Source: the human T2T-CHM13v2.0 reference genome, Homo sapiens
Direction: 5' to 3' (one strand)
Assembly: GCF_009914755.1 (NCBI RefSeq)
Contig: NC_060926.1
DNA length: 64,000 bases
Shown: positions 1-64,000 of the stretch, in pieces
How the letters are laid out: each line of letters starts with the position of its first letter
Numbering within the stretch: position 1 is the stretch's first letter
Translations under genes and position numbers: made by a program
The notes under the pieces: generated by a model
What the model was told of the DNA's origin: nothing
Databases searched by the model: none
Seen by the model: only the letters and a program-made list of their open reading frames with translations

Positions 1-636
1 TGTGATTTTGCAGTCTGGTTTTCTTTAATATTATTGCCACATTTGTTCTAATGTGATATCTTAAAACTTAAAAATTTTTAATTATGGATGTTTCATTTTG
101 TGCTCAAGTTAAAGAGCCTTTTGTTTCCCGTCACTCTCCTTTCCTCTTTATATTTTAAAATATATGTGGTATATTTTAGGTAGCTTGTGAAGATGTAAAA
201 ACCAAAGAGGAGAACAGCCTTTGATGCTGTTTCTAATATAATTTGAAACAATGTTGTTCAGATGTGTGTGCTGTTGAATTGTTTTTAACTGAATTAGTAT
301 GCCATAAGTCACTATTGGTTTTTGGCCAGCAATTTCAAATATATTGTATATTGATATGTTTATCTTATGCCTTTATTTAAACATTTATTTTTTAGAAGTA
401 TTTTTCTTTATAATAATTTGCTATTTTTTTTTTACAACTATAGTGAGATCAACAAATGCTCCTGGTTAATTAGATATGACAAAAACTTACTCTTATTTAT
501 ATATAACTTTAAAGACTATGGTAATCCAAATAGGAAAACTTTGTGATTTCAAAGTTGTAAAGAGAAAATTTATAAACAGCACTCAAGGGGCTAGAAACAA
601 ACCATATATATATATATTTTTTGCTTTTGGCCACAG

Positions 637-727
637 GTTGCAGGACCTTTTCCAACAGGAAAAGGGTAGAAAGAGACCTTCAGTTCCTCCAAGTCCTGGA
701 AGACTGAGACAAGGGGAAGAAAGCAAG
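637..727 (+). CDS. PIKFYVE: PIKFYVE internal coding exon (RLQDLFQQEKGRKRPSVPPSPGRLRQGEESK)
   Basis: ccacag|G acceptor, AAG|gtatga donor; peptide recognised as PIKFYVE; 91 nt, phase 2 to 0. Confidence 0.95.
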
Positions 728-1204
728 GTATGAAATGTAGTCTTGTCTTTGGTCCTTAATCAATAGAAATATAGTTAGTTTCATTTATAATACTTAGCAG
801 GGATAGTTTAATACGTACTTTAGTAATGATATCCAGTAGGGTTTTCCATTTTGAATTTGTGAGGTTTCAAGGAACTATGACCTGGATTACTTTTATGTTA
901 TAACCTGAAATAAAATGATCACTTATAATTTATTTATTTGAAATGTTTATAAAAGCTACAGTTTGCTGCATCACTGAGGGTAGCATCATGGTGACAGCAA
1001 GTGCTACAGAGGAAAGTCAGTGGATGCTCTGAGTATAATAGGGTGCTCATTTATTTTATACTCCGCAGTTTTGGTTGTTTTTAAAATCTCCGTGCTTAAA
1101 TAAGAGGTTTTTCTTAAGGTATTTGAACTGCGTAAGTTCTTTTTCAACTGTGTTAGTTTTCTCTTGCTCAGTGACAGATTATCCCAAACATAGTGGCCAA
1201 AACC

Positions 1205-1425
1205 ACAAATTTATAGATAGATATATCTATATAGATATTTATAGACAGATACATCTATATAGATATATATAGATATAATACTTAGGATTATCCCTTACAC
1301 CTAATAATCTTGTATAGATCTATATCTGTCTATAGATCTATCTAGATATATATCAATCTATCTAGATATATCTATCTGTCTATCGATCTATCTATCTAGA
1401 TAGATAGATATATCTATACCTAGAT
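1205..1425. repeat. (TAGA)n/(TCTA)n self-complementary simple repeat
   Basis: GATA-type tetramers in both orientations; perfect 24-bp palindrome at 1386-1409. Confidence 0.85.
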
Positions 1426-1431
1426 GCTTAA

Positions 1432-2239
<808 letters not shown>

Positions 2240-2306
2240 GATTAAAAAATTTTTTGAATGTGATTTTCATGTTTTCCATAAGAACAAAGTATTTACTTCT
2301 CTACAG

Positions 2307-2367
2307 ATAAGTGCGATGGATGCATCTCCACGGAATATTTCTCCAGGACTTCAGAATGGAGAAAAAG
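2307..2367 (+). CDS. PIKFYVE: PIKFYVE exon (ISAMDASPRNISPGLQNGEK)
   Basis: ctacag|ATA, AAAG|gttggt; 61 nt, phase 0 to 1. Confidence 0.95.
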
Positions 2368-3216
2368 GTTGGTTCTTGAGTCTGGTGATCACTTGCCGTA
2401 GGATTTAAAGAAATTTCTTATTGTATAAGTTGTTTTAAACTGTTTGAGCAGTTTTTCCGATGCTGTTGTTCATAGACTTCTTTTCCTTCCTGTAGAGCAC
2501 TTGTAATCCTATCAGATTAAGATTATCATATAGTGTATTGCAATAAGATAAATCAGGTTATAGAAATACATGAAATATAAAGAAGGCTGCTATTAGGGGA
2601 AGAAAAAACAGAAAAAAGTAAATTGAATTTTTTTTGCTTATTACAAAGTCAATCCCCAGGTTTCATTGCAAAAATCTTATAAAGTTTAATTTACATTTTT
2701 AATGTCACTAAAATATTGTCTAGACTTAAGATGTCTTTCACAGTATTTCATTGAATAACTTGGTGTCATCATAGAAACTTTGTGGGGAAATTTACATAGA
2801 CTGTAGAACCAGGAGCTCAACTTACAATTCTTGGCATTTTTCTATTATAATTGCTTTTTCTCTCCCAGAATAAGCATGCCGTCTTTCTCAGAGTGTCCTA
2901 ATTTCATTCTCTATTAAACTAAAAACTAATATTTAGGTAGGCATTGTGGTATAATGGATAGCGTGTTGGATAGGAGTCAGTCTTGGTTGACAGTTGCGGT
3001 ACTGCTACCAGGATTTGATTGTAGTCAAGTCATATATAATCTTTCTGGATTTTTGTGTCCATTTCTATGACATGAGCTATATGACCTAGATGATTTTTAA
3101 AAAGTAAAAATTCTACCTTTTAGGAAGTAGGCATATGAATGAGCATTTAAAAAATATTAGGTAGACATGGACTTAATGTATGTAAATGACTCATTTAAGA
3201 TTGTGTTTTTCTTTAG

Positions 3217-3354
3217 AGGATCGCTTCTTAACAACTTTGTCCAGCCAGAGCTCCACCAGTTCTACTCATCTCCAATTGCCTACGCCACCTGAAGTCATGT
3301 CTGAACAGTCAGTGGGAGGGCCCCCTGAGCTAGATACAGCCAGCAGTTCCGAAG
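3217..3354 (+). CDS. PIKFYVE: PIKFYVE exon (EDRFLTTLSSQSST...DTASSSE)
   Basis: ctttag|AG, GAAG|gtagag; 138 nt, phase 1-1. Confidence 0.95.
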
Positions 3355-3809
3355 GTAGAGGTTAAGTCACTTTTACCATATTTCATTGTATCTAAGACTG
3401 AAAGATATATCATTGATTTACATGAATTACAGCCATTTCTCTAAGGACAGATATTTGCTTCATAATAACAGATTCATGCCTTGCTTTCTGTTTAGGTGGT
3501 AACTACTTAAATTATAGTATAAACTTTGAAATTAACTTTAAAATTGCTATTTAACTCGGGTGTAATAGCCACAGTGCTTCAGAGATGTTTAAAAAAAACA
3601 AGTGTCCCTTGGAGTCCATGCTGTGTATGCTTCACTGTTGTTTCCTGTTTTATCCCATAGTGGTCTTTTCCCTTGATCAGAAATTTTAAACTGTTATTGG
3701 TATAGTATACATATGTCCATATTCCGAAAGGAAAAGAACCAAAGTCAGCAGTTTATACTTCTTATTCTCTGTGAATATTAATATATAAGTAGACTATTTT
3801 TCATTTTAG

Positions 3810-3930
3810 ATGTGTTTGATGGGCATTTGCTGGGATCCACAGACAGCCAAGTGAAGGAAAAGTCAACCATGAAAGCCATCTTTGCAAATTTGCTTCCAGG
3901 AAATAGCTATAATCCTATTCCATTTCCTTT
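3810..3930 (+). CDS. PIKFYVE: PIKFYVE exon (DVFDGHLLGSTDSQVKEKSTMKAIFANLLPGNSYNPIPFPF)
   Basis: ttttag|AT, CTTT|gtaagt; 121 nt. Confidence 0.95.
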
Positions 3931-4792
3931 GTAAGTATTATTAAAACCAGTGGCTCTTAGCAGGGGGGTTATTTTTCCTTAGTTGCTCGCTTCATATTTA
4001 AATATATTTATCTGATGCATGATTTTTCAATCCTAAATTTTATTTCATTTTAGTAAAAGAGATGTCTTTTGATACAATGTAATTTGTAGAATATATAATC
4101 ATTATGATATAGTAGATGAGTGGATAAAGCACTAGCCAGTGTTACTTATAAATGTTTGAATTACTTGTTCTGGAAACACTTGTTTGTTTATCTTTTTTCA
4201 AAGATATGTGGCTATATCCACTGATTTAATAATTATAAAAACATATTGCTGGTTATATATGAGGTTGGTAGTTGATTTGCTGGGACATGGCATTGTCCTA
4301 GCACTGATGATGAACTACAGTGACTTGTACAAGTTTTCATGTGATCTTTTTTTTATGGGGTGCACTCAAATTTGGAAAGAATATAGGCTGGCTGTGAAAG
4401 TTTATTTTTCTTCCACTGGTTGACCCATGTGGCTATCAAATGCTGCCCTTGTTATGGAACAAGTATATCCAAAAAGTGGACATTTTTGTTAATAAGGCCT
4501 TTTATTTTATTAACTGACTTACATATTTATTCAATCAGTATTTAAACTTTTATTTAGTGCCTGTTTAAGTGTCCTGTGATGTAGAATAAGATTTGTAAGG
4601 AACTGTCATCACTCTTAGGAGCTCATAATCTTTGGGAAGATACAGTTAGGGCTCACAGTACAGTATGTGATATGTTACATGACAGTAAAATATAAAAGGT
4701 CCCTTTTTTCTCTACTTTAGACCTGATTATATCAGTTTCTTGATTGGGCTTGGATCCCTCTTATGTTATGGTCTTTGTTCATGCTCTCACAT

Positions 4793-5095
<303 letters not shown>

Positions 5096-5281
5096 TAAAC
5101 TTTTTTTTTTAATATAGTTTTTTTCTTTTTGTTTGTTTCTCTTCTCTCTAAACCACTTTTTGTGAAACACAGTCTTTTTTAATCATTCAGTCCTGTTCTT
5201 TCTAAGAAGAATTTACTAGACCTTCCCCCTTACCTCCTGCTCCAGTCAGAGTAGGTTTCTATTATATGCTCTTATGATTCC

Positions 5282-5656
5282 TGTCTTGGTCCGTTCATGC
5301 TGCTCTGATGAATTACCATAGACTGAGTTGCTTGTAGACAGCAGAAATTTAATTCTTACAGTCCTGGAGGCTAGAAGTCTGAGATGAGGGTGCCAGCATG
5401 GTTGGGTTCTGGCAAGGGTCCTCTTTTGGGTTGTAGATTGCTGTTGTCTCTTTGTATTCTCATGTGGTGGAAGGAGGCTGAGAGAGCTGTGTCCAGTCTT
5501 TTTTATGAGGACACTAATCCCATTCAAGAGTACTCCACTCTCATGACCTAAATTACCCCCTAAAGGCCCTACCTCCTTATACCATAACATTGGGGGTTAG
5601 GATTTTAACATATGAATTTTGTGGGGGCTGGGAGGGTAAACATTCATTCTGTAGCA
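5282..5656 (-). mobile_element. MaLR LTR (MLT1A-like)
   Basis: acagtcctggaggctagaagtctgagatgagggtgccagca and ctcatgacctaaattacc MLT1 motifs. Confidence 0.75.
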
Positions 5657-6353
5657 ATTCCCTCATAGCACTTACCACAGAGATTATATTTATTTATTTA
5701 TTGGATTATCTGTTTCTTTACCCCCACTACACTATAAACCCTATGGTGCCAATTTTTTTTTTTCGCCATTGTATTGTTAACATCTTACACATGTAAGATC
5801 CTTAAAAATAGTTTTTCTTCATATTGTATCCTTGGCATGTTTGGTGTTCAGTAAGTAGCACCTAAATTAAAAATGACTGTGCCTAACAGTGCCTAGGTGA
5901 GTTAGGGTCGGAGTCAGGGGAGCAAAATTTAAGTTGAAATGGAGCTACACTGGGTTTTTTTGTGTGATAATAGTAAAGTGGTTGTGTTGCATTGTTTATT
6001 ATTGAACTAGTAGTATGTCTTCTCCACAATTTCTAGAAGACTTTTTCTCTCTAGCTTGTAATGGAACAAAATATTTTAGACTTCTGCTGTTCATTTTAAA
6101 TTCTTTTTGAGATTAGTGTGGCCAGAGTCTTGGCAGTATGGAAAGGTTTGTTTGGAGTGACTATTGCAGAACTCTCTGATTTGAAACCTAATTAATTCTG
6201 ATAATTTTCTAATTGCCTTCAAAAACTTTCTCTTGAAATCTTTTTCTTTCCTAATGATTCAGGTTATCATATCTGCATACATTTTGGCTTTCTTAATTAT
6301 ATTCTTAACTCTAGAGTACTTAGTTAACTTATGTATTTTAAAAATTTGCATAG

Positions 6354-6449
6354 TGATCCAGATAAACACTACTTAATGTATGAACATGAACGAGTGCCCA
6401 TTGCAGTCTGCGAGAAGGAACCCAGCTCCATCATTGCTTTTGCTCTCAG
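6354..6449 (+). CDS. PIKFYVE: PIKFYVE exon (DPDKHYLMYEHERVPIAVCEKEPSSIIAFALS)
   Basis: gcatag|T, CAG|gtatta; conserved Fab1/PIKfyve EPSSIIAFAL motif; 96 nt. Confidence 0.96.
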
Positions 6450-6537
6450 GTATTATTCATGGGACTTTGACTTATGATGATATCTATGTATTTTATGTAT
6501 GTCTATTAATCCCTTATTTTTGGAATCTTTCACATAA

Positions 6538-6928
<391 letters not shown>

Positions 6929-7185
6929 TGAACCCAAATAATGAAGTATAGGATGATTCCTAAGTAAGCTCCTAATAACTAAATTGACTTGGCAAGTTAT
7001 TTACTGAGCCTTGAATCCTCTATCCATTCTGTTAAAATATGTTTTCCCTTGTATCCCTTCTCTCAGTTTACTTGTTGACATAGTACTTGGAGCATCCTGC
7101 CTTGTACAATCTGAATATCTTTTTTGTACCATTCACTCATTTTCTACTACCCTACATACGAGGTAAAATTTTTCTACTTAGAAAA

Positions 7186-7509
7186 CAGCAGTCACCTCTT
7201 ACCCATTGAGGATATGTTCTAAGAACCCCTGTGGATGTCCGAACCTACAGATAGTACTGAACCCTATAAATGCTATGTTTTTTCCTGTACATACATACCT
7301 ATGATAAAGTTAAATTTATAAATTAGCCTAGCCACAGTAAGAGATGAACAACAACAATAAGATAGGACAGTTTTATAATAATATACTACAACAAAAGTTA
7401 TGTGAATGTGCTGTCTCTCTTTCTAAATATGTTAATGTTTTTGGACTGCAGTTGACTGTGGGTAATTGAAACCATGGAAAGTGAAACTATGGATGAGGAG
7501 GGACTACTG
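7186..7509 (-). mobile_element. TcMar-Tigger MITE (MER44-like)
   Basis: Terminal inverted repeats cagcagtcacctctta / tgaggagggactactg. Confidence 0.65.
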
Positions 7510-7636
7510 CAATGCTGTTCTTATGCCTTATTCCGTAGACATTTCTGACTTTTTAGTTTATACAGTTATCATATATCTTAAAGCTATATCCACTGTAAAA
7601 ATATATAGTATGTCTAAAAGGGCAAAGCTTTTAAAC

Positions 7637-7919
7637 TTTTTTTTTTTTTTTGAGACAGAGTCTTTCTCAGTTGCCCAGGCTGGAGTGCAGTGGTGTGATC
7701 TCGGCTCACTGCAAGCTCCGCCTCCGGGTTTCACGCCGTTCTCCTGCCTCAGCCTCCCAAGTAGCCCGCCACCATGCCCGGCTAATTTTTTTTGTATTTT
7801 AAGTAGAGACAGGATTTCACCATGTTGGCCGGGATGGTCTCCATCTCCTGACCTCGTGATCCACCCGCCTCGGCCTCCCAAAGTGCCGGGCTTACAGGCG
7901 TGAGCCACCGCACCCAGCC
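7637..7919 (-). mobile_element. Alu (AluY-like, small internal deletion)
   Basis: gcaagctccgcctcc diagnostic; missing tgggactacagg segment. Confidence 0.92.
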
Positions 7920-8911
7920 TTAAATCTTAAGAATATCTTGGTGGTAGCTGAACTTAGTTTAAATAGAATCTAAGATGTTTAAAGCAATTTTTTCCCACTG
8001 GAAGGCATTACAGTTTTTAATTTTTCTTGTTAGATGGTGGTTCCAGGGAGTCCATTTATTCAACAAATATTTGAATGTTTACAAAATGTGATATACTAGA
8101 TATTGGATGTACAGGAGTAAATAAGATAGATTTACATGCCTCTGCCTTTATGCAGTTTAGAGTTTACTGTGTAGATAATGAGGAATTTTTTTCCTTTATA
8201 AGATTCCATATGATAACATTTTTAACCTTTGCCTTTGGCCTTTGTGAACATAATATAAGCTTCTCACTTTATTTAATAGTCATAATATATTAATAGGTAA
8301 GAAAGGTAAGAGAGTCAACCAAATCAAAAGTATTTTTTGTACTATTAGGAAGTAAGGATTCTAGCTGAGTTCATCTTTTTTCAATGTCTTAGAAAAACAA
8401 TACATCCTAACATGCCTCTCTTGTTGCATGACATTTATCTAAAGCAGGGTTCCTAAACTGCTAACCTAAGAGTCAGGTTTTTTTTTTTTCTTTTTGGTTA
8501 ATAGAACATTAAACATTTTTTTCCCTTAAAGTTTAGTATGTTAAGTAGAAAAGCACTCTCAAGTTCTTTTTTTCTCTATTGTACTCAACACTGAGGCTTC
8601 AAACTTTTACCTGTTCAATCCCTGAAGTCATTTGATCTAAATATTAGTAAGTAGGCTTTTAAAATCTTTGTTGAGGGTATTGATACTGGTTGATGAGTCA
8701 GTGGGTCATATTTTGTATTACCTTCTATGAAGACATTGACCTTCCTCATGAAGCTTCTACTTGATTGCTTTTGTCAGTTAACCAAAATTATTTAATTATG
8801 GAAACGTATAATGATTGTGCTTCTATAATGCAAAACTTACTCTAAAGCTTATGATTTACTTTTAAAGAAGAAGTTAATGTTTAACGTTTTTCAACCTATT
8901 TCTACCCTAAG

Positions 8912-8995
8912 TTGTAAAGAATACCGAAATGCCTTAGAGGAATTGTCTAAAGCGACTCAGTGGAACAGTGCCGAAGAAGGGCTTCCAACAAATAG
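8912..8995 (+). CDS. PIKFYVE: PIKFYVE exon (CKEYRNALEELSKATQWNSAEEGLPTNS)
   Basis: ccctaag|T (AAG acceptor), ATAG|gtgatt; 84 nt, phase 2-2. Confidence 0.93.
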
Positions 8996-9850
8996 GTGAT
9001 TCATGATTGAGTAGAAACTATTTTAATTTAGTTATGTTATCATTTTCTATATGCTTGTACTTCAGTTTTATTATAGCATTTATCATCATAAAAATTTCTA
9101 GGATTCAGATAGTGGCACTCATATTTCAGCCAATAATTGAGACAACAAAGCTCAAATATAGCAAAAGAACTTAAACAGTCCCTCAGGATGCAGTTTTATG
9201 ATAATTGCAATAGCAGTTAAATGTATATTGCAGATTTAAGGACATTTTTGAAAAAAATGAAAAGGTGTTTTTATTTAAAAAATAATAACTTGTAAAATTG
9301 GTAAGCTCCTGCTTGACTTGGCAATTCAAAGTATCTGTGAATTGTTTATAATAAATAAAGGTCCTAATACTTCAAAAACCAAACCCAAACCAGTTATTTT
9401 GGCAAGTTCAGTATTTTAGACTTTTAGACAGAAATTGTCACATGCTCATTATTGTGATTCTTACTGAAATAGAGTTTCCATCTCTACTAACATTATAGTT
9501 TTATCTGAATTGTCATTGTGATAACTAGTGTGAGAGAAAGGAATTGATATTTTCTGTAGTTGTTTGATTTATGGGTGCTGATATAGTGTTAATGGACTTG
9601 GGAAACATAATGTATTCCTCCATACATTTTTATAGTTACAGCATTTCACTTTAAGTCCAGTAGATATTTCAGACTTTTTTTTCTGTGTTCTAGCCTGTGT
9701 TTATGTAAATTATGAATCAGACTTTTGATATTGTAGGTGGGCTTAGGTAGGAAGTAAATCAGTGTACAGCGTAATTAGTGTAGAGTACTTACTATTTTCT
9801 GTTTGACTTGTATAAAACTAAATTTTTCTTTTTTTTTCTTTTCATTTTAG

Positions 9851-9948
9851 TACTTCAGATAGCAGACCAAAGAGTAGCAGCCCTATCAGATTACCTGAAA
9901 TGAGTGGAGGACAGACAAATCGTACAACAGAAACAGAACCACAACCAA
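9851..9948 (+). CDS. PIKFYVE: PIKFYVE exon (TSDSRPKSSSPIRLPEMSGGQTNRTTETEPQP)
   Basis: long polypyrimidine tract, ttttag|T, CCAA|gtaaga; 98 nt. Confidence 0.95.
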
Positions 9949-11659
9949 GTAAGATTACACATGGAGGAATATTTATAATTAGATTTACCTATAATTATGG
10001 TTTGAAAAAGAAAATACATAAAAACAAATAAGTACTATCTGGCAATGATTTACTACTTATGATCTCTGAAATACAAATTTAGATATTTTTGTATGCCCTC
10101 TTTATACGTGTTTTGCTTTTCTTCGTTGATTCTTGTCTCAAGTGTAAGTTCAAGGTATTGAATTAGAAACTTTTAGAAGCTCTTTGGTCTATGCAAAAAG
10201 GAGAATCTGCTTCCTAGAAGAGCTTTCAGTTTAAAATATACAACCTAAGATGCAAGATACATTTTTTTCCTTTCTAGTTTTACAGTATTACTGGCACTAT
10301 GAAAATAAATTTTCATACATTCCCTCCTTTAATCCCCCTAGTAACCACATAAGAATTATTTGACATATCCTTATTTTTCAAGAAGGAACTTAAAATTTAG
10401 ATTTAGTAACTTGTTCAAGATTTGACAGTGCTGGAGCTGGGATTTGAATTTGTGTTTCTCTGACTTTGTCAGGAACACATTCAGCTACAAGTAACACAAA
10501 ATTCAACTGTAAGGATTTAAACAAATGACAGCTTATTTTTCTAAAATAACCAAACCTGGAGGTTGGCAGTTGCTGGCATTTGTTTAGCTGCTCAGCATTG
10601 TTATAACATTAGGGGAATAGTTTCTCTATGATTCCTTTACGTTTTCCTCATGGTTAAAAGTGTTTCATTTTTGTTTGCATTTGAGGTAGAAACAAGGGTG
10701 TTGCAAGCTGCCGCTGTTCTCTTTCATTAGGAAAGCAGAGGCTCCTCCTTTAGTCAGTCTCATTGGTCAGAACTGAGGCTCATGGCCACTCCTGACTGAA
10801 AGAGACAGAGAAAGTAGGGAGCAGCATTGTCCCGGTTGGGTTATACAAATCATGATCCTTTCCTGGTGCTGTACACATAGTTACACACCCCACCCCGCTC
10901 CCCTCTTCCCCTAAGTTGGCATTCTGTTGGTGGGGAACCAGGTAGGAGTGGATATTAAAGAGGCAATACTAGTGTCTGTTACCCAAGTAAGCACATTTAT
11001 GATTGACATTTTCTGTGAGTTTTGTAAATGGTAAATTTGCAAGAATTAGAATCATATTAATAGTATGATGAATGAAGCTCAAAACTAGGAGTAAAAGTAT
11101 AGAGCAAGCTTTAGTAAATTCTTGGCTGTTTGATGGCCTTTTTTATTTTTTGAAAGATGCTAAAAAGGAAATCTTATATTTTCCTGTGTTAAACTGTAGG
11201 AACACAAATGACACAAAGATGTTACCTTTAACTGAATTCTTGTAGCTTGTGAAATTGTTTTGTGTTCATTTAGTTAACTATATTGCAATACTGTAAGAAC
11301 TCAGCCCTAATATAATCTTGTTGCTTAAGCTGTGACTGCCTTTGAAAGATATTTTTGAAAGGCTTTCTAGATAATTCCCCATATTTTTATATTAATCTAG
11401 CTGAGTGTTAACCTTCTATCTTTTTTTATGTTTTTATTAATAAGGGTTTTTGTTAAAAAGGGTGCTTGATTACGCAAAAACAACATGTGAAACAATAAGT
11501 AACAACATGAAGGACAATGTGCAAACAAAAGTATTTGCATTACTCAGATTGATTAGCTTCATATAGTGGTTACAACTAACAAAGAAATGAGCTGAAAATT
11601 TTTATTTTTCATCTGTAGTGACCTGTACTTAAAATTAATATGTTACTTCTTATTTTTAG

Positions 11660-11824
11660 CCAAAAAGGCTTCTGGAATGTTGTCCTTCTTCAGAGGGACA
11701 GCAGGGAAAAGCCCCGATCTCTCTTCCCAGAAGAGAGAGACCTTACGTGGAGCAGATAGTGCTTACTACCAGGTTGGGCAGACAGGCAAGGAGGGGACCG
11801 AGAATCAAGGCGTTGAGCCTCAAG
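11660..11824 (+). CDS. PIKFYVE: PIKFYVE exon (TKKASGMLSFFRGTAGKSPD...NQGVEPQ)
   Basis: ttttag|CC, CAAG|gtgtgt; 165 nt; overlaps ORF 11677..11865. Confidence 0.95.
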
Positions 11825-12268
11825 GTGTGTTAAAGAAGAGTAAATGTGCTTATTCTATGCTTTGATTTATTTATTTTAGTTGCATATATTTCTTATAGCC
11901 TTAAATAGATAATTCTTAGTGCTGAAACTGGGGCATTCCCTCTGTTCTCACTTGTCAGTGTGGTAGAGTGGAAAAAGCATGGCACTGGGAGAGTCCAACT
12001 ACTTTCAGATTTCACTGCCATCGTGTACTGTGTGGTAGAATCAGAAATCTTTAGTTTCCATAACGTGTAAAGTGGCAAAAACAATGTCTTCCAAGGTTGA
12101 TGTGACATTCCACATGTAAAAACATTTGTCTTAATATGTAACTCATATTATATACTCAAATGTTTTCATTCCACTACTCCCTCAAATGTTTTCTTTCTTT
12201 TCAAGTCCCTGTAAAGTTGCAGCTATTTATGTCCCCTTTCATTTTGACATTTAAAAATTATGTCTAAT

Positions 12269-12398
12269 GCTGGGTGAGATGGCCCATGTCTATAATCCCA
12301 TCACTTTGGGAGGCTGAGACGGCAGGATCACTTGAAGCCAGCAGTTTGAGACCAGCCTGGGCAATAAAATGAGACCTCTGTCTCTACCAAAAAAAAAA

Positions 12399-12442
<44 letters not shown>
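12269..12442 (+). mobile_element. Alu left monomer/FLAM with A-tail followed by (GT)n at 12401-12442
   Basis: cactttgggaggctgag...accagcctgggcaa, A-run, GT dinucleotide run. Confidence 0.85.
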
Positions 12443-12444
<2 letters not shown>

Positions 12445-12477
12445 CTACCTCATTGTGTTTGGGTATGGGTTTAGATC

Positions 12478-12655
12478 AGGAATAGGCAGACTCTGATGAC
12501 CTGTTTTTGTAAATTAACGTTTATTGGGAAACAGACCCATTCATTTACTTATCATCTGGTTGCTTTCACTTTATATTGGCAAGTTGAGTAGTTGGAACTT
12601 TTTCAGAGTGAAATATTTGCTCTGTCTCTATATAGAAATAGTTTGGTGACCTCTG
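12478..12655. mobile_element. MER58-like hAT MITE
   Basis: cctgtttttgtaaat...ggcaagttgagtagttg...aaatatttgct MER58 motifs. Confidence 0.55.
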
Positions 12656-12697
12656 GGTTAGTCCGTGAATTAGTAGTTTTAAAAAATAGCAACTGCT

Positions 12698-12980
<283 letters not shown>

Positions 12981-13828
12981 CCAACTGCTGTAATAAATTT
13001 TGACTAGTAATTAAGATATCTGTTTAGTATTCTATAGGCTGCTTGCTATTGGGCTGTAGCTGTTTATAATGGGATCCTTGGAAGGCATAGATGCTTCAAA
13101 AATTATTTTGAAATGTGAAACTTAGGGGACTATTTGTTCTTCTAGATATTAAGATGTATTTTAAATCTCTAATAATTAAACAGAAAGTAGTAGGCTTGCA
13201 AAGCAAGTCAGTCACATATAAAAAAATAGCTCTGACATAGATTCTAGTATATTTTATGTATAAAAATATGTTTTAAGTATATTAATATATAATTGTATTA
13301 TATGTTAATTATGTATGTTATATAATTATATATGTTATAGGCTAATAAAGTTATATATTATGTAACTAGTATATAATTTTATGTTTTAAAATTATGTTTT
13401 ATAAAATAATATTTTATGCATATTTTATATAGCTTAGTACATGATAAAGCATTGCAAACTCTTGGGGAAACATTATTCTACACACATGGGGAAAATAGTC
13501 ATAATAAAGAAGCCATGGAAGTTCTTGGTATAAGAACTGAGTTACTGTATTGCCACTGTAGGAATCATTCAGTTGTAAGAAAAAGTATTCAACCTAAATT
13601 CTCTATTTTTCTAATTTAAAAACTGAAATTCCAAAAAACATACATTTTTATTGTAATCATTTAGACAGTTTAATTGTATATCTTATGCTTGCTTGATAGT
13701 GACTTGAGTAGGATATTTTTACTTTTAATTTGCTAAGTTTTTTTGTTACATCAAGGAAAAAGGAAAGGACAAAATGAACTGATAATTACTCAAAACCTTG
13801 GCTTTACTAATGATATTAAACCTTTTAG

Positions 13829-13888
13829 ATGAAGTAGATGGAGGAGATACGCAAAAGAAGCAACTCATAAATCCTCATGTGGAACTTC
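13829..13888 (+). CDS. PIKFYVE: PIKFYVE exon (DEVDGGDTQKKQLINPHVEL)
   Basis: ttttag|AT, CTTC|gtaagt; 60 nt. Confidence 0.94.
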
Positions 13889-14575
13889 GTAAGTATGAGA
13901 TATTATATCATTGGTTTGGGGAGAGGGACTACAGTTGAGCCATCTCTATTATTTGAGAATTCTAGCTTCATACTAAATAAATGTCCCAGTTCTTGAAATG
14001 AATATTAAGTCTTTATGCTGACATGAGGTATATTTAATCAACAGTTTATAAAATATAAATTTAATTTATAAAGAAATTTAATCAAAAGTATAATTTATTT
14101 GTAAATTATGCTCTTATTTCTAATAGTTAAACATTTACTTATTATGTAATCTAGAGCCACAGAATTTTGACAGTTGCATTTAGAATTGTGTATATGTGTG
14201 CCAGAAACGTATTATCCAGAATAATATGTACAGTACATTTTAAGATATTTATTAAGAATTACTATAAAAGTACAATGATGTTAATATGGTAGGTAACAAG
14301 TGTAAAATTAGAACTGAGTCTTTTTTTTATGTGATTTTTATTTTTTTCTCTTTTTTTGGAAAGTATGTAAGGATGGTCATACGATGTTCTTTAATTCCCC
14401 CTGAAGATCAGTTTAACAAAATTGTGATAAATAGGGATTTGGATCTAACATGCAAAATGCCATCATGAAGAAACTTAAGTGGTTGCATTTGGCCAGGGTA
14501 GGGAGTGAGGGAGCGGAGGAGGAAAGATGTTTTCTGAGTCATAAAGCTTTTTAAAAAAACTTCTGTTGTTTATAG

Positions 14576-14752
14576 AATTTTCAGATGCTAATGCCAAGTT
14601 TTACTGTCGGCTCTACTATGCGGGAGAGTTTCATAAGATGCGTGAAGTGATTCTGGACAGCAGTGAGGAAGATTTCATTCGTTCCCTCTCCCACTCATCA
14701 CCCTGGCAGGCCCGGGGAGGCAAATCAGGAGCTGCCTTCTATGCAACTGAGG
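14576..14752 (+). CDS. PIKFYVE: PIKFYVE exon, PIP-kinase N-lobe with GGKSGAAF loop
   Basis: ttatag|AA, GAGG|gtgagc; QFSDANAKFYCRLYYAGEF...ARGGKSGAAFYATE; 177 nt. Confidence 0.97.
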
Positions 14753-15156
14753 GTGAGCCTTTCTCATCGTTTATTGATTGGTTCAGTAGTCTTCATCTCT
14801 TTACCTCAGAAAATGCAGCAGGAAGGATATTGCTTAATAAGAACTTTCATAACTATGACTTACTAGTTTTAACAGAGGTGTTTATAAAGTTTTATTTAGT
14901 AGTTTTAAAAAGTAGATCTTCTAGAACTGAACTTAGATGTGTTATTGACAAAAGTAGAGGGTTTTTGACTATATAAATCCACAGGATCCCTTCAGTTAAT
15001 TGAGAATTGTGTTCTGATCAAAATTTTCACTGTGACATTAGAAAATTCCCCTTAAAATCATAAAACAACCTAATCATTTAGGATCTTTGGAATGATGTGT
15101 TATAGATTACAGTATATATTGTGATTGAGTAAACACATAAAATTTCTGCCTTTTAG

Positions 15157-15260
15157 ATGATAGATTTATTTTGAAGCAAATGCCTCGTCTGGAAGTCCAG
15201 TCCTTCCTCGACTTTGCACCACATTACTTCAATTATATTACAAATGCTGTTCAACAAAAG
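15157..15260 (+). CDS. PIKFYVE: PIKFYVE exon with catalytic lysine (DDRFILKQMPRLEVQSFLDFAPHYFNYITNAVQQK)
   Basis: ttttag|AT, AAG|gtagaa; PIPK DDRFILK motif; 104 nt. Confidence 0.97.
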
Positions 15261-15324
15261 GTAGAAATCTAAAACCATGGTCTGTAATCAAAGTTTGGTG
15301 GCTTTTTTCACATCCTGAATCTTT

Positions 15325-15751
15325 CTGTTAGTCTATTCTTGTGTTGCTATAAAGAAATACCTGAGGCTGGGTAATTTGTAAAGAAAAGAGGTTTATTTGG
15401 CTCATAGTTCTGCAGGCTGTGTATACAAAGCATAGTGCTGGCGGCGTCTGTTTCTGGTGAGGGCCTCAGGAAGCTTACAGTCATGGTGGAAGGCAAGGGG
15501 AGCCAGCATGTCACATGGTGAGAGACGGAGCAAGAGAGCGGGGTTGGGGGTGGGGGAAAGTGCTGCATTCTTTTAACTAACCAGATCTTGCGTGAACTCA
15601 GAGCAAGAACTTATTACTGCAAGGACGGCACCAAGCCATGTATGAGGGTTCTGCTCCCATGACCCAAATACCTCTCACCAGGCCGCACCTCCAACATTGC
15701 AGATAACATTTCAACATGAGATTTGCAGGGGCAAACATCCAAACTGTAACA
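15325..15751 (-). mobile_element. MaLR LTR (MSTA/MSTB-like)
   Basis: gctataaagaaatacctgaggctgggtaattt...catggtggaaggcaagggg...catccaaactgtaaca. Confidence 0.85.
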
Positions 15752-16458
15752 GTCCTAATGGCAGTTTTCTCTGTGGTAAGATATATGCAGGACACAAATT
15801 GATCTCTGTTATGCTATTGAGGTATTATAGGATTCAGAGATCTTAAACTATATATTTCCTGCGTTTGTTAGTGAGGAACCAAGTGATCTTGAGCAAGTTG
15901 CCTTTAATTCGTTTATATAAAAAATCACTTAAGACATTAAGACTGGATGAAATTAGGTGCACATTCAGTAGTTGGTAATTTTGCTGAGACTGAAATTTGA
16001 AACGTGTATTGAGAAACAAGGGGATGCTTCCTTTAGCTAGAAAGAGAGGCAGCCAATGGCCCAGGTTTGCCCACTTGTCATTGAGCAGCCACCAGTGCCC
16101 CCCACCCCATCCCAACTGCCATCTTAGAATCATGAAAGAGTTACATAGTTTTGGGTTTTTTTTTTGAAGTTATCATGGTTTATTACGTAGTATTGGGGGA
16201 AATTACATGTCATAATGAAGTTTTTGAATTTAATCAACTGAAGGATTATTCCTTGGGAGAATGTTAAGGATCTAATATTTTTATTGGCATTGCTGCTGTA
16301 CTCACTTCTGAGATTCAAGAGTTTGAGTTTTTTTCAAAGTCCTTTGGTCATATTAATAGAAAATTATGTTCAGTTATTACATGGATAATCCTTATATTGG
16401 TATTAAATTATAAATAACCCTTTTTGATAAGAATTTATTTTGACCTTCTCTTGATTAG

Positions 16459-16587
16459 AGGCCCACGGCGTTGGCCAAAATTCTTGGAGTTTACAGAATT
16501 GGTTATAAGAACTCTCAGAACAACACTGAGAAGAAGTTAGATCTCCTTGTCATGGAAAATCTTTTCTACGGGAGAAAGATGGCACAG
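16459..16587 (+). CDS. PIKFYVE: PIKFYVE exon (RPTALAKILGVYRIG...LDLLVMENLFYGRKMAQ)
   Basis: gattag|AGG, CAG|gtaagg; VMENLF motif; 129 nt. Confidence 0.97.
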
Positions 16588-17704
16588 GTAAGGGTATTGG
16601 ACTATGTGAAGCATTTAGCTACTGGAACCTTTTGTACCTTTGGTTCTTAAATATAGTGAATCAGAGAGTAACATCTTATTTTATAGTAAATATTTAACTT
16701 TGGTTACTAGGCCATATTTAACTTTTGACTTGCTCAGCCTTGGAGAAAGAATGAAGAGGAATTATTCTTGTGGAGTGGTCTTAAAATACAGCATATCCAA
16801 TATTCTAGAATCACAGAATTGGTAGAATAAGAAGGCAGATCTACTTCCCGCATCTTTTTTGAAGATTAAGAAGCTGAGGCATACAGAAATTAAGTACTTC
16901 ATTAAAATCACTCAGTTATTCCTAGACTCAGGTTAGTCTAGATTCTAAAACAGTACTGTTCAAAGAGCTAGTCCTTGAACTGTTTCCAGTCTATGATAAG
17001 ATAAGGAACGTGTGCTAGAATGTAATTCAGTTCACTGCTTTCTTCATTGAGAACACCTTCTATGAGAAAAATGTCAGCTGAACTAAACAGTATACTTAAT
17101 AATGTAATTGATTTATATTCTGGCACTAGTTCCCTAATGTTGTAGTGAGCCAGGAGCAACTGACCAGCATTGGTCTGTAGAATATACTACAGGTTGTACT
17201 GGTCCTGGTACTCAAGTCCCCTGTCCTTTGAGTGCATTGCTTTTCCTACCACCCAAATATTCCTGTGTTATGCTCTTCTACATTGCTGTAAGTAATTGTC
17301 CAGAGTTTGGTATCAAAACTATGTTTCTTAAGACTATTTGCATCTCTCTCTCTTTTTTTTTTTAACACTGTTTTGTGATCCAATGATGTATTTCTGGAGT
17401 TACTTGTTAATGTATCTTGAAGTTGATTAAATTGGCCAGTGTATTTCGGAAACGTTTCAGTAATTGAGTACCTAGGTGTTAATTTTAAATGATAGAATTA
17501 TGTTACTGTGTATTTTATGTACTGTACAATGATATCACCATGCGTTTAAAAACTTAAAAATTATGATTCAATTTTCAGTTAAACTTTGGAGTGTGTGTAA
17601 TGGTAGTGACTATAAGGAGTCTTTCTGCCTTTTTTATTTACTTACATTAACTAATCATTTGTGGCAACCTGTACATAAATGACAAAGCATTTTCTTTTTA
17701 CTAG

Positions 17705-17966
17705 GTTTTTGATTTGAAGGGCTCTCTTAGGAATCGGAATGTAAAAACTGACACTGGAAAAGAGAGTTGTGATGTGGTCCTGCTAGATGAAAATCTCCTA
17801 AAGATGGTTCGAGACAACCCTCTATATATTCGTTCTCATTCCAAAGCTGTGCTGAGAACCTCGATCCATAGTGACTCCCATTTCCTTTCTAGCCACCTCA
17901 TTATAGATTATTCTTTGCTGGTTGGGCGAGATGATACTAGCAATGAGCTAGTAGTTGGAATTATAG
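17705..17966 (+). CDS. PIKFYVE: PIKFYVE exon (VFDLKGSLRNR...IIDYSLLVG...VVGII)
   Basis: ctag|GTT, ATAG|gtaagt; DLKGS and DYSLL PIPK motifs; 262 nt. Confidence 0.98.
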
Positions 17967-18377
17967 GTAAGTCAATGAGTACCCTGCTTATATTTCATGA
18001 TTGAAGTCAGAGTCAAATTTTAAAGATTCTATTGAACCTGGTCTAATAATAGCTTATTGAATATTTTCACAAACTTTCATTTGAAATTTCAAAAATAAGT
18101 TTTTTATTCTAGTCTCTTCTACTCAGTTTCCACATTTTCATTATCTCTACCAAAAATATGTGAATTAAAAAAGTCACTTATAAATGAGGACTTTTGTGAT
18201 TGTTGTGAGGATTAAACAAATTAGTGTGGAGAAACCCTGAGAACAGCACTTGGCACATTGTTAGCACTCAATGAAAGTTAACTGTCATAGAAGTAGTAGT
18301 AATAGTCATTGCTGTTGTCATTTGATTATATTTATTAACATAGCTTTATTGCTAATTTCACTCCTTCTACCCCCCAG

Positions 18378-18452
18378 ATTATATTCGAACATTTACATGG
18401 GACAAAAAGCTTGAGATGGTTGTGAAATCAACAGGAATTTTAGGTGGACAAG
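18378..18452 (+). CDS. PIKFYVE: PIKFYVE penultimate exon (DYIRTFTWDKKLEMVVKSTGILGGQ), activation loop
   Basis: ccccag|AT, CAAG|gtgaga; 75 nt. Confidence 0.97.
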
Positions 18453-18996
18453 GTGAGAATTTTTGTTTTGTTTAAATTGTTCACATGTATTTCTTATCAG
18501 TTAAAATTTTAAAAGTGGATACTGATTCTTTTTTTTAGTTGTAAAAAATAAGTGGTTATCATTGATTTCATTGTCATTTCTAAAGTGACCAAACAATAAT
18601 GAGAATTATATAGGTGGGGAAATATTGGGTGTAAATATGTGTTAAAATGTCAGAGGTTCTCAAAAAGATTTTTTAAAAAGCCAGATGTTCTGAATAAGAG
18701 ATTGTCTTTAATTAACACTTGAGACTTCCAAGTTCTCTAAGCACTGTTAGCCTCATTTGTGCTCTTAGACATCGCTCATCTCTAGGCAGGAGCTAGTCTT
18801 TTTAAACAGAAACTCGTACCAGGTAGGACTTTGTCCCATGGCATGTGGCACAACAGATAACCTTTCCTGCCCACTCAGACTGCTTCTGCATGTGTATCTT
18901 TATGGCAGTTTATATGAAAGAACATGGTCAGTTGACTTCAGTTGCCCAATCAATTATATAACAGCTTTTTCCCCCTTTTCTCTTTCATAATCTCAG

Positions 18997-19112
18997 GTAA
19001 AATGCCAACAGTGGTGTCTCCGGAGTTGTACAGGACTAGGTTTTGTGAGGCAATGGACAAGTATTTCCTAATGGTACCAGACCACTGGACAGGCTTGGGT
19101 CTGAATTGCTGA
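18997..19112 (+). CDS. PIKFYVE: PIKFYVE terminal exon, coding part (GKMPTVVSPELYRTRFCEAMDKYFLMVPDHWTGLGLNC*)
   Basis: tctcag|GT acceptor; TGA at 19110-19112. Confidence 0.97.
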
Positions 19113-20177
19113 AATCAAGCACATATTTTGAAATGGACTGTGAAGGAAAAGGGGACAGGAACAAAGGACCAAAAATAAGCTACATGTTTTATTTCTTCAT
19201 CGTGTTCACCACTGTATGCCAAGGCTTTTCAGTTCTGTGTCTGTTTAGACTGTCCGTAATGGAATGGTAAAACTCCATGAATTTGCACTTTGGTTTTTGA
19301 TACCTGTGGAGCTGTCTGTACGTTGGGAAGTGGCATGAAAATTTTCTTAAGCTAAAATACAGACATGTTTCAAAGGGCTAAAGTTGGAGATGAGTAGATA
19401 GGGTGAAAAATGGGTTAAATTTGCTAGCTTAATTGTTTTAAGAAGAAAACAGTGTCTCATAAATTGACTATCCTGGCATCACATTTAACATGTTATCTAC
19501 TTAGAAAGCATTTGTAGAGCTGCTGAATTTGTTTTGTGTTTTTCTGTAATAATTTAATGTTACTTATTATCAGAATTTCTGAAACCTTTACAAAAATTCT
19601 GATTTATTCCATTAATGGCCAGTTAAACACGTGGGCATTTATTGTTTTATTGAGGAATTTGACTTAAACTGGGAATCCTGTCATGTTGTTTATCTTTCCA
19701 GCTTGCCTGTTTTTGAGTATGTTTGATGTTTTTAAAATTTTGTCTTCTCTGTGGATGACAGGAGGCTACAGCAATTAACTTTAAGCCTCCTTTTAGAGAT
19801 ATTTTTAAAGCTTGTTTAAAATTTTTGTGCAATTCATATATTAAATTGCACTTACTTGCATACGCTCATATTCTAGGGTTTTTTCTCTATTTTTAGGGTA
19901 TCATAGTAAATCATTAGTAAATGAGTCTGTAGTTACTAAACCCTAATGGAATAATTATTAATGAAAGATTTTTGAAATATAAAAAATAAATTAGGCCCAA
20001 TCCAAGAAATTGAGTGAGAAGGAAACACTTGTTTTATTCACAGAGGTAAAGTGTCTTTTCAATATAACCAGCAATTTAGGTGGCATCTATAAAATAAAAA
20101 ATTTCTACTGTGGACATCCCCTTTTCCAACTTTCTACATAATGGCTAGTTCTGACTACTAAGAAATGTTAAGAAATA

Positions 20178-20487
<310 letters not shown>

Positions 20488-22518
20488 TTATTCTTAGTAA
20501 GGAACTTCTTGTTTAATAGCATTTTTGTTTATTTTAAAAAGTGATCAGAAGTAGTAAACTATCTTTGAGGAAATACTGTAACCCCAGAATATTTCCTCTT
20601 GACTTCTTTTTGTAACAAGGATAATTTAGGGATTTATAAAGTTGTAAGGATTTCACTGTTTTCGGACTGCCTATAATAATAGCACATTAACCTTCACATA
20701 ATAAGAAATCTGGACAAGTTCAGTTACACAGTATGATGAATACTTGAATTAGGAACATTGTGGAAAATTTGCTTTAGAGAATCAAGGCAGTAGTTTGGTA
20801 TTTGGTGCTTATTAAAAATGTGGTTTGTTTTGAACTGGAAGCAAGTTGACCAAGGACTTATGACTAATGTGATGCTAAGTTCCACTTGGCCCCTTTTAAA
20901 AACGTGTATGTGCCTTTTGAAGATACACAAAACACTGAGGATTTTAGTTTTGAAATCAAAGACTATTAAAGGAGCTGTACAGAGGTAAAAAAATAAATGT
21001 GGAACATTATTAACTTATTTTGTGTCTAGGAACAATGGATTTTGTATCTGATTTAAAATGCCAACACTGTTTTGTCTCTGTTCATTTTTTCTGTGAGGAT
21101 ACTTAAGGTTATTATTCCTGTCTGTTTCCTGTACTCCCCTAGTCATGAGCACTTGAAGTACAAGGTGTCTCCCCCTAGGTGCAATTAGGTTGTTTCTTTG
21201 TTTTTAGTTTCAATTCTATGTGCATAGCAGGAATGCTCCACAGGAATGGCTTCTGACAATAATCTGTCCTGTTGATTTTGTTTTCCTTGCCCATGACTTG
21301 AACAACTGTGTTTTAAAGTACTGTAGTCTAGTAGGTAACTTTGTGGCAAAAATTTTCAATATAATACATTCTGAAACAATAGTTGCTGCCTTGCAAAGGT
21401 AATCTCTCATTTTAAAATTGGACAGTATTAATGAAGGGGAAATATACAATTTATTTCTATTGAGTGGTAGAACTATATGTCTGGTCCCTTGCTGCTCTTG
21501 TTTAGGCCACTATCATAGATATATTTCAAATATTGTACTACTCAGTGTTAAGTATTGAATGACTGTTTCCCTTTCCTTCAAGGCCTAGAGTATATTCTGA
21601 AAATTTAGGAATGAGGAAGAAATCTTAATACTTCCTTCCTTAACATACAACATGAGTCCCGAGAATAATTGATAGTAGCAAGAGAAAACTATGTCAGTAA
21701 CATGTTGCTTTGTATAAAAATCTTATTTATAAATGTGAAGCTTTTTGATGCCATCAAAACTTATTAAAAAATAGGATTTACTTTTTTCTAATTCTGACCT
21801 AAGAAAAATAATGAGAACAAGCTGTTGCAAGCTCTTTTGTAGTCTATTGAATATTTTATAGATATTCAAAATTTCCTACAAACTATAATTTTTTCCATGA
21901 TTTAGCAGTGAGTGATTTTCTAGCTTTGGCTCTTATTAGGTATTGTAAATAGTAGGGTTATATCGATATCAGCTTTTGTGATGGCATTGTGGTCATCAGC
22001 TTCATGACATTTTACCCATTTGCAGTGATCCTGTGTAAAACTGCCAAGGAAAGTAATTACCTGTAGGAGTTTGCTGAGCTTGAAGAGTGAAAACTGTTGT
22101 GAATGAGCCTGATCATAAAACGGACCAGGCCATTCATTATTCCTCAAGTGTTAATATACTGACTTATGCAGTATTCAAACCATCTAGTGCAATGTTTTTG
22201 TTTTTGTTTTTTTTTTTTTGGTAACACAGGTGCAGTGTATTATAGAAAAAATAAAAACTACAATCATTAGCAGTTTTAATACTGCTGTGTCAGTTTTGTA
22301 AAAAATGTACATTATGTCTTTTGACATGTTGAATTTTAAACTAGGGAAATGACATTGTAAATCATAGTAGCCTCTTTTAATTTAATATGAAAAATGCCAC
22401 TATATTGAAAGTACTTAATGTATTGTATATATTTCTCTACTTTGGTTCTAGCTATTTTATATGATTGACATGTTATTTAAAAGATAACTGCCTTGAACTT
22501 TTGGAGACTTGTACTGTA

Positions 22519-22541
22519 AATAAAGAAATCTTAACAATAAA
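22519..22541 (+). terminator. Tandem poly(A) signals AATAAA (22519-22524, 22536-22541)
   Basis: Two canonical hexamers, upstream TGTA elements, downstream T/GT-rich sequence. Confidence 0.85.
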
Positions 22542-22633
22542 CTCAGAATCTACTTACTCCACTTAGTTTTGAATCTGCTTGAAGAAATTGACAACAAAAG
22601 GAAATGGAGTTTGTCCTGCAAGCCTAGTCTTTG

Positions 22634-23294
22634 TGTTACTGGTGGAGGGTGTCCAGGTTCTTGGCGTTTTGAACAAAGAATTGGACAAAACACAAAAAGC
22701 AAGGAAAGAATGAAGCAACAAAAGCAGAGATTTATTGAAAACGAAAGTACATTCCACAGAGTAGGAGCCCAGGAGCACTGGGGCACAAGAGCTCCCGTTA
22801 CAGAACTTTCTGGGGTTTAAATACCCTCTAGGGATTTACCATTGGTTAGTTGGTGTACACCCTGTGTAAATTAATTAGTGGCCTGCAATCAGTGTGATTG
22901 GTTGCAGAAAGCAACCCATCAGGCTGAAGTGAAGTTACAAAGGTTAAACCCTATGCAAGTGTCGTTGTGGAAAACAACCAGTCAGAGGCCGAAGTTACAA
23001 AGGTTACACCCTATGCAAGCATCTCATTGGTTGTGGAAAGCAACCAATCAGAGGCTGAAGTGAAGTTACAAAGTTACACTCCTATGCCAATGTCTGGTTG
23101 CAGAAAGCAGCCAATCAGAGATGCTTTCAATTTTCCGTCTGCCATGCAGAAAAGGGAAGAGGGTGCTTGCAAACGGAGTATTCCAGTCCTTTTGTTACTT
23201 AGATGTAGAAAGTTGGGGTTTTCCTTTTGATTTAGTTCTAGAAAGTCAGTGTGAATCGGCCTTAGGTTCCCTGCCTCCAGACTATTCTGCCTCA
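22634..23294 (-). mobile_element. ERV1 solo LTR, MER51-like
   Basis: TG...CA ends; repeated ccaatcagaggctgaagtgaagttacaaag units; minus-strand TATA-like box (~22815-22827) and AATAAA (22731-22736). Confidence 0.8.
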
Positions 23295-23449
23295 CCTGGC
23301 CTAGCAGTGTCGCTTTCTGTTCATTCTGTTCATTCTCTTCCTGGTTGTTTAACCACTGGAGAATCCGTAACTTAAGGTAAACCCACAGTTCATTTCAGCC
23401 AATACTGGGCAAGCAGCATTCCCCTTCTTTCTTCTGATAGGGCACTAAA

Positions 23450-24650
23450 GGAAGTCCTGCCCTCTTCCATTTGCGATTGGCTGAATTTGTGGGTGGGCAG
23501 GGCTCTCCGCTGCCAGTGCCTCCGTGCTCCGAGGGACCACAGGTCCACTACGTGAGGGGAGGCTTCCCTCCCACAGGAACTCACACCTGTGGGCAGGAAG
23601 CCGGGAGGCCCGCCCCCTGCCTGGGTTCCTGCAGGGGAAGGCGAGGGTGGCTGGATAGAGCGTGCCCTGAGAGGTGGTTGGGCAGGAGGCTGGGCTGGTG
23701 GCCAGCTGCGCAGGGAGACCGGGAGGAGGCAGATCTGCGGGGCGCCCAGTCACTTCCTCCACGTTCTCGTGCTGGGCGGGAGGAGCGGATGGGGCTTGGG
23801 AGGCAGCCTGCTCTCCAGTCCCTATCCACCCACAGGTTTTTTGGGTCGGAGAGGAATTATCTGATAAAATTCCTGGGTTAATATTTTTAAAAACGGAGAG
23901 TTTTTAAAAATGATTTTTTTCCCTCGAAAATGACCTTTTTATGCTTCGAAGCAGTTTGTCACCAGCATAGTGCTTTTTCTTTTCTCTTCTTTTTCTACGA
24001 TAAATGAAAGCATTTCTTCAAGAAAAAGGCACAGGTTCCTTGAACAGGTAAGAAGAGCGCCCCACTTGTTCTCCCGCCTTCTGCGTGAGCAGCCCCTACG
24101 GGGTCTCCTACTGGTCCCTAGGAACTTTCGCCACACCCGGAGCGGCGGCCTCCCCGAGCCCCTCGGGGCCCCTTCCCTGGCAGCTGGGATGAGGGCAGCG
24201 TGCTCCTCGCAGGTTACTTGGTCCTGAGGTCCTCCCTCAGGCGCTGGGCATGCCTGGGGCGCAGAACCGCAGCTCTGGGCCAGACCCGGCTGAGACTGTG
24301 CTTGTGCAGCGAGTGGAGGCCGCTCCCGGGGCCCTGCCGCCCTCTCGCTCGCTCGGGGCTCTGGAGTCTGGCGGGCCGCAAGCCGCGCTGCCCGCTCTAC
24401 CTGGCTTTGTCCATCCAGCCACCCACCAAGCGCCAGGGTAAAACAGCACCCGGAAGCAGTCGTCGCCTGCTGCCACCAGGCTGCCTTCTGTGGTGAAGGT
24501 GGGGGCCAGGGTTGCAAGGCCCTCCTCTTGTTGGCATCAGCCAGGCACGCAGTGCTGTCGTGGCTGACCCAGGCCGTGAGGCACCCGCTGACTGAGAAGC
24601 CAACCTGAGCACCCAGCCGCACCTACCGCTGGCCTCAGACATCAGCACCC
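23450..24650. promoter_or_regulatory. GC/CpG-rich promoter-like region
   Basis: High GC and retained CpGs; ATTGG box at 23476, GC boxes (ccgccc ~23611, gggcggg ~23774), ETS-like GGAA cores. Confidence 0.65.
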
Positions 24651-25195
24651 CAAAGGGTATGTTGGAGTCCCATGGTGGAGGTGCCGGCCGCTCCTCCACG
24701 CACTTGATGTATACCGAGGATCCCATGCTTGACGTCGCAGGGGGCATTAGCCAGGAGCACGTTGCTGGGATGCCAGTCCAGGCTGAGGATGGTGGAGCCA
24801 ATGGGCTTCTTGATGTACTTGCACACCCACCAGTTATTCTCCCGCTGGAAATAACAGATGGCGATGACACACAGCTGCCGCCCACAGCAAACTTGTCCTG
24901 TGGGCCCAGCACACACAGCAGGCAGTGGGTGCGGGCTTACCCTCCTGGCCCGTCAGCGTCCACACAGAGGCCTTGTGGCCTGTGCCATAGGTCACGATGA
25001 GGTTACTCTTGGAGGCCCAGTTGATGCCTTTTACCTGCCCGTTGTGCTCCTTGAGCTCGGGCACCTTGGCCCACTTGGCCCCACTCTTACAGCTTCGTGG
25101 TTGTTGAGGCAGATGGTGGCCATCTGGGTGCGGCCCTTGCTCCAGGTTTGGCAGCAATGGGTTCCTGCAGTCAGCTGTGGGAGGCTGTAGTTGCT
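23914..25195 (-). pseudogene. Processed pseudogene of ARPC1B (Arp2/3 p41 subunit, WD40)
   Basis: Intronless, frameshifted fragments [80 protein letters not shown], plus ARPC1B-like 3'UTR. Confidence 0.9.
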
Positions 25196-25666
25196 CTCCT
25201 TTTCAGAGTACCCCAGCTGCAGACTCTGGGCAGGACGCACCCAACCAGTGCTCTGGTTTTTTGAAGTAAAAAATGCATAATGCAATTTTACCATCTTAAC
25301 CATTTTTTAATTATGAAATCCGGTAGTGTTAAGTATAATTGTGTTGTTGTGAAACAGATCTCCACAACTTTTTCATTTTGCAAAACTAAATAACTCCTCT
25401 TTCCCCCTACTCCCAAGCTCCAGGCAGCTACCATTTCTGTTTCTATGAATTTGACTACTTATATTACCTCATATAAAGGGGTTCATAAGTATTTGTCTTT
25501 TCTTGCTTGGTTACATCACTTAGCATGATTTCTTAAGTTTCATTCATGTTGTAGCACATGTCAAGATTTCCTTTTTTTTTTTTAAAAAAAAGGATGAAGA
25601 CTATTCGTTTGTATGTATATGCCACATTTTGTTTATCCATCCATTTTTCTTCAAATGTTTGAGTTG

Positions 25667-26397
25667 TGTGATGTTTAATTATGTGTCACCTTGACGGGGC
25701 AAAGGGTTGCCCAGACAGCTGGTAAAACATTATTTCTGGGTATGTTAGTGAGGCTGTTTCCAGAAGAGATTAGCATTTGAATTGGCAGGCTGAATAATGA
25801 AGATCTGCCCTCATCAATGTGGATGGGCCAGAACAAACCAAAAAGGTGGAGAAAGGACCAGTTATCTCCCCACCACCCCTGTGCCCTTTAGCTGGGACAT
25901 CCATCTTCTGCCATCAGACATCAGAGCTTCTGGTTCTCAGGCCTTCAGACTCCAGAAGTTATACCAGTGGCTTCCCTGGCTTTTGGACTCAGACTGGGGT
26001 TTCACTGTATGTTTCCCTGATTCTCAGGCCTTTGGACTTGAATTGAATTACAGCATGAACTTTCCTAGTTCTCTAGCTTGCATATGGCATATTGTGGGAC
26101 TTCTTGACCTCCATAATCATGTGAGCTAATTCCCATAATAAATCTCCTCTTATGTATCTATAATTCATATAGATATGATATCTATATATCAATCCCATAG
26201 ATAAATAGATGTCTCATATATATATCAATGTCTCTATATGTAGATGTCTCATATATGGTATCTATGTATCTGTATCATCTCTATATATCTAATCATCTAA
26301 TATAGATGTCTCATGATATCTATATAGATATATCTATATCATAGATGCAGAGATATCATATATATGTCTGTTTCTTTGGAGAATTCTGACTGATACA
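25667..26397 (+). mobile_element. MLT2 (ERVL) LTR with internal TA/GA-rich expansion
   Basis: tgtgatg...gactgataca ends; near-TSD agttg/ggttg; ctggtaaaacattatttctggg motif. Confidence 0.8.
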
Positions 26398-26825
26398 GGT
26401 TGCTTCCGCCTTTTGGCTATCATGAGTAATGCCGCTGTAACCATGGGTATGCAAATACTTCTTTGAGACCCTGCTCTGAGTTCTTTTGGGTAAATACCCA
26501 GAAGTGGATTGCTGGATGATTTGGTGGTTCTACTTTTAATTTTTTGAGGAAATGCCATACTGTTTTCCATAATGGTTGCACCATTTTATAATCTCACCAA
26601 GAGTGCACAGGGTTTCAATTTCTCTACATCCATACCAACACTTATTAGTGTGTGTGTGTGTGTGTGTGTTTAATGGCTGTCCTAATGGGTGTGAGGTGAC
26701 ATTTCACTGTGGTTCTGATTTGCACATCTCTGATAATTGCTGGTGTTGAGCATCCTTCCATATGCTTGTTGGTCATTTATATATCATCTTTGGAAAAAAT
26801 GTCTATTCAAGTCTTTTGTCTATTT

Positions 26826-27850
26826 TTTTTCCTTCCAACTTTTATTTTAGGTCTGGGGGTACATGTGCAGGTTTGTTACATGGATAAATTGTGTGTCATG
26901 GGGGTTTGGTGTACAGATTATTTGGTCGCCTAGGTAAATGAGCATAGTACCTGATAGGTAGTTTTTTGACCCTCCCCCTTCTCCCACCCTCCACCCTGAA
27001 GTAGGCCCCAGTGTTTATTGTTCCCTTCTTAGCATCTGTGTGTAGTCAATGTTTAGCTCCCACTTATAAGTGAGAAAATGTGGTATTTGGTTTTCTGTTC
27101 TTACATTAACTTGCTTAGAATGATGGCCTCCAGCAGCATCCATGTTGCTGCAAAGGACATGATTTCGTTCTTCTTATAGCTGTGGTGTATATGTACCACA
27201 TTTTCTTTACCCAGTCCACTGCTGATGGGCATCTAGGTTGATTCCATGTCTTTGATATTGTGAATAGTGCTATGATGAACATATGTGTGCATGTGTCTTT
27301 GTGGCAGAACAATTTACATTTCTTTGGGTATATATCCAGTAATGGGGTTGCTAGGTGGAATGATTAATTCACTTTTAAGTTCTTTAAGAAATCTCTAAAC
27401 CTCTTTCCCCAGTGGCTGAACTAACTTACATTCCCACCAGCAGTGTCCAAGTGTTTCCTTTTCTGCACAACCTTACTAACATCTGTTATTTTTTGACTTT
27501 TTAATGATAGCCATTCTGACTCATATGAGATCGTATCTCTCTGTGGTTTTGAGTTGCATTTCTCTGATGATTAGTGATGTAGAGCATTTTTTCAAATGCT
27601 TGTTGGCCGCATGTGTCTTCTTTTGAGAAGTGTCTGCTCCTGTCATTTGCCCACTTTTTAATGGGCTTGTTTGTTTTTTGCTTGTTAATTTAAGTTTCAT
27701 GTAGATTCTGGATATTAGACCTTTGTCAAATGCATAGTTTGTGAATATTTTCTCCCATTCCATAGGTTGTTTACTCTGTTGATAGTTTCTTTTGCTATGC
27801 AGAAGCTCTTTAGTTTAGTTAGGTACTACTTGTCAATTTTTGTTTTTGTT
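26826..27850 (-). mobile_element. 5'-truncated L1PA/L1PB 3' end nested in the older L1
   Basis: gtacatgtgcaggtttgttaca 3'UTR; ORF2 C-terminal fragments; near-TSD tttgtcyatttt. Confidence 0.8.
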
Positions 27851-29538
27851 GCTTTGTCCATTTTAAAAAATAGAGTAATTTGATTATTTTGTTGTTGAAT
27901 TGTAGGAATTCTTTATATATTATGGATGCTAACATCTTATCAAATATGATTTGCAAAACATTTTCCCTCATTCTGTAGGTTGCCTTTTCACTATTGTGTC
28001 CTTCAATGAACAAAAGTTTTTATGTTTGATGCAGTCCCATTTGTCCATTTTTTTTGGTTGCCTGTGATTTTGGTGTCATATCCAAGAATGTGGAATGTGT
28101 CATATCCACATTCAATGTCCTGACGATTTTTTTCTATGTTTTCTTCCAGAAGTTTTATTGCTTTGGGTCTTTGGTTTAAGTCTTTAGTCCATTTTGAGTT
28201 AATTTTTGTATGTGGTGTAAGAAACAGGTCCAACTGCATTGTTTTGCATGTAAATATCCAGTTTTCCCAGCATCATTTGTTGACCAGACTGTCCTTTTCC
28301 CATTTAGTGCTGTTGGAGCTCTTCTTGGAGGTCAGTTGGCCATGTGTACACAAGTTTATTTCTGGGCTCTTTATTCTGTTCTATTGATTTGTATATCTGT
28401 CTTTATTCCAGTACCACACTGTTTTATTCTTCTTTTTCAAAATTGTTTGACTCTTAGGGCCCTTTGAGATTCCATATCAATTTTAGGATGAATTCTTCTA
28501 TTTCTGCAACAAATGCTATTGGAATTTTGATAAGGATTGAATTGAATCTGTAGACTGTTTTGAGTGATATTAACATCTTAATAATATTAAGTCTAATCCA
28601 TGAACGTGAGATGTTTCTATTTATTTATCTCTTCTTTGATTTCTTTCAGTAATGTTTTATAGTTTTCATTATATAAGTTTTTACTTCCTTAGTCAATTTC
28701 TAAGAATTGTTTTCTTTTTGATGCCATTGCAACGGGAATCATTTTCTTAATTTTTTCAGATGCTTTCACTATTTGTGTATAGAAATGTAACTGATTTTTT
28801 GTATGTGTGTTGATTTTGTATCTGGTAACTTTACTGAATTTTTAAATTTGTTCTAACCTGTTTTTTTTTTTTGGTGGAATCTTTAGGATTTTCTGCATAT
28901 AAGATCATGCCATCTACAAACAGAAATTTTTACTTCTTTCTTCCCAATTTGGATGCCTTTTATTGCTTTTTCTTGTCTAATTGCTTTGGACTGGAGTTCC
29001 AATACTCTGTTGAATAGAAGTGTCCAGAACAGACATTTTTGCCTTGTTCTTAATCTTAGAGGAAAAGCTTCCAGTTTTTCACTGAGTATGCCGTTAGCTG
29101 TGGACTTTTCCTAAACAACCTTTATTATGTGCGGGTAATTTCCTTCTCTTTCCACTTTTGAGTGTTTCTTTTCTTTTCTTTTCTTTTTTTGTGTGTGAAA
29201 GGATATTGAATTTTGCCAAATGCTTTTCCTGCATCAGTGGAGATGGTCATGTGGGTTTTGTCCTTTATTCTGTAAATGTGGTGTACTACATTGATTTTCA
29301 TATGTTGAACCATCCTTGCATCCCAGGGATAAATCCCACTTGATCATGGTGAATGATCTTTTGAGTGTGCTGTTGAATTTATTTTGCTAGTATTTTTTTG
29401 ACTACGTTCATCAGACATATTGGGTAATTATTTATTTTTTCTTGTAGTATTTTTGCCTAGCTTTGATATCACACTAATGCTGCCCCTCAAAGAATGACCT
29501 TGGAAGTATTCCTTTCTCTTCAGTTTTTGGGGGATTGA

Positions 29539-29964
<426 letters not shown>

Positions 29965-30529
29965 TAGTCCTGGGCTTTTCTTTGTTGGGAGGTTTTTAAT
30001 TACCAACTCAATTTCCTTACTAGTTATTGGTCTATTTATATCTTCTATTTCTTCATGATTCAGTCTTGGCAGGTTTGGTGTTTCTAGAAATTTATCCATT
30101 TCTTATAGGTCATCCAGTTTGTTGGTATAGTTCATAGTCTTCTCTTATAATCCTTTCTTATCTGTAGCTCAGTACCTCCTATCTGGAGATGCAGAATTAG
30201 GAATTGAAACTATAATAGGCCCCCCTTTTATAATGGGGTGTCCTTATTTTTACCTTCTCACCTTGCAATACCCTTGTCTTGCTAGTAAAGAAAGAAGGGA
30301 AATTTGATTCAGGAGGTAATCATACTTTTCAATTTGTACAAGATCTAATAGCCATGAACTCCTATGTCATTCCTCACCATCCCATAATTCTTAGCCCAGC
30401 CATCATCCTTACCTCAATCCCTGCTGGTGCAGCCTGGTTTATTCTGTTAATGTGCTGTACTGCATTGAGGTAAGGACTTCTGCTCAGCTTTCTTCTTGAT
30501 ACCATTGTACCTTGATTCACACTTCCTCT

Positions 30530-31215
<686 letters not shown>

Positions 31216-31223
31216 TCTCTTTC

Positions 31224-31469
31224 TTTTTTTTTTTTTTTTTTTGAGACAGAGTCACTGTCACCCAGGCTGAAGTGCAGTGGCACAATCTCGGCTCACTGCA
31301 ACCTCCGCCTCCCAGACTCAAGCGATTTCTGGCTAATTTTTGTGTTTTTAGTAGAGATGGGTTTTCACCATATTGGCCAGGCTGATCTTGAACTCCTGAC
31401 CTCAGGTGATCTGCCTGCCTTGGCCTCCCAAAGTGCTAGGATTACAGGCATGAGCCACTGTGCCCAGCC
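31224..31469 (-). mobile_element. Alu (internally deleted)
   Basis: reverse Alu consensus. Confidence 0.9.
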
Positions 31470-33162
31470 TCAAATTTAAGAAGAAACAGTTAACATGGAC
31501 TTGCATACCTCCAGGATATTGTGAATACCTCTCAATATTTTTCTAAGTTCTCAAAGTCAAATTAGACTCTATGACAATCACTCAAGGTTCCCTTTGTTTC
31601 CAATATGTTGATGACCTGCTACTTTGCAACCAAAGCAAACAGGGTGCTCTTCTGGACTCCCTTACTCACCTTAAGGCACTGACTGACTAAGGTTATAAAT
31701 CTTCCAGGTCCAAATGCCAACAGGTACAAAAAATTCTTACCTACTTAGGCCATAAAATATTTTAGGGTACTCAAAAACTCGTCCCAAAATGCCTTGAATC
31801 AATTTTATTCATTATCTCTCAAAGACAATTACGTGAATTTTTAGGAGCAACTGGATATTGCCAATGGATTCCCAATTTTGCTGCCCATGTCTAACCTTTA
31901 TATGCTGTCCTCTTAGATACAACCACAGAGCACTTTACCTGGTACTCTGAGGCACCAGCCTCCTTGGAAGCATTGTCCACACCCCAGCCCTTCGACTACC
32001 CAACTTTGACAATCTTTTTTACCTATATTACTGTGAAAATGATGGGATTGTTGTGGGTATCTTAGGACAATCTTTTTGTCCCATAACATATTTCTCATGT
32101 CAACCTAGATATGTCCCACAGTACCTTTCTCATGTTAAGTAGCATCAGGCATTCCTCCATGCTTATATGCAATAGACTTAGCTGCCATCCTAATTGACAA
32201 AGCAAGTATTCTTATACTGCCCCACCATTCACCTCTCTGTTCTCCATGCTGTTCCTCTACATTGGTATCCCTTTCAAAGTGGATCTTGCCTCAACTAACC
32301 CTTAACTGTTTTTTTTTTGTTTTTGTTTTTTGTTTTTTGACAATTCTGGCACTACCCCAACACCTGCTTGTTCCAATCTTTCAAAGCCTGGCCACCTTAA
32401 ATAGTTAATCTGGTTACTGGTTAGGTTAACATCTACATAATGCAGAAGAGTTTTTGTTCCTACCAATGTAAATATACCTGGTGAACCCATTCTGGACAAT
32501 GGATATATAAAAGCATATGGTATCCATAAGCAGGAAGACAAAGTCACTCTGTCTCCTCCTCTGGTAGATTAATTTGGCACTGGGAAGCCTCCATGGAAGC
32601 TCAAGGTCAGTGCTTTACCCAAGTAAGACTATTGGAAGGAAATCTCTCTACATTGAAAATAAATACAGTACTGGACCTTTTCTGGGTAACATTTCAAAAA
32701 TGTATTGCAATCAAATTCTGTGATTTGGCTTCACAGATGGCACTAAACAACCCTCCACTGTCATTGTTACTTGGATTATAACTAAGTATTTCAATGTGAG
32801 TGAATGTCAGATTACAGGATAATATTCCTGGTTTGTAGGAAAAAGTAGTGGGATATGGAATAGCTCAAGTGTTCCCCTAGTTGGCTTGACCAGCACCCAT
32901 GACTATAGTTGGATGGATGGACCTTAACTTGGTCAATAAATAAAATACATTTCTATAGTAACCAAGGCTAAATTAAAGGGTTTCTCTGCCAGGTGTTTCA
33001 CAACCTGTTTTACCCTCATAGCCTAACAGAAGCACATTGGAAGTGAAGATGTGCAGATGCCAACATGATTGATGATAAGGGTTGTGAAAGACACAGAATT
33101 CCAACTTGGTTGTTCACAGGTTCCACCACTATGACCTTGTCTGTAAACAACACTGGTCTCTC

Positions 33163-33453
33163 TTTTTTTTTTTTTTTTTTTAGAAGGAATCTCACTCTGT
33201 TACCCAGGCTGGAGGGCAGTGGCACAATCTCAGCTCACTGCACCCTCCACCTTCCGGTTCAAGCGATTCTCCTGCCTCAGTCTCCCGAGTAGCTGGGAGT
33301 ACAGGTGCCCACCACCATGCCCGGCTTATTTTTGTAGTTTTAGTAGAGACAGGATTTCTCCATGTTGGCCAGGCTGGTCTTCACCTCAAGTGATCCGCCA
33401 GCCTCGGCCTCCCAAAGTGCTGGGATTACAAGCGTGAGCCACTGTGCCTGGCC
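33163..33453 (-). mobile_element. Alu inserted in ERV env
   Basis: reverse dimer; TSD tggtctc. Confidence 0.92.
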
Positions 33454-33957
33454 TGGTCTCATTTTTATGTAGCAATAAGATATATAAAAGATTCCCACCT
33501 AAGTGGTCAGAGAAATGTGAAGTTGGATATCTGGTGCCTTCCCTTACCAGATATCCCACTTTGAATGCTAGCCACATTACAACTGGGGTTCTTTTATATA
33601 TAAATTAATGCCATGTAGATGCACCTGATGAGACATCATAGACAACGCACTTATGTATTGCAACCCTAAGTTCTCAGTAATGAGAACGCTTTTCCAAAGC
33701 CTGGCAATGTACGATGTAGAAAGAACAATCCTAAGCATTCCAAAGTAATGAACAAGCATCTGGTGCCACTATACAGACTGGGAAGCCTGCCATTTACAAG
33801 TTAGCAGTGTAGCCTCTGTTGCACTCCAAAATTGTGTCCTAGATATGCTGACTGCCCAACAGAGAGGAGCTTGTACAATCACTGGCAACAATGCTACTTC
33901 TATATAAATTAGAAAGGAAAAATTGTGTCTAATCTATATCATTTAAAAAGAAAGGTT

Positions 33958-34285
<328 letters not shown>

Positions 34286-34518
34286 TTAGGTAAATAAGGC
34301 ATAGTCCAATTAACTGAACTGAACTGACCTATTCCCACGACTGAGAGACTGGTTCAACAGAATATGGACCAGTGTGTTCAGATTTTTCTCTGTTGTAATC
34401 TATGTTCTTCTTTCATTTTGCAGATCTCTTACCTCCCAGCACCTAATATGAGTCTTTTCTACATAGGAAATAATCCAAATATTTGTGAAACTTCATGTGA
34501 AGTTTCAAATGGGGGAAG

Positions 34519-35393
34519 TGAAGGAACGAACAACCCACCTCCTAACCCCAATTTATACCCACCTGTGTTAGTTCATTTGTATTGCTATGAAGAGATACCT
34601 GGAGGCTGGGAAATTTATAAAGAAAAGAGGCTTAATTGGCTCACAGTTCTGCAGGGTGTATAGGCATGGCATCAGTATGTGCTCAGCTCCTGGTGAGGGC
34701 TTCAGGGAGCTTACAATCATAGCTGAAGGTGAAGGGGGAGCATGCATCTTACATGGTGATAGAGGGAGCAAGAGAGAGGGTCGGGGGGTGCCAGGCTCTT
34801 TAAACAACCAGCTCTCATGTGAAATACCAGAGCCAGAACTCACTCATCACCATGGGGATGGCACTAAGCCATTCATGAGGGATCTGCCTCATCACCCAAA
34901 CACTTCCCAGTAGGCCCCACCTCCAACTTGGGGATTGTATTTCAACATGACATTTTGAGGGGACAGATATCCAATATTCAAACCATATCACCACCAGAAA
35001 GGCATAAAGATTACTTTAAACTGAAAATATTGGAACAAACAATCGCTGCGGAAAGCAGCCTTATCTGACCGAAAGCAGACCTGTCCAAGAGTTCTGCTAT
35101 CATCAACTCCTTCTGAGGGACTTTCCAGACAGCGAGGTGACAGATGTTTACAAACGTGACGTTAAAAAATAAAGTTGTGTAAATGAGTCTTATCAGAACC
35201 TTTTATACTTTCTCACTGAAGCCTCAGTTGGTATATAAACCCTTACCACTGGCTGTTTGGGAAGTGACTCCTTACAGAGTGCTCCCTCAGGCATGGAGAA
35301 TAAACTTTTCTCCTGTTAATGTATTTTCAACTAATTCGCAGGCCCTAGACCACTCAGATCTAAGTTGACAGATGAAATGTTTTCCTCCCAACA
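34519..35393 (+). mobile_element. 3' LTR of the decayed ERV (MER34-like), split by an MST LTR
   Basis: Starts TG directly after the PPT; TATA (35232), AATAAA (35299-35304); ends ...cctcccaaca. Confidence 0.6.
34564..34990 (-). mobile_element. MSTA-like MaLR solo LTR with perfect 5-bp TSD ccacc
   Basis: TG...CA ends; ccacc at 34559-34563 and 34991-34995. Confidence 0.88.
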
Positions 35394-35721
35394 TGACCAA
35401 GCTTATAGTGCTTTTATGGTATATCTGTAGAGATTGCAGTCAGGCATAACATTGTTTGTTAGGGTTGCAGTACCTTTCAGGAAATGCTCAAAGTTTAATT
35501 GATTTAGGGGACTTTCACTGGATGAGATGCCTCTCTGAGTCATCATAGGTTGCAAAGTATTAGTTTTTTGCCACTCACTGTGTGTTGTGATATGACATAC
35601 TCATAATGGGGTAGGACAAGATGTCAGTTTTGCTTCCAAACTTTCCTTACTTGTTTCCTTTTTGGTTCACCACTAATGTTGAAGAAATGCAAGATGGAAA
35701 ATCTCAATAGTTGACACTGAT

Positions 35722-35996
<275 letters not shown>

Positions 35997-36593
35997 TAGT
36001 TGACATTTATTAAGTGTTTATATGTGATAAGCACTGTTAGATTATCCCATGTAATACATCACTTGATTGATTTAAGATATTGTCATTTGAAAGATTAAAG
36101 AATATTTCCCAGAAAGGATGCTTGGTCAAGCCTCATCATCCTGGGATGGATGGGACCTTGGTTTTGGGCAAGTTTATTACAATTTAAGACTATTCTAGGT
36201 CATGGAAGTGTGTGTTAGGACATATAAGTAGTTTTCTTGTCCAGAATACTTTGTAATAATATACCCTAAGTTTGATCAGCTTTTTGGCATTCACTTAATT
36301 AAAATGTTCACAAGTAGGTACATTTTTAGAATTGTTAAGTAATATACTATTTGTAGTAGCAAAACACTACAAACAAATACCTAATATAATAAGAGGGAGT
36401 GGTTGAATAAACTAGGGCATGTCAACTAAAAAACATATTTGAAATGCAGGGAAAATGCTTACTCTAGGCAATAGTTACAACTTTTGTCCATTATAGGTAC
36501 ATAAAGGAAAAGAGTACACAAAGAATTCTATTAATGATGAAATTAGGAACAATGTTCCCATCCCCAATTTATACCCAAAAGAAAATATGTTCT

Positions 36594-36902
<309 letters not shown>

Positions 36903-38282
36903 TTATATTCTATAACATGTATTCTTATGTCTTTGGCTAAAACAAAAGAGAAGAAAAATAAGTAGAGAGCTAAGTGAAGTGAAGTGTCTTGAAACAGATA
37001 AGCCATAAAGTGAGATATATGAGTAAATGAGTAGTTGCTGGCCTAGGAATTGTTTCTGATGTTTTCACCTATTGAAAGAATTTTTTTCTTTTTGTAAATC
37101 TTTTTTTTGGTTTGTTAAACTGAAAAATAAAAGCAATGAAGAGATAATATTGCTGTAGTAATGTCCCTTAGTGCATCCTTGGAGTTAGTTGTCTTGAATT
37201 TGGCCTGCTCTGATTGTCATTTGCTGTTTGCTGCATTGAAAAAATTTCAGATTTACAAAAATATGTGTGCCAGGGTGGAGGAAATTTTTAACTTGATGAA
37301 TTCTCACCTTTAGGACACTGTCTGCTCTTATATGGCACTTAGCAAGATGCTGCAACAATTGTCCCTGCTCATACTGTTGGAGGAAGAGGGTATTTGCAGG
37401 GAGATTGCTGGAGTCAAGATGATCCAAATTTAAATTGCAGTGGTGAGCAGTGGCCACTAGAGGGCTGTGAAGTACTTAATTCTAAAATTTCCACATTTTA
37501 ATCTGGAGCAGAGGAAACTCTGGAAGGACCACTGGGACTAAGGGAGCTCAATCCCAAACATCTTTATCTGAGCCCTAAATGTCTTCTACGTTATTCTTTG
37601 ACAATACTTTGTTACATCTCAGAATTTGTAGTTTTGAGGTGGAGGTTTAAGTTAGAAATAGTTTAATATATTCTATTCCAGAATATAATTCGCTTTTTTC
37701 CAAATGAAACTGGCACTAAAAGCTTTTTACTTGAAAGCAAATACACTTCATATGCTTTATGTATTTTTGTCCCTATATCATTGAAATAGTAGATTCAAGG
37801 CTGTTTGTAAAAATAAGTGACTATACTGCATATAGGAATAGCCCCACCTTAAAGACTTTGATTTTAAGGACATTAAGTGGGAGGGTCTTTTTTGCCTTTT
37901 TTTTTTTGACTATCAAAATACTTTCACATTTCTTCAATTCAAAGAACAACTGTTCTAAATTTAGAAGACAGACAAGTGAAAGAGAATATGCTGCCATTTC
38001 CGATGGTTCTTTTTTACTCTTGATCCATCACTCTCCTGTCTTTGGCTGACTCTTTCTCCAAAAAGTACCCCTTATTTTTCCTATGCCTTTAACTTCTGTT
38101 TTACTTACTCTATTGTAGAACTTTGAGAAGTTGTACACCACATTCACTGCTACCTCACATTAACTCTGCTTACTCATTGCAGTCTGCCTTCTGCTCCTCA
38201 ATGATTGCTCCTGTGAAGGTCATCTTTGGTTTAGCACTTGTTTGAAATCTAATAGCCTAAATGCACATCGATTACTGTTTAG

Positions 38283-38596
<314 letters not shown>

Positions 38597-40644
38597 CAAA
38601 TGACATTTATTTTTAAAAGCAACTAAATCAGGAAAGACCTTCACTCATTCAATCAAAAAACATGCATTGAACACGTATTCTTGGCTAGATCCGGTGCTGC
38701 AAAGATGAAAGACGCCACTCCTAGCCTCAAGGAGCTTGCAGTTTAGTGGTGGCACTGGATGTAAAATAATCATAAGATGTGAGGTGAAGACTGATGAGGT
38801 CTATTTTGTTGACACAGGTAAACATTCTCAGAGAATATTTAATTAGCAACATGACCAAAATTAGTTGATTTATTTGAAGGATATTTAAGTGAATTTAGAG
38901 ATGAGATTTGTTTTTACTTTTTTAATTTCAGAGAGTTATGTTGGTTGCAAAAATCTTTGTTTTCCAGTATCTATTTTATAAGCCATCTGAGACCAGGATG
39001 TTTTCTTTTTAACATGTAAACTTGATGCAGTCTCTTTGTAAAGTAATGAATCCCCCCGTGAACCTCAAGGAGAAGAAAGTTTAGCTTGAACACTTAATTT
39101 CAAGTACCTTGAGAAGGGAACAGGCTGTATTGCTCAGAGAAGAAGGCTCTATTAGCTAAGGTAGAAGGACAATGTAAAACTCTTGTGAAGACACCTAAAT
39201 GTCATTCCACTCAAAGCCCATTATTAATAATTTGAAACTCTCTGCTCTGTGAAGGCAACGACCTATCTTTACTCATTTTTGACTCTGCTAACATTTCTTT
39301 TTATAGTTGAACCAGAGGCAAGGCAAGGAACTTGACATGCTTGTTTTCCCTTTAGAATAAAGTGGCCAGAAGCAGTTTCTTCTGTGTGATCCAACACTTT
39401 CTTATCCCCAGAGCAACTCTGCATAGTCTAGATGTACCAGAGCCCAGCAGCCTGTGAGGTGATGTGATGTGATGTGATGTGAACAGAAAGGCTCCATGTT
39501 GGATGATGCCTATGAATCTAATCAGATTCTCTTTCTTGGTCATTTTGATTTCCAGAGAAGGCAGTAGAAGCAGGTTCTGTGTGTATAACCAGAGACTAGA
39601 GGGAGGAACTGACAGGGAAGCTGGGTCATGAGAGTGGTGTGCTCAGCAGAGTAGGGAGTAAGAGAGAGCTGGCTCCAGAGAGGATGACAAAATGCCCATG
39701 TCTCCAGCACTTCTTTAGCATTCTGAGTTCCCATCCTATCATGAATAGGAAGAGTTTTCTAGCTCTCCATGAAGCCGAAATAGGTTTCAGACTTTCCTTT
39801 CTTTCCCACACACATAATAAATACCCATCAGGTAACCTGGGCATGGCCTTTTATTTAGGCACTAACAATTCTAAAAGGAATTAATAAATGCTTCACTGCC
39901 ATTTCACAGTGTAACAGCATGCCAGTTTACCATACCATTAACATTTAGCCTCGTGGTATTTCTGTGTTTTTTCAGTCAGTAATGATGGCATTTTTGCCAA
40001 GATAATATAGTGTTAAACTGTATTGGTTGAAATCCTAGGCTTTTTAAATGTAAACTAGCACTTTACAAAGTATTACAAAGGAAACGAACCAGGGAAACTT
40101 GAGAAGGAACTTTCTTATCCACATTGTTATAGGTTATAAAATAGTTCCTATTTAAATTAAAATACCTACTGTTGCACTTTTATGTGTGTTTTTATATATA
40201 AATAACATCTGGGTTGGCAAATATGTGATTTTCGTCAAATAGGCTTTGATTGAAGATGAAATATTTTTGTAAAACTAGTCCTTTTTTAAAGTTAAAATTT
40301 TATGTTACCACATGAATTGATCAGCAGAAATTTATTTACATTATGTAAATTGATTTTTAAGAGTATCCACAAGGTTTTAGCTATTATTTTTGAACTTGCT
40401 TCCTAGCCCACACAATTAAGTAATAAGAGTAAGAAAAAAGAAAGCACACATCCAAATCATCTATCAAAACCCAGCTTCTACCCAATGACACATCATTTTA
40501 TTTCTTGATCTTGTAATGTTGAGCACATGCCTTGGACATATTCCTATATGTGGGCTCTATTCTCTGCAGCACGTCACTCCCTCTTTTATCCGCCCCTCTT
40601 ATGTGCTCCCACTCCTATCCTCTTCAATTAAAAATGCCTCTTTC

Positions 40645-42197
40645 TTTTTTTTTTAAGTTAATTAATTAATTAATTTTTTTTTATTGATCATTCTTGGGTG
40701 TTTCTCGCAGAGGGGGATTTGGCAGGGTCATAGGATAATAGTGGAGGGAAGGTCAGCAGATAAACAAGTGAACAAAGGTCTCTGGTTTTCCTAGGCAGAG
40801 GACCCTGCGGGCTTCCACAGTATTTGTGTCCCTGGGTACTTGAGATTAGGGAGTGGTGATGACTCTTAACGAGTCTGCTGCCTTCAAGCATCTGTTTAAC
40901 AAAGCACATCTTGCATGGCCCTTAATCCATTTAACCCTGAGTGGACACAGCACATGTTTCAGAGAGCACAGGGTTGGGGGTAAGGTCATAGATCAACAGC
41001 ATCCTAAGGCACAGGAATTTTTCTTAGTACAGAACAAAATGAAGTCTCCCATGTCTACTTCTTTCTACACAGACACAGCAACAATCTGATTTCTCTATCC
41101 TTTCCCCACCTTTCCCCCTTTCCTATTCCACAAAAACCGCCATCGTCATCATGGCCCGTTCTCAATGAGCTGTTGGGTACACCTCCCAGACGGGGTGGTG
41201 GCCGGGCAGAGGGGCTCCTCACTTCCCAGAAGGGGCAGCCGGGCAGAGGCGCCCCCCACCTCCCGGACGGGGCGGCGGCTGGGTGGAGGCGGACCCCCAC
41301 CTCCCTCCCAGACGGGGCGGCTGGCCGGGTGGGGGCTGACCCCCCACCTGCCTCTGGGACGGGGCGGCTGGCCGGGCGGGGGCTGACCCCCCACCTGCCT
41401 CCAGGACAGGGTGGCTGCTGGGCAGAGGGGCTCCTCACTTCTCAGACGGGGCAGCTGCTGGGCGGAGGGGCTCCTCACTTCTCAGACGGGGTGGCCGGGC
41501 AGAGACGCTCCTCACCTCCCAGACGGGGTCACGGCTGGGCAGAGGCGCTCCTCACATCCCAGACAGGGCGGCGGGGCAGAGGCGCTTCCCGCATCTCAGA
41601 CGATGGGCGGCCGGGCAGAGACGCTCCTCACTTCCTAGACGGGATGGTGGCCGGGAAGAGGCGCTCCTCACTTCCCAGACTGGGCAGCCAGGCAGAGGGG
41701 CTCCTCACATCCCAGACGATGGGCGGCCAGGCAGAGACGCTCCTCACTTCCCAGACGGGGTGGCGGCCAGGCAGAGGCTGCAATCTCGGCACTTTGGGAG
41801 GCCAAGGCAGGCTGCTGGGAGGTGGAGGTTGTAGCTAGCCGAGATCACGCCACTGCACTCCAGCCTGGGCAACATTGAGCACTGAGTGAACCAGACTCCG
41901 TCTGCAATCCCGGCACCTCGGGAGGCCGAGGCTGGCGGATCACTCGCGGTTACGAGCTGGAGACCAGCCCGGCCAACACAGCGAAACCCTGTCTCCACCA
42001 AAAAAATACGAAAACCAGTCAGGCGTGGCGGCGCGCGCATGCAATCGCAGGCACTCGGCAGGCTGAGGCAGGAGAATCAGGCAGGGAGGTTGCAGTGAGC
42101 CGAGATGGCAGCAGTACAGTCCAGCTTTGGCTCGGCATCAGAGGGATACCATGGAAAGAGAGGGAGAGGGAGACTGTGGGGAGAGGGAGAGGGAGAG
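40645..42197 (-). mobile_element. SVA retrotransposon (poly-A, SINE-R, GC-rich VNTR, Alu-like domain, short CCCTCT hexamer region)
   Basis: All SVA domains in order; perfect 15-bp TSD aaaaatgcctctttc at 40630-40644 and 42198-42212. Confidence 0.97.
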
Positions 42198-42239
42198 AAA
42201 AATGCCTCTTTCAATATGTAAGGTAAGATTGATAGATGA

Positions 42240-42600
42240 TTGCCTTCCGTAGTTCCTCCCAAAATTCATAGGTTGAAATCTTAGCCCTCAGAGTGGTGGT
42301 ATTAGGAAGTATGGAGCCTTTGGGAGATAATTAGCTCAGGAGGGTGGAGCCCTCCCGAATAAATTTAATGCCTTTATAAGCAAGACCCCAGAGAGCCCTT
42401 TCACCCTTTTCTACCCTATGAGGACACAGCGAGAAGACAGCTGTCTGTGAACCAGGAAGCAGGCCCTCACTACATACCGAATCTACAAGCAACTTGATCT
42501 CAGACTTCCCAGTCTCCTGAACTGCGAGATATAAATGTTTGCTGTTTAAGTCACCCAGTCTAAGGTATTTTTGTTATAGCAGCCTGAATGGACTCAGGCG
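42240..42600 (+). mobile_element. MaLR LTR (MLT1A-like)
   Basis: caaaattcataggttgaaatc...tgaggacacagcgagaag...ttgttatagcagcctgaatggact. Confidence 0.75.
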
Positions 42601-43355
42601 GTAGGCAAGAGGAGGACAGTGCACCTGAGTTATACATTGGGCAAGTCATTTACCTTCATTGGAGCCTCGGTTTACTTGTGTTAGATATGGGAATAATGAT
42701 AGTTACACTGCAGGGTGGTTGTGAAGATTAGAGAAAGTGCATATACTCTGATCAGCACAGTGCATGGTACTTCAGTACACAGTGTTAACTGAAGACACAG
42801 TGTTAACTGAAGACACAGTTGAAAACTAAAGATAGCTAGTGAAACACATGTTCTCTGCACATCATACAGTTTCTTGGGCAGTTTTCAAAGTGTGACTCTG
42901 CAGTTCATACCACCATTATCACTTAGTCTCTAACAAATAATCATATTTGACACATTTGGCTGGGACTTAATAATTTTATTTGGGCAGCAGCTGGTTTCTG
43001 GAAGTGTTCATGGGAAGAAAATGTATATTAATAAAGTTAGCAGGTAATGTTCTTTGTTGAAATGTTGGATATTGTGGGACACAAAAGAGTCAGGGTAAAT
43101 GTACATTTACAGAATTGAGCGTCAGAGTGTCATAGTTCTCTAATGATTTACAAAGAAAGAATTCCTGGAACAAGTGAAATACTTAATAATTAATTCAGCC
43201 TGTATTTCTGCAGGTAATCAACTGCAGTGATAAAAAAATAAAAATGGAACTGTCTTTTGCTCATTGGAAAGATATTTGCTGCATTCAAAGTCATCAAAAA
43301 GGCGAAGCAATGAAACTTAAGACTTTTGGGTTTTAATAATTAAAAATCCATCTTA

Positions 43356-43691
<336 letters not shown>

Positions 43692-45190
43692 TTACACAGA
43701 GCATTCCTGATTCCTAATCTCCAGAATAGAAAAATTCAAAGGCTCAGAATCATCCCAAATCAATTATCCAGTGGCATCTGCATTTTCCGATTTCATTCTC
43801 ACTAGCCGTGTGAACATGGGCATGACCCCAGGAGCCAAGGAATTCTCTAATGCCTAAGGACAGCCATGAGGTCAATGAATAACATGTGTCAGGTTTCCCT
43901 GGCACAGAGGAGCTTCCCAGTAAATGTTATTTTCCTTAGCTATTTCCCATTTAACATGTCAATTATTCTTAGTGAGTTTCCATTCAATATGAGAGTTTAT
44001 ATAATTTGTCATATTGAATAGGAACTTGCTAAGGAAAGCTGTGTAGCAGAGGAAGCAGCCCCAAGTGACAGGACATAAACTTTAAATTCACAAGATGCTT
44101 GTATGTGAATTATGATGGTATCTGAATTAACAGTGATATTTACAGTTTAGTAATACATTTTTCTTCCCTTGTCTTGGGCTTTATAAAAACCCTGTAAGTC
44201 ATGTATGTCAGGAATTTTATCCTCATAATTGAGAGAAAAATACTCCATATTTTATTGGAAATAAGATCAGTAGATTCTCTGTATATCATACAATGTCTTG
44301 CCTACTTAAATTATCACCCCCCTTCCTATTTCAACAAAGACTTTCTCTAAGTACCCCTGGCCTCTTGCCCTGATCCATACTGTTCTCCTTGGTAATGGAG
44401 TGAGTTTCCTGCCTGGTAGGTGCAGCCATTGGCCACATTTCTCTAGTGTATGGAACTCACCGGATAAAAGGCCTCAGATGTAGGTCTCTTTCTGCTCTCT
44501 TCACCCAGGTGTTGTGGAGTGTGTCTGTCCTTGAGCACTAGCTTTCCCCTGTGTGGGCTGCCTCAAGGCCTGCATTCATCAGGTAGGGACTGTTAGCTGG
44601 TAGACCTAAGCCACCACTCCAGTACTGACTGTCAGTAAGGAAGGTGACATGCTGACCTCCATCTGCTACATCATTGTGTATATGTCTTCATTAGTTCTGC
44701 ATATTGGTGAGAAAATGGATGCTCTGATTCCTCTTGAACCCCAAGAGAATGAAGGTAAAAAAATTGAGGTCCTAATGCAAATTTTCTTAGTACACCCAAA
44801 TCTTTGGATAGAGTCCTGCACTCTTTGAGATATATCACACAATCTGTCTCACTTTCTTTTCGCATATGTTATATATTTTAAAACTTTTGTTTTTGGGGCC
44901 ACCACTTACTGGCTCTGTGATTTTAGGAAAGCTTTTCAGACCCTCAGAACCCCAGTCTCTTCATCTCTAAAGTAATAAAATATATGTAAAGAACCTATTT
45001 CAGCATGTGAATTCTGTTTTCCTTTTTCCTCTAGATGTATCATATCCAGTTAAAAAAAAATCTACTTGAACTTTGCAGGTATCTTCAGTGTTTATTACTT
45101 CTCATTTTTAACATTTATTGGAAATTAGCATATTGTCAGAATTGATATAATACAATATGTAACCTCTTTCATTAAGCTTATCATTTTTAA

Positions 45191-45394
<204 letters not shown>

Positions 45395-45700
45395 TAAGTT
45401 GCACTTACTAATTACACTTACACTGCTGCATCTGAAAGAGTAATACAACAATAGAAGCCTTTTATAGTAATTATTTGTGGCAGGTAGACTCCTAAAATGA
45501 CTCCCAAATGACCCACACCCTTGTACAATCAATACCCTGTCCCTTGAGTGACAGTGACTTGCTCTAATCAGTTGGCTTTCAGTTAATCAAAAGAGAGATT
45601 ATCTTGGGCTGAACTAAACTAATCCCAGCAAGATAACAGGGACTTCAGTCTTGCAAACAGATATCATATAAAGGGAATCATATCTGCACATTTGATTCTT

Positions 45701-47173
45701 GGACCCTGGGTAGGAATTTGTTAGAGAGCAAGGATGTGAATAAAGGTGGGAAATAAAGGTGTATCTGGTGTCTCTGCTCAAAAGCTCACATGTAGCTACA
45801 AGGCAGAGATTTAGGGGAGTGGTATCCACAGTCAAGAAGAATTAATACATAGTGTTTGAGTCTGGCTTCTTCCAATTAGCATAATGCTTTTGAGGTTCAT
45901 CCATATTGTTGCATTACCAGTAGTTTTTATTTATTTATTTTATCAGTAGTTTCTAAATTGTTGAGTAGTATATTACATTGTGTAGATATATCCTGTGTGT
46001 TTATCCATACACATTTATGGATATTTGGGAGTTGCTAGTTTTTAGCTATTCTATGAGCATTCACATACATGTCTTTGTGTGGAAATAGGTTTTCATATCT
46101 CTTGGGTAAATATACGGGAGTGGAATTGCTAGATCATATGGTAAATACTCTGTATACTTAAAATGAAGAGAAACTGTCAAACTATTTTCCATAATGGCTC
46201 TACCATACTTGATGTTTTAGAAAAGAGGAAAAACACTAGCAATTTTGATGCTGTATGTCTACAACCTAAGAGAATCTAATAATAGCGTCCTGGTCTGTCA
46301 GTGTAGGAATTGCCTAGGTAATACATGGAAGGTGTGGAGGGAGCAGGTACACAGAAAATGTGCGTCAGAAAGTTTTGCTTTTCCTATCCCACGTCATTTC
46401 TGAGTCTGATCCTCCCTACTCCTCACAAATAAATTGGTAGATTCATCTGCTTTTGGACCCTTTTCTGCTCTAGTTACTGAACTATCAGAGACTTCAGGAA
46501 GAGCTTAAGCTAAGCTATTCCAGGGAAGTTTTGGTGTTACTCTGTACTTACGGACTCCTGCGTGTCTGTCTCTGTCACCCCAGCTGCCAACTCAACTTAG
46601 AGTTTATTAGCCTGGCATTGACCAGCACACTGTGATATTCTCTGAGGCACACTGCATGCTGCTAGTGTGCCCTGGTTCATAAAGCTGGGCCTTCAGCATT
46701 GATCCCACTCCAAGTTCCTTGCTCTGTCTTCCCACAGCTGTCCCCTTGGGGGATGTGGGGGGTCTGACATCATTTGCATTATTAGTCTATTCCAAGAAAT
46801 GCACCTGTGCACTAATCAGTTCACTTTTTCTGTCTTAGTCGGCAGATCTAGCCATAGCCCAATCCCTCAATTTCTATACTAAGCCTTTTATATTAGTAAA
46901 ACTGTTATGTTATCTAGAAATTCATCAGTGGGAAAACTACTTCAAGGGAGGTAGTTAGAGGCTGCAAGGTGCTAAATATTTTTCTTTCTTTCTTTTTAAA
47001 TGTAACTTGGATCTAAAGTAAGGACGAATTTCCTTTTATTATTTGTTCAGAATATACCAGCTGGTCCTGTGGGCAGAAGTTTGTTAAGGGGCCTGGATGT
47101 GAAATAACAGTGTATCTCGTGTCTCTGCTCAAGAGCTCACATGTAGCTACAAGGCAGAGATTTAGGGGAGTGG
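45701..47173 (+). repeat. Local direct duplication: ~120 bp copies at 45701-45822 and 47063-47173
   Basis: Shared core gtgtatct.gtgtctctgctcaa.agctcacatgtagctacaaggcagagatttaggggagtgg. Confidence 0.9.
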
Positions 47174-48502
47174 CATATACGGCCAACTGAGAAATAACAA
47201 TATTGTCAGGGACTCCAAGGCACTTTGGAAGATATAAAGAATTTCTTAAATTTTCTTGTAGAATTGTTGCAAAAGGCAGACATGCTTAAATGTTTAAATA
47301 AGCTTCTTGAAAACTCATGGAACATTCAATCACAACTCCAACAGTTCTCCAAAATTTGATTTATTCTGGCCATATTATGCAGCAAAGAAACACTTGGCTA
47401 TTTATCTAAATCTCTTCTGTCTTGTAAATGATCCTAGAAAATAATCTAGAAATACATTTTATTAAAGTAATGCATGAGGTACATATCGATTACCAGCCAA
47501 TAGTTGAACTTAAACATAATGCATGGGTGTGAGGGCTGGCATTGATGATTCACAATGAACACAGTTGAATATCACTTCCCTGCTGAGACTCGGGTATCAT
47601 CGCAAAACCACAGTGAGCATCAGTGGGGATCTGCATGCTCTGGTCAAGACAGATCTCCATGCTGAGTGTCTGTTTGCCATGATGAAGAGAACAGTCAACA
47701 GGAGTGTTTGCCATGATGTAGAGAACAGTCCGGGAGGAGTGAATGGAGGATGGGGGCATGAGGAAAGATGAGGCTTTCTCTAGTTATGACCCTTTGTGTA
47801 GAAGTTAGGAGTAGGGGATAAATGTTTCTGCCTAATATTTAACTTGGAAGAGAAGATGTCCATGTGAAAAACTGCTAAATACTGAAACAAGAGAGCATGT
47901 GACTAAGCAATACCATGTGTGGCACAGAAAACAAGTGCAATAGCAGTTTAGCAAAGTGAGTTCAGTGTAGGCTGAACTGGTTAGAGCAGGTTTCCGGGTG
48001 AAGGTGAGGATTGGTGAGGGTTTGGATTGGTGGAAAGAGACGGGGAGGACATCTCACATCAAGAAGTTATGCCAGTGGATTTCAGGAGAATTGAGTGTTT
48101 GTGTCTGAAAAGCCTGTAAGAATAGGGCATGACAGTGTGGAGAAATGCATGAAAGTATGAAGGATCGTGATATCCAGTTTGAGGAGTGCTAACTAGAGGC
48201 TCTGAAGATTTGAGAAGAAACATAATGAAAGGTGTTCTCAGCCTGATCTTGGTATGCAGGACTGGTAAACCCCAAACACCTTACCATTCTATTACCTCTC
48301 CCTCAAGGAATGGGTCCCTTGATAAGAATTTAGTGTAAAAAAGATTGTCAATTCAGTGCTGCTGCTGAGTGCTAGTTTCTTTAAACACACACAGTTTTCT
48401 TTTGAGAATTTTTTTTCTATTAGATAGACGAACTGTTATTTAAATGAAAAAGGCACATAGTCCCATAAAACAATTACACATTCGGGTGATAACTTCAAAA
48501 GG

Positions 48503-49479
48503 AGAAATTAAAATGTTCTTATGTTTTGAGCAAGCATTTCCACTTCCAGACTTTGCTGCATAAACATCTGTGGTCATCTAGGGAATGCCTGACCTGGTTC
48601 AGAGGTGTCAGAGCAATGTAAAGTCACGGAAGTGCTGCAGTTCTATTCTGGGCTCTCATCTTTTTGCAGCGGTCCATTTTCTAATTTTCAACCACATATT
48701 ACCAGACAATCTCTTAAGTCATACACAACAAACTGATTCTGTTTCAATGCTTAGAATTAGAATAAAAAAGCCTAAGCAAAAATAGCACAAACATTTGAAA
48801 AACACTCCTTTTTTCTACCACTCCCTTCTTAGAACAGAAATAAAAGCCCTGTACTTTAAGAAAATGGATGGAAGAATTTTCTTTGTACTTCTTATTCTCC
48901 AAGTTACATTTACTACCTGATAGTGTTAATACCTTTTTGTAGTACCTTTCTTTAAAATATACAGGGAAATGATCTGTTCCAAGAAACTGTGTTTTTAAAT
49001 TTAATTATAGTGTGCTATGATGATTTAAAAAATGGCCTTTTGAGTAAAGGACACGAACAAGTTATTTAAAAAGTGAGCAGTAAGTGTGGTCAGTAAACAC
49101 ATCAAAAAGTTCCCTTCACTAATATTCAAAGAAATGCAAATTAGAATAATAATACCCTTGTTGCTTGTCAAATTAATACTTTAACAATTATTATGTAAAT
49201 TTTATGGATAGGATTGCAAATCAACACACCTTTCCTGGCCACTGGTGTACATAATAGAAATTCTAAAAATGTTCTTAGGCTTGACCAAGCATTTCCACTT
49301 CTAGACTTTGCTGCACAAAGATCTGTGGTCATCTAGGAGAAGGCTTGACCTGGTTCAGAGGTATCAGAGCAATGCAAAGTCATGAAAATGCTGCAATTCT
49401 ATCCTGGACTGTCATCTTTTTTGTAGTGGTCCATTCTCTAATTTTTCAATGACGTAGTACCAGACAGTCTCTTAAGTCA
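48503..49479 (+). repeat. Local direct duplication: ~220 bp copies at 48503-48721 and 49256-49479
   Basis: aagcatttccactt..agactttgctgca...gacctggttcagagg...accagaca.tctcttaagtca in both copies. Confidence 0.92.
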
Positions 49480-50342
49480 AATGTATTTGTAGGGCTCTGG
49501 ATTTGAAATTCAATCTGGCTTTCAGCCTTGATGTGGCCACTCCCAACTTGTAAAGGACCTGTGAAGACTTAGACACAGAATAAAACACAGAAGATAAGAA
49601 AACCAACTTTGAAAGAAAATTTATTGTCAAAATTGTACTGGGTCAATTGAGCAAAAACTTCAAAGAGCGTTTTCATATTAACCAAAGCATCCCTCCTCAA
49701 TTGAAACATATAAAGATATTGTTCACCCCTATCCTGACTCAGAGATCCACAAATCTGGGCATTCATCATCACCATATTCTGCTGGCAATAGTTTTAAGCA
49801 GCTAAATTACTGTTCTCTACTCTTGAGTTTCCTCCATCTCTTCAGATACAGAAAGTTCTAGAATATATTCAAATAATCAAATCTTTAATTCATTCCATAT
49901 ATCTGGCTCAAGACAGTGTCCCAATAACCTTATTCTAGAGAAAGTCAGATTTAGACTTGTGCTCATCATCATACTCATGTTCTTGACATCATTTTAAGCT
50001 CTGAGGAGACATCTCACATAACTCTCATTGATACGTGTATACATCTGTCACTCTGTGTTTGTGCTGTGATGGATGGACTTGGATGTAGATATGCATAGAT
50101 GATGAAGCAGATAGCTATATATATGGTATTGATGTAGATTCAGTACAGCTGTATAATTGCATCTGTGTTTCACATATCTTGTGTACTGTATCTTGACTGT
50201 ATCTGTGTCAATACCTAATTGAGTTATAAGGCATAAATATGTGGAGCTCTTAGCACAATACCTGGCACACTGCAATCAGTCGATGTATGTGTTTGTGTGT
50301 GTGCGTGTGTGTGTGTGTGATACAGACAGAACCTGCTAATAT

Positions 50343-50721
50343 GCATAATAGTCAGGTTGGGTTGTTATAACAAAATACTATAGACTGTGTGGCTTAAACA
50401 GCAGACATTTGTTTCTCACAGTTCTGGAGTCTGGGAAATCCAAGGTCAAGATTAGTTTCTGGTGAGAGCAGTCTTCCTCTTTTGCAGCTCCCCATGGTTT
50501 GCAAATCACAGATTTCTCGCTGTATTCTCACATAGTGTAGGAGGAACAGAGGGAGGGAAGGGAGGAAGTGCCTAAGGACACTAATCCCATGATGAGAGTT
50601 CTATCCACCATGACCTAATTACCTCCTAATGCCACCATCTCCAAATACTATCACACTGGGAATTAGGTCTTTAACATGTGAATCATTTGGGGTGGAGAAG
50701 ACAAACATTCAGCTCATAACA
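50343..50721 (-). mobile_element. MaLR LTR (MLT1-like)
   Basis: tttctcacagttctggagtctggg...catgacctaattacctc...cattcagctcataaca. Confidence 0.7.
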
Positions 50722-51819
50722 GGTAAGGTAGAAAATCTCAAGAATTTATATTTTGTATATGAAAGATCATTAATGAGCAGAATTTTAAGTTTAATGCCAA
50801 TTTTAATCTATTTTTATCTTTTCTACGATTCTTTTTTACTTTTTAATTTTTAAACTTTCATATACAAAGGGATAATATTTGGCTAAATGTTCTCTTCTTT
50901 TTGAGCTCTGGATCATTGTTACGATCACCCCATAATTGTATGTGTGCAGAGATAGTGCTTTATACATTTTTAAAACAATTTTATATACAGTATTAAATTT
51001 TATTTTTCAATAAACAATCCATGAGATAGAAAGAACATATATTTTGTTTTACAGATAAGCTCCAGGGAGAGTCTAGGGTACCTTAGATTGTATGGGTAAA
51101 ACATGGTTTATTTAAATCATAAATAAACAGTCTTATTTCCCTAAATGCACATACAGGCATCCACATCAAATGAAATCACATCACATGAATTGAACAGGCA
51201 GTTACTGACTTAGAACTTTGCACTCACAAAAGACACACTCTCCTAAATGTCTCCATCATACTATACTTTTTGTCCCCAAATGCCTAATCACTGAAGCTTC
51301 AGACTTTGTTGTTTTGATTCCCTTAGGAAAAATTCCTGGTGTTTCAGAAAAAAAGAGCCATTTAACTACATTAGAAGTTAACCCTCCTTTAAAAATGTGA
51401 CTCTGTTTTTTCCAATTAGATGATCATTTTCCATTATGAAAATAATTGAGGCAAAATAACATTCAGGTGATTTTGCTTCTCTATTATACCATCATACTAG
51501 TATAGCTAGAGGATGTCACAATGTTGTAATCTTTAGGTGATTATTCTTTGAAGTGCAGAGACCTGTATGTCTCACTCACTGATCACATCATTACAACAAC
51601 CCCTTTTTATACAAAGATCAGGAAACGGATGCTCTCATGTTAAATATCTTATTCCAGGATCACAGATGATGCTGCCAGTGGCAGAACCTAGATTTGGGTG
51701 CAGGGCCCCCTCTCAGTGCTAGTCTGTAAACATTGGACCATTCTTCCTTGAGGAGGTAGGCTAAACAGTTGTGGATGGAATAATAAATTAACTAGCATGG
51801 CTTAAAACTTCACACTTCA

Positions 51820-52334
<515 letters not shown>

Positions 52335-53018
52335 CTATCCTTATACTCTGTGTTGGTAAAGAGATATTGTAACCCCTGAAGCCTTCTATCTTTGCATAAA
52401 ATATGTCTTTATGAGTTGTGTGGTTTGAAACACAGTGTAATAGTGATTACTCTAGAATAGACATGTTGAGATAAGAATCACTGTAAGGTTGAGTGGAACT
52501 GGGGAAATAAATACAACTTTAGAAAGAAAACTGTCAAAGACTATGGCCAAACTACTAGGATATGAGACATGCAAATTCACTGCCCATATCCTTGAACTTC
52601 TGCTTCTCCTGATGTTTGATTATAATTCTATCCCTAGGAAGTTTAAAGGCTATTTTTAGCTAGCGCTTACAGCAGGGGAGAGAATACTAATCCAGGGTCT
52701 GGCACTCAGTAAGCACTTATGGATGTAAGCAGCAAATATCCTGTAGCAGGACTCATCGAAGCATAGCACATACGTAGAAAACAATGTAACCTTAGCATCA
52801 GCATCAGTGCCCCTTCTTATTATCAAGAGATTCTAATTAGAAATAAGAGGGTGTTCATATTGTGAAGATGTTTTCATTATATCTGAATTTAAGCATCAGA
52901 GAGTATTACACAGTCAAGCTACAGGAAAAAACTAAGTTTCTAACAACATATTTTCCATTACTCTGAACATTAGGAATATGCCATATTTTACAGAATGATG
53001 ATACATTAAAAGGAAATG

Positions 53019-53021
<3 letters not shown>

Positions 53022-53060
<39 letters not shown>
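53022..53060. repeat. (CA)n microsatellite
   Basis: uninterrupted CA run. Confidence 0.95.
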
Positions 53061-53063
<3 letters not shown>

Positions 53064-53749
53064 TATTGAGGAAAACTTTCCAGATTGTCTATACTCCTTG
53101 GTGCAGCTCTATGGGTTTATATATCATTTCATTAAAATTTTTCCTTCTTATTAGTCTTAGCTCGTCACAATTGTTATGCTTAATTAACTCGATCAATTGT
53201 GGATTACTGCCAGTTATATTTGCAGACACCATAGCAGCTTATTAACTCATAAACACCAAAAGATAACAGAAGCACTGGAGGACAAATCATTAAATGAATC
53301 TTTTAATTTCTAGCCTATAAATGGAAGTTAGCGCACGTTAGTTTGCCAGTTGTTTTCAATGGGTAGACACTGGAATAGTACCTTCCCTATGTCTAGGCTA
53401 TGTATGACCCATGAGGGGAAGTAATGAATCATGATCAAGCTGATACTTTCATTACCTTTAACATAGTGTGCCAAACATTGATGTTTTATCACACATTTGT
53501 GATGTTTTCTCACAAATGTTTAATTTTTATCACAAATTAATGAGCAAAAACTAAAGATCTTTGAAGATAGATTTCTTTTCCGCTTTTTCTTTTTTTGCGG
53601 GGGTGGGGGGGTTGTTTGTTTTCTAAACTACTGTTTTACTACAACCTAGACAAACATCTGGCACATAGTAGGTGTTTAATGGATGTTTGTTGGAAAGTAA
53701 GCTGCTACTATTAGCAAACGTTATAGAAGGGTCTCGAGTTCCATGAGGG

Positions 53750-54394
53750 AGCATGTTTGGAGAGGCCCATGTGTGATTTTTTACATTATAGTCAAGATGG
53801 TTATTTAGAGCATGCCACTCCCATTGGGACTTCCAACCAGGAGAGGCGATTCTGAAAGCCCCCCACTAGAGCTTCTGATCCTTTTAGATGACCCTTGTTG
53901 CACCCTTCTCCTCAAATTTTTGAACTGTCAGCAATTACAAGTGTGATGTTACAATATCTGAGATCTCCCAAGTGTGGTCCTTTCCCGCTACTTTTAAAGC
54001 AGAGGGAGACATTTGCTATTACTTGGTCAATTTTTCCCAGCCTGAGGGTGTGAAGCTTATGTTTGGAGAGAGTGTTCTTTGCCACTGGGGGTGGAATGTT
54101 CTCCTGAGAGGAGTTAGTCACCCAGTTGAAAGTGCTCCCATACCATGTCCCATTTATGCCTGATATGTCTTGAAAGGTTAAAGGTAAAGCCAATAAAGGG
54201 AACCCCAAGACGATGAGTTCCGGGTCACTGTAAGATTCCTCAGTGTCGTTGAATTGAGTGAACTACTTAGGACAGACCCAACAATTAGTCTTGTACAAAT
54301 GGGCCATGGTGGATATTGTAGGAGCTAAAGGGTGTGATGTATTACTAAGTCCGATAAAAAGTCCTAATAGACTTAGTGATAGTAAAACACTCAT
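53750..54394 (-). pseudogene. env 5' remnant (signal peptide, CWVC motif, TAG at 54263-54265)
   Basis: MSVLLSLSLLGLFIGLSNTSHPLAPTISTMAHLYKTNCWVCPK*; gamma-type SU CXXC motif. Confidence 0.75.
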
Positions 54395-54396
54395 GT

Positions 54397-54576
54397 TTAT
54401 TTTCTGTTAGTAACCATTATTCCTGCTATCAGGATAATAATTAAGCAAAATGCTACAGTAATTGAGATTCTCTGTCTGATTTTCCACCCTGAGGGTGCTA
54501 CAGTATATAGTTCTATTGCAAATAGTAGAGTGAGTATAACAATTTCTGCAAGGGTGGCATAGTAAATAATTTCCAT
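54397..54576 (-). CDS. Putative 59-aa two-transmembrane accessory ORF between pol and env
   Basis: MEIIYYATLAEIVILTLLFAIELYTVAPSGWKIRQRISITVAFCLIIILIAGIMVTNRK*; intact ATG-to-TAA; ends 2 nt before the env ATG; no expression evidence. Confidence 0.4.
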   Translation of the reverse strand: MEIIYYATLAEIVILTLLFAIELYTVAPSGWKIRQRISITVAFCLIIILIAGIMVTNRK

Positions 54577-57500
54577 CAAAAAGAAGTTTTAATATTTGGC
54601 TCAAAGGGAGAGGTAGAAATGACAAAAAGTATTTGATGAGGTAGGGGTGAGACTGAGTACGATGAGTAGTTCTTACTCAGTTACTTATCTTTTGTGATTT
54701 TCAGCTTAAGATCTATTTTTTCACAGATATTCAGGTCATTCCTTTGGGCTTTGGTCCCTTAGCTCTCCAAGGCTTTGACTCGAGTGTGATGTATCCAGAA
54801 TTTGATTCCTATGACTTTTATTCCTGAGGGAGTTGAAAGAAGAACGGTGTAAGGCCCTTCCCAGCTTGGGCTTAGGGAGGGAGGCAGGGAAAGCAGAGCC
54901 TTCACCTGTACCAAATCTCCTGGGTTAAATAGAGTGGTCCAATTTCCTGGGGTTGGGCTTTCATGAATTGTGCTAATTGGAAGTGAGCCAGAGAAGTTAC
55001 ATGCTTAACTAGCTTAGACGTTTCTCGATTTAATAGAAAATCATTGGTAAGGAAAGGCCATCCATACAGCATCTTAAAAGGGCTAAGACCTAATTTTGAA
55101 GGTGTATTTTTTATTTCTAGTAAGGCCATAGGAAGAAAAGTGACCCAAGGAAGGTGAGTTTCTTGGGATAATTTTCTGAGGTGTCTCTTGATAGATAACC
55201 CACTGGCTGTTGAGCTGGTCCTTGGGCCTGTGTTAAAACTTCCAGGGCCATCCCCTTTCTTTCTGACACATACAGATTGAAGGACTCCCCTACAGGAAGG
55301 CTGAGAGCTGCTGCTTTGAGCAAAGCTTGCTTTAGCTTGTCAAAGGCCTTTTGAACTTCAGGTTTCCAGGTTAAAAGATGAGTTTTAGCTCCCTGAGTTT
55401 TTTTATGACGTTATGTAATGGATGGGCTATTTCACCATATCCAGGTATCCACAGTTTACAAAATCCTGTAATGCCCCCAAATACTCTTAGTTGCTTGAGA
55501 GTTTTGGGGAGGGAGAAGGTGGAGATAGGCTTAATCCGCTCTTTCCCTAATGCTCTGGTCCCCTCAGACAACACTAAGCCTAGGTACTTCACTAAGGTTC
55601 TGCAGAGCTGGGCCTTGGGTTTTGAAACCTTATATCCTCTGCTAGATAAGAAGTTGAGAAGAGCTTCAGTACCTTCCTGAGAAGCTTCCTCAGTTGGGGC
55701 ACAGAGCAGTATATAATCCACATACTGCAAGACCCTAACTTGAGTATGAGAGAACTCAGAGAGGTCTGGTGACAGTGCCTGTCCAAACAGACGAAGACTA
55801 TCTCAAAATCCCTAAGGGAAAACCATCCATGTTAACTGGGTGGTCTGGCCGGAGGGATCTTCAAATGCAAACAGGTATTGAGAGTCGGGATGTAACAGTA
55901 TGCAGAAAAAGACATCTTTCAAATCTAGGACTGCAAACCATTTAGTTCCCTCAGGTATTTGAGTTAACAGGATATAGGGATTAGGGACCACTGGATGGAT
56001 TGGAACTACAGCTTTATTAATGAGGTGAAGGTCCTGAACTATTCTTCATTCCCCATTGGGTTTCTGCACTCCTAATATTGGGGTGTTGCAGGGGCTATTA
56101 CAGGGTTTGAGGAGGCCTCTAATCTTTAGGTTATTAATAATGGCTTCTAGCCCTTTCCTAGCCTCTGGCCTTAAGGGATACTCTCTCTGGTTAGGAAAAG
56201 AAGTGGGATCCTTAAGATAGATTTGGATGGGCCTAGCAGTTATAGCTCAACCTATTCTTCCTTGAGTTGCTCACACTTCTGGATTAATGTTAACTTCCAT
56301 CAGGGGGAGACAAAGAGTTTGTCCTGGGGCTATAAGGATACTGGCTCCCATGCGAGCTAGAATATCTCTACCTAATAAAGGAGTGGGACTTTTAGGCCTG
56401 ATTAGAAAGGCATATGTAAATAGTAAGCCCCCAACCTGCAGCTACGGGTTAAAGGTAAATATCAGGTTAGAGTTTTTCCTGAGACGCCTCTTACAGTCAT
56501 ACTAAAGGAAGAGGGAAGGCCTGGATTACAGAGGAGAAGAGAGACTGGCTCCAGTACCCAGAAGATCTACCTTCCTTCCTTCAATTTTCAGAATCACCCG
56601 GGGCTCTTGTGCTGTAATGGCAGACTGAGCCGCTGGAATGGGGGTTTGAGCCCCGGGACCTGTCAATCCTGCTGGACCATCTCTGAGACTGGTTCTGAAC
56701 CCAGTGACCTCTGCCTCCAGGGAAAGACCTGTCTTCAGCAGTTTCCACCACAGGCTGGACAGGGTCAAGGAAGGTTCGTATTGCTGTCTGGGCATTCCTT
56801 CTTAAAATGCCCTGGCTGGCCACATTGATAACACCTAGTGGATGCACCTTGGGGATTCTGGACTTTACAAGCTTGCAACGCTGCTACTAGAGCCTCTGTT
56901 CTCTTGTATTTCCTCTCCTTTTCTCAGGCCTCCTCCTGATCCCTATTGTAAAAGACTAAAGTGGCTATTCTCAGGAGGTTTTCTAGGGTGCTCTCTGGTC
57001 CTACAACTTGCTTCTGTAGCTTCCTTCTAATGTGGGGAGATGCCTGTGTGATAAACTTGTCCTTCAGGATGAGCTGTCCCTCAACTGAATCGGGATAAAG
57101 AGGTGTGTTTTATTAGTGCCTTTTTCAGCCTTTCCATAAAGGCTGTGGAATTCTCATCTCATCTTTGGTCTAGCATGGACAGTTTAGAGTAATTGAAAGG
57201 GTTGGCCCTGGTCTTCCATAGGCCTTCTATATTAGAAAAAGGGCTTCCTTTTCCATTCATCTCCTGAGTTATTGGGATTCCAATCAGGGTTGTCTACTGG
57301 AACTGCTTCCCTTCCTAGTGGAATGGAGTTTCCACCTCTTCCTCACCTTCCCTCTCTCCTCTTTTTCTCCTGGGTCTGCTATAGGAGACATGTTGCTCAT
57401 CTCCGTATTTTTCTGCTGCCTGCAGAACTGTCTGCTTTTCAGCTGCAGTGAGGGTCTGACTTAGCAGCAACATAACATCCCTCCGTGTGAGATCAAACAC

Positions 57501-58787
57501 CTGAGTTAAATTTTGGAAAATTTCTATATACCTACAGGGGTCATCAGAAAATTGGCCTAAGTCTCCCTTTATTTGCTTAAGATCCTGTAATGAGAAGGGA
57601 ACTTGAACCCTTATGGCACCACTCCCATCAGGCATTTCCTGCAGAGGTAAGAGTGAAGGGGGGAGAGTAGGATATACTGGAGCTGGTAGAGCTGGAGGAG
57701 TGGATGGTATGATTGGAAGGGGACTGGAAGGGTTGGGACATTCAATAGCTGTCTCGGATTACTCCTCTGGAACCTGCTTTAGCTCTGGGGAACTATTCCC
57801 TGTGGGCTTGCCTGTTGTGGCTGCTAAAAGAACTGGGTTGATTGTACAGAACTTGTAAAGGTCTGAGTTGTCTTGAGGGGCAAAGAAAGCCTGTACATAG
57901 GCAGCCTCAGTCCATTTGCCCTTCTGTTTGCAGAAAAGTTTTAACTTTTGGATAATACTAAAATCAAGGCTCCCCACTAGCAGGCCAGGTTTGCCTGTCC
58001 CGAAGATAGTAAGAAGGGCATGCCCTTGTGCAATAGAATATGAAGTGCTTTTTCTTCAAAGTCTCAGGGCCGAAGGAGTCCCAGTGCTTTAAAATATACC
58101 CCAGGGGGGTGCATGTTGAAGACAATCTGTTACTCATCTAGAAAGAGAAGTGAGAATAAAAGTGTTCTTTTAGTCTGCTTCCTTTCAGTATGTGATCCAG
58201 GATAGAGAAGAAAACAGTAGGGGGTGTCCCCCCCACCAATTATTTTCTCTCCCTGGTTCCTGGATCCTGGCACCCATTTGAATGGGACACCCATGACTGC
58301 AGGCATGACCCTCTAAGCCATGGCACCAGAGAAACTAGACTTTTGGCCCTAGTCACGCTTCCCTAAGCAGCCTTAGTCCTCTGCCTTTTATTTCCTTTTG
58401 ACCTCCTAGACTTGTGTGACCTGTGTGCCTCCCTAAAAAAATGGATCTCAAGAAAAACTACGTAATTGAGCAAGGCCCCTTTAAGGGAGGGGGCGTGCTA
58501 GATTGAACTCTATATCCTGTTATTATGGCCCATGCTAAAGCATTTACCCTTAGAAAAATGGTTCCCGTTAACTTCTGGACTTAAAATTATTAATTTTATT
58601 TAAGGAATTAAATTATTTAAGTAATTAAAATTAATACTATTATTAAGTACTTATTAAGTACTGTCTTAATCAGAGACAGAATAGGTGGCTTAAAGGAACG
58701 CAGGAACTGAATGGCCATTTTGCTGCTGATGGGACAATAACGAGACTAAAATCTGGCTGCGGAAGACATCTTACTCCTAACTGCTAA

Positions 58788-59135
<348 letters not shown>

Positions 59136-59503
59136 GAGTCTGATTTCTAATGGTGCAAAAGGAAGCTGCGGTATTGCTGTGAAAAAAAAATGTGCCTCAT
59201 GTAGAGGATGTCTATTTCCACTAGGTGGTGGTGTTGGCTTAGAAATATTGTGTGCTCACCAGCGGTGTGGTAGCAAGAAACCTCACCACAGAGGAAAGGG
59301 AAGAACTCTGTTCCTAGAAGATTGCAACGACATTTTCCTGATCTTGCCTAACAGGATTACTTTTCTAGGCTCTACAAATCCCTGCACATTTCACACAGAG
59401 AAAGAGTATGAGACCGAGGATAGAAAAGGAAGGAGAGTTTTGCAACAGGATAGCTGAGGATTCTCTGCCAACACCCAGAATGGACTGTCGGAGGCTGGGT
59501 CCC

Positions 59504-61107
59504 TCATGAAAATGGCCATACTGCCCAAGGTAATTTATAGATTCAATGCCATCCCCATCAAGCTACCAATGACTTTCTTCACAGAACTGGAAAAAACTAC
59601 TTTAAAGTTCATATGGAACCAAAAAAGAGCCCATATAGGCAAGACAATCCTAAGCAAAAAGAACAACGCTGGAGGCATCATGCTACCTGACTTCAAACTA
59701 TACTACAAGGCTACTGTAACCAAAACAGCATGGTACTGGTACCAAAACAGAGATATAGACCAGTGGAACAGAACAGAGGCCTCAGAAATAACACCACACA
59801 TCTACAACCATCTGATCTTTGACAAACCTGACAAAAACAAGAAATAGGGAAAGGATTCCCTGTTTAATAAATGGTGCTGGGAAAACTGGCTGGCCATAAG
59901 TAGAAAGCTGAAACTGGATCCCTTCCTTACACCTTATATAAAAATTAATTCAAGATGGATTGAAGACTTAAATGTTAGACCTAAAACCATAAAAACCCTA
60001 GAAGAAAACCTAGGCAATACCATTCAGGACATAGGCACAGGCAAGGACTTCATGACTAAAACACCAAAAGTAATGGCAACAAAAGCCAAAATTGACAAAT
60101 GGGATCTAATTAAACTAAAGAGCTTCTGCACAGTAAAAGAAACTACCATCAGAGTGAACAGGCAACCTACAGAATGGGAGAAAATTTTTGCAATCTGCCC
60201 ATCTGACAAAGGGCTAATATCCAGAATCTACAAAGAACTTAAACAAATTTACAAGAAAAAAACAACCCCATCAAAAAGTGGGAAGTATATGAACAGACAC
60301 TTCTCAAAATAAGACATTTATGCACCCAACAGACACATGAAAAAATGCTCATCATCACTGGCCATCAGAGAAATGCAAATCAAAACCACAATGAGATACC
60401 ATCTCATGCCAGTTAGAATGGCGATCATTAAAAAGTCAGGAAACAACAGATGCTGGAGAGGATGTGGAGAAATAGGAACGCTTTTACGCTGTTGGTGGGA
60501 GTGTAAATGAGTTCAACCATTGTGGAAGACAGTGCGGTGATTCCTCAGGGATCTAGAACTAGAAATACCATTTGACCCAGCGATCCCATTACAGGGTATA
60601 TACCCAAAGGATTATAAATCATGCTACTATAATGACACATGCATATGTATGTTTATTGCGGCACTATTCACAACAGCAAAGACTCGGAACCAACCCAAAT
60701 GTCCATCAATGATAGACTGGATTAAGAAAATGTGGCACATATATACCATGGAATACTATGCAGCCATAAAAAAGGATGAGTTTATGTCCTTTGCCGGGAC
60801 ATGGATGAAGCTGGAAACCATCATTCTCAGCAGACTGACCCAAGGACAGAAAACCAAACCTGCATGTTCTCACTCATAGGTGGGAATTGAACAATGAGAA
60901 CACTTGGACACAGGGAAGGGAATATCACATGCTGGCGCCTGTTGTGGGGTGGGAGGCTGGGGGAGGGATAGCATTAGGAGAAATACCTAATGTAAATCAT
61001 GAGTTGATGGGTGCAGCAAACCAACATGGCACATGTATAAATATGTAACAAACCTGCATGTTGTGCACATGTACCCTAGAATTTAAAGTATAATTAAAAA
61101 AAAAAAG
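59504..61107 (+). mobile_element. 5'-truncated L1PA (ORF2 C-terminus, 3'UTR, poly-A) inserted in the proviral leader
   Basis: [20 protein letters not shown]..., CCHC region, G-rich 3'UTR, A tail; in-frame stops. Confidence 0.95.
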
Positions 61108-61189
61108 AGGCCAAAAGCACCTTGGAATGACAGAACAGATTTTAAGCTTACTCCCATACTTACCACTCTGATGAATGCTGTACCTTGGA

Positions 61190-61207
61190 TTCCTGGCCAA
61201 TGCACCA
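61190..61207 (-). promoter_or_regulatory. Primer-binding site complementary to the tRNA-Gly 3' end
   Basis: + strand TTCCTGGCCAATGCACCA vs tRNA-Gly(GCC) 3' end TTCCCGGCCAATGCACCA (17/18, from memory); 3 nt from the LTR end. Confidence 0.85.
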
Positions 61208-61210
61208 AAA

Positions 61211-61816
61211 TCATATGGCTTTGATGACTGGAGGAACACCAGGGTCCTTGGTCTTGCACCGGTTTGAATAAAACGACACAGACACATGTGGAGTGGCTTT
61301 AGGGAGTGGAGAATTGTAATAGGCAAGAAAGAAGGAAGAGGCTCCCTCTGTACAGAGATAGAGGTGGGGGGGCTCTAAGCTGAAAGAGGGAACCCTGAGT
61401 GCGGTGAAAAACAGCCATTTATATGAGGAGGCTGGAGGAGGCGGTGTCTTACTGGCATAGTGCCCAGAGGATTGGTTTGACCAGGTATGTCATTCAAGTA
61501 GCCGGTGAAAAAACTGGCCCTCCCACCCTAGCCTTTTAATATGCAAATGAAGGGCACCATGATGTTCTACACATGTGGGGATATGTGGGGTGGCCATGTT
61601 GCCAGGCACATGTGGGCACAAGAAGATGGCAGGAATCGCCATGTTTGGTGGACCTAGTTTCTAATGGCCTGCATTTGCATATCAAAGCTTGCCTGCCAGG
61701 GTTTTTCTGCTAGGCAAGAAACATTTCTGGAGCTGATTTAAAAGAAAAATAAACTTCCCAAGGACCCCTTTTCTTCTTTATCTGCCTAAAATAATTTTTT
61801 AATAACTCCTGTAACA
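61211..61816 (-). mobile_element. 5' LTR of the provirus (MER61/LTR9-group-like)
   Basis: Minus strand starts TGTTACAGGAGTTATT; adjoins the PBS; two octamer motifs. Confidence 0.75.
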
Positions 61817-63045
61817 ATGATTACTAGAAAGCAATTTATTCATGAAACTTAAAACTAAAATCAAATAATTGAAAATTAATTCATTGGGTCTTTGATATTA
61901 ATATTCTTTAAGCCACAGAAGTCATAGAAAAGACTGAATTTGTCACCCTAGGCATTTCATTAAAAAAAGTTAGTTTCTTTTGTCTCAGAATGAAGTAGTC
62001 TTAAGTTCCAGAGCAGATATATCCTCATTATAATTAGTGAAATGGTGGTTTACTTAATTTTTAACATATAAATAGAGTCACATTTATCACTCCTTGGCAT
62101 TTTCTTTAAGGATCTGATGCCAGAATGGCCGTGGAAGTCAAACATGTCTCATGCAAGAAATGGAATAAAAAGTTTCTATGAGTTTATGGTAATGGTTGGT
62201 TGGAAGTGTTACTTTTTGTAGCAGCTACTGTCAATGTTCCAATCATTTCTGATGATCTTGGTGATTTGGTGGATAATTAGACATGTGTCCTCAGACCAAG
62301 AAACTGCAAAGGCATAGAAGAAAGACAATCACGCTCTTGTGTTCAAAATGAAAAGCTTCTTTAGGGGCATTGTATTCTACTTAGATAATCATTTTAGAGC
62401 TTTATATGAGGTGTCTGGATGTGGTTTGGGGAATGTAATTAGATCAATTCCCTTAAAACTGTTTAAAGTGATTTCTCTCTTTCCATAAGTTATTGTATTA
62501 CTAATTAATTTATTTACTATCTCGATTTTGTGCTGTTTGAATCTTAAGGCAGAAAAGAGTTGTCTGTATCTCTTGTGATAACACATATACTGGAATTATA
62601 AAATTAGACTCTCTTGAATTCTAGCTCTTAACCAGTCCCAAACTTGACTCAGAATTCAAAGGACCAGGCAAACACCAGGCACAAATAAAACAGTCTTTTC
62701 TTGGAGAAGTCTGAGACCATTTGGCACAGATTTCCAAAATAACCCTATTCTCATGCAGTAGGATAAGTTTTAGATTTAATAGACAAGCTTCTTTATAAGC
62801 AATATGTGCAGAGACATCGTTCAAACAAAGGGAATAATTCCAGTTATGCAATGTCTCTTCTTCATACCTTATTGTTTACATAATCATCTCTTAGTTTCCC
62901 CTATCACCCAGAAACCTGTGAATTCTAAGTTTATTTATACACACAATCAAGATGTGTGCTCCTAAAAACATTTTATACTCTCCATTATCTTTCCATTCCT
63001 AGTAAATACTTAGTGAGTTTACTGGAAAATTTGGTTATTCACATG

Positions 63046-63621
63046 TGTTCAGGGAAGGGTTAACTCAGTAGGTCTGGGTTGCTCAAACCCTGCACATTCC
63101 CAAGAAAGGCCAGTCCTCAGGACTGGCCCTTGGCTGGTTTCTGGGAGATGAGCTCTAAGTCCTCGGCATAATCTGCTGGATAAGAGTGGTTTGTATATCT
63201 GCAGCCTTGGGCTATGCTGTACCAGTTTGACCAGGTAGTTTATGCTAACAATGTCATCTGTGAATGCCTATTTTTGCTTGTGGCAGGGTTATGGTGGGGC
63301 TGGGTTCCAAGTAGGTGATTAAAAACCCTAGACACCAGGACTCAGATAAGCTTCCCTAGTTGGCAACACTTTGCACAAGGTGTCATACATCATTGCTGGG
63401 AGAATTAAGTGCATCTGTGTGACTCCACTGGGAGAAGACCCCTGGAAGCTTGTTCCTGGTTCTGCCTGAACATCATCTTATGTGACTTTTCCCTATGTTG
63501 AATTTAATCTGTATCCTTTCACTCTGAGGAATCATAACCATGAGACAACATCTTCTGAGTCCTATGAGTCCTTCTAGCAAATCATTAAGCATGATGGTGG
63601 TGGTTTTGAGGACTCCCAACA
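63046..63621 (+). mobile_element. Solo LTR, MER77/MER21/MER68-like
   Basis: TG...CA ends; gggttaactcag start, cattgctgggagaattaag and gactccactgggagaagacccctggaagctt motifs. Confidence 0.65.
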
Positions 63622-64000
63622 TAGCATGTTTACCAAGAGATTTATTTGAGGTTTTTCTTTCCTTTCTGATAGAGAAAAGTTCATACCTGCTGTTCACCTT
63701 TTCCTTCCCAGCATGTAGTGTGGAGCTATGAACCTCTATGCTGATGTCCTTTCAGCCCTTTTTACTGATACTCACCCTGTCTCTGGGGCCTTACCCCTTC
63801 ATTAATAACCCTATGGAAAGTAAAACTGTATTTCAATAGGTCTCCAGTTATAGCACCTGGAAAATTAAACTCTTCTTAAAACCCAAGTTAGTTCTTTCAG
63901 CGATTTGACCTATTTTGTTTTTCAGAAAACACTTCTGTTTATACCTTACTAAAATATTATATTGTAGTGGTTATATGTCCAGAGGCTAGTAGAGTACTTG

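What the first reader, a model, noticed from the sequence alone, without database searches (positions are those of the whole stretch)
23400..24650. Composite new promoter/first exon built from an antisense ARPC1B retrocopy directly behind the PIKFYVE poly(A) site
Seen: about 0.9 kb after the PIKFYVE poly(A) signals there is a GC-rich segment with ATTGG, GC-box and ETS-like motifs. It runs into the 3' end of an ARPC1B retrocopy that appears CpG-rich by eye, unlike the surrounding decayed repeats. The antisense of the retrocopy's 3'UTR (ttcttacctgttc) forms a near-consensus + strand donor, CAG|GTAAGA, at 24047/24048. Established: CpGs decay in methylated pseudogenes, so retention suggests a germline-unmethylated island. 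Recollection, to be verified: the next + strand gene is PTH2R, with a distal non-coding first exon near the PIKFYVE end. Inference: a retrocopy supplied both the CpG island and the splice donor of a lineage-specific alternative promoter, making most of 24-64 kb intronic.
Basis: partly seen in the sequence, partly recalled or inferred. Interest (0 to 1): 0.72.

Follow-up and report, generated by a model that had tools for sequence, protein, structure and literature searches.

The report
Retrocopy-derived splice donor for PTH2R
A dead, backwards copy of the ARPC1B gene supplies the splice site that ends an already annotated far-upstream first exon of PTH2R, and the part of the copy next to that site likely became GC- and CpG-rich after it landed, which makes this a tidy example of a known process rather than a new one.

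Summary
Mostly real, but already annotated and of a known kind. The ARPC1B retrocopy is full length (23945-25256, minus strand), longer than the annotated ARPC1BP1. The donor CAG|GTAAGA at 24047/8 is the antisense of its 3'UTR (parent TAG|GTAAGA) and ends the RefSeq alternative PTH2R exon 23502-24047. Corrections: the start site, the GC-box/ETS-like motifs and 19 of 54 island CpGs lie in unique host DNA, not in the retrocopy. The island is not simply retained: only 6 of 26 CpGs in 23945-24411 are shared with the parent. That segment shows A/T-to-G/C excess (58 of 72 vs 56 of 129, permutation p about 0.005; polarised sites 15/43 vs 2/30) and almost no CpG decay, while three ARPC1A retrocopies are balanced. 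Likely cause: low germline methylation plus GC-biased gene conversion downstream of a start site. The copy is old (about 0.14 substitutions per site), so 'lineage-specific' is untested. Spliced to exon 2, the first open in-frame AUG is Met112 behind 13 AUGs, with no signal peptide. Closest precedent: RB1/PPP1R26P1. No CAGE, methylome or orthologue data could be tested.

The parts
22519..22556 (+). PIKFYVE poly(A) signals (AATAAA at 22519 and 22536) and annotated 3' end
   Evidence: supplied annotation
22634..23294 (.). Solitary LTR-like interspersed repeat with TG...CA ends and 7 CCAAT boxes, CpG-depleted (o/e 0.26). Family name MER51 and minus orientation are recalled, from no call.
   Evidence: 66 non-self matches, some being pieces of one copy; CCAAT 7 vs 1.7 expected; pairwise distance 0.10-0.16 to five copies
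23295..23900 (+). Unique host segment with the annotated start (23502), GC-box-like and ETS-like motifs and 19 CpGs (23470-23900); likely the promoter core
   Evidence: no match to the parent's 3' flank
23502..24047 (+). Annotated alternative first exon of PTH2R, 546 nt, five AUGs. The last 103 nt are firmly retrocopy-derived; about 45 more are a weak match.
   Evidence: supplied annotation
24004..24006 (+). Upstream AUG already present in the antisense of the parent 3'UTR; out of frame with exon 2 (23-codon uORF across the junction)
24045..24053 (+). 5' splice site CAG|GTAAGA from the antisense of the ARPC1B 3'UTR (parent TAG|GTAAGA)
23945..25256 (-). Full-length processed ARPC1B retrocopy (5'UTR to 3'UTR), frameshifted, with several deletions; ARPC1BP1 is annotated only over 24519-25179
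23984..24411 (.). Segment of the retrocopy with A/T-to-G/C excess and almost no CpG decay; core of the CpG island

Best explanation
An old antisense ARPC1B retrocopy supplies the splice donor that ends an annotated far-upstream first exon of PTH2R whose start site lies in neighbouring host DNA, and the 430 bases of the copy around that donor likely became a CpG island in place, through low germline methylation and GC-biased gene conversion just downstream of the start site. Shown: retrocopy extent, donor origin, start site outside the copy, local A/T-to-G/C excess and local lack of CpG decay. Inferred: that the host segment is an active promoter; that the germline is hypomethylated there; that the bias is gene conversion at a promoter-type recombination hotspot; and that the RNA, if spliced to exon 2, gives little or only signal-peptide-less receptor (first open in-frame AUG is Met112). 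Its likely role is a minor isoform, or none.
For: Donor aligned to the parent antisense, 8 of 9 positions identical. Start site and motifs in single-copy DNA. Best-segment scan: W-to-S differences 58 of 72 in 23984-24411 vs 56 of 129 outside; 0 of 200 permutations reach it. At non-degenerate, non-CpG coding sites in codons identical between the human and a second mammalian ARPC1B chain, changes are likely on the copy's branch. Proximal W>S 15/43, S>W 2/30; distal 23/190 and 14/154. The contrast holds in six alignments (p 0.0001-0.006 with 2-column gap padding). Parent CpGs: proximal kept 6, deaminated 1, other 8; distal 11, 28, 14 (Fisher p 0.006). Three ARPC1A retrocopies are balanced, 30/1051 vs 30/842. 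Ancestral gBGC centred just downstream of human start sites is reported in PMC13712754 (abstract and one section), and at hypomethylated PRDM9-independent hotspots in PMC11161765 (abstract).
Against: Restricted to codons identical in ARPC1A and ARPC1B, the whole-copy bias is not significant (27/188 vs 16/150, p 0.33). The proximal counts are small, fall in an indel-rich stretch, and weaken with 4-column padding (8/29 vs 21/174; p 0.001-0.055). The boundary 24411 was picked from the same data, so only the permutation test is corrected for it. The 3'UTR differences (34 vs 9) cannot be polarised. The controls are much younger copies (0.03-0.05 divergence) of a different parent. The biased segment is 480-910 bp from the start, further than the -150 to +350 window of PMC13712754. 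The distal part also keeps more CpGs than a crude clock predicts (11 of 39 vs 9%), so the contrast is graded. A blood probe that I place tentatively at 23311 is 82% methylated. No expression or germline methylation data were available.
Confidence: 0.6

Rival explanations
1. Plain retention: the copy arrived CpG-rich, stayed unmethylated and kept its CpGs, while the parent's methylated 3' end lost them. No gain in place is needed.
For: 6 of 7 kept-or-deaminated parent CpGs are kept proximally. 11 of 26 proximal CpGs face TG/CA in the parent, as parental decay would give. Parent exon 8 is itself CpG-rich, 25 per 200 bp. RB1/PPP1R26P1 is explained this way (PMC3839921, passages).
Against: The W>S excess at protein-constrained non-CpG sites (15/43 vs 2/30) cannot be parental decay. 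7 of 26 proximal CpGs face other dinucleotides. There is no difference between whole halves (p 0.78).
Confidence: 0.15
2. There is no independent promoter: the exon is the tail of PIKFYVE read-through RNA that finds a strong donor, and the annotated start is a truncated cDNA end.
For: Same strand, only 946 bp behind the PIKFYVE end; a consensus donor is enough for such splicing (general knowledge); the RNA has poor coding sense.
Against: GC-rich, motif-enriched unique DNA sits exactly at the annotated start. Read-through would favour methylation and CpG loss (general knowledge), the opposite.
Confidence: 0.1
3. The upstream LTR, through its CCAAT array, drives or switched on the start site, so promoter activity is younger than the retrocopy.
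For: 7 CCAAT boxes vs 1.7 expected; the element ends 208 bp before the start; it is younger than the retrocopy (0.10-0.16 over two branches vs 0.125 on one).
Against: The LTR is CpG-depleted (o/e 0.26) and shows no consistent W/S asymmetry in five pairwise comparisons. The start and GC/ETS motifs lie outside it.
Confidence: 0.08
4. The G/C gain reflects selection for a CpG-island promoter, or a local mutation bias, rather than gene conversion.
For: The pattern does not by itself separate these forces.
Against: Proximal divergence is raised (0.29 vs 0.125), mostly in intronic bases, which fits conversion better than purifying selection. PMC13712754 (section read) finds no ongoing selection for G/C near start sites.
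Confidence: 0.07

Closest known systems
RB1 / PPP1R26P1 (Kanber et al. 2013, PMC3839921; passages seen)
   Same: Antisense retrocopy whose CpG island contains an alternative start exon spliced into the host gene; copies elsewhere lost their CpGs.
   Different: There the start lies inside the retrocopy, the island is attributed to inheritance from the parent, and it is imprinted. Here the start is in host DNA, most CpGs are not shared with the parent, the copy lies upstream of the main promoter, and no imprint listing was found.
Antisense retrocopy exon acquisition, type Ib of Baertsch et al. 2008, e.g. RPL18/CSMD3, EIF3S6/C6orf148 (PMC2584115, one section and passages; Kubiak et al. 2020, PMC7290577, one section)
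   Same: An antisense retrocopy gives splice signals to an alternative 5' exon and changes the N-terminus; Kubiak counts 47 opposite-strand cases.
   Different: Here only the last 100-150 nt and the donor are retro-derived, from 3'UTR, and no coding residues are added. PTH2R and ARPC1B were not found in either text or in the supplements held (the Kubiak file is stored cut before the exon table).
Ancestral start-site-associated gBGC and PRDM9-independent hotspots (PMC13712754; PMC11161765)
   Same: A/T-to-G/C fixation bias downstream of a hypomethylated start site.
   Different: Those are genome-wide averages. Here one locus has a built-in reference, the parent's protein-constrained codons, so the gain can be read directly.

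Membership tests
Processed retrocopy | Colinear match to spliced parent mRNA without introns | tested here: met
   All ten ARPC1B exons colinear
Processed retrocopy | Poly(A) tail and target-site duplication | tested here: inconclusive
   Only a weak A-rich tail match near 23900 (shuffle P 0.07) and an L1-like TTC/AAAAAA at the 5' junction; no clean duplication seen by eye
Processed retrocopy | Parent is ARPC1B, not ARPC1A | tested here: met
   Higher exon identity to ARPC1B; 3'UTR match unique
Antisense retrocopy exon acquisition (Baertsch type Ib) | Host splice site lies in the antisense retrocopy and is not a parent splice site | tested here: met
   Donor in the antisense of exon 10 3'UTR; annotated exon end 24047
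Antisense retrocopy exon acquisition (Baertsch type Ib) | Spliced transcript evidence | not testable with these tools
   Only the supplied annotation row; curated or predicted status is not given
Antisense retrocopy exon acquisition (Baertsch type Ib) | Retro-derived coding residues | tested here: not met
   No exon-1 AUG stays open in frame into exon 2
RB1-type retrocopy promoter | Start site inside the retrocopy's CpG island | tested here: not met
   Start 23502 is in unique DNA about 400-440 bp outside
RB1-type retrocopy promoter | Parent-of-origin methylation | tested here: inconclusive
   No gene-name or coordinate-prefix hit in supplements of PMC5106035 (15 files) and PMC9255983 (18 files); PMC4889973 supplements not readable
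CpG island (Gardiner-Garden) | At least 200 bp, GC over 50%, o/e over 0.6 | tested here: met
   Passing windows at 23696-23927 and within 23947-24520; 23660-24470 o/e 0.63
CpG island (Gardiner-Garden) | Unmethylated in germline | not testable with these tools
   Inferred only from lack of CpG decay
gBGC tract | Polarised W>S excess at non-CpG sites with raised divergence | tested here: met
   15/43 vs 2/30; divergence 0.29 vs 0.125; small counts, and one stricter whole-copy subset is not significant
gBGC tract | Branch-specific episode, link to recombination, skewed allele frequencies | not testable with these tools
   No other mammalian genomes or polymorphism data held

The most novel reading that the evidence does not exclude
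The insertion itself created the promoter. The preformed antisense donor stabilised transcription from inert DNA behind PIKFYVE; germline activity removed methylation and drew promoter-type recombination; gene conversion then built a CpG island out of a 3'UTR. The locus would be a datable record of a CpG-island promoter being born, with the parent mRNA as reference.
Probability: 0.2. Interest if true: 0.65.

Novelty: new member of a known kind. Interest (0 to 1): 0.36.

Why it matters
How CpG-island promoters arise is open: inheritance, selection or gene conversion. A retrocopy beside a start site offers polarised sites for free, and here they point to gain in place over about 430 bp; the same test could be run on all retrocopies near promoters. 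For PTH2R, RNA from this exon would be counted as PTH2R expression while likely encoding no normal receptor, which matters for reading PTH2R expression studies. The exon itself is already annotated and the class is known, so the surprise is modest.

Tried and rejected
Half-versus-half CpG retention: no difference; rejected as the sole explanation. Unique segment as a repeat or as 3' read-through of the parent: no second genomic match, flank alignment at shuffle level, score 31 vs mean 30. Other ARPC1B copies to polarise the donor's -3 base: none; the chr19, chr5 and chr4 hits are ARPC1A copies, so whether T or C is ancestral stays open. Dating by residues that differ between human and the second mammalian chain: of 12 listed sites two are deleted in the copy, one was mis-indexed (110 for 109, corrected), and the rest lean human-like, but ancestral states are unknown, so this was not used. 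LTR W/S asymmetry: none. Literature: ten searches listed no paper describing this exon or its retrocopy origin; one search showed 30 of 371 papers, and the one listed with ARPC1BP1 (PMC12519442) was not opened. Grothaus et al. 2016 on retrocopy CpG islands was not held and may list this locus; I saw only a citing passage. Mouse and sheep papers gave no distal-exon information. PMC5932608 and PMC4621369 passages added nothing locus-specific. Earlier scan findings were not available.

Full report
Observation. The window is human chr2 (supplied annotation). PIKFYVE ends at 22556 after AATAAA at 22519 and 22536. A search of the whole genome with 23850-25260 found the ARPC1B exons on chr7, and one translated stretch matched ARPC1B best among solved structures. 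I rebuilt the parent mRNA from its exons in a script (372 codons) and aligned it. The copy is colinear from the 5'UTR at 25256 to the 3'UTR at 23945, with 82%, 79% and 77% identity in the 5' coding, 3' coding and UTR parts, and with frameshifts and deletions up to 32 nt. The annotated pseudogene covers only 24519-25179. The 3' end near 23900 is a weak match (P 0.07). The parent's last exon matches nothing else in the genome.

The donor. CAG|GTAAGA at 24047/8 is the only such 9-mer on the + strand of the window; the looser MAG|GTRAG occurs 8 times. The parent's antisense strand reads TAG|GTAAGA at the same columns. The donor was therefore essentially preformed in the ARPC1B 3'UTR and differs at -3 only; the direction of that change is unknown. 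The annotation ends a PTH2R exon at exactly 24047. The canonical PTH2R exon 1 ends in the same 9-mer at 70908, which I take as coincidence.

What is not retrocopy. 23290-23950 has only its self-match and does not match the parent's 3' flank. It holds the annotated start (23502), 5 loose GC boxes (1.5 expected) and 3 ETS-like sites (0.7 expected); CCAAT and strict GC boxes are at chance, and these P values are uncorrected. Of 54 CpGs in 23470-24520, 19 are in this host segment, 3 in the retro part of the exon, 28 in 24048-24411 and 4 beyond. Upstream lies a 661-bp LTR-like repeat (22634-23294) with 7 CCAAT boxes, CpG o/e 0.26 and 0.10-0.16 distance to five other copies; its family name, MER51, is recalled.

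Retention or gain. CpG o/e is 0.66 in 23940-24470 and 0.36 in 24471-25190. Parent CpGs survive equally over the two halves (8 of 27 vs 9 of 35, p 0.78), and 0 of 11 aligned 3'UTR CpGs of the copy are CpG in the parent. A scan for the best segment found 23984-24411, where 58 of 72 weak/strong differences have G/C in the copy, against 56 of 129 outside; none of 200 permutations reached this. Up to 24411, parent CpGs are kept 6, deaminated 1, otherwise changed 8; beyond it 11, 28 and 14. Of 26 CpGs of the copy in 23945-24411, 6 are shared, 11 face TG/CA, 7 face other dinucleotides and 2 face gaps.

Polarising the differences. I used non-degenerate, non-CpG sites in codons identical between the human chain and a second mammalian chain (recalled as bovine; residues 23-165, 168-235, 262-329, 331-360 only). 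Proximal: W>S 15/43, S>W 2/30, divergence 0.29. Distal: 23/190, 14/154, divergence about 0.125 (one search excluded codon 110 by mistake for 109, and one search corrects this with one count changed). Six alignments agree; with wider gap padding the counts halve and p rises to 0.001-0.055. Three ARPC1A retrocopies are balanced, 30/1051 vs 30/842.

Results against this reading. Using only codons shared by ARPC1A and ARPC1B, the whole-copy bias is 27/188 vs 16/150 (p 0.33). The controls are young. The UTR cannot be polarised. The distal part also keeps more CpG than a crude clock from the controls predicts (11 of 39 vs 9%).

Age. Distal K2P distance on the copy's own branch is about 0.14. With recalled neutral rates that is roughly 60-100 million years, likely before the simian radiation and older than the LTR. 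No other mammalian genome is held, so 'lineage-specific' and the order of promoter and insertion are untested.

Product. Exon 2 begins at window-equivalent 91989, a 67.9-kb intron. Joined to exons 2-5, the distal exon places 13 AUGs (5 in exon 1, 8 downstream) before the first open in-frame one, Met112 of the canonical protein. The N-terminal 25 residues of canonical exon 1 (the signal-peptide region, by general knowledge) and most of the extracellular domain would be missing. That the exon splices straight to exon 2 is assumed from the absence of other annotated exons in the window.

Mechanism. Shown: donor from the copy, start outside it, local G/C gain and local CpG protection. Inferred: an active host promoter keeps the flank unmethylated in the germline, and promoter-type recombination fixed G/C there. 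This matches ancestral gBGC just downstream of start sites (PMC13712754, abstract and one section) and PRDM9-independent hotspots that track hypomethylation (PMC11161765, abstract). The only methylation value found is probe cg00281776, 0.817 in blood (PMC4286273, table rows; a SNP lies in the probe). I place it at 23311, upstream of the island, using recalled coordinates.

Comparison. It works like RB1/PPP1R26P1 (PMC3839921, passages) but fails that type's feature of a start inside the copy, and the locus was not found in two imprinted-DMR supplement sets. It fits antisense exon acquisition (PMC2584115; PMC7290577), without coding contribution. Neither paper names it in the text or in the supplements held; one supplement is cut, and Grothaus 2016 could not be read. 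Verdict: real, already annotated exon, new member of a known kind, with one useful addition, the readable G/C gain. Interest 0.36.

Noticed in passing
window 40645-42197: The other CpG-rich block of the window looks like an SVA on the minus strand (T-rich tail, GC-rich tandem repeats, hexamer end) with a 15-bp target duplication at 40630-40644 and 42198-42212; the RefSeq enhancer 40602-41402 overlaps it. Family name recalled.
   Followed up: partly
window 22634-23294: An LTR-like solo element inserted 78 bp after the PIKFYVE end, with 7 CCAAT boxes and no clean target duplication; it is not among the longest masked stretches listed.
   Followed up: partly
L029 (window-equivalent 70201-71200): The canonical PTH2R promoter is a stronger CpG island (up to 25 CpG per 200 bp), and its exon 1 donor has the same 9-mer as the distal exon.
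   Followed up: partly
L013 (C7:100631400-100632200): ARPC1B has an intragenic CpG-rich stretch over exon 8 and intron 8 (18-25 CpG per 200 bp).
   Followed up: no
L014, L015, L016: Three ARPC1A retrocopies on chr19, chr5 and chr4, 2.6-4.7% diverged at constrained sites, with about half their CpGs deaminated; the chr4 copy is interrupted by Alu-like insertions.
   Followed up: partly
window 24004-24047: The retro-derived AUG ends the exon in phase 2, as does the junction before PTH2R exon 6, so a skip to exon 6 would be in frame. There is no evidence that such a splice occurs.
   Followed up: no
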